Assembly: GCA_009103225.1 (NCBI GenBank)
Contig: RHPI01000671.1
Coordinates: 405,651 to 469,650, forward strand
DNA: 64,000 nucleotides
Direction of reading: 5' to 3'
Source of the DNA: Chlorokybus atmophyticus
Lineage: Eukaryota > Plantae > Mesostigma and Chlorokybus algae
Shown: positions 1 through 64,000 of the stretch, in pieces
Layout of the letters: the number at the start of each line of letters is the position of its first letter
Numbering within the stretch: position 1 is the first letter of the stretch
Notes under the pieces: model-generated
Database searches by the model: none
The model's input: only the letters and a program-made list of their open reading frames with translations
Told to the model about the DNA's origin: nothing
Position numbers and translations under genes: made by a program

Positions 1-39
1 ACACACATTGCATGCACGGACAAGCGCTAACCGCACCAG

Positions 40-120
40 TGGTGGCACCAACTGAACCGACGTGCGATCGGATCGGGGCTCAAGCGGATCATCAAGAGGT
101 TCAACAGCAACGTGGTGTAA
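40..120 (+). CDS. 3'-terminal exon of a gene starting upstream of the window (WWHQLNRRAIGSGLKRIIKRFNSNVV*), product unknown
   Basis: GCTAAC branch-like motif at 26-31, CAG acceptor at 37-39, 27 codons with strong GC3 bias ending in TAA at 118-120. Confidence 0.65.
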   Translation, partial: WWHQLNRRAIGSGLKRIIKRFNSNVV

Positions 121-1204
121 CGCCGGCAGCGGTTACAACGAACAGGTGTTCAAAAGGCCCGATTACTTACTGGTAGGCGCATTTCGCACAGAGCATGATG
201 TTTGTCCTCTGCCATCTTATAGCTCTTTGCGAGTAACTCGCTTGGTTTAATTATAAGCATGACATGCTATAAGGGTTAAGAGCTTGCTATGAAGGGAATT
301 GTGCTGCCCATTAAGCCGCGCCCATCACGCTTATTGCACTCATTGTGATCAATGTAGCCATTACGATATGTTTACCCCTTGTTACACATCATGCGTCATG
401 CCCTGCTCTATGTTTGAAGAATTTACTTAAATTGTTCAATTATAAACAAGCATTGTAAAAATAGGTTTCGTATGATACAGCTATTAAGATAGATTTTTAT
501 TCCGTCTCTACCACTTCATCATCTATTTTGGTGACGAACAGGATACAGCGTACATCATGTAGGCTACATGCTATTCGTAAGTGATAGTAGTATGGTGCAT
601 GCAGTGCCTGCATGTGTCTTACTGCTGTTACTTCGATACATGCGCAGAAGATTTTATGTAAAAGTAAATAGACGTTGACCTTAAAACAGTGGCTCAATTT
701 GTCTTGACACATGCAATAACATCAATATGCTGTGTCATTCAGCAATGGATAGCAAATAAAATGCGTCAATGATGATGCCATTTTGCAATCATTATGATCA
801 TGCAAAGGTTGTACACCTCTGCAGCAGGCTTGCAATGTTGTTTCATGAGAACCTTACAAATCGATTAGAGCTTTGAAACTTACGAGCAGCTATGCTCCAG
901 ATGAAGGGTTGTCCCACTTGCACGGCCAAACTCAATCCACCCTTGTTGCCAACATGGTTACCAAAGCTGAAGTTCAGTCGAAGTCTGCCGCACACCTTCC
1001 AATGTAGTGCGCTCCTTTCAAGCATCACGTCACCTTTCCCAGGCACGATGCCTCTTGAAGGTCGAGCTGATCAACGCGTTTATCTTATCCTGCAACTGAC
1101 AGCATTGATGCGCATAGACTTTTTGCAAAAACTTCACACGTTGTGAGCGTGACATATTGGATCTTGAAGAATCAAAGCCATACTACGCCTAGTAGATGGC
1201 ATGC

Positions 1205-1206
<2 letters not shown>

Positions 1207-1263
<57 letters not shown>
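1207..1263. repeat. (CT)n microsatellite
   Basis: Direct read of about 28 CT units. Confidence 0.97.
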
Positions 1264-1265
<2 letters not shown>

Positions 1266-2071
1266 CGGGAGGCCGCTCAATGATCGCTAACATCGCTCCT
1301 GCCACCGCCGTCTCTTCTTACGTCATCAATGGCACTGCGTGTAGGTGTCCCCAGCTGGGCACCATTGCAGCTATGCAATGCCGCTGGGCCATGCGTCTCA
1401 ATATTTGTGTGCTTGCTAGCATAATCGTGCGCGTAGTTACAAGTGCGCCTGGACTCACTCAAGCATGCTGATTTGTAAGTAAAGTGGAGGCGCTATGAGA
1501 ACAAGCGGTTGCAGATGTTCCTTTGTGACATGTGTGCTGACCAACATGTGGCAGTGTCATTGCCCGTTTCTGCACACGCGTCCCCATGTCTTCGTTTGAG
1601 GCACCAACATTGTGTAGAAGGGGTATGCTGGTATGCCCGCATGCAAGGTGTGACATTCATAGTGACATGCATGTGACCATCATCACATATTACTCAACCA
1701 AGCCACCATTGTACAAAGTGCAGGACACGCATGTGTCTATGTGTATTAACAATAAAGTGCAATTGCCCCTGTGCTGATATATGCAACGGTGTCACGTGCA
1801 GACAGATCTCAAAGTGTTAGCTACCTTAGCAATTGCTAACATTGTGTGCTGGGGCTGGCAAGAATTAGGGAAGCTCAAGATGCGAGCGAAAGATCTCTTA
1901 TGCAAAGCTCTGCCCTTGACAGGAACAATCGACTGTAACTGGGTCTGCAAGCCTACAACCTGCAACCTGTTCGCTTCATCTTCGCAAAGCTGCCAACTGC
2001 GGAGCAACAGGTGCTGTGCTGCAGAGACTTGTCAATCTCTACAATGTTGTAGTCTATCAGGCCTATGTCAG

Positions 2072-4764
2072 CTACAGCCAACCAAACACAGCAGCTATGG
2101 GTAAATGATCGCTGGGATGCCCATCATTCGGTATTCCAACGCCAACAGTGCCGTTGCCCGCCTCCGGCAACCGCAAAAGATGCGTCAACCGCAAGGAAGG
2201 CGAGCCGCTGTGCATGATGTAGTCAATGGTGGCCTTAAAATCTGGTGAATAGGTGGTAAAGTTGGGCTCGCCTGCATCAGTTTGGCCATCTCCAACCGCT
2301 TTGTACACTGCATACGCGCTGGACAGGCGTAGCGGTGCTGCAACGTCTATCATATCTGATGGGCGATCATCGCTGCTCTGGCTTTGCCGTTTATGCCAGC
2401 AAGGCGCAGGGATGGTCACAGGTCCCGTTGTAACCAACTTGTATACCTGGCGGTTAGCATAGACACCGCTTGTCAACAGCAGAATTGCGCTGGCAGATTA
2501 GAGATGACAATGTGCAGCAGGCATTTCAGAAGGCATTGCTGTGCCAACCTTTTTATCACAAACGGTCATCACAGAAGTTGCATAGTTACAGCACTCACAT
2601 CACTGTCAGGTGTGGAGTTAAAGTCACCGCACACAACAATTGGCAGTGTGTTCCCATTCCCTCGCAAGTCCGTACTGGCTGCTTGAGTGCGAAACGAGGC
2701 CAGCGCCTCCAACAAGTGGCTTGCCTGGGCTAGCTTGACATCATCCAGCTGAGGGTCTGAAGTGCATGGCTGTGTTTACTGACAACCATGGAGAGATTAT
2801 CAAGCACACCCAGCATGACTTGCATGCCATATGCATACAATTGCTGCAACGGGGTACCAGTGATTGCTCGAATTGTACTAACCCCAGTAAAGGTGCGTTG
2901 AAGCCACGACCAGCGCCTTGTGCGGAAGCTGCTTGCTGCGAAACATGCCCATCATAGCCACGCAGTCCCGCGAAAGGCGCACCTGCAATGCAGTCAGTCG
3001 TTGGAACAGCAGCAACGTCGCATGTCTATCTTCGTTTGTCCAGTACACACAACAGCCATTATATCAAACATCAAGGCTGCCAAGGCACGTACATGAGGGT
3101 CGTTGTAATCATACTGTACACTGCCATTTGTTGGCAAAGAATTGGTTGCCCCCACTGAGGTCGGATGCCCTGTCACGTATGGACTGATGAAGTGTAGGCA
3201 CGCTATGTGGATTAGCCATCAAATGCACAAAGCAAGCAGCACTTAGTCCAAGCAAGTTACCGGCTTCTGTGAGCTGCAGATGTTTGGCAGCAATGTCATT
3301 GAACTCAATGCCTTCAGACTGCATGAGCTCAAACCTGCCAAATCACATCTTACTATGCATGCATTCTTGCATACAAGGCAACGAAGCAGGTATCATAATA
3401 CTTGGCAGCATGTTTGTACCATACCGCACCTGTCCTTGCGAAAGAACACAGCACTGCCATCTTTCTTCACACCAGTCCGCTTTTTGTAAATGGCATCGTA
3501 CCCAGCTTCAGCCAGCATGGGCTTGTAGAAGGTGTCAAAGGTGTCGACCTCCTGTAGAGCATATGATCAGCGCAAAGCTTGGACCGACCTTGGTGTCAAG
3601 AAACTTTGTAAGCCAACATTGCCATGTGTTCAAAATGACGCATGGCCTAGCTGTCATACCTGTAAGCAGAGAAAATCTGCATCAAACGATACCAACTCTT
3701 CCACTAGAGCGGATGATCGGCGATGCCACCTATCAGTACAAGACGTGTTAACTAACCACACTGTGCGGAAGTTAGGGGGGCAAAGATTGCACACTGCAGT
3801 GCAGTGACTGTGTCAGAGTTGCGAGGGCACTGTGTTGCTGTTTACTATTACTTGAGTGCAGCCGAGGGAGCATAGGGATACCAGCTAGAACGCACGTACA
3901 CCTGCCAATGTTCATGTCAACAACCAGGGTATCACTAGCCAAGGCTGTTACTGCTAGCAACACCCTGCTAGCTGGCAGCCTATTAACAGCAACAGACATG
4001 TCCTAAGTTCTACATCAGAAAGGAGTGCAACGTGCTGTGAAGTGTAACAAGCATCACCCCTGTGCACTGTCATAGAGGATGCCAATACAAAAATCGCCAC
4101 CTAAGCACAGCACTTACCTGTGCTAGTATATTATATGATACAACCTTCACAGGCAGCTCTGCGGCAGACAAGCATGTTACAGACAGAAAAATGCCATCGC
4201 ATGCCGGAGACTACCAAAACTCACCTTCAAGCTCAGATGGCACTTGGCCGTTGCCATGCACAGGTAGAAAGCATGGCGCGTCCAACCTATATTTATCCTT
4301 CAAACTGCTGCCAGCGCTGACTGTTGCACCTGCTGTCTCACCCTGTCAATGGCTTGCATTAGCACAACTCTGTGAAGCAAAGCTGGGAACTATTGCCACG
4401 CTGCTTGTGCTGTAAGCAGCAAGAAGGCATGCTGTCACCAGCACGCGTTTAGGCACATGGAAGCAAGCTGTGATTCATGCAGCTATTACATCGTTAGCAT
4501 GCTGTAAACAACAAGGGACACGAGGAAGGGGGGGGGGGGGGGGGGGGGGGGGGGGNCCTCCATTGCAAGGGTGGCTGTGACACAGTTGGAAGATGCGGTT
4601 GGAGCAGAACGTCTAGAAAAGAAATGGCAATGGACTCGAGCCGGCTGCAAGCGACAGGACAGCCTGATTGTGCTGTGCAACAGCGGGTGCATGCGCGGCG
4701 CTGTATGTGCAGCCACTGCACCAGTCAAAACTGACGGCCGGGCGCCGCAAAGCGAGGCAGACAT
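2072..4764 (-). CDS. CCR4: CCR4/nocturnin-family endonuclease/exonuclease/phosphatase (plant CCR4 homolog 4-like), multi-exon, with probable N-terminal transit peptide
   Basis: Exons encode VVSYNILAQ, VYVRSSWYPYAP, DADFLCLQEVDTFDTFYKPML, KRTGVKKDGSAVFF, RLSRDCVAMM, STHLYWDPQLDDVKLAQ, FTTYSPDFKATIDYI and HPSDHLPIAAVF, i.e. the full EEP motif order. The 5' exon (ATG 4764) is less certain and lies next to a poly-G/N tract. Confidence 0.9.
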
Positions 4765-5278
4765 CTTGCCATGCGATGATCCTGTGTGGCAACGCCAAAC
4801 TCAATACGACTGTCAAACCAGCTCCCGAAAACTGGGTATGCTGGCGCATTTCACTGCTTGAGGTCGCAAAGCTCCTCTAAGCGCATTTTGCCACAAATTG
4901 CGAGGAACACAAGGAGCGTTGATGAGGGACATAAAAGACAGCGCAAGAGAGAATCCTGTTGTGCAATCGGACATACTTCTGCACACAAGCAACAGCATGT
5001 CCGCAATCTCTCAAAAACTGTCTGTGAAACAAGCAGTGAGCACACCTTGCCTGTGCCTGAGTGTCGCGACAGCTGTGCGAGATCAAGTAACTAAAGTTGA
5101 CAGTGCAAGTTGAAGTCAACAGGCAGTGCTAGCCTAGCTCTGCTGCACAACTGATTGCTGTAAGGCGTTGACTCAAGAGCCAACGACCAGCGTTCAACAA
5201 CCGAACAAGTGAATAAACGAATTACACCGGTACCAACAGGTAGGCGAGGTTGGCGGTGTTTAAGGCTACTCAACAACC

Positions 5279-5314
5279 TAACCTACAATACTGAACGAAT
5301 AGTATTGTAGGTTA
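5279..5314. repeat. Perfect 14-bp-stem hairpin (taacctacaatact-gaacgaat-agtattgtaggtta)
   Basis: Arms are exact reverse complements with an 8-nt loop. Confidence 0.9.
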
Positions 5315-6102
5315 CTGTCAGACAGCGGCCTCCGCATGAATATATATGTAATGTCTAACAAACTGCCCCAGACAGGTCTGAGCCAACGTGCCATCCCCAG
5401 CTGAAACCCACAACGCACCTCCAATTGTATTGCAACACTTTCCCGCCCGCAGCTCCCCAACGCTTAGGCCATCTCGCACACTTCTACTACCACAGCACTA
5501 CTCAATCCGCTAGCCCAATTGCCAGTATTGCAATTCCAATCTGCCAGCTAGCGCGCTGCTGAGACAGCCTCCTGACACAGCGCACGGTGCGACAATTCCA
5601 CAGCCACCACCACCACCACCACCACTGTCACCACCGCCGCCGCCGCCGCCACGTCACCGCCACCGCCACCGCCGCGGACGACGCCACCACCACACTGCCC
5701 ACCTCAGCTGTGAGGATGAGCGTGCCAACTCAGCAGTCGCTCGCCTCCAACTTGGCAATGCTTATCCACACGGCAGCTCCGAAATCCATGAGACTGGTAG
5801 TAGGAATCCTACATCGCAGAACTGGTTATGCTTACATGTATCGGTATACACATATCGGTATACCCCGGGGCAAGAGCCTATACACATAAACGTATACTTA
5901 ATTTATATATGCAAGTGTAGCATCACATGTCAAGCTCTAGATGTCGTACAGCTCTGTCAGGGTTTCGCTTCAACTTTTGCACTGCTCTGCATTCGTGGTC
6001 AAGTGACTGACTGGGCTGCGGCGGCGGCGGAGCTGTGGGTGGGGGTGCGTGCAGGTGTCAGCATGCAGTAGCTAGTTGTGGTTGGTCTTCGAGAATCTGG
6101 GG

Positions 6103-8561
6103 ATGGCTGTTGACGATCCGTTCAAGAACGTCGGCACCAAGGAGTACACCGGCCACAAGAAGGCGGTCAGTGCCGGTGCTTGTGCGTGGGCCGCCTGTTG
6201 GTTGCACTGGGCTTGCTGTCGCTAGACTGGCTTAAAAGCGTGCATGCAATGCTGCCTCTACTGTCGCGTCGTCCCATCAATCTTTGCAGTTTTGCTAAAT
6301 TGGAATGCACGCGGGCGCAATGCTTATCGTCACGCAACAGTGGTTGCCATTGAGTGCAGTCTCTCGCCACAAACAGTGGGTCAGGCTTCAACAGTGTCGC
6401 AATTTGAGCTTCACAGGTGTTCTGTCTGCTGCTGCATAGTCAAAATAAGATACGACATACAACACGTGTGGTGACCATTTTATCGAAGCATTGACCACAA
6501 ACAAGCTGCATGCTTCGATCGTGCAACACGTGCGGTGCTGGTTGTGTAGGTTGGGCGGAGTTATCTAAGGTTGGCTTCGAGTAGTTTTGTTAATCCTGCT
6601 GACTCATTTACCCTGCAGGTGCACTCGCTGTCCTGGAACTGTGCTGGTCGCAAGCTCGCATCTGCTGGGGCGGACAATAACGTGCGCGTATGGAATGTTG
6701 AGTACCAAGGCCATCATGTGAGCATATCGTTGCAGCTTAGTTATTAGCCGCGAGCAAGCGCTTGGCATTGGTTTTACGCATGGCTGCATGCAACCCACCA
6801 TTGCAGGTTGTGTAGTAGAACTGCACACATGAACGTGTATATGCTCAACAAAGTTCATTGCAGAACCGTGACAGTGAAGCGGAGTTGCGAGGGCATACCA
6901 GCTCTATTCAGCAGGTGAGCATGATCGACGCATCCATCTAGACAGTGAAACCGACAAAGTTTGTGTATGAGGGCAGGTTGTGTGGGATCCACGTTCAACA
7001 GACCACCTCGCAACCGCGTCCGGCGATCACACTGTGCGGCTTTGGGACACCAGATGTGAGTTTTGCATGTGAGACATGCCAATGTGTGCATCTGCTTGAT
7101 ATACATCAAGCGTTTCAACATGTCTGAACACATGTGAATGCAAATGCTGTGTTTGGTCTTGGCAGCGGGCAAGAGCACCGCCAGTGTGAACACAAATGCT
7201 GACAACCTCAACCTTACCTGGAGCCCAGACGCCAACTTGATAGCTGTTGGCACTGAGGTACAGTACCGTGGAATTGTTGCTTGCATGCCCTGGATTGTTG
7301 CCAGTTTGCAACAAAACATAAACCAAAACAGTAGCTGATTCTCCGTTGCATTAATGCTAGGAAGACGCCCTCATCCTCATTGATGCACGCAAGGGCAGAC
7401 AGCTGAAGACCATCAAGTATAGTTTTGAGGTACATGCAGTGGTTGTTGCATCCCATGGCTCATGTTCTCGACTGTAACCAGCCCAATGTCGCAGGTTTGT
7501 TGAATTGCACACACCACGCACAGCCATGTTTGTCATCATGCGCTGTACTAAGTCACATCACATCCACCCATGAACACAAGCCCCACGTGAATCACGTGTA
7601 TGTTGCAAATCTGCTTGTCCTGGCGCAGATCAATGAGTTCGAATGGACCAGAAGCGGAGATTTCCTGCTTGTCACAACTTTTCAAGGCATCATGATTTTG
7701 AGAAGCCCCTCATTGGAAATAGTGAGGGTGATTTTCCTGCCGAGCGGGAACTACTCCATCAGTGTCGACCATACGGGCAAGTAAGAGCGAGAGCAACAGA
7801 CTGAACAATGTGCAACAATACGCTAGTGCATAGCAGTCTCCTGACAACAATGCCGTCTCCTGGCGTGCACAACATCATCTGGCTGGCACCCTCAGGAGGG
7901 CAGCAACAGGCGGCGCAGATGCTATGGTCCATGTCTGGGACATGTCTGAGATGGTGTGCATCAAGACCAGACCCTTTGGGCATTTTGAGTAAGAAATTGT
8001 TGACTGCCGTATCGCTCATACACCTGTGTTGCATGTACAGTAGATAACTCAAGAGAATCGGCGTGTCGTATTGCCACATGAGTGACCATACTAGCACATG
8101 CCGCTGTGCTTGTCTGCACCAAGGTTATGGATTGTCCTGCATGCAGGTACCCTATCAGGAGCGTCAAGTACAGCCACGATGCGCGGTACATTGCCGCTGG
8201 CGGTGAAGACCGCTGCGTGGACATCGTGAGTGCGGCAACATACTATTTGCAGCAGGCTTAGTGTGACAATCACCACTTGTCTCAACTCCGTTTGCATTAG
8301 GCTGATGCGGAGACCCTTGAGTCAGTGCACTTAATACCGTCTAAGCAAGTGATCAACACGCTTGCATGGAACCCAAAGTACCCTCTGCTTGCATATGCTG
8401 GAGACGAGACAGATACGGGTTACAGCGAACGCCACACAGGTAAGAGTCTCACTCCCGCCAAAGGCTTATTGCCACAGCTCTGTGCATCACTACTCACTGT
8501 TCTGATTTTGTTTGCAGGCATTGTGCGAGTGTTTGGGTTTCCATCGTCCTCATCATCGTAA
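6103..8561 (+). CDS. THOC3: THO complex subunit 3 (WD40; TEX1), multi-exon
   Basis: Exons join in frame at GT-AG sites: EYTGHKKAVHSLSWNCAGRKLASAG, ELRGHTSSIQQ, ASGDHTVRLWD, TGGADAMVHVWDMSEMVC, EYPIRSVKYSHD, LAWNPKYPLLAYAGD, GIVRVFGF; TAA at 8559-8561. Confidence 0.93.
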
Positions 8562-9043
8562 ACCGGCAGTGTCTGGGCCAAAAAGCTCAAGTCCCAGTCA
8601 TGCAGACGTCATGCACACGCCAGAGGCAGCAAGTGGAGTGACGCAGCCTGTATGTACACAAGAAGTGTACGAGTCCAAGCCTATGAGCTATCAGCGCATT
8701 TCTTCACTCCCTATGTCATCTCCCATGACGCACGCTGCGCATACTGCTCTCGCTGATGTGACCATGCAGTACAACCTGTTCTGCCACTGAGACGTGGCTG
8801 CGCTGGTCCACCATGACTGTGTCAATCCTGGCCAAGATGGGGTGAAATGGATAAGAAGCCTTGCTGGTTGATGTGTGCACTGCACTGTGAGAACTGCAGC
8901 TGTACTGGTGCGACAAGCCGATTACCAGCTGCTGAACTGGTTGAATATGAGTGATCAATCAAGATGTTGCAGTTGATTGACTGTATTGTGTACAGTAAGC
9001 ACTAGACGACTGGCTGTAAGTGCTTGGGTGAGCCGAGTGCAGA

Positions 9044-10911
9044 TTACCTTGAGGCAGCCCACAGCTGCTCCAGCTGCTCTGACAGACGCTCAACCAGGCT
9101 TTGATCGGGAGGCAGAATTTCTGCGCCACCACCTTTGCTGAAAGGTGCAAGGCATTTGTGAGAAGCCAGTGTGTCATGCACAGGTGGGGATAACCAGCAA
9201 GTTGCATGTCACAACTCGGCGATAACCAATGCACTACGTCATGTGTACCTTTGCACTTTGGCCACAGACAGTGCAGACTCGCGTCCCGCCTGTTGACACA
9301 CATCAGGGTCAGGTTGGTCACGAACACAGAGCAAGCGCAGATGATCAGCATACAAGCCACACGTGTGCACCGCAACATCCAGTAAAGGCCACACAGCAAC
9401 CCAACTAGCCCCCAACCTCCTCAGCCTGCCTCTCCCGCGCTTCCCGTGCAGTCCGCAGCTCCCACACAAGCCTCTCCCCCGGCACCTCCCACTGGCCAAT
9501 CACCCGCGTCCGCTGCTGCCGGTCATGCCCGTTGCCATTACCATCGATGTACATTTCCAACAGCGGATGGGATGCGGGTGCGCCGGCGCCAATGCTGCTG
9601 GATTCCCGCTGGAGAGAGGGGCTTGACCCGCGAATCACACGAGCCTGATAACAAGCAATTAGTGATGTTTGTCGAAGTATGCACCTATGCATGGATGTGC
9701 GTAGGTATACAGGCATTACGTTTGGGGCTGAAGGCAGCCAAGTTGCTCGTGGAGAATAGTGGTCATAATGCACACAAAATATGATGAACGAGCAAAGGCC
9801 ATTGACATGTACGTGCACAGTTCAACAACAACACACCTGTCGGCGCATTTCGCGTGCAGCGCGGCGTCTGGTCCTGCGCCTGTCCTCCCCGAGCACCGCC
9901 TCCACCGCCACGCGCGCCGCTGCCCGTGCCACCCACCGCGGCACCTCTGTCAGCATGTACAATCAATCATTGTTGTTATGCTGGCAACAACCAACAACTT
10001 ATCCAAGTTGCTAAAAGCGTATGGTACGGTTACCGCAACATACTCTCACCTTCTGGGTTACTGGAGCGTGACGTGGATGGTGCTGCAGCGCCATCAGTTG
10101 ACTTGTTGTTATCACGCTCTTGTCCGCGTGCACTTGCAGTTGCAGGGTGAGATTGTGATTGGTGTTTTGAGCGGTACTCCTCGCTAATGATGCGCAGGAT
10201 AGGAACTTGAGGGGAAGATGTGGTTGTAGTTGGTTTCTCATGCCTGGCGGGAGGTGTTTGCTCCCTCTGGTCGTCTTGTTGAGTCAAGCAGGTCAGCAGC
10301 AGGGACCCTGCTCTAAACTTCGTCTTGGTGGACACGCCCTGCGGCGGGGCATATGACTTGCACCCTCCCCTCTTCCTGCTCAACTACACGTATACACACA
10401 AACGCATGGGTGGTTGAGCATATAAGCTCTTGCACGCGTACATGCACGCACACGCACACATGTGTAAAAGCAGTGCGCCTGTGCGCACGCGCACGTCCTC
10501 ACACATACACACACACACACACGAGCGCGTGCGCGCACCTCACTCACGCACGCACACACACACACACATTACCTACCGACGGTGTTGTTTTGCACTGTCA
10601 TTGTACTTACATGTGTGGTGCACAAATTCTGGCGGGATCTCTGGGCCGAGAGCTCCAGCAGCACCCGCTCAGCATAGGTCGATGAGGGTGTTGAGGTTGA
10701 GCGTGCGGAGGAGGAGGAAGAATTCAAGCGAGGTGATGTGGCAGGAGATGACGAGCTGGTTGAGGTTGTGGGCTGTACACTCGCAGAGTGAGAGAGTGCG
10801 CGTGTGTCTGTGCCATTGCGCGTGTGTAGTTGTATGTGGGCATGCGCGCCTGTGCCGGTGTGTAGGCAGACGGGTCGGCGTGTGTAGACGAGTGCGTGCG
10901 CGTGCGTGTGT

Positions 10912-10952
<41 letters not shown>

Positions 10953-11131
10953 CTTTGTTTTCCAATGTGCGTGTGAGCGAGCATCACATTCTCACACCCA
11001 CCTTGCACCCATCAGACCTCCTCATCGCCTTGCCCTGAACCCTCACCACTATCCCCACCCCCACCCCCCTCCTCCACCCTGCCGCCCACCCTGCCACGCC
11101 AGCGCCCGATGACCGCCTGCCGAAACAGCAT
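9044..11131 (-). CDS. Orphan protein of roughly 360 aa (7 exons, Ser/Gly/Arg-rich, function unknown)
   Basis: Seven exons join in one frame with canonical GT-AG sites: MLFRQAVIGRW...GDEE | PTTSTSS...YAERVLLELSAQRSRQN | LKRGG...NPE | EVPRWVARAAARVAVEAVLGEDRRR | ARVIRG...HPLLEMYIDG...GQWEVPGERLVWELR | AGRESALSVAKVQ | SKGGGAEILPPDQSLVERLSEQLEQLWAASR*. Confidence 0.7.
10915..10950. repeat. (GA)n microsatellite (intronic)
   Basis: Direct read. Confidence 0.95.
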
Positions 11132-11339
11132 TGAACCGGCGCGGAGATATCACTGATATCATGTCAGGCTCCGAGTCAAGGTTGATATCGACATAGTGGA
11201 AAAGGATTGTTATGTCTGCGTGGCTCTTATATCGAGGTTCAAACCGTATACATCATTTACCATTTCGTGTCAGTCACGTGCCACAAATTACCCCTGATTG
11301 TACCAGCCGTACAGTGGCATACAGTCTACCCCCGCTAAG

Positions 11340-12070
11340 AGACTTCGCTCCAAGAGAATAACCCCGTTTGTAGCATAGAATGTGGGATAACCAATAACCT
11401 TACAGGCAAATGTTGGCGCTTAAAAGACTTGACAAACCACAAAGAGCATATGTCTTGTTACTGAAATACTTGCAAGTTTGAGTGTGCAAAATTTCGAACA
11501 TCGAGGGAGGAGACGTGACGAGTGTGGCATAAGGCGTAATGTTCGTGACGATCAGGGCGTGTTGGGCAAGATGTGATGTGAAACCATTCAGGTGTGACGT
11601 AACATACTGCGCGTGACGTAATGGGCGTAATGGGCGTGATGAAACCGCATTCATAGCATATGTATGCTCCTGACATCCAAGAGCATATTATGCTCTTGTA
11701 CGCCAAGAGAACTAGACGTCGCCAAGAGCATAAGATAGCGGAGGATAAACAGTATGCTCGTAAAGGGGTTAGACTGTAGCCCGGCCTTTGAATGTGTATG
11801 ATGGCGTCGTGTCTATAATGGAAAAGGTGCCGTTGCACGTACATAGCGAACGAGCGCGTGCAACGTGTATGTACGTATCGTACATTGTCCAGGGTACTAC
11901 ACACTCATCATTTGCTGGTACGCTACGCACAGGTACGCTGAGTGCGTAAAATCTACTACGTTTACGCAACTTGACCCTTCCTCTGTTAACATGCCTAAGT
12001 CATGATCATAGCGGAAAGGTCATGCTCATACCCCCTGGTAGTCATGGCCCCCTTGCCATGACTATAGGCA
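11340..12070. mobile_element. Possible non-autonomous TE relic or repeat-rich insert between divergent genes
   Basis: Recurrent CCAAGAG (11350, 11677, 11703, 11722) and GTGACG motifs, short perfect hairpins at 11678-11698 and 12039-12064, no coding signal; no TIR or TSD found. Confidence 0.3.
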
Positions 12071-12542
12071 TGACGGTGTTTTGGTAGAAGCGGCACACGA
12101 AAAGGCCAGTTTCCGTGGCGCTGGTTTGTTTCTTGCTGCGTCTCACCCCGGTGACACCGTCACTTTTTGACGGGTATCTTGCCGTGGCGCTTCTCCGTCA
12201 TAGCTTCGCACTTCTCGGGATTCTCAGTCAGCCCTTCACAGCTTGACCGGACAATCGCTGCTTCAGAGTGCCGGTACGTTAACCCGAGCTCGGTTACCCG
12301 GACGAACCGGTACACACAACAGCAACTTGTCTTCGCCGTAGTGGCATTGGCGGTGTGGGCGACGTCGGCGGCGGTAGCAGTGGAGGTGTCGGCGGCGGTG
12401 CTGGTGGTGGTGTAGTTGGCGTAGTGCGTGTCTGTGTTCGTTCTTTTGCTTAGAGTATGCGGAGACATTGCAGCGGCGGCAGTAGCTGCCGGATGTTATC
12501 GTGAGGGGGCGCAGGCGGAAGCGGCGAGGTCAAAGCAGCTTC

Positions 12543-16368
<3,826 letters not shown>

Positions 16369-17375
16369 ATGTGGTTCTTGCTGTGTATTTGCTAGATAAT
16401 GGACTACTTATAGCGTATAGCTAGCTGCGGATGATCACATCAGCAAACAGGGCAATGTGCTTTGCAGTTGCCACCAAGCCTGTGCTTTTGTGCCTGCAGC
16501 TTAATGCTGGTTGCAGTAGGTGACAACCGAAATGCACTGAACAACGCTGCGGATGTTGTGATGCACCGGGTACTGGTGTGTACAGAAATAGTAAGTGCTG
16601 TATGCCACAAGCACGACACATGCATCGTGCACAAACAACGCCCATGTGGGCAGGTGATTACCAACTGCATATTGACTGCTGCATGTCTAACGGGGTAGAG
16701 GCAGTAGATTAGCGTGCTAGTAGTAGCCCGGTGGTCAACTAATTGTCATTTGTACGACACCTTGCATGTGTTGCTGCGTGCTGACTGAACTACACGTTAT
16801 GCATGCGCATGCATGTCCTGCATTTGATGTACACACCAGCATGCAGCGTCTACATGCACCACCGAGGTCTACCTATATTACTACTACTCGGCTACTGCCT
16901 GTGCCCCCCGTTAAACATGGGAGAACAGTAGCAGACTGCTGCGCACCGACGACTTTGTCGCTCTCATATCGCCTTGTGCACTGAGCATTTGCACAGTGCA
17001 GCCATAAGCACATGGCCAATAGCTGACTGTGTGAAACGCCTTGTGTACAGGTAATGATGCATGCATGTTGACTAGCGGGGCAAGCGTAATAAAGACGAAG
17101 CTAGCTACCTAGGTTGTATAGGCAGCCCGGTGGTTGCTGCCATGTACTGTGCTTATGCTTGCGTATGTCACGCGGGCCGTGCAATGGTGAGTCACATGCA
17201 CAGCATTGCATATGACTATCTAAACATTGCCGCTGAGTCATGTCACTGCTTGCTGCTTCCATGCCTGCACCTACGCGCACGCTCGACCCAGAATTGCCCC
17301 CCTAAACTGCTCTGCGGAAACGGAAACTTGCGCTCAACTTCGGCTGATTTGAGCGTGCACCGCCCCTTCGCACCC

Positions 17376-19656
17376 ATGACGGTGGCGGTGGTGGCGGCGG
17401 GGTTGGCGGTATCTTCGTCCGGGTCGCTGCGGTCGTTGCTGACTAGCCGCGCGGGAGCAGCGTCAGCTAGGCGCAGGGAGGGCAGGGCCCTTGCCGGTGA
17501 GCTGCCGGTGGGCTACCGCCTGGCCGCCGCCTCATCCCCCGCCGCCGCCGCACCTCCTGTGAGAAGCAAGCTGCTGCGTTTGGGCAGGTGTTAGAAAGAT
17601 TACAGGAAGCAGTGTGTAATTCCCAGACAATAACCCAACATGGGTTGTTGTCTGGGTTGTTGTCAACCCAGACAACAACCCATTCGTAGTTGACACGCAT
17701 TATTGTCTTTGTGCGTCCTCTTGCCAATACAATCACCATCACTACCAGCCAGCTGCACTGTGTCAAGGAGTGGTGAGCGGTTGTGCGCTGCTGTCACGAT
17801 GTTGCTTTGCGCCGGGTTTTGAGTCACACTTGTTGGCAATTGTTCATGTGCTGGTTGGACACCACACAGACATCACACAGCAATGCACTCGTCCAGAGCA
17901 TAGCTTGTTGACACAACTTCAGCATGCTCGCACCCACATGCACACGCGCGCACGCGCACACGAACGCCCAAGTGTAATTGTGTGCGTGCTCGTGCGCGTG
18001 CGCGCATGTGCATACACGCAGCCTACAACACATCATGTGCCAAGCATGCTGTCAATCTCCACACACGCGCGCGCGCACGCCCATCCCCATTTTGCTCAAC
18101 ACCACGCTATCGTCCATGTCACGCAGGCGCCATGCCTTGGCGCGGCTGCGTCTCATCGCCGCCCGGCCCCTCTTCAACCACTACTACTCCACCCCCACAT
18201 TACCAGCAACACGCGCATGCACATCATCCAGCAGCGGTGAAGGAGTCCCCACTCACGCGAGCACGAGCGTTAATGGGGATAGCTCGAGTGGGGAGGAGAG
18301 GGTTGTTGCGGAGCAGAGGGTGCCCCTGAGCGTGGTGCTGGTGGAACCGAAGATACCGGGAAACACGGGCAGTGTCGCACGGACGTGTGCGGCGGCGGGG
18401 GTGAGGGGAGGGGTGTGATGTTGTTGAGGGCGAGGGGTTGGGAGACTGCTTGTGTGATTGGTCGGATGTATGTTGTATGCATGAGTTCAGCACGCACGCA
18501 CATCAGGTACATAATGCATAGGTGCACGCACGAGCACGCATGCGCACATGGGCATGCGCAGAGGCTTCTGAGCCTATGCGCGAGCTTGTGCGTACGCGAA
18601 CACACAGGCACACATGTGTGCGTGTATGTTCACGCACATACACACAGGCAATCATTGGATCGTTGCCACTCCTCAAGGATGCTCACGCGTTACAGTATGC
18701 AGGTTGGCTTGCACCTGGTTGGCCCGCTGGGCTTCACGCTCACAGACACGCAGCTCAAGCGCGCGGGCCTCGACTACTGGCCGTATGTGGTGTTCCAACA
18801 CACGACACTCACCCATCATCTAGATGTTGTGTGTCTCTCAAGCTAAGCTAAATGCCTAAAATAACATTCGTACTGCAGCTACGTCTGCGTCGAGGTGCAC
18901 GACAGCTGGCAGGCCTTCGAGGCTTACTTCGCACGGCAACCGGGGCCCAAACGGCTCGTTGGGTTCAGCGCGCGCGTGACAACAAACTACACAGTGAGTG
19001 TGTCAGGAAAGCAGAGTGGGTGGTGATGTGTGTTTGTTGGTTGTGCTCGAATGATGCGAAGGTTGTCATCGCAGAAAGTGCCCTATCGGGCTGGTGATTG
19101 GCTCCTTTTCGGCTCTGAGACGGACGGGTTGCCCAAGGAAGCGATGGAACGATGTCGAAGTGGACCTGATGAAGGTGAGACATCCCATGTGCGTGTCTGT
19201 CTGTGTATGCCTGTGCGTGCTTGCATGCATGTGTGTGTCTGTGTACGCGTGCACCTGTGAGTGTGCGTGTGCACGCATGCACATGGGTGGGGAAGGGAGT
19301 GCGTGGGTGGGAGTGTTGGTGCGCACAAGTGGTCCAGGCGTGCACGTGTGCACACAAAACTCATTGGCTTCTGTGCCTACTGGCTTCCCATGCCTATGTG
19401 CCCCTGCCTACCCCCACACGTACCCAGCCCACAACCCCAACTCACAACCCAACCTCACGCCCTCCCCCCCCCAGGCGGTCTCGTGACGATCCCTATCTGC
19501 GAGACCCACGTGCGTTCGCTCAACCTGGCGGTCGCGGCGGGGATCGGTACCTTCGAGGCGCTACGACAGATCGGGGAGGAGCAGGAGAAGGAGCGTGTGG
19601 ACACCCTGCGGCAGGATGTGCGGGAGCAGCATGCCGTCGAGGCAATGAGTTCGTAG
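17376..19656 (+). CDS. trmL: tRNA (cytidine/uridine-2'-O)-methyltransferase TrmL/SpoU, organelle-targeted (start at 17376 or 18116)
   Basis: VVLVEPKIPGNTGSVARTCAA, LHLVGPLGF, LKRAGLDYW, WLLFGSETDGLP, VTIPI...VRSLNLAVAAGIGTFEALRQ; TAG at 19654-19656; N-terminal Ala/Ser/Arg-rich presequence. Confidence 0.93.
17640..17683. repeat. Perfect 19-bp-stem hairpin within a three-copy foldback (17622-17683)
   Basis: atgggttgttgtctgggtt / aacccagacaacaacccat with a 6-nt loop; an additional near copy cccagacaataaccca at 17622. Confidence 0.9.
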
Positions 19657-20622
19657 CGCACACGCGTAGTAATTAGTGCGAGTGCTTTGCGTGCACGCGT
19701 GGAGTAGTAGGGAGCCGCGTGCGTGCGCGTGCGCGAACACATGAGCCCAGAGCCAAGGCGCGGTACGGGAGATGCAAATCAAGACCAGAGGAGAACAGAG
19801 CAGCTGCTGTGCTCGCGCAGCAACGCGGTGGTGTATGTGTGCATTTGCGCATGCTAGAAACCACCACCTTGATGTGACACGTGTGCGCCTGGACTGCGTC
19901 GCGCGGTCCCTCGTGTCCCACGCGCGTAGTGGACTTGTGTGCACAACTGCCCGGTGTGGTGTGTGTGGCAAATGCCGCAGCAATTGCTGCTGCTGGCTAT
20001 TTGCTGGTTATTTCCATGTATCATGGGTGGAAGCTGTCGTGAATAGTACGTGCTTGATGGGGTGAAGCAGGGAATCTGACCTGTTTGTGAAATGACGTAG
20101 TGGTGTGAGGTGTGTGTTGTGCTAGGTATTGGGGCAGTGCTCGTAGCCAAACCTGGTGCGTTTGCTGCAATAGAGAGTTGATGTTTGCGACTGTGCCGGG
20201 CAACCTTTTCGCTTCTGTGTAACAGATTTGCCAGATGCTGAGGCAGGAAGGAGTCTCCTTGAATGCACAAACCGCACACGTACGGTAGGTCCACCGTAGA
20301 AACACACGCAGACTCTCGTTCCCAGTCCACGCAAGTGCTGGCTGTAAAGAATGTTGCTGTGGACTGGCAATAGGCTCACATACGCACAGCAGGCCAAGAA
20401 GTTGTTCCACCAACATGCAATACTGTCATCACACAGACGAGATGCCCATCACACACAAAGCCAGCCATGAGAGATAGGGGGGCCCCTCTACAACATGCCC
20501 CAACCTGACACCCAACCCCCCCGCATTATGCTGAAGCTCATGCAGCCCACCCCCATAAACACGCGCGCGTGCACACACACTCGGTGTTTGAAACACCCAT
20601 ATGTTCACGAGCGACTCTGCTC

Positions 20623-21605
20623 TCATTCCCAGGTGTACATGTAGTACGGCAGCTCCATCTCCTGCCCGTCCCAGTACACGCCGTTCTGCACCGCGTCGTA
20701 CATGATGATCGCAGCGTAACCAAACACCGCCGCGATCACAAACGTCAGCACGAACTTGCTGTCGTCATCGTTGTCATCACCACCATTGTTGCTGTTGTTA
20801 TTTTTGTTGTCGTTGTTACTAATTTCCTGCTTGGCCCTCCTCCTCTCCTCGCTGTCGGCAGCGAGATGCAAGTGTGTGAAGGGTTCAAAGGCGAGTATAT
20901 GTTGTTGTTGTTGTTGTGGTGGTGGTGGTGGTGGTGGTGGTGGCATGCGGACTATGCGGCTTGCGCGTCGCCTGCGGGCCTGTGAAAGCGTGCGCGTTTG
21001 GTGTTGTTGGGTGAGGGAGGGAGAGCATGTTGTTGTGTGAGTGACGGTGTGGTGCTGGTGCGATTTGTTTTGGCACCTTGTTGGACGAGGGTTGGATCTG
21101 TGACGATGTGACACCGTTTGTGCTTGAGCTGGTACCTGCGTGGACAGCATAAATGACCCTGACCTTCCCGTGCAGTCGCATTGAATACCCAAACCGCTTG
21201 TGTGCATATGTGCACGTGTGCGCAAATGCGTGCGCGTGCACGTGAGGGGGTGGGAATGCATACACGTGCGCGTGCGTGCGTGCGTGCGTGCGCGTGTTTG
21301 CCTCTAATAACACTTATGAACGAGAGAGTTTCAAGGTGTAGAGTTCAGAACATGTAACAGCATCGCAGAAATGATTCAAGCGCAATTCACTCCGTTCAAA
21401 CGTGGCCCTAAGCACTGCAAAACATGGTTGGCTGAGTGACCATGTCACCGAGCCAACCATGCTGGCTGGCTTGCTTTGTTCAACAAAATCACGTCAATCA
21501 CATTGTTGGCACTGCTTCATTCAGTGCAGCCTCACCTGCATCGCATGGCCTCGGCGTTGCTGCCACCGCTGCCGCCGCCGCCGCCGCCATGGCCGCCAGC
21601 GACAT
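20623..21605 (-). CDS. Small orphan single-pass membrane protein (about 165 aa) with plastid-like transit peptide
   Basis: Three exons join in frame: MSLAAMAAAAAAAVAATPRPCDA | GTSSST...SNK | ARRRRASRIVRM...; TM segment FVLTFVIAAVFGYAAIIMYDAV; tail NGVYWDGQEMELPYYMYTWE*. Confidence 0.75.
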
Positions 21606-21826
21606 CGCCGCCCACCTACTGTACCACTGTACTACACGACCTTAATGCACGCCTGAATGCATCCTAACTTGCTTGGCTTGTGCCGTAGCGCACAAGCCTT
21701 GTGCGGCAGCGCACCAGCCTCGCGTTCACTGCACGAAACTTTTGGCTACGACAACAGACTTTTGGCTACGACAACATGTTCAAATTTCTGCTTTGCTTAA
21801 CGCCCTGCTCATGTGAAAATTTCCAA

Positions 21827-21870
21827 CCAGGCCAGACCAGGCCAGGCCAGGCCAGGCCGAGCCAGGCCAA
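21827..21870. repeat. (CCAGG)n pentamer array in a bidirectional promoter; second short array at about 22010-22035
   Basis: Direct read ccaggccagaccaggccaggccaggccagg... Confidence 0.85.
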
Positions 21871-22104
21871 GCGGTGTGAGGGGGCGGTCCATTGGCGGCC
21901 TGGCATTGAGCGTCAGTTCGCCCAATGAATGTGCACAAGGCGGCGGCGACGTGAGGACAGGACGTGAGCTCGCGTACATCCAGACTGGAAATCCTTCACC
22001 ACCAGCAGCCCAGGCCAAGCTAGGCCAGGCCAGGCTAGTTGGGCTGCCACAGCTCCGGGCTTAGCTCCCCCTCCCCTCCCCCCGGCCTGGCCAGTTTGGT
22101 TGCG

Positions 22105-25100
22105 ATGAGCGGGCTGGCGTCCTGCGGCGGGCGGACGGTGCAGCTGTGGGACTGCCAGCAGCAGCAGCAGGCAGGCGGCGGCGGCGTTGGCGTTGTTGGA
22201 GCGAAGCTGAGTGCTAGCGTGCAGTTGCCGGCGCAGCCGCATTGCGTGCGATGGAACCATACGAGTGAGTAGTAGCAACAACCCCACATTGGCTGTTGTG
22301 CAGTTGTGCGTGCACTTGCTTTTTCTCGTTGATGCTGACTTTTCGTTAATCGGGACCTTTTTGCCATGCACGAAAAGCGATGATTATTGTTAACGCAATG
22401 ACTAGTAACATCATTCAGCTCGCTTGATCGCAGCTTGCTGCACACAATGTCATGGAGAGGAAGGCTTGCTTTGTTTGGTTTGGCGTCATTACCATGCGCG
22501 CTGGCTGGTATATCCAGTAGCTTGTTGTGTCATTGTACTGTTCTCTTGTAGGTTCTTCTGTACCTTCTCTTGTGGTTACACAAAACAAGCACAATGCCAC
22601 TGAATGATATCAACCGCGCTGCAACACAACAACCTGCCGTGCCAGACATGCTACATTAGCTGACATACTACACTCATCTCATCCCGTCGTACAAGTTGTT
22701 CCAACATCACCAGCAGGGTGACATTAGTAACAATCCACATGTGTTACTTGGCTTGTTGCAAGTGGTGCAACAACAACAACAAAGAAGAAGCAGAGCGCTG
22801 CATCGTGCGTGCGTGTGCCAACATGCAGCGGGGCTCAACGTGCGTCTGGTTGGCAGATTCTGTGGTTGCGAGCGCGGGTGATGACGGCGTCGTGCGGCTC
22901 CATCTCGCGGATGGCAGCGAGCTTGGATGCATGCCAGAAGGAGGACAGCAGGTGGGTTGACACGCACGCACGCACGCACATGACATCATCAACATCACAG
23001 GCAGTTGTTTCATCAAAACAGGGGAGCAGTATTGTTGTCTTTGAGTCAAAGGATGACAATGATGACGATGACGATGATGTTGATGATGATGTTGATGTTG
23101 ATGTTGTTGTTGCTGTGCAGATGTCCCCCATTCTATCCATGTGCTTCAGCAAAGGCTCGCGCTACATCTGCTGCGCCACACAAAACGCCGAGGTACACAT
23201 CATCACTTTGAACCCAACATACGTGCACAAACCAACATCCCCCCCCTCCCCCCCCCCACACCCACTACCACTCAGGTCCGNNNNNNNNNNNNNNNNNNNN
23301 NNNNNNNNNNNNNNNNNNNNNNNNNNNNNNNNNNNNNNNNNNNNNNNNNNNNNNNNNNNNNNNNNNNNNNNNNNNNNNNNNNNNNNNNNNNNNNNNNNNN
23401 NNNNNNNNNNNNNNNNNNNNNNNNNNNNNNNNNNNNNNNNNCACTACCACTCAGGTCCGCATCTGGGACGCGAAGCGGCGCGCCCCCGTCCGCCTCCTGA
23501 CGGGTCACGCGGGGGCGGTGACGTGCGTGGTGTACTCGCCGGGGGAGCACCATGTGGCATCGTGCTCCGACGCGGGGGAACTGATACTGCACTCGAATAC
23601 GAGCGGGGCGAAGCTGTGCGCACTGCGAGCACCCAACACGCAGGTGAGTGGCTTGTGAATGCGACACACGCGCACGTGTCATGCATGCACACCCGTTTGT
23701 GCTCACGTGCACACACGCATGCATGCATTCTCTTTTCGGGCACAAGGATTTTAGGGTTGTTTTGTGTAGCGTACACTCTCACAGTACGATACAAAGCAAT
23801 TTGTGTGGTCTGTCATGCTGTATCTTCTGTCTCCCATGACTTGGTTGTGACAGACACACATTCTTGACGACATTTGTGTGGTTTTATGTGGCGCTCTCCT
23901 TTTGCACACATGTGAGTTGACAGCCTTGTTGTTGTCAGGGCGGTTGGCGCACGCTGCAGTACTCCCCACATAGGCAACGGCACCTCGCCGTCGCGGGGGA
24001 CGACGGCACCGTGCACGTATGGGACATGAACGTGCGCTCCATCAAGGTACAAGGCACATTGGGATGTATCCTATCAGGCCACTTCTTCACTTTGACTTGT
24101 CTCTCCTTGTGGTTGTTGTTCAAAAGGTGTCTTACACGAAAGCGCACAAGGCACCCGTGACGGCCGTCGACTTCAGCAGCTTGAGCCCCAACGTACAACT
24201 CACACTGTCAACGCTACTTGTCGTGTCGGTCGCGCATATCGCTAGTTGCCAACATGCCTTCATGTGCCTCGACGTGCGTGTGTACTCAGATGCTCCTGAG
24301 CTCTGGCCTGGACAAGCGTCTCCTCGTGCTGGACCTCAACGACAAGCGCAACGGCGTCGCGTACGACACGCACGCGCCCGTCACGAGCATAGCGTGCAAG
24401 GTGATGCGCATCAGTATCATGCCATTCCGAGTGCAATGTTGGAACGGTGTCATGCTTTGCAGGCGGATGGCGTGACTGTGGCCGCGGGGTTTGCTGATGG
24501 CGACGTCGCGCTGTATGACCTGCGCAAGAATAGGCCGGAGGAGGTTGCCCGCTTCCATGCATGCAACGGGGTGTGTGGCTTGACTCATCTGCACGCACAC
24601 ACACGCATGTACCCATACCCACGCATGCACGCGCGCACGCATGCACACACGCACGCGCATGCACATACATATAGACGTGCACCCACATGCGCGCGAGCAC
24701 ACGCACATGCAAGAGAGAAAACACGCTACTAACTGTGAGAGAAAAAGTTGTCACAGTGTTATTATGCGTGCTTTGCAGGCTGTGGAGTGCGTGCAGTGGC
24801 AGAACGCTCCCGCCCTCGAGACCGCTTCCACAACAACAACAACTGCTGGAGGCGTGAGCGACACATTCAGCAGCGGCCCGATAACGGATCCTTCCCCCCT
24901 GTTGGGTCCGAGCAACTTGGACACGCAGCTCGTACCCGACGCCGACATCATTGCAACAACCCAACAACAACAACAACAACACGCTCGCAAGGAGGATGTG
25001 GCTAGTACAAAGAGCCACAAGCCGCGATCGCCGTACACGCCGGCGGGACAGATGCACGCGTTTGCGAGTTTGGGGAATGGGGTGAGTGATATCAACAACA

Positions 25101-26875
25101 ACAACAACAATGGGGTGAGAGCCACGCTGAGGGGAGCAAGTGGTGTGGGGCAGATGGCGAGTAGCAATGGTGGGGTGCCGGCGGCGGCGGATATAGCGAT
25201 GTTCTCGCCGGTGGTGGAGGTGAGAGTAACAAGAGTGTGCGTGTGTATGTGTGTGAGCGTTTGAGCGTGCGTGCGTGTGTGCGTGCGTGCGTGCGTGCGT
25301 GTGTGTCTGTGTATGTGGGTGGGTGGGTGGGTGGGTACGTGTGTGTGGAGCTTATGTGATGTGTTGTGCTCCCCTTGCAGGTGAAGCCGATCACGCCGAT
25401 GTCGGAGTCAGGTGTCGGCATCTCACCCGATAGTACGGTGCGGCGATCGAGTCAACATTCGATCATGTTTATGCGCGTGCTTGGTGCATGGTGGCGTGTG
25501 GGTTTGCCTGTTCGTGTGCATGTGCGCGCGTACTTGGTGCGGTTCTCATGGTACAATTCTGTTGTCTGCAGCCGAGTGTGCAGTACGCTTCTACAGCAAC
25601 TGGTAAGCATCATTTTGAACAAGCAGGATACAGTCACATAGCACCCTGCAACACGACGTGTAGCATGCACATGGGCAGCTTGCATGATCGACAACAAACA
25701 TGTTTGCGCAGATCGCTTTGCGATGGCATGGCACGGGTCCGGCCGAGTGAACCCCTCCGAGTCCATGGAGGGACCCTCCGGGTAGGCCATCACTTTCACC
25801 CCAACATTTGCATGCACAACAAGCTCCCCACATCTCACTCAGACATTGACCACCGATTGCCGCTCAACGACACCGTTGTTAAACTGATACAATGCAAAGC
25901 CCCTCACCAAGCAAGTGTTCTGCAGGCATCCTGCCGGCAGCAGCTACACAACCTACAACAACATGGACACCACCCACCCGCACCACCACCACCACAACAT
26001 GCCCTTCGACACGCCCACGTCGTCCTACCGACCCTTCGACCCCTCCGAGTCCGATCTGCTGGCCCGAGCAGGAGACAACACTCACACCAGTCAACATCAT
26101 CCACATCACCAGCATCCACATCACCATCGTGCCACGAGCATGCAGAACCCGCTGTTCGATGAGGATAATGGCGTCGGGGAGGGCGTTGGCGATGTGGCGC
26201 ACTTGGGGAGGCCGCCTGGTGGGAATAGGTTCCAAGCGTCTGTGCGCGGGGTGGGGGAGGGGGAGGACTATGCGGCAACGACGTCGGGACAAACGCACGT
26301 GAGTGGGGTAGGGGTGCTATGTGTGCCTGTGTGGGTGTGTGCATCTGGGCGCCTGATTTCGGTCAAACAAAATAAATACGCGCGCAAGTGTCTGTGTGCG
26401 CGTACACGCACACGTGTGCTCGCATGCGCGTGTACGCGTGTTTACAGCGTGCGTGCATGCGTGCTTGCACGTGTATTGGACACTAGTCTCTCGCACACGT
26501 GTGCGTGCGTGCAGCACTAACACACAATCTCCTTCCAGCTGCATGCGGCGCAGCTGCTGAGGTCGGCAGTGAACGAGAGCGTGGGCGAGTTGAGGCGGGA
26601 GATGCACGACAGCATACAGAACCTCCACTTGGACTTGCTGCGGCAGTTCCACATACAACAGGTAGGTTAGGTCGGTCCCAATATCATCGATCACATGTCA
26701 TGTGTGGACCCTTGCACGTGAGTGAGGTGTGTTTGCTGCTGATGTTGGGGTGCGTTGCTCGCGACAGATGGAGTTGGGCTCGCTTGTGGACCAGTTGTTT
26801 GCCAAGCAGAACCTGTTGTTGAGCAAGGTAGAGTCTCTGGAACAGAAACTGCAACACCGCAACGGCTATCTATGA
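22105..26875 (+). CDS. NEDD1: NEDD1/GCP-WD gamma-tubulin ring complex targeting protein
   Basis: ASCGGRTVQLWD, CVRWNHTNSVVASAGDDG, FSKGSRYIC, LTGHAGAVTCVVYS, AVAGDDGTVHVWD, HKAPVTAVDFS, SSGLDKRL, AGFADGDVALYDLR, low-complexity linker, and C-terminal coiled coil REMHDSIQNLHLDLLRQFHIQQ...; TGA at 26873-26875. Confidence 0.93.
23281..23441. other. Assembly gap (161 N) with duplicated flanks
   Basis: 18-nt cactaccactcaggtccg is present on both sides (23263-23280 and 23442-23459). Confidence 0.95.
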
Positions 26876-27812
26876 TGTGAAGGATAACACACACGTCTTC
26901 TGTCAAGCGGTTGCATGCATGTCGCACGTGTAACATGACACTCACAAATGCTATGCATGGATTGGTAAGTATGTACATCATAAGGGTTACGAACGAGAGG
27001 CGGGAAGTGACCGCTTTGTCAGCATGTCAACCAGCTGGATGGCAGATGCATGTATGAACAAAATGCGATGTGGGGTGGCGCATGCATAGCGCATGCACAA
27101 AGTGTCACGCTCACACAACATGCACGCAGCAGCCAGCCACATAGGCATGTTCTATCAACCACCAGGCTCATCTACTCCTACCAACTTAGCTACTTCCTAT
27201 ACTACCGCTGCACCCCATTAGTCATGCAAGCATGCATAGTCATCATCATCACCTGCCACGGGCTGCTGTTTTCGATCAGCAATTGTTGTTGACTGTGGTT
27301 CTGCGGGTTGTGTGTCGCGAGGCCACCCTCGCGGCTGTGTAACGGTTATATGCTAAGAACAGCCAGCAAAGGCTGTTGTGTTGGGATGTCATCGATTGGT
27401 TGTCTGGACGCATGTGCCTTGCAACCGCGTCAAAGGTGTGCGACACTACACTAACGCATGCGGTCCATGCTAGCGCAACGGCAACTGCAAAGGCACTTCT
27501 GACCAAGGAACCTGCAATGTGTCAGCTCCGGATTGCACACCAATCCAACACACTGAGTAACAATGTGTGCTCAGCATATGCACTCCAGCACGCATGCACA
27601 CGCATGCGCGGTTGCAGGGACCAACGCACCCGCTCCCACGCAAGCACACCAAACTCATTGCTAATGACAGACACCACTGGTAGCCTTCCGCAATGCTACA
27701 CCCGCCCCAACACGTTCCACGTGACTACGCACACCCGTGTACGTAGTCATGCATGCATGTACATAGCCACGCGCACAGTCGTCCACGCCAACACAACGAC
27801 ACACAATCATCC

Positions 27813-29363
27813 TCACTCGTCCGCTGCGCGTTCGGCGAGGTTGGCCGTGTTCTGATCGGCGCGCTGCTCGTTGTAAGGGAGGAACTTGCCGTTGAGGGTG
27901 ATGACGACGCGATCCTCGCCATCGGAACCTTTGACCTTGTCTACCGCGCAGAAGAAGTTGATCGCCGACATGCTGAGAGAGAGAGAGAGAGAGAGACACA
28001 CACGCATGAAGAGAGAGGGCAATGATGTGTATGTGGGTATGCATGTGCGCACATACACACACATACACACACACGCACATGCACACGCGCAAGCACGGAC
28101 ATGCACACACACACGGACGCACACACACGCACGCACACGCACGCATGAAGAATCTGATGCCGCAGTTGTGTCACGTTGTAATGTATACTGATGTATACTG
28201 ATGTTTTTCAAGTGTGCTTACATGCCGTCTCCAAACTTCTCGTTGATGAGCTCCTTGATGGCCAGGGAGTAGTGGTTCATGGCCTCGCGCAGACGATACA
28301 CCTGTGCATCGCGTTGAGGATTACAAGATGCACACATGCAACAACAACAACAACTTGAGAGCTCAACCACATGACTGTGTTGCATGTGCAAGCAACGAGA
28401 CTCACGGTTGGGTCGTGGACAATGCGCTCGTCAAAGGTGCGCAACGGAGGCTGCAAAACACAAAGAGAGAACCAAACAGGTTGAGGAGAAGTTGTGCACA
28501 CGAGCTTTGATGCGTGCGTGCTTGCGGATGCGTGTGCGTGTGTGCATGTGTATGTGGGCGCACGCACACACGCACGCACTTGTGCATGTGCTGTTTGATA
28601 TTTGATACATGCACCACGATAGAATGAACCTGCAGATCTGTCTACCCCACCTTGCTCATCGTCGCAACCTGCTCATCAGTCAACGCCGGCACCGCCTTCT
28701 TCAACTTCTCTGCCCATGCATCAAGCAATTATCAACAACAACAATCGACCAACACACAAAAACCACTACAACAGCGTGTATCGATGACTCGCACATGGCT
28801 TATCTGTTAGCGTACCTGCTGTGTGTGGTTTGAGCTGCGCCTGGTTGAGGAACAGCTGCGCGGCGTATGCGTTGGTCACACCCAACTCGCTGGCAATCTG
28901 ATCAAACGACTTGCCGCTCTTCTCCTGATGGGTATGTGCAAGTGTATGTTGGCATGCGTGTTTTGTTATTCGGTGCGTCTGTTTGGTTGGTGCGCATGCA
29001 GTGCAATCCTGCTGATTATCATGAACCCAACGCAGAAGCTATCTGACCTTTCATGCAGTCATGTCCACTTTTGTCAACGTCATTGTTCACGATAGTGAGA
29101 TAACGGATGGGCATAGCAGAGATCATGCATAGCAGCATATCGTGCATATATTACAAGCGTGCATGCATGCATGCAACGTGCATGCGCACGTGTAAAACTT
29201 GCATGCATTGTGTGCCTGTTTGTTTGCACGGACGCAAAGGTGCAATGCATGTTGGGACTTCGAACAACACCTCTTGATTTTTGCAACATTTTCGAGTGAC
29301 AGTAGAGTAGTGGTAGAAGGCTGAAAGCATGCAGCCAGTCGGTCAACTCATGAATGTAAGCAA

Positions 29364-29430
<67 letters not shown>

Positions 29431-29504
29431 CAGAGACTCGCTCTCGCCTTTGCGGCCATGAGCTGCTCCACCAGCTCCGCCTTCTGAGTGAACAAGTGCG
29501 CCAT
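27813..29504 (-). CDS. CYN: Cyanate hydratase (cyanase), 6 exons
   Basis: [19 protein letters not shown] | [33 protein letters not shown] | [11 protein letters not shown] | [15 protein letters not shown] | [27 protein letters not shown] | [15 protein letters not shown]...[13 protein letters not shown]. Confidence 0.96.
29368..29428. repeat. (AG)n microsatellite in cyanase intron 1
   Basis: Direct read of about 30 units. Confidence 0.96.
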
Positions 29505-29808
29505 CTTTGCTGACACTATTCACACCAAATCAACACTTCAACTTGACCACAACCAGCACAAACACACAAAAAAATCTTCTCTGCTTACACACTCCTGCCC
29601 AATCGCTCCTCAAGTTTGCATGCAATTGCAAGCCACACAGCAGATTGCCACATGCAAACCTCCTGTGTTGATTTTTCTTGCTTGCTTTACAGGCGCACTG
29701 CTTGTGCGCGACAACGCACAAGCTTTTGCAATCTGCCTCTTAGGTAAAACCCTGGTTGTATTAAAACCCTGGTTGTATTAAAAAGTTTTCACAACTTTTT
29801 AATTTAAC

Positions 29809-29816
29809 TAGGGTTT
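29809..29816 (-). promoter_or_regulatory. Telo-box-like motif (AAACCCTA) between cyanase and the SP-RING gene
   Basis: TAGGGTTT on the + strand; adjacent 17-bp direct repeat aaaaccctggttgtatt x2 at about 29747-29781. May instead overlap a splice acceptor. Confidence 0.45.
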
Positions 29817-32800
29817 TGGCGGCAAGCTGCTGGTGGTGACGTGGGCAGCGGCGGTGAGGGCGGCGCGGTGTTGGTTGGAGCTGGCGAGGTTGTGGACGAC
29901 CTGGTTGTGGGACGCCTGCTCTCGGCTGACGTTCAGGCTCTTTGTGTGGGAGCTTCGCGCCTGGCGGCTGTTGACAGGTGACTTGACGAGCTTAACATTC
30001 AAGAAAGAAAGTCAGCTGCTTTCTCCACATGCTGTTTTGCATGTATGCTTTTGCTGTTTAAACCTGCCGGTTTTCTGTCGCAAAGTATTTACTTGCAGCC
30101 AGGTGGATAATGTTCAAGGTAACAACTGGTTTGCTGTTCCTCACGTGGTGACTGCACAAAATTGAGCCAAATGAAGAAGCAAGCATGAAACGCAGTGCTT
30201 GCTTTCCATTCCGTACGCTTGTGGCAGACGTGATGACGTACAATAAACCAGGCAACATCAACTGAGCGCATGTGAAAAACAAACAGGTTGCCTCCTTGTT
30301 GTGAAGCCTTGTGTTGCCACAATTGCGTATGCCCGCGTTGCTGCATGTCCGTTATTCTAACAACAAAAATGTTCGTAGGCATGTCGCTTTGTCATTACGG
30401 CTATCATGTGCATGTTGCAACTGGTGCACATCTCACATGCTTGTTAGAGCCGGTCATCAGCGATCCTATTGCAACGTGTGTCGATTGTAATATGTGACGT
30501 ATGTTTATGCAGTACATGCACACAGTTAGGTGCAGAATGGATGACACTCAATTAGTTTCCAACCGCATTACGCGTGTGCAGATGAATGGGAGATGATTGG
30601 CTGGCGCTTGACAAGGCCGAACACGTCGCATTCTGTTTCTTCTGCACAATCGCTGGTTACTTCATTGCACGCATCGCGTGCTGCGGGTCCCGCGCTTGCC
30701 AGCACCGTTGGCGACTGATTTTTGGGACAGCTGTTGGGTCACTGGTAGGGTAAGTGCAACACTTGCATGCTGTTGAGTCTCTCACCTTGCACTGGCTAAG
30801 CTCACAGTGCACCCATACCAATTGTGGTATGTCTGCTGGCAACAGGTTGTTGAAGGAAGCTGGTGACTATTGGGGCTTATGGCCAGGCATGCTGTCATTG
30901 AAGGACTTGGCCGCTGACGGGCTCGGGTGCATAGCGGCCACAGGTGTACTCTGGCTCTACAGTCGTAATCGACAACCCAAGCGAGAGCTTCCATTGTGAG
31001 ACAGAAACTGCATAAGGTGGGTTGGCTTGACAAGTCTATCATATGTTTATGTTGTTCGAGCCTGCATCTTGTCTGATGGACTGGCGTGTGCGTGTGTTGT
31101 GTCCTCAGATGACGCGGTGGGGCGCACACTCCACCACCGCGGCATCCGTCCCAACAGCCCCGGCCTCTTCTGCGCTGTTTTACCATGGGGCGAGCGGCGG
31201 TGCAGCCGCAGGCAGCAATTCAGTTCGCACGCAACAGGTGTGTGTTTGGTCATGGTGTGTATGTTGTCGCCGTCATCAACTGAAGGTACCATGACCATGA
31301 ACTCGATAACGAGCAGGTCAAAGCGATTCTTTCCCGGGTGGCACATTTGGTCCCGGCCGCGCCATGGCAGATGCCGCTGCAGGCTCTTACGCAGCTGAGA
31401 CAGCTGCTGTCGGGCTCAGCCAATATTAGCATAGAGATGCAGGAGCAGGTGTGTTTGCACGGTGTGTGCGAGCACGCAATGTACAACCCATCTTGCATGA
31501 CACAATCTTGTGACTTCTGCGTGGTTGCAGGTGTTTGCTCTGTTGATGCGGATATTTGCCGCTATACAGCATCAACTCACACGCATATCGAACGGGAACG
31601 TGCCGGCAACGGACCCAAGCTTTGCCCAGGTGCTGCATCACATGCACGCACGAACCCACACGTGCGTATGCAAACACGCCCATGCGTGCGCACCATAACG
31701 CACACGCAGTGGTTGCTGGAGCTGAACCAGTTGTCGTGCAGATCCGCACCGTGTTCTCCAACTTGAACCCCGTGACGCAACAAAGGATGTCGGCTTACTT
31801 CAGTTCACAGCGCTGCTTGTCCATAACGCTCGTGCTGTCGCAGTGCTCGATCCTCATTCGTGACATTGATATGTACAAGGTGAGTATTGGTTTGTATCCT
31901 ACCAGTGATCCTGTACACCTGCCAGTGTTACTCACTCAATGCGATGTTGTCTCTGCAGTTAACACATGGTTTGCTAGAAACAACTCCTGTGACGCCCGCG
32001 ACACCTAAAAATCTGGACTCCACGCCCGCGACTGCGCCCTTCCGGGACGTTCTCAGCTGCATGCGCCAGCCGTTCCCGCCAGCACGCAAGCAGCCGATGT
32101 CGCCGATCCCCGCCGCTTTAGTTGGTATGAACGAGGGGCGCGTGTTCATGTTGCTGTCCACTCCAGAAGGCATCAAAGAGCTGGTGAGAGAGTCATCTCA
32201 TGTGAACTTGTTTGTTTTCCCAACACTCGGTTAACACAAGGCTTAGTAAATGATGTTCAGGTGGACACATTGTCAACAAAGCGATTGGAGCACAAAGAGA
32301 CAAGCATAGCGCGAATTCGCCAGGCAAATGGTGACAGTGATGTTGATGTGTTGACGTCTACTGTCTCGCTCAAGTGCCCGATCTCTTGCGCTCGCGTTCA
32401 GGCAAGCGCGTGAGGCTGTTGGGATTATTCTTGTCATTAGGCTAGGCGCAGAGGCGTGACTCAATGCTGGTTTGCAGGTTCCCGCTCGCACTGCACAATG
32501 CACTCACACGGCCTGCTTTGACTTGGCCACGCACATGATGGTGAGTCCCCGGACATGCAAGACAGGTTGCTTGCCATGTTTAACTCGTAGCTTGTTTGTT
32601 ATAATTGTAAATACATGCGTCATACAGTTTGTGATGTTGTCAGTTGCCTGCAGCTCAATGCCAGCTTGATGAAGATGCAAGCGCAAGGCAAGAGGAAAAA
32701 GGACATGTGGACGTGTCCAATTTGCCGCAAGGCTGCCAACTGGCGGCACCTCATCGTCGACGAGTTCAGTAAGTGCTGCTTGTGGTGTGCACAAATCTTG

Positions 32801-33917
32801 CCATTCTGCAGAGTGTGTCCATTAACAATGGTCTCAACCCCTCATTTCTGTATCCCAGTCTGGTCAATACTCCGGGAGACGTCCGAGGACGTTTGCGAGG
32901 TGATGGTGCAGCCGGATGCCAGCTGGAGTTTGCCCGGCAAGGGCAAAGTTGTCAAGGGCGAGAATGCTATAGCTGTTGTGGACTTGTCATCTGAGACGTC
33001 TGAGAGGAAGAAGCCACGCATGCTTGCGCCAACTCCATTGTCTGCTGCGCCTGTCGTGATCGACCTCACGGACACGGACGAGGAGGCGACTGCTGTAATT
33101 GATGCTGATGATGTAAGCTCGGATGATGCGACTACTCAAGAGTTGAGTAGCGTGCGAGAGAGTGAGGATACGGCGGGCACACCTGACTGCAACAGCAGTG
33201 CTGTACAACAACAACGACAACAGCGTGTGAAAGAGGAGGCGGTGGAAGAAACGCCAGCCACTTCTGGCGATGATGAAAGTGAAGGTGGTGATCGGCAGTC
33301 GAGACCGCACCTGAATTGCATTATGGATCCGGCCGAGGTTGAATACCGTAATGCGGTGATGTTGGAGGTGCAAGAGGCAGTCCTGGCACAGATGCAACCA
33401 AATCCACCACCGGAGGCATTTGCAACGGTACAGCCATTCTGGTTTGGGCAGGCTTTAGCTGGTAGCACATATACCCCTAACGATTCCACGTCTTCGCGCG
33501 TGCTGTATGAAGCCGACGTTATGCGCGAGTTGCATAGCCCCCCGCCATCCCAACCCAACAATCCCCCTGAACCGCTCCCAAGCTGCATCCCGAGTCCAAT
33601 GTATGTCCCGACGATTGTGAACATCAACACGGCTTCTTATGGCGAGCTGCGGCAGCTGCCAGGTACACGCGCATGCGCGCGTGTCCTGAACATCAGTAGT
33701 AGCGCACGCCCTCACAGCGCATTCACCAACCAGCACACTTAACATAATATCTCGTCGTGTTCTCGCAGGCATTGGGCCAATTCTTGCCAAGGCGATAGTG
33801 GAAGGCCGACCATACTGTGAAGTCCGCGATCTGCGCTTGGTACGAGGCTTCGGGCCGATGCATATGATCAAGCTGGCGCACAGGCTGGCGGTTGATGACT
33901 CAGGCGTCCCAACATGA
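29811..33917 (+). CDS. MIZ/SP-RING zinc-finger protein (PIAS/SIZ-type SUMO E3 ligase-like) with SIMs and a C-terminal ComEA-like helix-hairpin-helix domain; 5' end uncertain
   Basis: VSLKCPISCARVQ | VPARTAQCTHTACFDL | ...WTCPICRK...LIVDEF; SIM-like IAVVDLSSE and PVVIDLTDTDEE; VNINTASYGELRQLP | GIGPILAKAIVEGRPY..VRDLRLVRGFGP; TGA at 33915-33917. Confidence 0.85.
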
Positions 33918-35175
33918 CTTTAAGGCGTAGCGGGCATGTTGCTCTACGAGTCTGCATCATGTTCAATCAGGTGGAGCTGAAGATTGAGGGTAGCTTAATT
34001 CTAATCACATAGCAAGGATATCAGCGGCGGCTACACAGCATGCCAAGGCTGGGGTTGATGAGTCGTGGAGGCAATGAAGGCATCATTGTTTATGGCATGG
34101 TCATGGTTGTCTCATCATCTTCTGTTTTGTCTCTGCCAAGCTGCATGCCATGGTGGTGGTTACCGCTGGTCAATGTTGGAGCTTGCTAAGTAGACAAGGA
34201 GTTGTACAGATGAAAACGAGTTGCACTGTTTCACAGGTATGTTGTTTGAAACTGTTATTGAAATGGGGATGTTTGTCTATATTCCAAAGCTTGTTGAAAC
34301 TCCTGGGAATGATTGGGTCGTTAAATTAATAATATAAGGGAAAAGGCATACACACGCGTGGTTACTGTTTACCTAAAGAAGCAAGTGCAGGCAAAGCTTA
34401 TGCTGAGCAATGCACTTCGGGCACTCAATTGCTTTGAACGCTTGGCGCAGTGTGGCTGGTGCAATTGTGGCGGTGAGGTGCTCCCAATGCGCAACGGTGC
34501 TTTGTGGTGTAGCAGTGTTGAGGTGCGTGTGCTTGGTGGCAATGTGGCGGTATAGTAGTGTGAATGTACTAGCAACAACGCTGTACGCATGTAACTCGCA
34601 TGTGAGATATGAACATCTGTGTATCAGGAGTGTTATGTAAGCTTGACAGGATACTCGCTGCACTCCGTCAGCTGTACAAATTGTATGCAACGGCTGTACT
34701 GTATACATCAAAAAATGCATGTACTGGTGCCACACCCGTCACGGATGTACAGAAAGCCGAAGCTCGATTGCAGCATGCACATTCCTGCCTTGCATGCGTT
34801 GTACATGCTGGCGCAGAGAAGCAAACACACCAGTCTCACCCAAACACGCATCAATGGTTGACCACACCAGGCTGCAACACCCACACCTAATACTATACTG
34901 TGTGTGCTGCAATGAGTTATTGCCTCTGTGCCACGTCGCGGCAGCATTGCTGTACCCAAGCAGCACTCAGTTCTGGTGCATCGTTCCTTACCTATGAGCC
35001 ACATCAGCTCAAGCATGTACAGACCAACAATGGAGATGTACCATATCCTGGAACTGCCTACGGGAGCACCTTGGGGTCCTTACCCTTGTCCTTATGTGTG
35101 AGTTATTTGCAAACAGGTTTGGACAAACAGGAAAAATGCATATGGAGCTTCAACTGCTGCATTCCACACGAGGGC

Positions 35176-36950
35176 TTACGCGCGTCTTGGTCTCAGCACG
35201 CGGCGCTCTGGCGTTGTCACAGGGGTAGTACGTTTGCGAACTATGCTTGCCTGCAAGCAAACATCTTTGTTGAGTGAAGTTTCCTCATCTATTGGTACCA
35301 ACATGCGCAAACATTGGCTGTCAGTGCTGGGTGAAGTCACTGTTACAATGCAAAGCACGAGGAAGATTAATACGTGCAGTAGTATTCCATGCACATGTGA
35401 TGTATATGTGGCGCAACACACCTGAGCTGTGGTTAGCGCCGCGCTAATCCGTCTCTGCCTGGCTAGCGCCTTGAGGTTCACGCTTGAAGGCGTGTTGCTT
35501 GCGCAGAGCAGAGCGCCTTTTTCCGATGCACGCGATGATGATGCGATTGTCTCATATTCTCTGTTCTCTTTACTGGCATCGGAGTCGTATAACTCTGATG
35601 CCAGTAAAGGCTCTGAAACTTCAGAGTGGGAACGGGATTCACTTGGTCTCGGCAGGGTGTCGTCCTCGGCGCACTTCTCTAAACTTTGAGACTTGGAAGC
35701 TTCAGGAAACAACCGCCTTACAATTTGGGTTGGAACCTCCAATGCTGCAGACGATCAGCCATTGCATCAGCCATGACACAGTACAGTACTTCACATGCAT
35801 AACAAACTCGCAACATTTGACTGAATGCAGCTGTGCTGGTCATGGTGTGTGCATGTTGGGGCATCACGGTGAGAGCAACAGCTTTCCTACCTTGATCTCT
35901 AGGCATTGCAGGCGAGCTTGGGGTAGGACTTGTGGCCAGCTGAGAGTCAACATCTATTGCTCTATCCATAGGCGTGACCAACGCGGCATTCTGCTTCTTT
36001 GCAACGCGTGCACTGCGCCTCAAACCACGCGGCTCTGCATTGCAGTAGCCATCCGCTTCAGCAAATGGCATCATCATGTACATCAATCCAACTTAACCGA
36101 CCAACAACTGCTTTGCCTTGCCACCAAGCACACGGTTCAAACAGCCACGGCATCACTGACATCTTGATCTTGACAGGCCAGAAAGTCGCATTGTACCTTC
36201 AATTGTTGGTGCTTTTTCGACAGCCGTCTCTTTGAGCTGTTCAGTGGGCGGCAATGCATTATCCGCTGGCGTGGGCACGATGACGACTTGCAGTTGTTGT
36301 TTGTTTCGAGTGGCGACAGCAGTCTCTTGCAGAGCAACAGCGTCCACAGCTGGTGCGGCAACCAATTCTCGCTCCCAGCTGGGCTCTTTGATCAGCGACA
36401 GCTGCATGATCTTCGTCTTGCGGCCTTGCACCTTCTTGGCAGAGTCTGGGTCTTTCAGCTGCCGCTGCTTGTGCATGTGCTCCTGCTTGGCGCGCTTGCG
36501 GATGCGCTCAAGGTTGCGATCAACTCTGCAGTTGACAACACATTGCTTAGACACGCAGCATTGCGAGCAATAAAACTTAGCAACTGTCATTGGTTATACT
36601 ATACCCAGACAGCTGGCCTTGATGATAATGGTGGTGTTGGTATAGCTAGCATGGTTGTGTAAGCAGGAGAAAGCAGAGTAGCAGCGTGAGCATGTAGGCA
36701 TTACCTGTGCGAGGCGTGGCGTTTGTCGTCCGCAATGCCGCCAAGCTTCCATGGAGCGTCCTTAGCCCATTCTATGAGAGGCCAGTTGGTGCGCTGCCAG
36801 CCGCCCTTGGGCATGGGCTCCCACCCATAGAATGTCTCAGTGTCCAGCACCTTCATGCTCAGCACCATGATGCCTTGCTCGGTGTCGCACACCGCAAAGC
36901 AGTTATGAGCACAAAGTGCCTTGATTGCTGCTGCTTTTGAGTTAACAGCA
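35176..36950 (-). CDS. Orphan basic/disordered, probably nuclear protein; first exon unresolved
   Basis: Five exons join in frame: ..FAVCDTEQGIMVLSMKVLDTETFYGWEPMPKGGWQRTNWPLIEW..SHR | VDRNLERIRKRAKQE..TIE | ADGYCNAEPRGLRRSARVAKK..RDQ | ALEVPTQIVRRLF..TAQ | ASIVRKRTTPVTTPERRVLRPRRA*. Confidence 0.7.
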
Positions 36951-37774
36951 AGCAGCAGGCAAGCTGATGAAGACTACAACTTGCCACAAGCAGCCAAGCT
37001 AGCTACAGCGGGATGGCAGCCCCAACTGGCAAGCGGCTAGCAATGCAGGCTACCAGATGCAAAGCGCAACACACAATGGCAGCGATGGCGCTCAGCAGGC
37101 AATCAGGCACGAAGTAGTGAACCACTAACAAAGAAGCCCCTCCCCAAAGCAACAGCAACACGCATGCGCCGCCGCCGCCGCCGCCGCCGCCGCCGTTCAA
37201 CACTGAAGCTGAATGCACGGTTGCTGCTCCGAACTCTCAGCTGCTTGCATGCAATGCACCAGACCCGTCTTAAACACCGTATCAAGGAAACCTCGGTAAC
37301 CAAAAGCAAGCCCGGCAGATATTTGTCTGCAAATCTTCCCTTGTTTTGGGGGGGAGCAACCCGGAAAATGGTGTTCGAATTGACGGAAGAAGAAGATTCA
37401 GCTTTTCGCGTCGCAGCACGGAAAGCTGGATTTTGCGCGGCCCCGCCACAGGCACGAAGCTGCTTTTCCCGCCGGAACCTAAAGAATGCCCGCCCGCGGC
37501 ATGAGTTGAAGTGTTACAGCGCGCGTCGCCATCGACTGTTTGTGCGTCGAGTATCGATGCCCGCGCGTGGTGTTGTCCTGCAATCAGCAGTGCGCGACAC
37601 CGCCCATGCACAGAATTCCCGCGCTTCGCATCGAGTTACGCTGTGTTACGTCACGTGACCTGTTCGTGACGGCGCGTTGTGTGTAAACACGCGCGAACGT
37701 CATCGGGCGGCGGTGAGTTACGCCACTGGCGGCGGCGGCAGCGGGACAAGGAGGCGACGGCACGTGGCGTGCTG

Positions 37775-39013
37775 ATGGACAGGAGAGTGGGTGTCGGTGT
37801 GGGAGTGCTCGTCTGCAGAGGCAACAAGGTGTGTGCAATGTCAGCAGTTGCTGAGGCTGTTGTCTGTACGCAAGCACTGATGCATGCCAATGTAGGTGCG
37901 TGTATGTGTGCGTGTGTTGCATGTGCAATATAGGGATTGACAACGTGTAAGAATCCCGTGCCATGCGCATGATCACTGAGTACACAACATCACGGCATGT
38001 TATATTTTATCATTGACAGGCTAACTGTGATGCAACCACACGCACGAGACACGAGATCGTCATTGTCATCGCTGTCGCTGTCACCGCAATGATTAAATCA
38101 ATATTGTCAGTAATTGCTCCATTAGGTGCTCGTGGGTAAGAGGAAGGGCTCTCACGGCGCAGGCACGTATGCTTTGCCTGGAGGACACCTCGATTTTGGT
38201 GCGTAAGCCAACGAATTTACATCACACAAGAACACCACACTAGTTGTGTAACACCAGCACACGTTCACGAATGCGCGCACAAACACATGCATGCACGCAT
38301 GTGCACGCGCACGCACGTGCAGGCACAGGGGTGCGCACACGCGAAAACACATACATGCCTCTACGCGCGCGCATGGGCATGCACAGGCACACGTGCGCAC
38401 GCAGGCACACGCATATGCGCATGCTCACATGCACGCACACAACTGCTGCGCACATGCAAGCTTATGCATACGTGCATGCAAACCATGCCCACATGCCCCC
38501 CCCGCCCCCCCNNNNNNNNNNNNNNNNNNNNNNNNNNNNNNNNNNNNNNNNNNNNNNNNNNNNNNNNNNNNNNNNNNNNNNNNNNNNNNNNNNNNNNNNN
38601 NNNNNNNNNNNNNNNNNNNNNNNNNNNNNCACCACCACCACCACCACCACACACGCAAGCATACACCGACACACACAGTGCCGTGCAACTGTTCATCAGA
38701 CCCACTCACACATGCACACACAGGCGAAACATGGGCGGAGTGCGCCATTCGCGAGGTGTTAGAAGAGACCGGTCTCTCGATCTCCCCTCCCCGTTTCGCC
38801 TACGTGACAAACTCGATCATGCAAGAGGAGGCCAAGCACTACGTGACGATCTTCATGAGGGCGGAGACGGTCGGCGGCGTGGACGCGGAGGCGAGAGTGA
38901 TGGAGAAAGACAAGTGCGAGGAGTGGGTGTGGAGCGAGCTTGAGAATGTGCCGGAACCGAGGTTCATGCCGTTGCAGGACTTGATTGACTCGGGGTACAC
39001 TCTGACCAGTTGA
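37775..39013 (+). CDS. NUDX1: Nudix hydrolase, MutT/AtNUDX1 (NUDT15-like) type, 3 exons
   Basis: RVGVGVGVLV | VLVGKRKGSHGAGTYALPGGHLDF | GETWAECAIREVLEETGL (Nudix box), HYVTIFM, MEKDKCEEWVW, FMPLQDL. Confidence 0.93.
38512..38629. other. Assembly gap (118 N) inside Nudix intron 2
   Basis: N run flanked by poly-C and (CAC)n. Confidence 0.97.
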
Positions 39014-39948
39014 TCTAGTGTTGTGTGGCCTTGCTGCGTAGGTGATGTAGTACTAACATTCTTGTAGCACTACTACTTACTCTCCAGTTAATATCGGGAG
39101 ACCAGTTGAGATACAGGGCAGGTGGTGTGCAAAAGCAAGAGGCGGATTTTGTTGTTTTCTTTGCATATCCTTGCATGGCCTTTTGCACAAGTTCATAAAC
39201 ATGGAAGTGGCACTACATCTACGAGACGCCAAACCAAGCATGAACTGCTAGACACAGTCAATAAGAACAAGTGACCTGCGCAAGTGCCGTATCACACGAG
39301 GCTTCCAGCGGCAGCAGATTGACCCAGCGAATCTACTAGGCTTCAAGGTACTGCAGGAAAACAAACCATCTAGTGCAGTCATGACAGCCATAAAGTTGGC
39401 CTGCCCCTAAGTTGTATCTCACAGCACCTTTTTTGACATATGTTGAGTTGCCAATGTAAGCAGAGCTTAGCAAAAGAGTGTGCATAGCATACGGTCCCTG
39501 AGCCCTTGCGTTCAGTGTTTGCTTATACTTGGAGATCTTAAAACAAGAACTTTCAAGTAACTTCTAGTCTTGCGGCTAGTGAAAGCATGGACCCTGCCCT
39601 CGAGTAAACTGCTTGGCAACCAAGGCAGAGCGCCTGCAAAAGTCAATGGCGAAATGCCTGGCAGCCATCAGCATCCTTGCATGTTGCAAGCGGTCCAGAA
39701 GCCTCTCTGTTGTCAGGCGCGCAGCGCTTTGCCATAGACCTGCATGGCAAGCACAATATGTAAAACGTATACAGCAGAGAGAACAACACACTACACCCAT
39801 GTACGCACAACAAGAAACGCAGCCTGTCTCACTAATAAATGGCAAAACTGCATGAGTGTGTCTAGTACGACATTGCAAGACCGTACCTTTTTCCATGACT
39901 GCTGGAATATCTGAGTTAATGCTCAATCAAGTACAGGTAACCACTCCA

Positions 39949-42688
39949 CTACAATACAAAGCGTCTCCTATTTTTGTTGTCCACCTTGGCCTGCGTGCAT
40001 GGCCACATAACAGTTAAGGGGCTTTATGGCAGTGCCTTACAAGTCAGCGACAATCCACAAACCAACTGTGCTCCATGCCTACTCACCCTATGCGTATACT
40101 CAAACTCGCCGTTCTTTGAGTCAAAAGTGCCCTTCTGCAAGCTCATCAACTTGAGTGTAAACCGAGGGCCCAACTCCTGATGACACAGAAACCGGACTTG
40201 TCAGTGATTGCATGCTACATGTGTCAGTGAACGTGTGTGTACTGCGATGACTGACATGAATGTAATGCCATAGTGCACAGGCATGCTTAGCAACAGTTCA
40301 AGTAGCCTGGTCTGCAATGACAATCTCGCCTTCCATTGCCATACCTGCAATCGTGCTATGACAGGTAACTTCTTGGGGTCGTCCGCATGTTTGTTGTCTT
40401 CAAATATGTACCTGTTCCCAACAAGTCAATCAATAGCTGCGGCCTCAATTAAGCAGGAACCCTATAGCACTGGAGTAGAGTATCACCTGTGATGCCTGAA
40501 AAAGATGAAATCGCGCTGGTTGTGAAAAGTCACTGCACGGCGGCCCCGAAACTGTGGGTCTTGATTGAATAGTGATCCAAACATCCTGCAAGTGTTGTAC
40601 CACGAGACTGGGCAATTGCACAACAACGATAATTGCCAATTGACCAAATGCAATCACCCACCTCCCGACCCGGTGTCCTAGCTTTGTGCTGAAGTTGTTC
40701 AGGATCAACTCTGGTTTGTGCTTTGTGGGTTTTCCATGGTTCTGCGACCATGCCAGTAAGCTGATCACAGGACCTCAACGGTTGGTAAGCTAGGAAACAT
40801 GCCATCAGAGTAAACATTACCTTGATATCTTTGCGCAAGGTCAGGTTGGACAACTTGAAATGCGCTGTGGGGCCATTAGGAAGATGCACAACCAGTAAGC
40901 CGTCTGTTCCCATGTCAAGGTTAACCCGTAGCAGCTGTACATAGCTCTGCAATACAGAAAGCTACTTGCATGGAGGCTCATCACACTGACACAATACGCA
41001 TGCAATGTGAGAAGGATACTGATTGTTTTGCGGTTTTCATTGATGACAACAAGGTCTGTGAAGTCCCTGGCCTTGGCGTATGTCACAATCTGCAAGTTAC
41101 AACAACAGTCAAGAAGGTCAGGCAAACTGCTTCCAACGCAACACTAGGGATGTGCGCTGCTGCTACTCGAACCTTGTCAAGACCACACATGACAGACACC
41201 AAACCACTAGCATCTATGCAGTACACCCTCACCTCTTTGACCTCATAGTTTGCACGCTTGTAGTACGTGGCGTGCGGAAATACATCTAACAGCTCCTTAA
41301 CAAACTTGTACATAACCTGCCAGCAGAGACAAGCACTTGAACATGCGAGTAGTTGCAGCCAGACGTACAAGAGCAACCAAAGAGCTTCCGTCCACAAACA
41401 CATGACTGCGTGGCAGTAACAGTTCACGACCATGTGAGACAATGTAACACTCCGACCGGAAGTGTCCTGGTACTTTACCAGAGTAGGCTTCCGGCACGTG
41501 GTGATCAGAACATTTGGCGGTCGCGACTTGTCATAATGATCGGCAAACTCATCATTTGCTAGCGCTGTTGCAGTCTGCAGCCAGTGCATTGTTTGTGAAG
41601 GCGATCAAAGGGCCAACTGGCTTGACGCCTTGGAGACTCAAAAGTAAACACCACAAGAACCTTGTATAGACACACCTCTTCGTCATCAGGTCGTACAACG
41701 TCGTTGGCATCCACTTCTCGTAGGCTTTCAATTGTGTGCGGCGTGATCCTTGCAGGAGGCTGCACGTGGACGGACAATAAGAACAAATCAACGCTTGGAT
41801 GCATACGCTTAGCAACGATTCAAGCAACTACTTGTGCTAAAAATGACATGTGCAGCACCGGCAACACCAACCCAATCCACACAGACAGACTGCAAACAAT
41901 GGTGCTCACCTCTTCCCCGCGTTCCATTGCGCGCTCCTCCTCCCTGCGCGCACGCACTAACCGCTTCTTCTTTTCTTTTTTCTTCTCCTTCGTCAGCTTT
42001 GCATGAATCTAAACAACATGACCACGTCAGCTACGTCACGACCTGGTATCGCTACATTGCAGTACAGGCATGCATACGCTCAGCATGAGCAAATGCGAAA
42101 TTGGGCATGCCACAGTAGTAACTTTTGCATGCAACGCGAGTTGGCAAAATCGCAGGCACTTAGTTCCAAGCATGCAACTGCTGCGAGCACTGCAAATCTG
42201 AAGTAGTGCCTGAGCATGTCAACGACAGGTTCATACATCAAGCAACATAGGGCGTGGACGCAAATTGAGAACGGTAAAATCAAATTAGCAACTAACAGGA
42301 TTAGGGCCCTGTCCATTGGAGTAGTAATCTATGCATTCATGAATTATAACTATCGCATCAGTTCAGCATCATGCCGCATAAAACAACGCATGCATTGGCA
42401 TATTATAACGCAGGCAGCTGCTTTCAACTTGTGACAGCGAGACACATATGACCTAACCTCTTCGCGCTTCTGCTTGTTCCGAATGCCCTCAGTGGTGAGG
42501 CGCTTCTGCTGACCAACTGTTGCTGTGGCTGTGGAAGTATCCAGCTCTTCCACTCTCTTCCGCTTCTTCTTGCCACTCGCCGCAGCAGCATTGCTGAACT
42601 TCTTCTGAGGCCTGTCATCCTCACCTCCCCCCTCGGAACCCTCACCCTCGTCACCAGAGCCATTCTTCCGTCTCCTCTTCCCTTTCAT
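39949..42688 (-). CDS. RPF1: Ribosome production factor 1 (Brix domain)
   Basis: Basic N-terminus (IRNKQKREE), [95 protein letters not shown], final exon NRRRFVL*. Confidence 0.95.
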
Positions 42689-42797
42689 CTCTAATTACAC
42701 TCCCGTCCACACCACTCCTCCGCCACCTCCACCTCCACCTCCTCGTCCTCCGCCGCCGCCGCAGCCGCCGATCCTGCCGCCTCACACCCTGACTATA

Positions 42798-42806
42798 AAA
42801 CCCTAA
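42798..42806 (+). promoter_or_regulatory. Telo-box AAACCCTAA in the RPF1/EMG1 shared promoter
   Basis: Exact motif in the 406-bp interval between divergent ATGs; telo-boxes are known in plant ribosome-biogenesis gene promoters. Confidence 0.7.
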
Positions 42807-43094
42807 TTCAATGGACCAGTGACCCCACCGGTCTTGCACACGCGGCTTGCAACGACGTTGCGCTCCCGCAGCGCAGCCACAACTTGCCCCTGGATATGAC
42901 TGTAGCTTTGACTGCAGTCGTATGTGTGCATAAGACATCGTTTCCAGGTAAGATTAGTCATGCATTCATGCTTGCGGCACACTCATAGCTGCCGTTGTCG
43001 TTGTTGTCAGTGTTGGTGGCGGTCAGCGAGTTGCTGTGTGGGTTGACCTGTAAAGGCAAGTGGAGCTTGTCCTTCTCAGGGAAGCTGTGCCGTC

Positions 43095-45063
43095 ATGGTG
43101 GAGGATTCTGTGATTGTTGGGCCAGCTGCCATCGTGCCCGACGAGGATGAGGAGGCGGCTGCTGGCACCAGCGGCCAGGGCGGGGTTTACTTCGTGCTGG
43201 AGAGAGCTGCGCTAGAGGCGGCAAAAGTTGGCAAGGTAAGGATTGAGTGTCCAAGGCGGGGGGGTGGACATACGCCAGCACTTGAAGTGTGCCTCTCACA
43301 TTGCAATACACTGCATGCATGTTGTTCATGTTTAATGGTTGTTGACGATCAGTAATGATTAATATTGTCATCTTAACCGGTCCTTCGTTGACGATTATAG
43401 CTAATGCAAGCAAGCGTCTTGCTTGCATTAGCAGTGGCCATGCTTTTTTTGAGTTCTTTTTTGTCTCTTCAGCAATTGTTTTGCTCTACCGTCTAACTAC
43501 ATGGTCTGCAAGTGTAGTCGCTTGTATGTGTCTACATGGATGCGCTTCTACTTGTGAACATAGACATTGCATGCTGCAGCATCCATATTTGTGCCTTGTC
43601 ATTTATACATCACTCTGCAGTAGAATGTATGCATTTGCATGAGCTATGGATTAGTGTTGATATCAATGCCTACCAGAGTCTTGGGGCTTTGCAATGTTGT
43701 TGCACAAGTTACCTGGCAATGCAACTCTGACCAATTCGTGGTCGCCTGCAGACTTATCAACTGCTGAATTGTGATGACCATGCGAATTTTCTGAGGAAAC
43801 ACAAAAGAGACCCAGCGGAGTATCGACCAGATATCTGCCATCAGGTACCGCCTGCAAGCCATAGTTGCATGCGTCGTTCACAATGAAAAGCGATGGCACA
43901 TAGATCGCGTGTTAATGTTGCTGCTCTTGTTGCAGTCGCTGCTCGCAATCCTTGACAGCCCTTTGAACAAGGCCGGGCGGATCAAGGGAATATACGTGTT
44001 CACTGACAGAAACGTGCTGATACGTGTCAACCCGCAAATACGCCTTCCGCGAACATTTCGCCGGTTTTGTGGCCTTATGGGTAAGCAGCCACAGTTGCTC
44101 CATTACATAATTGTTGCGTGACTCAGTGCTTGCTCTTCAATAAGTCTTATAGGTGCAATGCAGGCAACTTGTAGATTGGCCATTGCAGCGCAAGAACTCT
44201 TTGTGCTCGTCAATGTTCGTGCTGCGTGCTGCGTGGTATTTGCAGGCACTTATGTCTGCTTTTGCACTCAGCATTTGCTGTGTTGACGTTAGTTTAAAAG
44301 TTTACAGGCTATCATCACACAGGATAGATTTGGACATAGACAATGTCTCTGTTGCTGATCTTATTGCATTGCTGCATGCTACACATCGGTGTTCCTTGAC
44401 ACTCATGATACAACCTTGCAGTGCAGCTGCTGCAGAAGTTGAGCATACGTGCAACTAATGGACCCGACAAGCTGTTGCGCGTTGTAAAGGGCCCGGTGAC
44501 CAAGTACTTTCCGCCCGGTTGTCGGCGTGTTGGTAAGCAACTGTACAAGGCAACCCCTCTATGTAGTGCCCTCTGTTTCTGCTGCTTGCTTTTGGGGTAT
44601 ATCAAGGGCTGCAGCTGACAGTTTCTGTCCGCAGGCTTGTCATACAGCTCTGAGAAGCTCATACAGTTGCAAGATCTGGCCCGGGAGTTGAAGGATGATA
44701 CACCAATCGTGTTTGTGGTAAGCTGGCCTTGTTGGTCACCATGGGCACCTGTGGTGTTTGTTGGAGCCCATGACTTTGGTGTCAGTGTGCAACAGTCTGA
44801 CAAGAGTGTTGGGTGGCTTGTAGGTGGGCTCAATGGCACACGGCAAGATCAACGCCCCTTATGTTGATGAAATGTTGGCAGGTATGCATTTAGTTCTGTC
44901 GTGTGTGCATAGCGAATTGTTGCTCCGCCAGTTTAGCCACCAGCCATTTGCATCTGAGACTAATGTCTGCTTCCGTCATGCAGTGTCCGAGTATCCGCTC
45001 AGTGCAGCATGCTGTATTGGCCGGATCACCAATGCACTGGAAGCAAAGTGGAACATATTGTAG
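43095..45063 (+). CDS. EMG1: 18S rRNA pseudouridine-N1 methyltransferase EMG1/NEP1
   Basis: [83 protein letters not shown], KWNIL*. Confidence 0.96.
43400..43432. repeat. Perfect 15-bp-stem hairpin in EMG1 intron 1
   Basis: gctaatgcaagcaag-cgt-cttgcttgcattagc. Confidence 0.9.
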
Positions 45064-46579
45064 CCCTAAGTCATCAACTTGTTGGGTGAAGACGGTGTAG
45101 CCGCCATACATGCCTACAGCTCGTGTGCTTATGTAGGCTAGCGCTGACCAAGGAGTAGGTGTGCCATATTTGGTGAACAGCGTATACAAGAGGCGCACTA
45201 GGCGAAGCGCGGTGCAAAGCTGTGGACCCCAGCGCAAGCACAGTGTTTGGTTGAAGCCCTTATCCGCAGGTGACATGTCATTCCCAAACCTGCAGCTCCT
45301 TACATAGTTGTTAGTATGAGCCGCAGTGCCACTGCTATGGTATGGTTTCTGCGCAGGGACGCGCCAGTTGTCGTTGTCACTGGTAGTAAGCAGACAGTCA
45401 GTCTGTAGTGTTTGATACGCTGCTCCATGTCATGTATGTGCTGTTGCAAGCGTGCACGCTTCTTTCGTCAACTGTCTCCATGTATCTTAGTAGGCACCAA
45501 GGTTCGTGTAGCTGTGTTGTGTACTGCTGATTGACGGTGGTGGCGATGGGATGGTCGCCCTTGCTGTCAGGCCCGCCGGCCACGGGTTGAGTGGCAATGC
45601 GGGCGGCGATTTGTGGGCAACGCTGGGGTGGGGTTTGCAAGGTGTGAGGGGTGCGAGGAGTGTGACACGCGAGTCGTGTATGAGGTAATGTGTGTCAATG
45701 TGTGAAGTAGAGCGGCACAGTGCGCGACGCTCTGCATGTACATATGTAAACACGCTAACTACTTTGTTGAGGCGATGATGTTGGGGCTGTCCTGGTCTTA
45801 TTCCCAATAGCATGCTGTGGAGTGTCATGCACAAATGAGATGACTGTGTTTTCTATCCCAGCATGCATGTGTAGACTGTAACTAAGCACAATCACGGCAT
45901 TGCATGCTTTGTACACATGCCTGTGGCAGTTCGCACATCCAATGCACGCCATTGCAACGAACAAGCCAACGGGCAGGAAGTTTCTTTGTACGTTGGCTGG
46001 TCAATTCGTGCACAGGATATGCGCGAGGCAGTTATAAGCATAGGGTATACGTCATAGTCATTCAAGGTCACACACGTGTTTAATGCGCAAACGCACCATA
46101 CAAGGGCTAGGCACAATCAAGCAAGCAAACAGTTATTACACCCGGCAAGCATTGCATGTCAACGCCACGCACCACATACAGCAAGCCACACGCACCTCAC
46201 TGCCGCATACGCGCTAATGCGGAGTAGCTTGTGGAAAAATAAAGGGTCTCCCAGTAGTAGCACAGACTTGCAGTAGCACACAAGCAAGCACACATCAGAC
46301 CATCAAGCACTCCACACAAAACAGCTTGTGTAGATTGTCTTATGCTGTCCTTCAAGTCCAAGCTGCCTGTCACCATTGCGGCATATGGCTATATGTGCAG
46401 ATCGGTTTGCGATGTGCGATGTGAATGGCAGTCGTGGTTGTGTTGCCTCGCATCAATGGAAGAAGTGGCACCCTTGGCTGATGATGTTGCAACACCATTT
46501 CTAGCGCAGCAGTCCCCATGCAATCCTATCAGCCTCTGCAGCAGTAAATTCAAGTCATTGCACATGTACGCATGTACAG

Positions 46580-47345
46580 TCATGGCATGAACACCTCCAC
46601 AAGTGAGAAAAATTTTAAATCTTTTGTACCGAGCCAAAAGTGTTGTTTTCGTACTGTCAAACAACATGTGCAGGTCCGGTTGTCGGCATGAGATTGGAGT
46701 GCCGCCAGCCCTATGGCACAAACACTCAGAACCCAGTGACCAGCCCTATTCCACCCTAAGTGTACGGGTTGTACACTGCGAGCATGTTGAGTTCTACTTG
46801 CGGGAGCCTGCATGGAGTCTTGGACATGGTTGAAAGAGTGGTAATGCACCGCCAGGCCCAAATTCAGCAAAGTTGCCATGCAAACGGACGGCTCAGTAAC
46901 TCAGCTGGTACACCTTGCAGTGCTTTGCAGCGGAAGCAGCCAATCCGCAAAGGCCATGAGGTTCACATCGTCCGTAAAGTACCTCCTGAGATCCCTCGCC
47001 ACCTGCCTTGCAGAGACCTCGTTGTGTATGGACCAACTGACCGTATTAAGCTATCCGGGAATGGGTATCCATTCCCGGATAGCTTGAAGGAGTTTAAACT
47101 GGCGCTGGCCAAGCCCGCTTTCATATTGTCTGAGGATGGAGGTGGTCCGAAAGGAGGAATAGATGACATGGAGGCCAAGATCTCTGTTGTAGCGATACTA
47201 ACATCTTTCCGTGTCCAGTTCACCATTGATGATAGGTGTCTATGTACCACGTTGCCACCTGCTTGTACCGTATAATCATTATCAGCACTTTTGACTGCGC
47301 CAGGTACTCCTCAACCGCCTGCTGATCAACATTGAGATACACCTG
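46580..47345 (-). pseudogene. Degenerate or unresolved coding relic of unknown family
   Basis: One minus-strand frame reads YRYNRDLGLHVIYSSFRTTSILRQYESGLGQRQFKLLQAIREWIPIPG*LNTVSWSIHNEVSARQVARDLRRYFTDDVNLMAFADWLLPLQ...PVHLGWNRAGHWVL with coding-like codon bias but in-frame stops. Confidence 0.4.
47048..47085. repeat. Perfect 17-bp-stem hairpin
   Basis: aagctatccgggaatgg-gtat-ccattcccggatagctt. Confidence 0.92.
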
Positions 47346-48001
47346 GAGGTCCCACCCCATGACTATGGTGGTGCGATTGTCGTTGCGCCGGTGTTGTTGC
47401 TTCCGCATGGTTGTGCGTAGTGTGGATAACCTCCTGGTTGACCTGCATGCATTGGCAGGACTAGATGTGTAGGTGTGTGCCACACATGCAACCCAGTCAT
47501 GCCCGCAACATGCAACCACGCGCGCAGCACACAACAGAGCAAATGTATGGGCAGTTGCAGCGTCATTAGTAACCGAGGAACAACTTGACCTCAACAGCCT
47601 CATCACAGTCAAGCACAAAAAGGCCAGGACACGTTGACAATAGAACAACAATAGGAAACGGACAGAGCCAACAACAGACTGACGTCGACGGTCGACCGTC
47701 AACATCGGCTGTGCAACGGGCATGCCTTAGTGCAAGGGACTGCTGTGCAAGCGTGCCGGCTGATGCTTTGGAGGTACTGGATGAGCTGGTACAGTACCAG
47801 GCACGCATCTGTCGTGCCAAACAACAAGCATGCTGGCATGCATGCCAGACTCATATCAAAGTGGCTGCAACAAGTTACGCTAAAGAAATGTACAACGCAG
47901 AAGAATGTACAACGGCAAGCATATCTACAAACTAACTCTGTTCCACGCCAGCTCCATGAACTGGATAGGTGACAAACAGGAACCCAAGGCGAGCATCAAG
48001 A

Positions 48002-50658
48002 TCAACCGTCAAGGAATGAGCTCCAGCTGACATTCACAAGGGCAGACACGCTCGCAAACACCCCCACTGCGACCACAATTACCGGGACCAGCACCTCCCA
48101 CGCCAGCTCCCACACCGCGCCCCACACGCCTTTGTACTTGTTCATTTTCCTGTCACGATTGGTGTCACAACACATGCCACTGACCCAGACACCATATCCA
48201 CGTGACCACATACTACCAGAGCCAGCATGACTGCTCACCTGTACGTCAGTGGGTCTGCCAGCTCTGCCTCATCGATCGCATGTGGACCAATCTGTGGTTG
48301 TGCTTCAGCAAGCGGCACACCCGTTTCCTGCATGCCAGCACTTAGCCTCTGCATGAGAGTACACATTGCTGCAGTTGGTATGCTATCCTAGAACTTGGAA
48401 CTTACATTCAACAGCTTAGGCATCACATGGCCACCATACTGTGAACCGTCGTTGTCGGTCAAAGTAGAGTCCATATGGTATACATGTGCTGCAACACCTC
48501 GGCGAGCATCCCTTTGCACATACGACCTGGCACAAACACTCAGTTTACACAACTGTCAAACATGTGTGCCTCACACCACTACAACATGCATTCGTGTGCG
48601 CACCCGCATGTGCACATGCGTATGCGTGTGTTGGGTGCATGCCTACCAGTTGAAGTACATCAGGAGATGGTTCACGACGGGAATCACGTACGACACCATA
48701 GCGACACCCGTGGCGCCAGTCACAACAAGAACATTGCCGGAGTTGTTGGGAAACAGCTCAGCAATGAGCAGACAGACGCTGAGTATCAACGCGGTCTCAA
48801 TTATGTGGCGCAACATCGGAAACCTCTTCTTGCTGCAGCATTAGCTTGCATCAGTGTTAACAGTCACACATCAAGAGTTGAACAGCAGTGCGGATTGACG
48901 CACAGCTGACCTGATCCAAGAGTCTGGTAACCATCGGTCAATTGTGTGGCGCGTTGGAAACTCTATAGGGGGGAGTGAAAGCGCCAAATACACTGTTCAT
49001 CAACAACTTGTTAACAACCCTCATGTGCAACTGCTAGCTTCTATTGGACTGTTGTGGCAAGCAAGAGAACTTACAGGCCATCAGCACATTCAGAATGCCG
49101 TATGCTGTGCCGCCGCCCAACCACTCGTTAACGAGGATGTCGTCTTCGGTGCTTGCGCCGTATCTCGCAGCCCCGAAGAAGCCAATGAAAGCGTACGTCA
49201 AGAAGGCGTTTACTGCGCAAAGCATGGTGGCTCAGTGCAAATTCAGCTGCATAATAGCGCATGGATGCAACACAGTGATGCGGTTTGACTCACTTAACAC
49301 TACAATGCGTGTCCCCCATGAGAGAATCTTCACGCCAACATAGCCCTTTGGCATTTCAGCAAGGAAGGGCATCATGACAGGCTGAATGTAGAATGCGAAG
49401 CCAAATGTCGACACTGCTTGAGTTATGTTACCTGCAAAAGATTTTTTTGTTTTTATTAACACGTATGTGCATAAGCATTGCCATGCACGATTGTAAAGCA
49501 AAGTACAACAATGTTTTGACACTCACTGAGTGAGGTGAATCCCACTTTCTCAAACTCCCCATTGCCAATGGCTGGTAGACCAGCTTGAATGGCGTTCACA
49601 ACAATCGTAACTAGCATCCACATGACGATCACTACGCCAGCTACACCAACATATTCCAACTGCAGCAACACATGACCACGTCAATGTGTACACAGTCATG
49701 TAATCCAATTGGGTTTATTTTGTTCCAGGATTACACACTCGCATGTACCTGTCGGAGCTGCTTTACAAGGCAGAGGGGTGCTACTAGACCAACGGTGGCA
49801 ATGGCCATGACCACGCGGCCACCACCATCCACTACCCATCCTGGAACTCGGTCCTCCCCCCAAATGCCAATGAACCCTGCCGCGCAGATCTCACCAACTT
49901 GCAGTATGCCGCCGATGATTGTACCAAGTAGCAGCACAACAATGGACACCTCTGTGATGAACTGCATGAGAACGAGTAACGTCAACCATCAGCGCAAGGT
50001 GAAGCATGCACTTCTGCTGTTAGGCAAGCATGCATGCACATACCCGCCATATTTTGCCGCCCACAGCAAATGCGAGCGTCTCATAATCAACTTGCCGAGA
50101 CTTCCAGGCCTGGCGCAGCAGCAGATCGCACGTGTATGCGTTCGCGGCCGACACCACGACCATAATCAAGAAGCCGCACACGATGCCGGTGATTGAGAAA
50201 GCCCATGACACTGGCAACACAGCGCTGTGAACAGAGCAGTAACAAGTAAGCACAAGCATCAATCGTGCCTTGGTGCAGCACAATCTGCACAAGCAATGTT
50301 GCTTGCCATAAGTACCTGCCCATGATGCCAAGTGTCAAAGTGGGCACGACAGCAAGGAATGCGCGTCTGTTCTCGGGATGGCGAAGCCAATGCTTGCCAT
50401 TGTACGAGTGACCGACCCCGCTAGTCTGAGAGTACTGCATTTCACCATTGTTCTGTTCCGTCTTGGCAATGGAAGAATAAGCTGCAACGTCGCAAGCTTG
50501 TTGAGTGGTGTTCAACAGTAATGCTGGAAGTATGCTGCGACAGGTAACAAGCCATGCATTGCACAAACTGTTGCTCAAGCAGACTAGCATGTGACAACGT
50601 GTGATGTACCTGGCTGGGATGTAGTTAAGTGCAGCGCTGCCATCTCATGGTCAGCCAT
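48002..50658 (-). CDS. Amino acid/auxin permease family transporter (Aa_trans, AVT/SLC38-like), multi-exon
   Basis: TLGIMGSAVLPVSWAFSITG, NAYTCDLLLRQ, DYETLAFAVGG, AVSTFGFAFYIQPVMMP, IGFFGAARYG..EDDILVN, TGATGVAMVSYVIP, multiple TM helices; putative start MADHEM at 50658 splices in frame. Confidence 0.88.
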
Positions 50659-52185
50659 GTTTGATATGCGCGCGTCAGTCAGCACACTGCGCCAGCAAGA
50701 ATTTGGACTGCCCTATCGCACCTAGTAGTAGAGAGCAGATTTGGCTCAGCATGCAAGCAATAATCATGTCACAAGCGCTGCTTGGAAGACCAACTGCTTG
50801 TGTCACTGCAACTAGTAACAGTTACACGCACAAGCTTAGAGCCCAATGTAACCAAGACAGTTGCTGTAAGGAACAACGTGTCAGCTTCGACACGAAACGT
50901 GGGGGGCTTCTACCAACCACACTACGTTAATCAACCATGCCTGCCAGTTCCAACATGCCAAAACATCAAGCTAAGCCAATGACGGACCGTGTTACCTCAG
51001 CAGGCGTTGCCGGCACAGCAGCCACCTGCTACTAGCTGAAAGGACAAACTCCCAGCATGCTGCTGTCCATTGCACACAGGTAGCTGAAGCAGCATGCGCT
51101 GTATGCTCAGCAGGCAGCCTGCAGCTCAAGCACCTTGAGCTCGTCCTGACCAACGAATAAACTGCCAGGCGATGACTCCTCCCCGGCGCATGCGGCAAGC
51201 ACGCAAGCAATGCCCACTGACCAGACCCAGTCTATGTAATTGGTGTGGAAGAGAGAGAAACGCAGACACGGCAGCGCAAGCAAGCAAGCAAGCAAGTTGC
51301 GTGCAGCGAGCAAGGTAGCAAGGTGGTAGCAAGCAGACACCTTGGTCACCATGCACTAGTCATAGCATGGCACTGGCGCTGCCAATGCAAGCAGCATGCA
51401 TGCACGTTGCAGCTAGATCGATGTGGCTAGGCAGCCACAGTGTAGCACTGTGCTGCAGAGGATTCCGCGCTACTGTCTTGCGGCTGCACGTGCGTTCGCT
51501 CAAGACTGCTTACTTTGTGAGGTCGTGTACAATGTGGCTCAGAGATTATTGGCTTACACCCTTACGTGTGCACTAACGTTTGGAGAGGTCAAGGCCCCGG
51601 CCACCTTTCCCCATGGTAGCACATGACGGTTCATCGCACCAAAGAGCGCCGCGGAACCGATTCCATCATTACAATGCAAATTCTGCATTGCAGAAGCTGT
51701 AGCTGCACTGCACCACTCGCCTGGGACTTGTACGGTAAACTTTTGCGCGTACAGTGTGAGTTTTGATTGCCTGTGTACATAATGCCTGGAAAATGACTTC
51801 CTCAACAGTCAACTCACAGTCCGCTGATGGAGGCCTGAATCAGGCCACCCGATGGGTGCTACATGACCTCCCGTAACTCATGAGTCATGACCCACAAGCG
51901 TTTATGGGTGATTTAGCACTGGTAATGTTGCTCTGTTCAACTCGATAGTACGTTAATAACTTTCGTGCGAAGCGGGCCAAAAAAGTTTGGGGTGCGCGTG
52001 GTTAAGCTTCGCTGTTTGATGCTCTGCAGAGACGGACATCGGACGTCCCAGCTCAGTTAGTTGGCGCAGCTGCCTGCAGCGGCGGCGGCGGCGGTGTTGG
52101 TGAGGGCGGTCCCAGGGTAGGTGTACTCGTAGTCAGGTGTTACTCCGTGGGTTTTGAGTTTGAGAGTCTTGTTGTTCTCCCCCTT

Positions 52186-52323
52186 ATGCTGGTCGGCGTG
52201 CTGGGTTTCGCTGCCGTCACCATCACGGCGGATGAGCGCCCCCTCCGCCGTGTGATGAGGCACTTCAACCTGCGGCAGGCATTCTTTCTGCAGCACCCTT
52301 CTGAGCCCCCGGGTGCTTATTTG
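52186..52323 (+). other. Upstream coding-like exon (46 codons, MLVGVLGFAAVTITADERPLRRVMRHFNLRQAFF...); possible uORF or small gene ahead of CuAO
   Basis: High GC3, ends at TTG|gtgagt donor; no in-frame join to the CuAO ATG found. Confidence 0.4.
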
Positions 52324-52647
52324 GTGAGTTAACCATTTGTTGTAGCTTACTGTATCGCATTGTGACAAGTAAGTGTTTGACATCTGGCCGCTGTGCTGGT
52401 CGGCAGTTCTGTGCATGCTGATGGCAGCTGTGCAGTATTATCGGCACTGTCAAACTCTTTGTAGTCAACGTGTTTGACTTACGCGCAGCGACTGCGTCGT
52501 AAGCATGCAGCTTGTGCGTGCTGCAGGCGCTGCTCCCAGCGCAACTTGTGTAGTGTATGCTGACGTGTGGGTGTTGAATGGCAGTAGTAGCAGCGTGCTT
52601 GAGGGGTGACGCAATCCTATTTCTGGTGTATCTTGTTCTCGGGCGAC

Positions 52648-55600
52648 ATGGAGGCCTCAGCGCCAACACATCCCCTCGACATGCTGACTCCAGCGGAGAT
52701 CTCTGCTGCCATTGCAGCGTTTCGAACCTCAGACTACAACAGTGAGGTACATATGTCCTTTGACTGATGCTGTGAGCACAGCTTGAATAGCAAGCAATGC
52801 AGGTGCTATCAGGATGCATGCCAGCAAGATCTGCTGCAGAGGCCCTTTTTTGTGCGTATTGACATGTTGTTCTTACACACAGGGTGTATTCTTCTCTGAG
52901 ATTATGCTCGAGGACCCTCCAAAGGAAGTGGTCGGTGAGGCGGATGCCCGATTGATGTCAGCCAAGCTGCAGGGCCGTCCTGCGGAGTTATATGTTCCTG
53001 TGCGGCGAGCGCGCTTGACAGTTTACAATAAGCTTATCAACCAGACTGTCGTGGCCATTGCGCGCATTACCTGGGAGGCGTTGAACGCTCACGCACTGAT
53101 TGAGTCCGCCCAAGTCATCCCCAATGTACAGCCTCCAATGGTAAGTGCAAGCGTTTGGCAGCTGTTTTGCGCACACGGTTTAAACACATTGACATGGTTG
53201 TCATGCCGCAGGATGCTGAGGAGTACCCTCTTATCGAAAGCATCGTGAAGATGTATCCTCCTTTCCAAGAAGCCATGAATCGCCGAGGCATTACAGACAT
53301 GGCAAACGTGATGGTCGACCCATGGTACTCGATCTACGACGCCTGTTGCTAGTTTGACTGCTTGAGTGTGCCGGATAACTCTGAACTCCAACTGTTTATT
53401 ATAGGTGCATGGGCTATTTCACACCCGATGACGGACCTGCCCGGCGCAAGGCTTGGTAAGTTAAACAATGATGCATGCATGCAGCTACTGTAGCTGGGTT
53501 GGTGCTGTAATCATGACGGTTTAGCCTTGAGCATGATGTTATTTGTTGTGCTGCAGGGCGCTTCTCTTCCTTCGCCGGCCAGGCACTCCAAGTGACAATG
53601 GCTATGCGTGTCCCATCGAAGGGGTTCACGTCACTGTAGACCTGCAGGACATGAAGGTGTGGCAGTTGTTGAGCCAGCTAAATGTTCTGTCATGAGATCA
53701 CCTGCCTCACAGCAAGGGTTGCGCGCAGGTCATACGCTTTGAAGACAAAGAGCTGGTCTCACTGCCGCCACCGGACCCGCTGAGAAACTTCTGGTTGGGT
53801 GATCGCCCGCTGAGGACGGATGTGAAGCCGATCGTGATCAGGCGAGTGCGGTTTCTCCTTGCATTTATGTTTATTGAAGCACTCCATTCGGCATCAGCAT
53901 TGCGGTTGATGTGTTGGGTGCCCTACTGAGCCTCTCAACACCTTGGTTTACCTTGAGCTTAACATAATGGAATTTCTGTTTGCAGCCAACCGCGTGGGCC
54001 TAGCTATCATGTTAATGGCAACTATGTGGAATGGCAGAAGGTATGTTCCCACTTCAATGCGCCATTGTGTTACCATTATGACTGGGGAGGTTGACCGTGC
54101 ATGCTTTCCTGCCTCTCTCTGCCCGTAAGACTTGACAGCCTCATGCCGCGCAGTGGAGTTTCCGAGTTGGTTTCACACCCAAAGAAGGGCTGGTGCTGTA
54201 TTCTCTAGCCTATGACGATGACGAGCGAGGGCGCAGGTCTATTGCCCACCGTCTTTCATTTGTGGAGATGGTTGTTCCTTACGGGGATCCTGAGGTACAT
54301 CACGGTGGATGACGCTTGCAATGGCTGTGACGGCCTTCTCACCTATGTAGCTCACTGTGTTTATTGACCTGTCACAGCACCCTCATTATCGCAAGAATGC
54401 GTTTGATGCTGGGGAAGATGGCCTGGGCAAAAACGCTCATAGCCTCAAGCTCGGCTGTGATTGCTTGGGCGTCATTCACTACTTTGACGCGCATCTGTCC
54501 GACTACTATGGCAATGTGCGCACCATTGAAAACGCTGTCTGTTTACATGAAGAAGACAACGGCATCCTCTGGAAGCACATGGTACGCACTTTGGCATTCA
54601 TGTAGTATGATTCTTCTTGTTGTTGTCTACTTTCAGCAGGCTGCAAAATGTCATGGCCATACTTACACTTATGAGCAGGACTGGCGTACGGCGCTGACGG
54701 ATGTGCGTAGGGCACGGCGCCTGGTCATATCTTTTATCTGTACAATCGCAAACTACGAATACGGGTTTTTCTGGTACCTCAACCAGGTGATTGTCTCAAC
54801 AGGTTGAATCATTGATGGGCTGTTCTTCCTGTGACTGTTATGCTTACACCTGCTCTCTGTTACAGGATGGCACAGTAAACGCTGAAGTGAAGTTAACTGG
54901 CGTGCTGAGCATTGGTGCGATTCGTCCTGGAGAAACCCGCAAATACGGCTCTAGGATTGCCGAGGGGTTGTATGCACCGGTGCATCAGCACTTCTTTGTT
55001 GCGCGACTGGACATGGCTATAGACAGCAACCGCAGTGGGGACTACGCCCGCGGGCACAACTCTGTTGTGGAGGTGAACGTGGAGACCGAGTCGCCAGGCC
55101 CTCACAACCCACACGGTACAGTGCACGCAGACTATTTTGCTATATTGGTTGTGTTGCCTCTTAAGCATGGCTGATATCACACCGCGTTGCAGCGAATGCG
55201 TTCTTTGCCACGGAGACTTTGCTGAAGACTGAGTTGGAGGCTATTCGTGACTGCAACCCAGCATCTGTGCGCTTCTGGGAGGTATGTCTCGTGCGTGTGG
55301 CCTCTTGTGTATTTTAGCACATTACATTGTGTGGTGTAATGCGTACACACTGGCGTACCAGAGCCCTAGTGAGCTGTTTTGTGCGATTGTTAGCTGCACG
55401 AGTGAGGTTGGGCATATCATTGGCGCTTCTCACATTGACATAACCACATGCATGTCGACAGGTGCGCAACACGCACGCCAAAAATCGTGTCGGGCACGCC
55501 ACAGGTTGGCGCTTGCTCCCGGGCTCCAACTGCCTGCCTTTTGGTTCACCGGACGCCAAGGTGTTCCGTCGCGCGGCGTTCCTCTCTCACAACTTGTGGG

Positions 55601-55893
55601 TGACTCGCTACCATCCTGACGAGAAGTTCCCCGGTGGCGACTTTCCCAACCAGTGTGAAGCCATTGGGGACGGGCTGCCCACCTGGACGAAACAGAACCG
55701 TGATCTTGTGGACACTGATGTGGTGTTGTGGTACGTATTTGGCATCACACACGTGCCACGCCTCGAAGACTGGCCCGTCATGCCAGTAGACAGGATCGGC
55801 TTCACGCTCATGCCGCACGGGTTCTTTGACAACTCCCCTGCAATTGACGTGCCCCCGGGCAACGCTTCCAGCTGTCATCAGTCCAAGCTGTGA
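52648..55893 (+). CDS. CuAO: Peroxisomal copper amine oxidase (CuAO-zeta/MPO-type)
   Basis: [42 protein letters not shown] motif ANYEYGF, Cu ligands HQH and [13 protein letters not shown]-terminal SKL* PTS1. Confidence 0.97.
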
Positions 55894-56873
55894 TGGATCT
55901 ACTGCAAGCAGCACTACTTCAAGGCAGCATGCTGAGTGGTAGGAGTTGGAGTGTGAGTACTATGAGACGCTGAACTGCTCTTGCGCCAGATCAGCAATGC
56001 ATGTTTGTGGGTTTTGCATTCACCTGTCGATCTAGTATTTAGTCGAAGTTGTTTTGCTATTTGCAAGGTCTGTAGAACAGGGCTCTGCTCGCAGCGTCTG
56101 TAGCACTGGCTGAAACTGCTATATTTTGTTGCCACGTTTAACAGTGCAGAGTGCATCGACCAGGTTTTCTGTCAAGCTACCATTGCATACAAGTGCAGTA
56201 AACTCGTGTGCGTCGCATGTAAAGCAAAGAAAATTCTCAGACAGACGACTTTGAACCAGAGCCTGAGTGAGACTGCTGCGTTTAGCTTCTGAAGTCACCA
56301 CTACCGCTTGCGTCAAGGGTCTGGATCAGTGACTGTGCGCATGGCAGAGCAGGGCCAATGGTGCAGGTATTGCGACATCTGTTACCCTGGCAACGGTTAC
56401 ATTTGGCAGGCTCGGCTGGTAATATTCAGCAAACCTGCCGCATATATGGCTGTGGTGTGGAGGGTAATACATGCTTGGGCCACGCCAGCGCAGGAGTGCA
56501 CAGTGCGGTATGTGGCTGTGCATAGTTCGCATTGCTGCACACTACAATGTGCGCGGGCATGAACAGCGGTGTGCGGGACTAGGCTTTGCAACAGTTCCAG
56601 TTCCGGATGCCGTGCATATGCGAACAACATGTAGCATACGGGGGGCAAGCCAGTAAGAGACTAGGGCTACCCAGCTGCAACCCTACTGGCATACAGATAT
56701 TTAAAAGAACTCAAACCAGTAGACTGAGCCAGGGCATACCTTATGTACAGACTGTGGAGTACTGATAAGGTAGTATACCATAGTACGGTTGCAGCAAGCA
56801 TTCTATGCATCGCGTCCGACAAACCATACACACGACAACCATGCTGCAACAATGCAGGAAAATCGACATTTGC

Positions 56874-59262
56874 TTATGATTGTTTTGTCACCGACCCTTG
56901 TGTAACTTGTCGATTGTATGCCGTTTGCTGCGTGCTCCTCGTGTCACGCAAACTGCGAGCCACTGCAACCTGGCGTTGCCTCTTTCTGCGCCAGGCTCTG
57001 TACCACCTGCAGAAAGACACACACAGTGTTCATTGATACGCAGTCCTTGTCTTGCGTATTGGGTTGAGAACCCAATACGCAAGACACCCAACATGCACGC
57101 ATGCACATACAGGCGCACACAGGCGCTTTCTTCCACCACAAGGAACACAGCACCAACAGATTTAACATGTTGACCTTACATGTAACTACAACATGCGCAA
57201 AATAACTCAGAGACAAGTACAGCGTGCTTGCCTGAGAGTCACAATCGGGCCGACAGCCACTGCTGCCGCCAGGCCCGCTTGTTGCAGCCATGCCAGTTGT
57301 TGGCTGGATTGGCCTTCTTTCCCGCTCGGCCGTTTACCACTGCTGCTTTCCCGACCGCTGTCCCGCTTGTCGTCCACATACATGTGCGGATCCACGCCGC
57401 CGTTGTAGCAGTCTCCACTTTGTTGCGTGACCGCAAAGCCCGCCAGCTGGCACAGCTCGGACCGCGTACTGGCCAAAGCACTCAGCTTTGAACACACCAA
57501 GTCCTGGTTGATGCACGGGCGAAGTAGCTGCAGAAACAACAAAGAATCATTATCATGACAATCATACTATGTACATCATGCCAGCGTACTATGGAGCGAC
57601 TGCAACTAAACAATGGAGTGCGACCTCATGAACACAACAACACATTGCAAGTAGCAACTTGCAACCATTGCCTTGGCAAATGACGTGCAGGACACACATG
57701 TGTGCATGCGTGTGCCCGCGCGTGCTTAAACGCTTGTATTATACGCTTTGCAAAAGGTGCAGGACACACACGTGCAGTTGCGCATGCGCGTGTGTGCATG
57801 GTTGGGTGCACACGCGCTTGTGCGTGTCCTTGTCTGTGTGCGCGTGTTTTGGACGCTTGTTTTGTGCTTGCTTTCAACACGAGGTCACAAGTGTTTGAAG
57901 GCATACGCTACCAGCTATAACGCACCCCGTTGACGGTATCCACAGTGAAGAAGTTTTCCGCGCAAGCCCTGAACAGGCGTCCGCAGAAGCCTTCGCACAC
58001 GCCGTGCGACGGATCCGTGCCCAAGCGAGGATCGCACACTGCGCACTCGAGCGCACTCCACTCCTAACGTAACGCAACACTCATCACAACAGTGTTGCAT
58101 AGCGCACACAGCAACAACTGGAGATGTTGCTACTATAATAAAAGCTCACCTGCCAGCAATCTGGCGACAGCTCCCCGCGCGCGTTGGCCAGCAGTCGCCT
58201 GATGACATCAGTCTGTGCTCGTCCGCAGCACGTGCGATGGCGGTGGCCATGGCAGAATGTTAGGTCTGACGCCCGGCCCGGTGTTGATCTGTTGCAGGTA
58301 TGTTGTTATGTGGTACCACGTGATGAGATACAACGAGTGCATAATGAATTGCAAGTGGTGCATAGTCAGACATAGCATCAATCCACACTGGTTCAAGTAT
58401 TTACGTGCATTGTTGTGGTGGTGATTCGGATGGCTTTGTGTATGTGGCATGTACGCATTGACAGATGCCTGGGGCTGGAGTCTGGTTTTCACAATGATAC
58501 AACTGTCTGATGTGTTTACACGATAAACATGTACGAGTGAGTCACAATTGACAATATGACTCTGTCGTGCAAGTTTATCGTGTAAATCATTGATAGCGCA
58601 TGTTGAGATATGGAACTTGTTGCATAGTTTTTGGAACAGGTCGTCGTATAGCGCCAATGCTTACGTGACATTGTCTAACTGCACCATAGTAGGCACTGGA
58701 GTCAAGAAGGCGAAACACGCATGCATTGTACTCAACTGACAAGGCATAACAAACGAACAACAGCAAGTAAGGAACCGTTGCCTGCTTGTACTGCCAACAG
58801 CAGCAACCAAACAGACATCCAATGCAGGAACTCTTCTCTCATTTGCATTTGCAGGGCGGTGCACTTGCTCGACTTGTAAAATGGTTGGTGCAGACATGTG
58901 TCAGCGTGTAAGCACGCTGACACACGATGAGCGCACCTGGTAAAGGGTAGCCTCCCAGCGACCGACTTGAGGCACTGCTGTTGCGCAGGCGGCGGAGGCG
59001 GAGACGGAGAAGCATGATCAGGCGGTTGTGCATGTGAAGAGACGCTGTCATCTGCAAGGGCGGTGTACAAGCAGGCCAGCAAGAGAAGCAGCGACGGAGC
59101 TGCGGTGGCTACTGCAGCTGCGGCGGCGGCAGAGGGAGAGGAGGAGCCTGCTGCGGCAAAGGTGGCCCACCCCGCTGCCGCCGACGCCCCAGCCATGCTG
59201 GGCTGCTTGGGTGGGCGCGGGCGTGCATGCGCCATGGTTGCAAGCGCCCAGCTGTGCCTCAT
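56874..59262 (-). CDS. Folate-receptor-family (Folate_rec/FZ-like) Cys-rich type I membrane protein, plant At5g27830-like
   Basis: Hydrophobic LLLLLACLYTALA, CLKSVAGRLPF, DLTFCHGHRHRTCC, DCWQEWSALECAVCDP, VCEGFCGRLFRAC, PCINQDLVCSK, LCQLAGFAV..CYNG, TM AGLAAAVAVGPIVTL followed by a basic tail. Confidence 0.85.
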
Positions 59263-59385
59263 AGCGAGGGCGAGGAGGACTGGATGTTGGACTGAGTCTC
59301 AGCATGACATTGGGGAATTTGCAAGCATGCTAGGTTGATGGAGGTTGCTCATTTCATTTGCTGCCAGCAAGTTGCTGGTGTTTCT

Positions 59386-59570
59386 GTGTGTGGCGATCTA
59401 TGAACCTCCACTTTGGACTTTGCTATCACGGATATGTGACGTTCACTCTGCAACTGCTTTTATGCCTTGATAAGTTGTGTTGAGTCGTGTGTGGCGACTA
59501 TGAACCTCCGCTTTGAACTTTGCTATCACGGGTCTTTTACCTTCACTCAGCAACTGCTTTAATGCTTATT
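59386..59570. repeat. Diverged direct repeat (about 101-bp period)
   Basis: gtgtgtggcga(t)ctatgaacctcc.ctttg.actttgctatcacgg...ttcactc.gcaactgcttt at 59386 and 59487. Confidence 0.85.
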
Positions 59571-60554
59571 GCATTTTATAAGATGCGTTGAGTTTGGAAA
59601 CCATCAAATCGAGAGAATAATCTCAGCAATACAATGTCAAGATAGTTTAAAAACACGAAACGCTTGACATCCAAACATCACATGTCATGCACTTTGCTGG
59701 GTATTAAGGTTAACCATCAAATAGCGCATACACATGCGTATAAGATAGATAAAGATAGATAGATAGATAGATAAGGATTATGAAGAGTGCTTACGAAAAC
59801 ATTATTAAACAAAATTATAAATAAAGCATGATACAAGCGCTCGCATACTCACACAAATGCGCACACAATTCCAACTTAAAGCAGACTTGCATGTGGCCAC
59901 CGTGACACATGTCGTGATGTCAGGATACATACAAGACTCACATCCGAGCTGCACAAAGCTGTGACACTTGCGACTTAATTACTAAGCCCTGCTTGTAAAT
60001 CTCGCTACTTTTTGCAAATGAACATAGCACTTATGTAGCCTCATTAGATCTATGTTATAAAGGTAGACTTGCAAACAGACACACAACAAATACGCGCACG
60101 TACGTATGTGCCACAACAGCTACAAACGAGGACGACTCAATGCCATACCATGTACACATGCGCGCGCATACCGTTAAACAAACTTCATGTAATATTATAT
60201 CCAACCACGCGCGCATGCGAGACACATACACAAGAGCCGTTCATAAGCTGCGTTGTAATTGTTTTTGTAATATTGCGTCTGTGCATTGCACGATCATCAT
60301 TGTTTGCCTTTAAGCAAGTCTTTCATCACCACATGCTCATATGTTATCCCGTAACAATGAGCAGCATACTTAGCAATTACATTGCAGGTTGCACTTAAAA
60401 ATAAACACACATATTACCCGCGATAATATTGTGCAACAGCAATCGCACAAACTCGTGTACAATTATATCAACGCAATTACGGGAAGCAACATGATTAAAA
60501 CAGGATGAAATATGAGATCATTAGCAACACGTACAAAGGATTCCGTTGCCGCAA

Positions 60555-61800
60555 TATGAGGTCTATGCAGCACCGCCTCATTCCGTGAAGGATGTATGGC
60601 TTGAAAGTCTTATTGCCTGAATGCATGGTGGACGTCAGGTGAATGCAACAAAGTCCCCAACATTGTCACAAGGACTCCCCATACAACCGTAGTGCTTCGA
60701 TTTGTTTACAACGAGCGCCGGACAAATATATAGGTTTGTTTTTGTTAATCCCCCCCTCAACGATGCATTCCAATGCATATGCAATGGAATGTGCATACTG
60801 CTACTTCCGTCGAGAAGGGGGGTTGTTGATTTTGTTAAGGGCCCTTGCACAGTAATGTACTTAACAAGCAATTCGTGGCACACCAAATAAGCAGCAATGC
60901 TTAATCGTCTGAAAAACCAAAAGGAGCAGCACACTCAGAGTGACTCGAATGTGCTGCCCCTGTATTTTCTTTTTAAGGTTTGGGAAGGGCCAACTCCAAG
61001 TCTACGCCCTCTCCCACGTCTTTCCCACATAATTCTTTTCGACCACATGGGATTTAAGCCGGCACTCTGGCCATCGCCGCATCATAGCAGCTAGCTGCTG
61101 TGACGTGCGCTCTTGGACACACAGCTGAGGATGGGAGTCAAACACTGGTCCGATCTCCCGCGCACCGGCGCGAAACCACTAGGCTATGGCTCCACGGCGG
61201 TTGTGATGGGCTTTGCTAAGACATATGAGCTGGTGTGCTTAGCAGTAAAGGGCGACAGCACTGGGCAGCAATAGAGGTTTAGGAAGGTGGGCGTTGGGTA
61301 AGACAGACGGTAAGCTCTTGCTTGGGTGCCTGCATTAGCCTTGGTCTCTGGCTCTCCTGCCCTTGAGGCACTAGTGGTTGTACTAGCAAGTGGTGGAAGG
61401 GTTGGGCGCCAGGGACCTTAGGGTGGACACCCAAAGAGAGACACAAAGAAAGGGAGAGGGAGGGAGGGGGGAGAGAGAAGGAACACAACACATCACAGCA
61501 GAGCACATCATATACATGGCGTTGCAGGGTAGTTTGGGCTGCCTTGCAATATCGCAGCAGCTAACGGTCAAAGCATCGTCATCTTTATTAGCATGGAGGC
61601 GCAGCATGCAGAGCACAGGCACACGGGCTGGAGGTCGTTGTGGTAGTTGTAGGACAGCAGTGCAAGCAGCAGCAAGACGCCCCCAATGCTACATGGCATC
61701 AGATAACAACAGCAGCAGCGGACGCTCCCTTTGAAGCAATGACGGTCAGGTACTCAGTTGACTACGCCATGCTGGGTTTCGTTTCCGCCCTCTCACCTGA
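60555..61800 (+). pseudogene. Degenerate protein-kinase-containing ORF (multiple stops and frameshifts)
   Basis: Same frame from 60555 to about 61290; LGYGSTAVV (subdomain I), LAVK (II), later KTPQCYMASD (VIII-like) and RYSVDYAMLGFV (IX-like) in shifted frames. Confidence 0.5.
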
Positions 61801-62056
61801 CATGCTTTTCATTCATCAATGCACTTTTGTACATTGAGAAGGTGTCAGTAAGCCGTTTACCTCAACAAGGTGCTCTTTTGTAGGCATATTTTATTCGTGT
61901 CTATCATGCAAAAGGTCATTATGTGGCATGTGTAGCAAACACAATTGCAGCAGCTACTGCACATCATTATTGCAGAACATCTACAAGTAATGCACAAGCG
62001 TTTGTAGAAGCAGCACCTGTAGCATTCATGCAAGCTCTCTCGCTCATGCGGGGGCC

Positions 62057-62116
62057 CAGGTGGTAAAGATGCTAGTGCATGTGCATATGCACATGCACTA
62101 GCATCTTTACCACCTG
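62057..62116. repeat. Perfect 60-bp palindrome with no spacer
   Basis: caggtggtaaagatgctagtgcatgtgcat|atgcacatgcactagcatctttaccacctg. Confidence 0.97.
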
Positions 62117-62129
62117 CGGCTTAACTATG

Positions 62130-63529
62130 CACTACAACTCACCAGCACTACATTTTTATACGTGGTGTACCCAGACCAGGATGTGTCACGAATTGGGATA
62201 AATTGTGACAAACCTCATTGATGGTAGTGTCTTTTACTACCATAGCCTAGTGGTCGGGCCCCAATTGTTACAATGGTAACGGAGCTTGACGTCTCAAATT
62301 CAATTCTCGTATGGGACTAAGGCAGATTCAAGGCAAAAACAAAAATATTTTGGGCGGCTTGCCTTAGGCTGGGCGCGGGATCACGACCTGCGCGCCGAGC
62401 CAGTTCAATCTAAGGCCGCGTGAGCGTTTGCGCTGCTGCGATGGCAGATCGCGCGGTGAGGATGGCCGTTCGGTCGGTCAGGATTGTTTGTGGGCCGGAT
62501 CCAACAGGCCGCGGGCAGACCGATCATGGTACGGCCGCAAACACGGCGACGTGGGCTAGTGCCTTATTTAATTATGAGGAACTCATGGGTTAAATTGGGG
62601 AGGAATGTCACGAATTGGGATAAATTGTGACAGACCTCACTCATGGTAGTGTCTTTTACTACCATAGTCTAGTGGTCGGGCCCCAATTGTTACAGGATGT
62701 GTCGCTGGATTTGCTAGGAGAGCGGTGTAGGAGAGCTACTGAGGCATGTCATCGTCACGCTCTAGACGAGATCGTTGCGAACAAAATGCTCATGTCACTT
62801 TTGCCATTGGTACAACAACCCTTTCAAGACATCGCGATTGTTTATAAAGAGGTTGCTGCTCTCCAGCTGGCCGCTCAGGTGAGACTCCCCTCTCTAATTG
62901 GCAGCTCAAAACAGAGAACTTGTCAAACTTGGCGCTCATGTACAAGCAAACTCCCTCAAGCTAACCGTTCAAAAGACAGAGACCGCTCTTCAGCTGGCCG
63001 CTCAGGTACATGCATCCTCTCTCAAGCTGGCCGATGCGGAGACCGAGCGGGTTGCCATGCGGAAAAAAATGGCAATAAAGCTACAGTTGCAAATCATCAG
63101 AGGAAAGGGATCCTCACAATTGATTACCTGCAACTCAGAGGACTCTTTGACATGCGCGGCTTTTCAGGTGAAGTTGTTGAAGTTTTTTAAGCAACCATGT
63201 GCCAAACACAACTATTTGCAACATGTTCACAGTGTTTAATGGAGAGCAAATGATGTTCGCGCTAGCGTCAACGCATGTGTGGAGTAGAGAAGAAGTGTAC
63301 AGATAGTATCTTGGTGCAACAAAGGATGACAACTGCTATTGGACTGCCATGCCAAGAATGGTTGGGCGAAAGGCGCGACAAGCAAGGAGGCTATGATAGA
63401 GAGTTATGTGAAAGGGTAGTGGTGTCTCGCATTTGCATCATTGTATGTGCATGTATGTGCAAGCAACGTCTTATTTGCAGGTTGTGTGAGATGTACACAA
63501 CGCTCTGGGAGGAGTTCCCGGGCATGTAG
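62130..63529 (+). pseudogene. Disrupted coiled-coil protein ORF, interrupted by the TRIM and by frameshifts
   Basis: Removing the element restores YVVYPDQDVSLDLLGERCRR; internal LQLAAQV..SLKL repeats; IDYLQLRGLFDMRG; MYTTLWEEFPG; several stops and frameshifts. Confidence 0.5.
62184..62694 (+). mobile_element. TRIM (terminal-repeat retrotransposon in miniature), 511 bp
   Basis: 89-bp LTRs (62184-62272, 62606-62694) with TG...CA ends and 4 mismatches; PBS-like TGGTAACGGAGC at 62274; purine tract GGGGAGGAA before the 3' LTR; 5-bp TSD GGATG (62179-62183, 62695-62699); non-coding interior. Confidence 0.93.
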
Positions 63530-64000
63530 ACATATCTTGGGGTCAAAGTGCAATTGTCTAGGGCATAGTCTCTGCTGACCAGATGTACGCCTTGCAATGT
63601 CTAGCTGAGCATCTCAACGATTGAGTGGAGCTTGTGTTCAAGCATATGATGTATTGATAGACATTCACGCTGAGAACGTTTTACTTCAACGGTCATGGCA
63701 GAAACTATGCCTCATTGATGGCAAGAAGGAAGAGTGGATGCAAACAAGACCGCAGTAACATTGCGTTTTTGACTTCACATTTGACTTCACATTCAGCCGC
63801 TGTCATTATTTTCCCAAGAGCAGCATTGGGGGCGTCACAAGATGGTCTTGTTGCCGTCGCTGTTTGCACTACTGTGCCACACTCAACACACCTCTAGCCG
63901 TGGGCCTTTGTTTTTTCTGTCTGTGGCTGCTCTATACGCTGCGTTTGCGTGCTGATGAACGTTATGATGCCCCGAAGCTACTATTGAGGCTTGCAGGGGG

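Follow-up and report, generated by a model that had tools for sequence, protein, structure and literature searches.

SP-RING SUMO ligases are few in number and are held to be architecturally conservative, comprising the SIZ/PIAS, MMS21, and PIAL types. Ligase specificity is thought to be set largely by the site of tethering, and DNA binding by SAP, the DNA tether of Siz2 and PIAS1/4, drives group SUMOylation of repair proteins. A locus in a 64,000-nt window of the genome of Chlorokybus atmophyticus, a streptophyte alga from an early-diverging lineage, raises the question of whether such a ligase can be joined to an unrelated DNA-binding fold. A first-pass annotation of the window had placed an SP-RING and a ComEA-type helix-hairpin-helix (HhH) domain in one protein, and it had named a transcript reaching the HhH exon (given as 33770-33917) and a Pfam scan for zf-MIZ plus HHH_3 as checks.

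Transcript and reading frame

Two RNA-derived contigs, each spliced and taken from a different study, span positions 30579 to 34236 in 12 exons and show zero differences from the window across all of them. The records of the underlying runs give their type as no more than "RNA? (a guess)"; an origin in RNA is inferred from the removal of 11 introns. Junction 33662|33769 is present in both contigs along with every SP-RING junction, and the last exon is spliced directly to the SP-RING exons. The HhH exon and the SP-RING are thereby linked on the same transcript, as had been proposed, and the agreement of two independent spliced contigs rules out two genes or a chimeric assembly.

The RNA-supported frame of 664 codons lies on the forward strand in exons 3 to 12 and runs from an ATG at 31109 to a stop at 33917 (Table 1); the coding start had been put at 32340, which is incorrect. 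One intron is of the GC-AG type, and among five possible cuts, GC..AG is the sole canonical one. The N-terminal part of the product begins at low complexity, continues through a region that is probably helical, and includes a Pro-rich stretch. Both contigs also carry an upstream ORF, the stop of which lies 17 nt ahead of the main ATG in the mRNA and the product of which has no Pfam match at E values up to 10. With transcripts in two independent data sets, the 664-codon frame belongs to an expressed nuclear gene of C. atmophyticus.

Table 1. Features of the SP-RING-HhH locus, in window coordinates
Feature	Position	Strand	Content or evidence
5' leader exon	at least 29920..29977	+	Both RNA contigs have their loose 5' ends here
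Leader intron	29978-30581	+	604 nt, GT-AG; letters CAG fit either side of junction
Upstream ORF	30586..30997	+	105 aa, on both RNA contigs; spliced, intron 30750-30845
N-terminal coding exons	31109-31237, 31317-31448, 31531-31629, 31742-31879, 31959-32183	+	Splice junctions, frames
Coding exon	32261..32401	+	Pre-SP-RING helix and first SP-RING part (SLKCPISCARVQ); GC donor at end
Intron	32402-32477	+	GC-AG
Coding exon	32478..32540	+	SP-RING middle; zinc ligands Cys 32499-32501, His 32505-32507
Coding exon	32654..32768	+	SP-RING last part; zinc ligands Cys 32714-32716, Cys 32723-32725; SP-CTD start
Basic patch GKRKKD	32687-32704	+	In SP-RING loop insertion
Coding exon	32859..33662	+	SP-CTD to 32929, three SIM-like motifs, acidic low-complexity linker, HhH from 33617
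SIM-like motif 1	32972-33004	+	AVVDLSSETSE
SIM-like motif 2	33053-33085	+	VVIDLTDTDEE
SIM-like motif 3	33092-33127	+	AVIDADDVSSDD
HhH domain	33617-33662 and 33769-33893	+	Phase-1 GT-AG intron splits first hairpin (LPG|IGP)
Last coding exon	33769..33917	+	Remaining (HhH)2 to ~33893, short tail, stop codon 33915-33917
3' UTR	33918..34236	+	Extent is the reach of RNA contig X1

The locus has a deposited JGI model, Chrsp21S03355 (750 amino acids), here called P0001. Compared to the RNA-supported form, it has 88 foreign N-terminal residues too many and lacks two SP-RING residues (VQ). Full-length domain and structure searches used P0001, and the RNA-supported exons were searched one by one.

Domains of the product

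The zf-MIZ profile scored 36.5 bits on P0001 against a Pfam cut-off of 33.5 (E = 4.3e-9); by single exons it matched at profile positions 14 to 33 (32478-32540, E = 7e-6) and 36 to 49 (E = 0.0046). The SP-RING is thus present close to where the first-pass annotation had put it, on the forward strand, and is split over three exons. Residues 329 to 478 of P0001 matched the solved structures of PIAS2 (4FO9, E = 2.2e-14), Siz2 (6U75, 3.5e-14), PIAS3 (4MVT, 1.8e-11), and Siz1 (3I2D, 9.6e-7), with core alignments extending through the CPxC motif to the DGSW end of the SP-CTD. The single zinc site has the form C-x-H ... C-x-x-C, and its QCTH and CPIC motifs match the ligand positions in PIAS2, PIAS3, Siz1, and Siz2 (4/4 ligands). 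The SP-CTD follows the RING directly, with HLIVDEF...DASW aligned to the SP-CTD end in 4FO9, 6U75, and 3I2D. Judged by domain and zinc-ligand conservation, the gene product is a Siz/PIAS-family SP-RING protein. An MMS21/NSE2-type ligase was rejected, as zf-Nse scored less than zf-MIZ and, at 17.3 bits, fell short of its cut-off of 27.

Acidic SIM-like motifs follow the SP-RING, as had been noted, although there are three of them and not two. The second is the best PIAS-type match, with VVIDLT and an acidic run. The linker in the same exon contains 39 D+E versus 16 K+R over 225 amino acids. Human PIAS1-4 and yeast Siz1/Siz2 share with the Chlorokybus protein the four zinc ligands, an SP-CTD with a (D/G)SW end, a VIDLT-type SIM with acidic residues after it, and a C-terminal tail that varies. 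The Chlorokybus protein differs from them in having no detectable SAP or PINIT, in a basic insertion that lengthens the SP-RING loop by 11 residues (exon 32654-32768), and in its C-terminal (HhH)2, which none of them has.

The earlier remark that neither SAP nor PHD is evident agrees with Pfam searches by exon and on the full model. SAP had no match at E values up to 10 in P0001 residues 89 to 330 or in single exons, PHD had none in single exons or full P0001, and PINIT had none in the exons or full P0001, where the alignment to PIAS2 ahead of the RING is confined to the adjacent linker helix. A diverged PINIT or SAP-like fold could be hidden in the N-terminal 240 residues; the AlphaFold single-sequence model of P0001 residues 89 to 470 (mean pLDDT, 38.7) was too poor for fold comparison.

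This domain content invites the suggestion that the fusion is real but that its SP-RING serves mainly in PIAL-like SUMO chain formation (E4) or as a scaffold, and not as a substrate E3. To our knowledge, PIAL proteins have no HhH domain. Plant PIAL1/2 are described as SIM-dependent builders of SUMO chains that contain an SP-RING but neither SAP nor PHD; no PIAL has been reported in Chlorokybus (PMC11371177). The likeness is one of description only, an SP-RING with SIMs but no SAP or PHD, with an HhH reported for none of them. The three SIM-like motifs and the missing SAP, PHD, and PINIT matches fit the suggestion, but the top sequence matches were to PIAS2 and Siz2 in a comparison set to which PIAL did not belong, and we consider a chain-forming or scaffolding role unlikely.

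At the C terminus, HHH_3 scored 45.9 bits on P0001 against a Pfam cut-off of 27 (E = 6e-12), so that both domains named for the Pfam scan lie above their cut-offs. By single exons, the match ran from profile positions 6 to 21 and then 22 to 64, continuous across the intron, with an E value of 3.9e-4 for the last exon. Both G-h-G hairpins are intact (LPGIGP and VRGFGP). The Thermus ComEA-related protein 2DUY matched the whole domain with an E value of 1.4e-12 (~52% identity over 60 residues) and the last exon alone with 1.3e-7, followed by human EEPD1 (3.6e-5), ComEA 8DSS (1.8e-4), and PsbU (0.007 or weaker). A structure model of the domain, of only moderate confidence (pLDDT, 62.8; core, 68 to 79), gave 2DUY (TM, 0.83; rmsd, 1.7 Å) and ComEA 8DSS (rmsd, 1.0 Å) as its best Foldseek matches, with Tex, PsbU, and the DNA-binding tail of KIF22 (2EDU) ranked next. 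The proposed C-terminal ComEA-type HhH fold is therefore borne out, with HHH_3 above its cut-off and 2DUY the best match by both sequence and fold.

PsbU has the same fold, does not bind DNA, and acts in the thylakoid lumen. It was matched here by Pfam (weakly, E = 3.7e-4 on P0001), by the PDB sequence search, and by fold, which could mean that the HhH is a protein-interaction or structural module that does not bind DNA. Against this, the ComEA-type matches are far stronger, both hairpins are kept, and a lumenal role as in PsbU would make no sense for a SUMO ligase; we judge such a module quite improbable.

ComEA-related proteins are small bacterial proteins, stand-alone or membrane anchored, that function in DNA uptake. 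Their (HhH)2 (2DUY and 8DSS) has the EGRPY turn as well as the two G-h-G hairpins in common with the Chlorokybus tail, but in Chlorokybus the domain is the intron-split tail of a eukaryotic enzyme. ComEA proper has an N-terminal membrane anchor and an oligomerization domain, and only the HhH is shared, the rest of the Chlorokybus protein being a putative SUMO ligase. The KIF22/Kid C terminus and EEPD1 likewise have a small (HhH)2 module appended to a eukaryotic protein, but their partner domains (kinesin motor and nuclease) are unrelated and neither is a SUMO ligase.

The deposited model, relatives, and origin

If P0001 were the true product, in-frame splicing of the upstream ORF would give the SUMO ligase a hydrophobic, membrane-like segment at its N terminus and a length of 750 amino acids. 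P0001 exists as a JGI model, and the GT donor at 30946 through which it joins the first 88 upstream-ORF residues to the ligase is present in the DNA. However, neither RNA contig uses this donor; both continue to 31016, beyond the upstream ORF stop. P0001 further misplaces the GC-AG intron by taking the GT at 32396, and its 2-residue gap relative to PIAS2, PIAS3, Siz1, and Siz2 falls exactly there. We regard this product as very unlikely, and the RNA-based exon structure corrects gene model Chrsp21S03355.

The first-pass annotation had held that this architecture is not a described type of SUMO E3, and our searches, which were of limited sensitivity and lay outside the domain-architecture databases, are in line with this: no second protein or paper was found. 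An exhaustive search of 1.84 billion representatives with a 383-amino-acid stop-free genomic ORF returned no protein of the same architecture; this query held half of the SP-RING and only 16 HhH residues, and distant proteins of the same architecture could escape it. Word searches with the same ORF (candidates of 206 to 670 amino acids) and with the HhH and SP-RING regions of P0001 (candidates of 412 to 1312 amino acids) found nothing except the Chlorokybus protein itself. In study P1, runs X3 and X4 contained just 4 to 6% of the words and may stem from relatives such as Mesostigma viride or sibling Chlorokybus species. ESM Atlas feature searches gave no usable match, and a metagenome scan gave no protein of the same architecture. 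The combination of an SP-RING, SIMs, and a C-terminal ComEA-type HhH on one transcript is supported here, and these searches found it in no other protein.

When bacterial genomes were scanned with the HhH domain, identity reached only 41 to 55%, in scattered metagenome-assembled genomes (MAGs), and no bacterial donor of the HhH can therefore be named. This low, scattered identity, together with the intron within the HhH, argues against contamination or recent transfer.

In the supplement to a 2024 survey of plant SUMO components, Chrsp6S07487 is the canonical Chlorokybus SIZ1, with SAP- and PHD-like sequence in its alignment rows; HPY2/MMS21 is Chrsp31S04804 (PMC11371177). Chrsp21S03355 does not occur in 41 files of this supplement. 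Since the survey names other genes as SIZ1 and HPY2/MMS21 and lacks this one, the SP-RING-HhH gene is an additional candidate ligase gene of Chlorokybus. It shares the catalytic family with plant SIZ1 (SAP-PHD-PINIT-SP-RING) but occupies a different locus and has neither SAP nor PHD. Most likely, it encodes an extra, lineage-restricted SP-RING SUMO ligase with an HhH instead of a SAP tether. That it is a decaying, nonfunctional lineage-specific duplicate with domains still recognizable, as might be read from the lack of an ortholog among the search results, the divergent N terminus, and the position of the ligase ORF downstream of a long upstream ORF, is highly improbable given a 664-codon frame unbroken over 10 exons, retention of every zinc ligand and both HhH hairpins, and expression in two independent data sets.

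Proposed function and its implications

We lean toward the view that the gene encodes a noncanonical Siz/PIAS SP-RING SUMO E3 of ~664 amino acids that is tethered to DNA or chromatin by its HhH domain in place of SAP. In this model, the SP-RING with its single zinc site would bind the SUMO-charged E2, and the PIAS-type SIM after the SP-CTD (VVIDLT and acidic run) would hold SUMO. The long acidic linker would connect this catalytic module to the C-terminal (HhH)2, which may bind the DNA backbone without sequence preference. Tethering to DNA or chromatin by the HhH would then lead to SUMOylation of DNA-bound proteins. E3 activity, DNA binding, a nuclear location, and the SAP-substitute role are thus predicted properties, and the protein may act as a chromatin or DNA repair ligase. 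Two basic patches in the protein, GKRKKD and ERKKPRM, are the basis for the predicted nuclear location.

More tentatively, the protein may represent a third, unlisted class of streptophyte SP-RING ligase in which a bacterial-type (HhH)2 clamp replaced SAP as an independent route to SUMOylation templated by DNA. Its ORF may in addition be translated as the downstream cistron of a bicistronic mRNA whose first product is a small hydrophobic protein. We find this bolder reading conceivable but would not yet back it.

The gene so far remains a curiosity of a single lineage. If the tethered-ligase model is correct, the replacement of SAP by an unrelated fold that binds DNA would support the idea that DNA tethering, and not the SAP fold, is the selected property, and the protein would offer a compact natural module with which to probe the tethering idea. 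The gene also extends the inventory of an alga that is used in reconstructing the ancestor of land plants by a candidate SUMO ligase not listed before.

Transcript structure and reading frames

The ligase region, read in the three plus-strand frames, is eukaryotic, with short GT-AG introns. Two sequencing runs from two studies contain 56 to 60% of the sampled words, and each gave one contig over 30400-34300 (2,711 and 2,516 nt). Neither contig differs from the window, apart from the same 11 introns that are missing from each. The recorded type of the runs is only "RNA? (a guess)"; their RNA origin was deduced from the removal of introns in the contigs. In both, junction 33662/33769 joins the long exon directly to the last exon, which carries most of the HhH domain, and the HhH exon is therefore on the same transcript as the SP-RING rather than on a separate one.

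Positions of the ligase gene and neighboring features in the window
Feature	Coordinates	Strand	Basis
(GA)n microsatellites	27975-27996, 29368-29427		
Leader exon	ends 29977	+	RNA-derived contigs
Exons, canonical cuts	30582-30749, 30846-31016, 31109-31237, 31317-31448, 31531-31629, 31742-31879	+	two RNA-derived contigs
Exons, canonical cuts (continued)	31959-32183, 32261-32401, 32478-32540, 32654-32768, 32859-33662, 33769-34236	+	two RNA-derived contigs
4-codon ORF	ATG 30582		
105-aa upstream ORF	30586-30997 (intron 30750-30845)		two RNA-derived contigs
Ligase ORF	31109 (ATG) to 33917	+	two RNA-derived contigs
CA/TG-rich simple sequence (examples)	31450-31530, 31630-31740		
GC-AG intron	32402-32477		both RNA-derived contigs
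Donor-like site	34232-34242		

In spliced order, one frame is open over 680 codons, and its first ATG, the first codon of an exon, begins a predicted 664-aa protein. A separate 105-aa ORF lies upstream on the same two contigs with its stop 17 nt ahead of the ligase ATG, and therefore the mRNA appears to be bicistronic. This ORF has three hydrophobic segments, and a 4-codon ORF overlaps its start. A YfiM-like identity for it is unsupported, as Pfam found no family. Contig X1, one of the two, ends at 34236, immediately before a strong donor-like CAG/GTATGT; a further intron may lie within the 3' UTR, or the contig may end there by chance. Upstream, the gene is preceded by (GA)n microsatellites, and several introns are filled with CA/TG-rich simple sequence, which yields long pseudo-ORFs rich in His/Thr or Cys/Val when ORFs are listed mechanically.

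An exhaustive protein search returned a single match at 97% identity, the deposited 750-aa gene model Chrsp21S03355 (P0001; EukProt EP00898 Chlorokybus atmophyticus, JGI Chlat1 3127). It differs from the contigs at two points. The upstream ORF is spliced in frame to the ligase through donor 30946, which is used by neither of the two contigs, and a GT donor at 32396 costs two residues (VQ) inside the SP-RING. The GC-AG intron found here in both contigs is the sole canonical choice among five cuts allowed by the data. It is independently supported because P0001 shows a two-residue gap at the exact VQ site in every solved PIAS/Siz structure alignment. Chrsp21S03355 appears to be mis-spliced at two places.

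Domain architecture

Exon-by-exon Pfam searches placed zf-MIZ positions 14 to 33 on exon 32478-32540 (E = 7e-6) and 36 to 49 on exon 32654-32768 (E = 0.0046), and HHH_3 positions 6 to 21 at the end of the long exon and 22 to 64 on the last exon (E = 3.9e-4). The positions run on across each intron, the pattern expected of one intron-split domain. On P0001, both zf-MIZ (36.5 bits, cut-off 33.5, residues 364 to 421) and HHH_3 (45.9 bits, cut-off 27, residues 687 to 740) exceeded their cut-offs, while zf-Nse fell under its own.

P0001 residues 329 to 478 matched solved structures of PIAS2 (4FO9, 2.2e-14), Siz2 (6U75, 3.5e-14), PIAS3 (4MVT, 1.8e-11), and Siz1 (3I2D, 9.6e-7). The alignments start at the helix ahead of the RING, take in the zinc ligands (C-x-H and C-P-x-C), and continue to the (D/G)SW end of the SP-CTD, the domain directly after the SP-RING. 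The RING loop contains an 11-residue basic insertion. The catalytic half is an ordinary Siz/PIAS module and probably acts as one. SIM-like motifs follow the SP-RING as the first-pass annotation had described, although there are three before the HhH domain rather than two; VVIDLTDTDEE has a PIAS-type SIM core. The motifs are followed by a linker that is acidic and of low complexity.

The tail matched Thermus ComEA-related 2DUY (1.4e-12), human EEPD1 (3.6e-5), ComEA 8DSS (1.8e-4), and, weakly, PsbU structures. A model of the last 75 residues, built with an alignment of four bacterial relatives (pLDDT 62.8, core 68 to 79), superposed best on 2DUY (TM 0.83, 1.7 A) and 8DSS (1.0 A), followed by Tex, PsbU, and the tail of KIF22. 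The LPGIGP and VRGFGP hairpins are both intact. The nearest bacterial matches (41 to 55% identity) are taxonomically scattered and an intron lies inside the domain, so nothing points to contamination or recent transfer. One transcript, two Pfam domains, and the structure alignments together confirm the proposed fusion of an SP-RING ligase-like protein to a ComEA-type HhH domain.

No SAP, PINIT, or PHD was matched by Pfam at E up to 10 in single exons or P0001 residues 89 to 330, in agreement with the earlier reading for SAP and PHD. A single-sequence AlphaFold model of residues 89 to 470 was too poor for use (pLDDT 38.7), and a diverged PINIT or helical-bundle fold may be hidden N-terminally.

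Relatives and predicted function

Word searches found only the ligase protein itself, Atlas feature searches and a metagenome scan found no relative, and the exhaustive search, whose query included each conserved domain only in part, gave no protein besides P0001 at E up to 0.001. Among the papers searched, none brings SP-RING and SUMO together with helix-hairpin-helix, none pairs zf-MIZ with HHH_3, and none names Chrsp21S03355. With neither a second protein nor a paper found in these searches, which had limited sensitivity, the architecture is probably undescribed. A survey of SUMO systems in plants (Plant Cell, 2024; PMC11371177) reports Chrsp6S07487 as Chlorokybus SIZ1, with SAP- and PHD-like sequence in its supplementary alignment rows, Chrsp31S04804 as HPY2/MMS21, and no PIAL. 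Chrsp21S03355 was not found in the 41 supplementary files searched, which makes it an additional SP-RING gene that the survey does not list.

The unusual part of this protein is its targeting end, a C-terminal ComEA-type (HhH)2, with the usual SAP not found. Sequence evidence, as far as it reaches, supports the first-pass interpretation, with E3 activity, DNA binding, and nuclear location putative. In Siz2 and PIAS1/4, SAP provides the tether to DNA, and Mms21 within Smc5/6 is also stimulated by DNA. Given these precedents, the most economical reading is a predicted DNA-tethered SUMO ligase in which the HhH would do the job of SAP.
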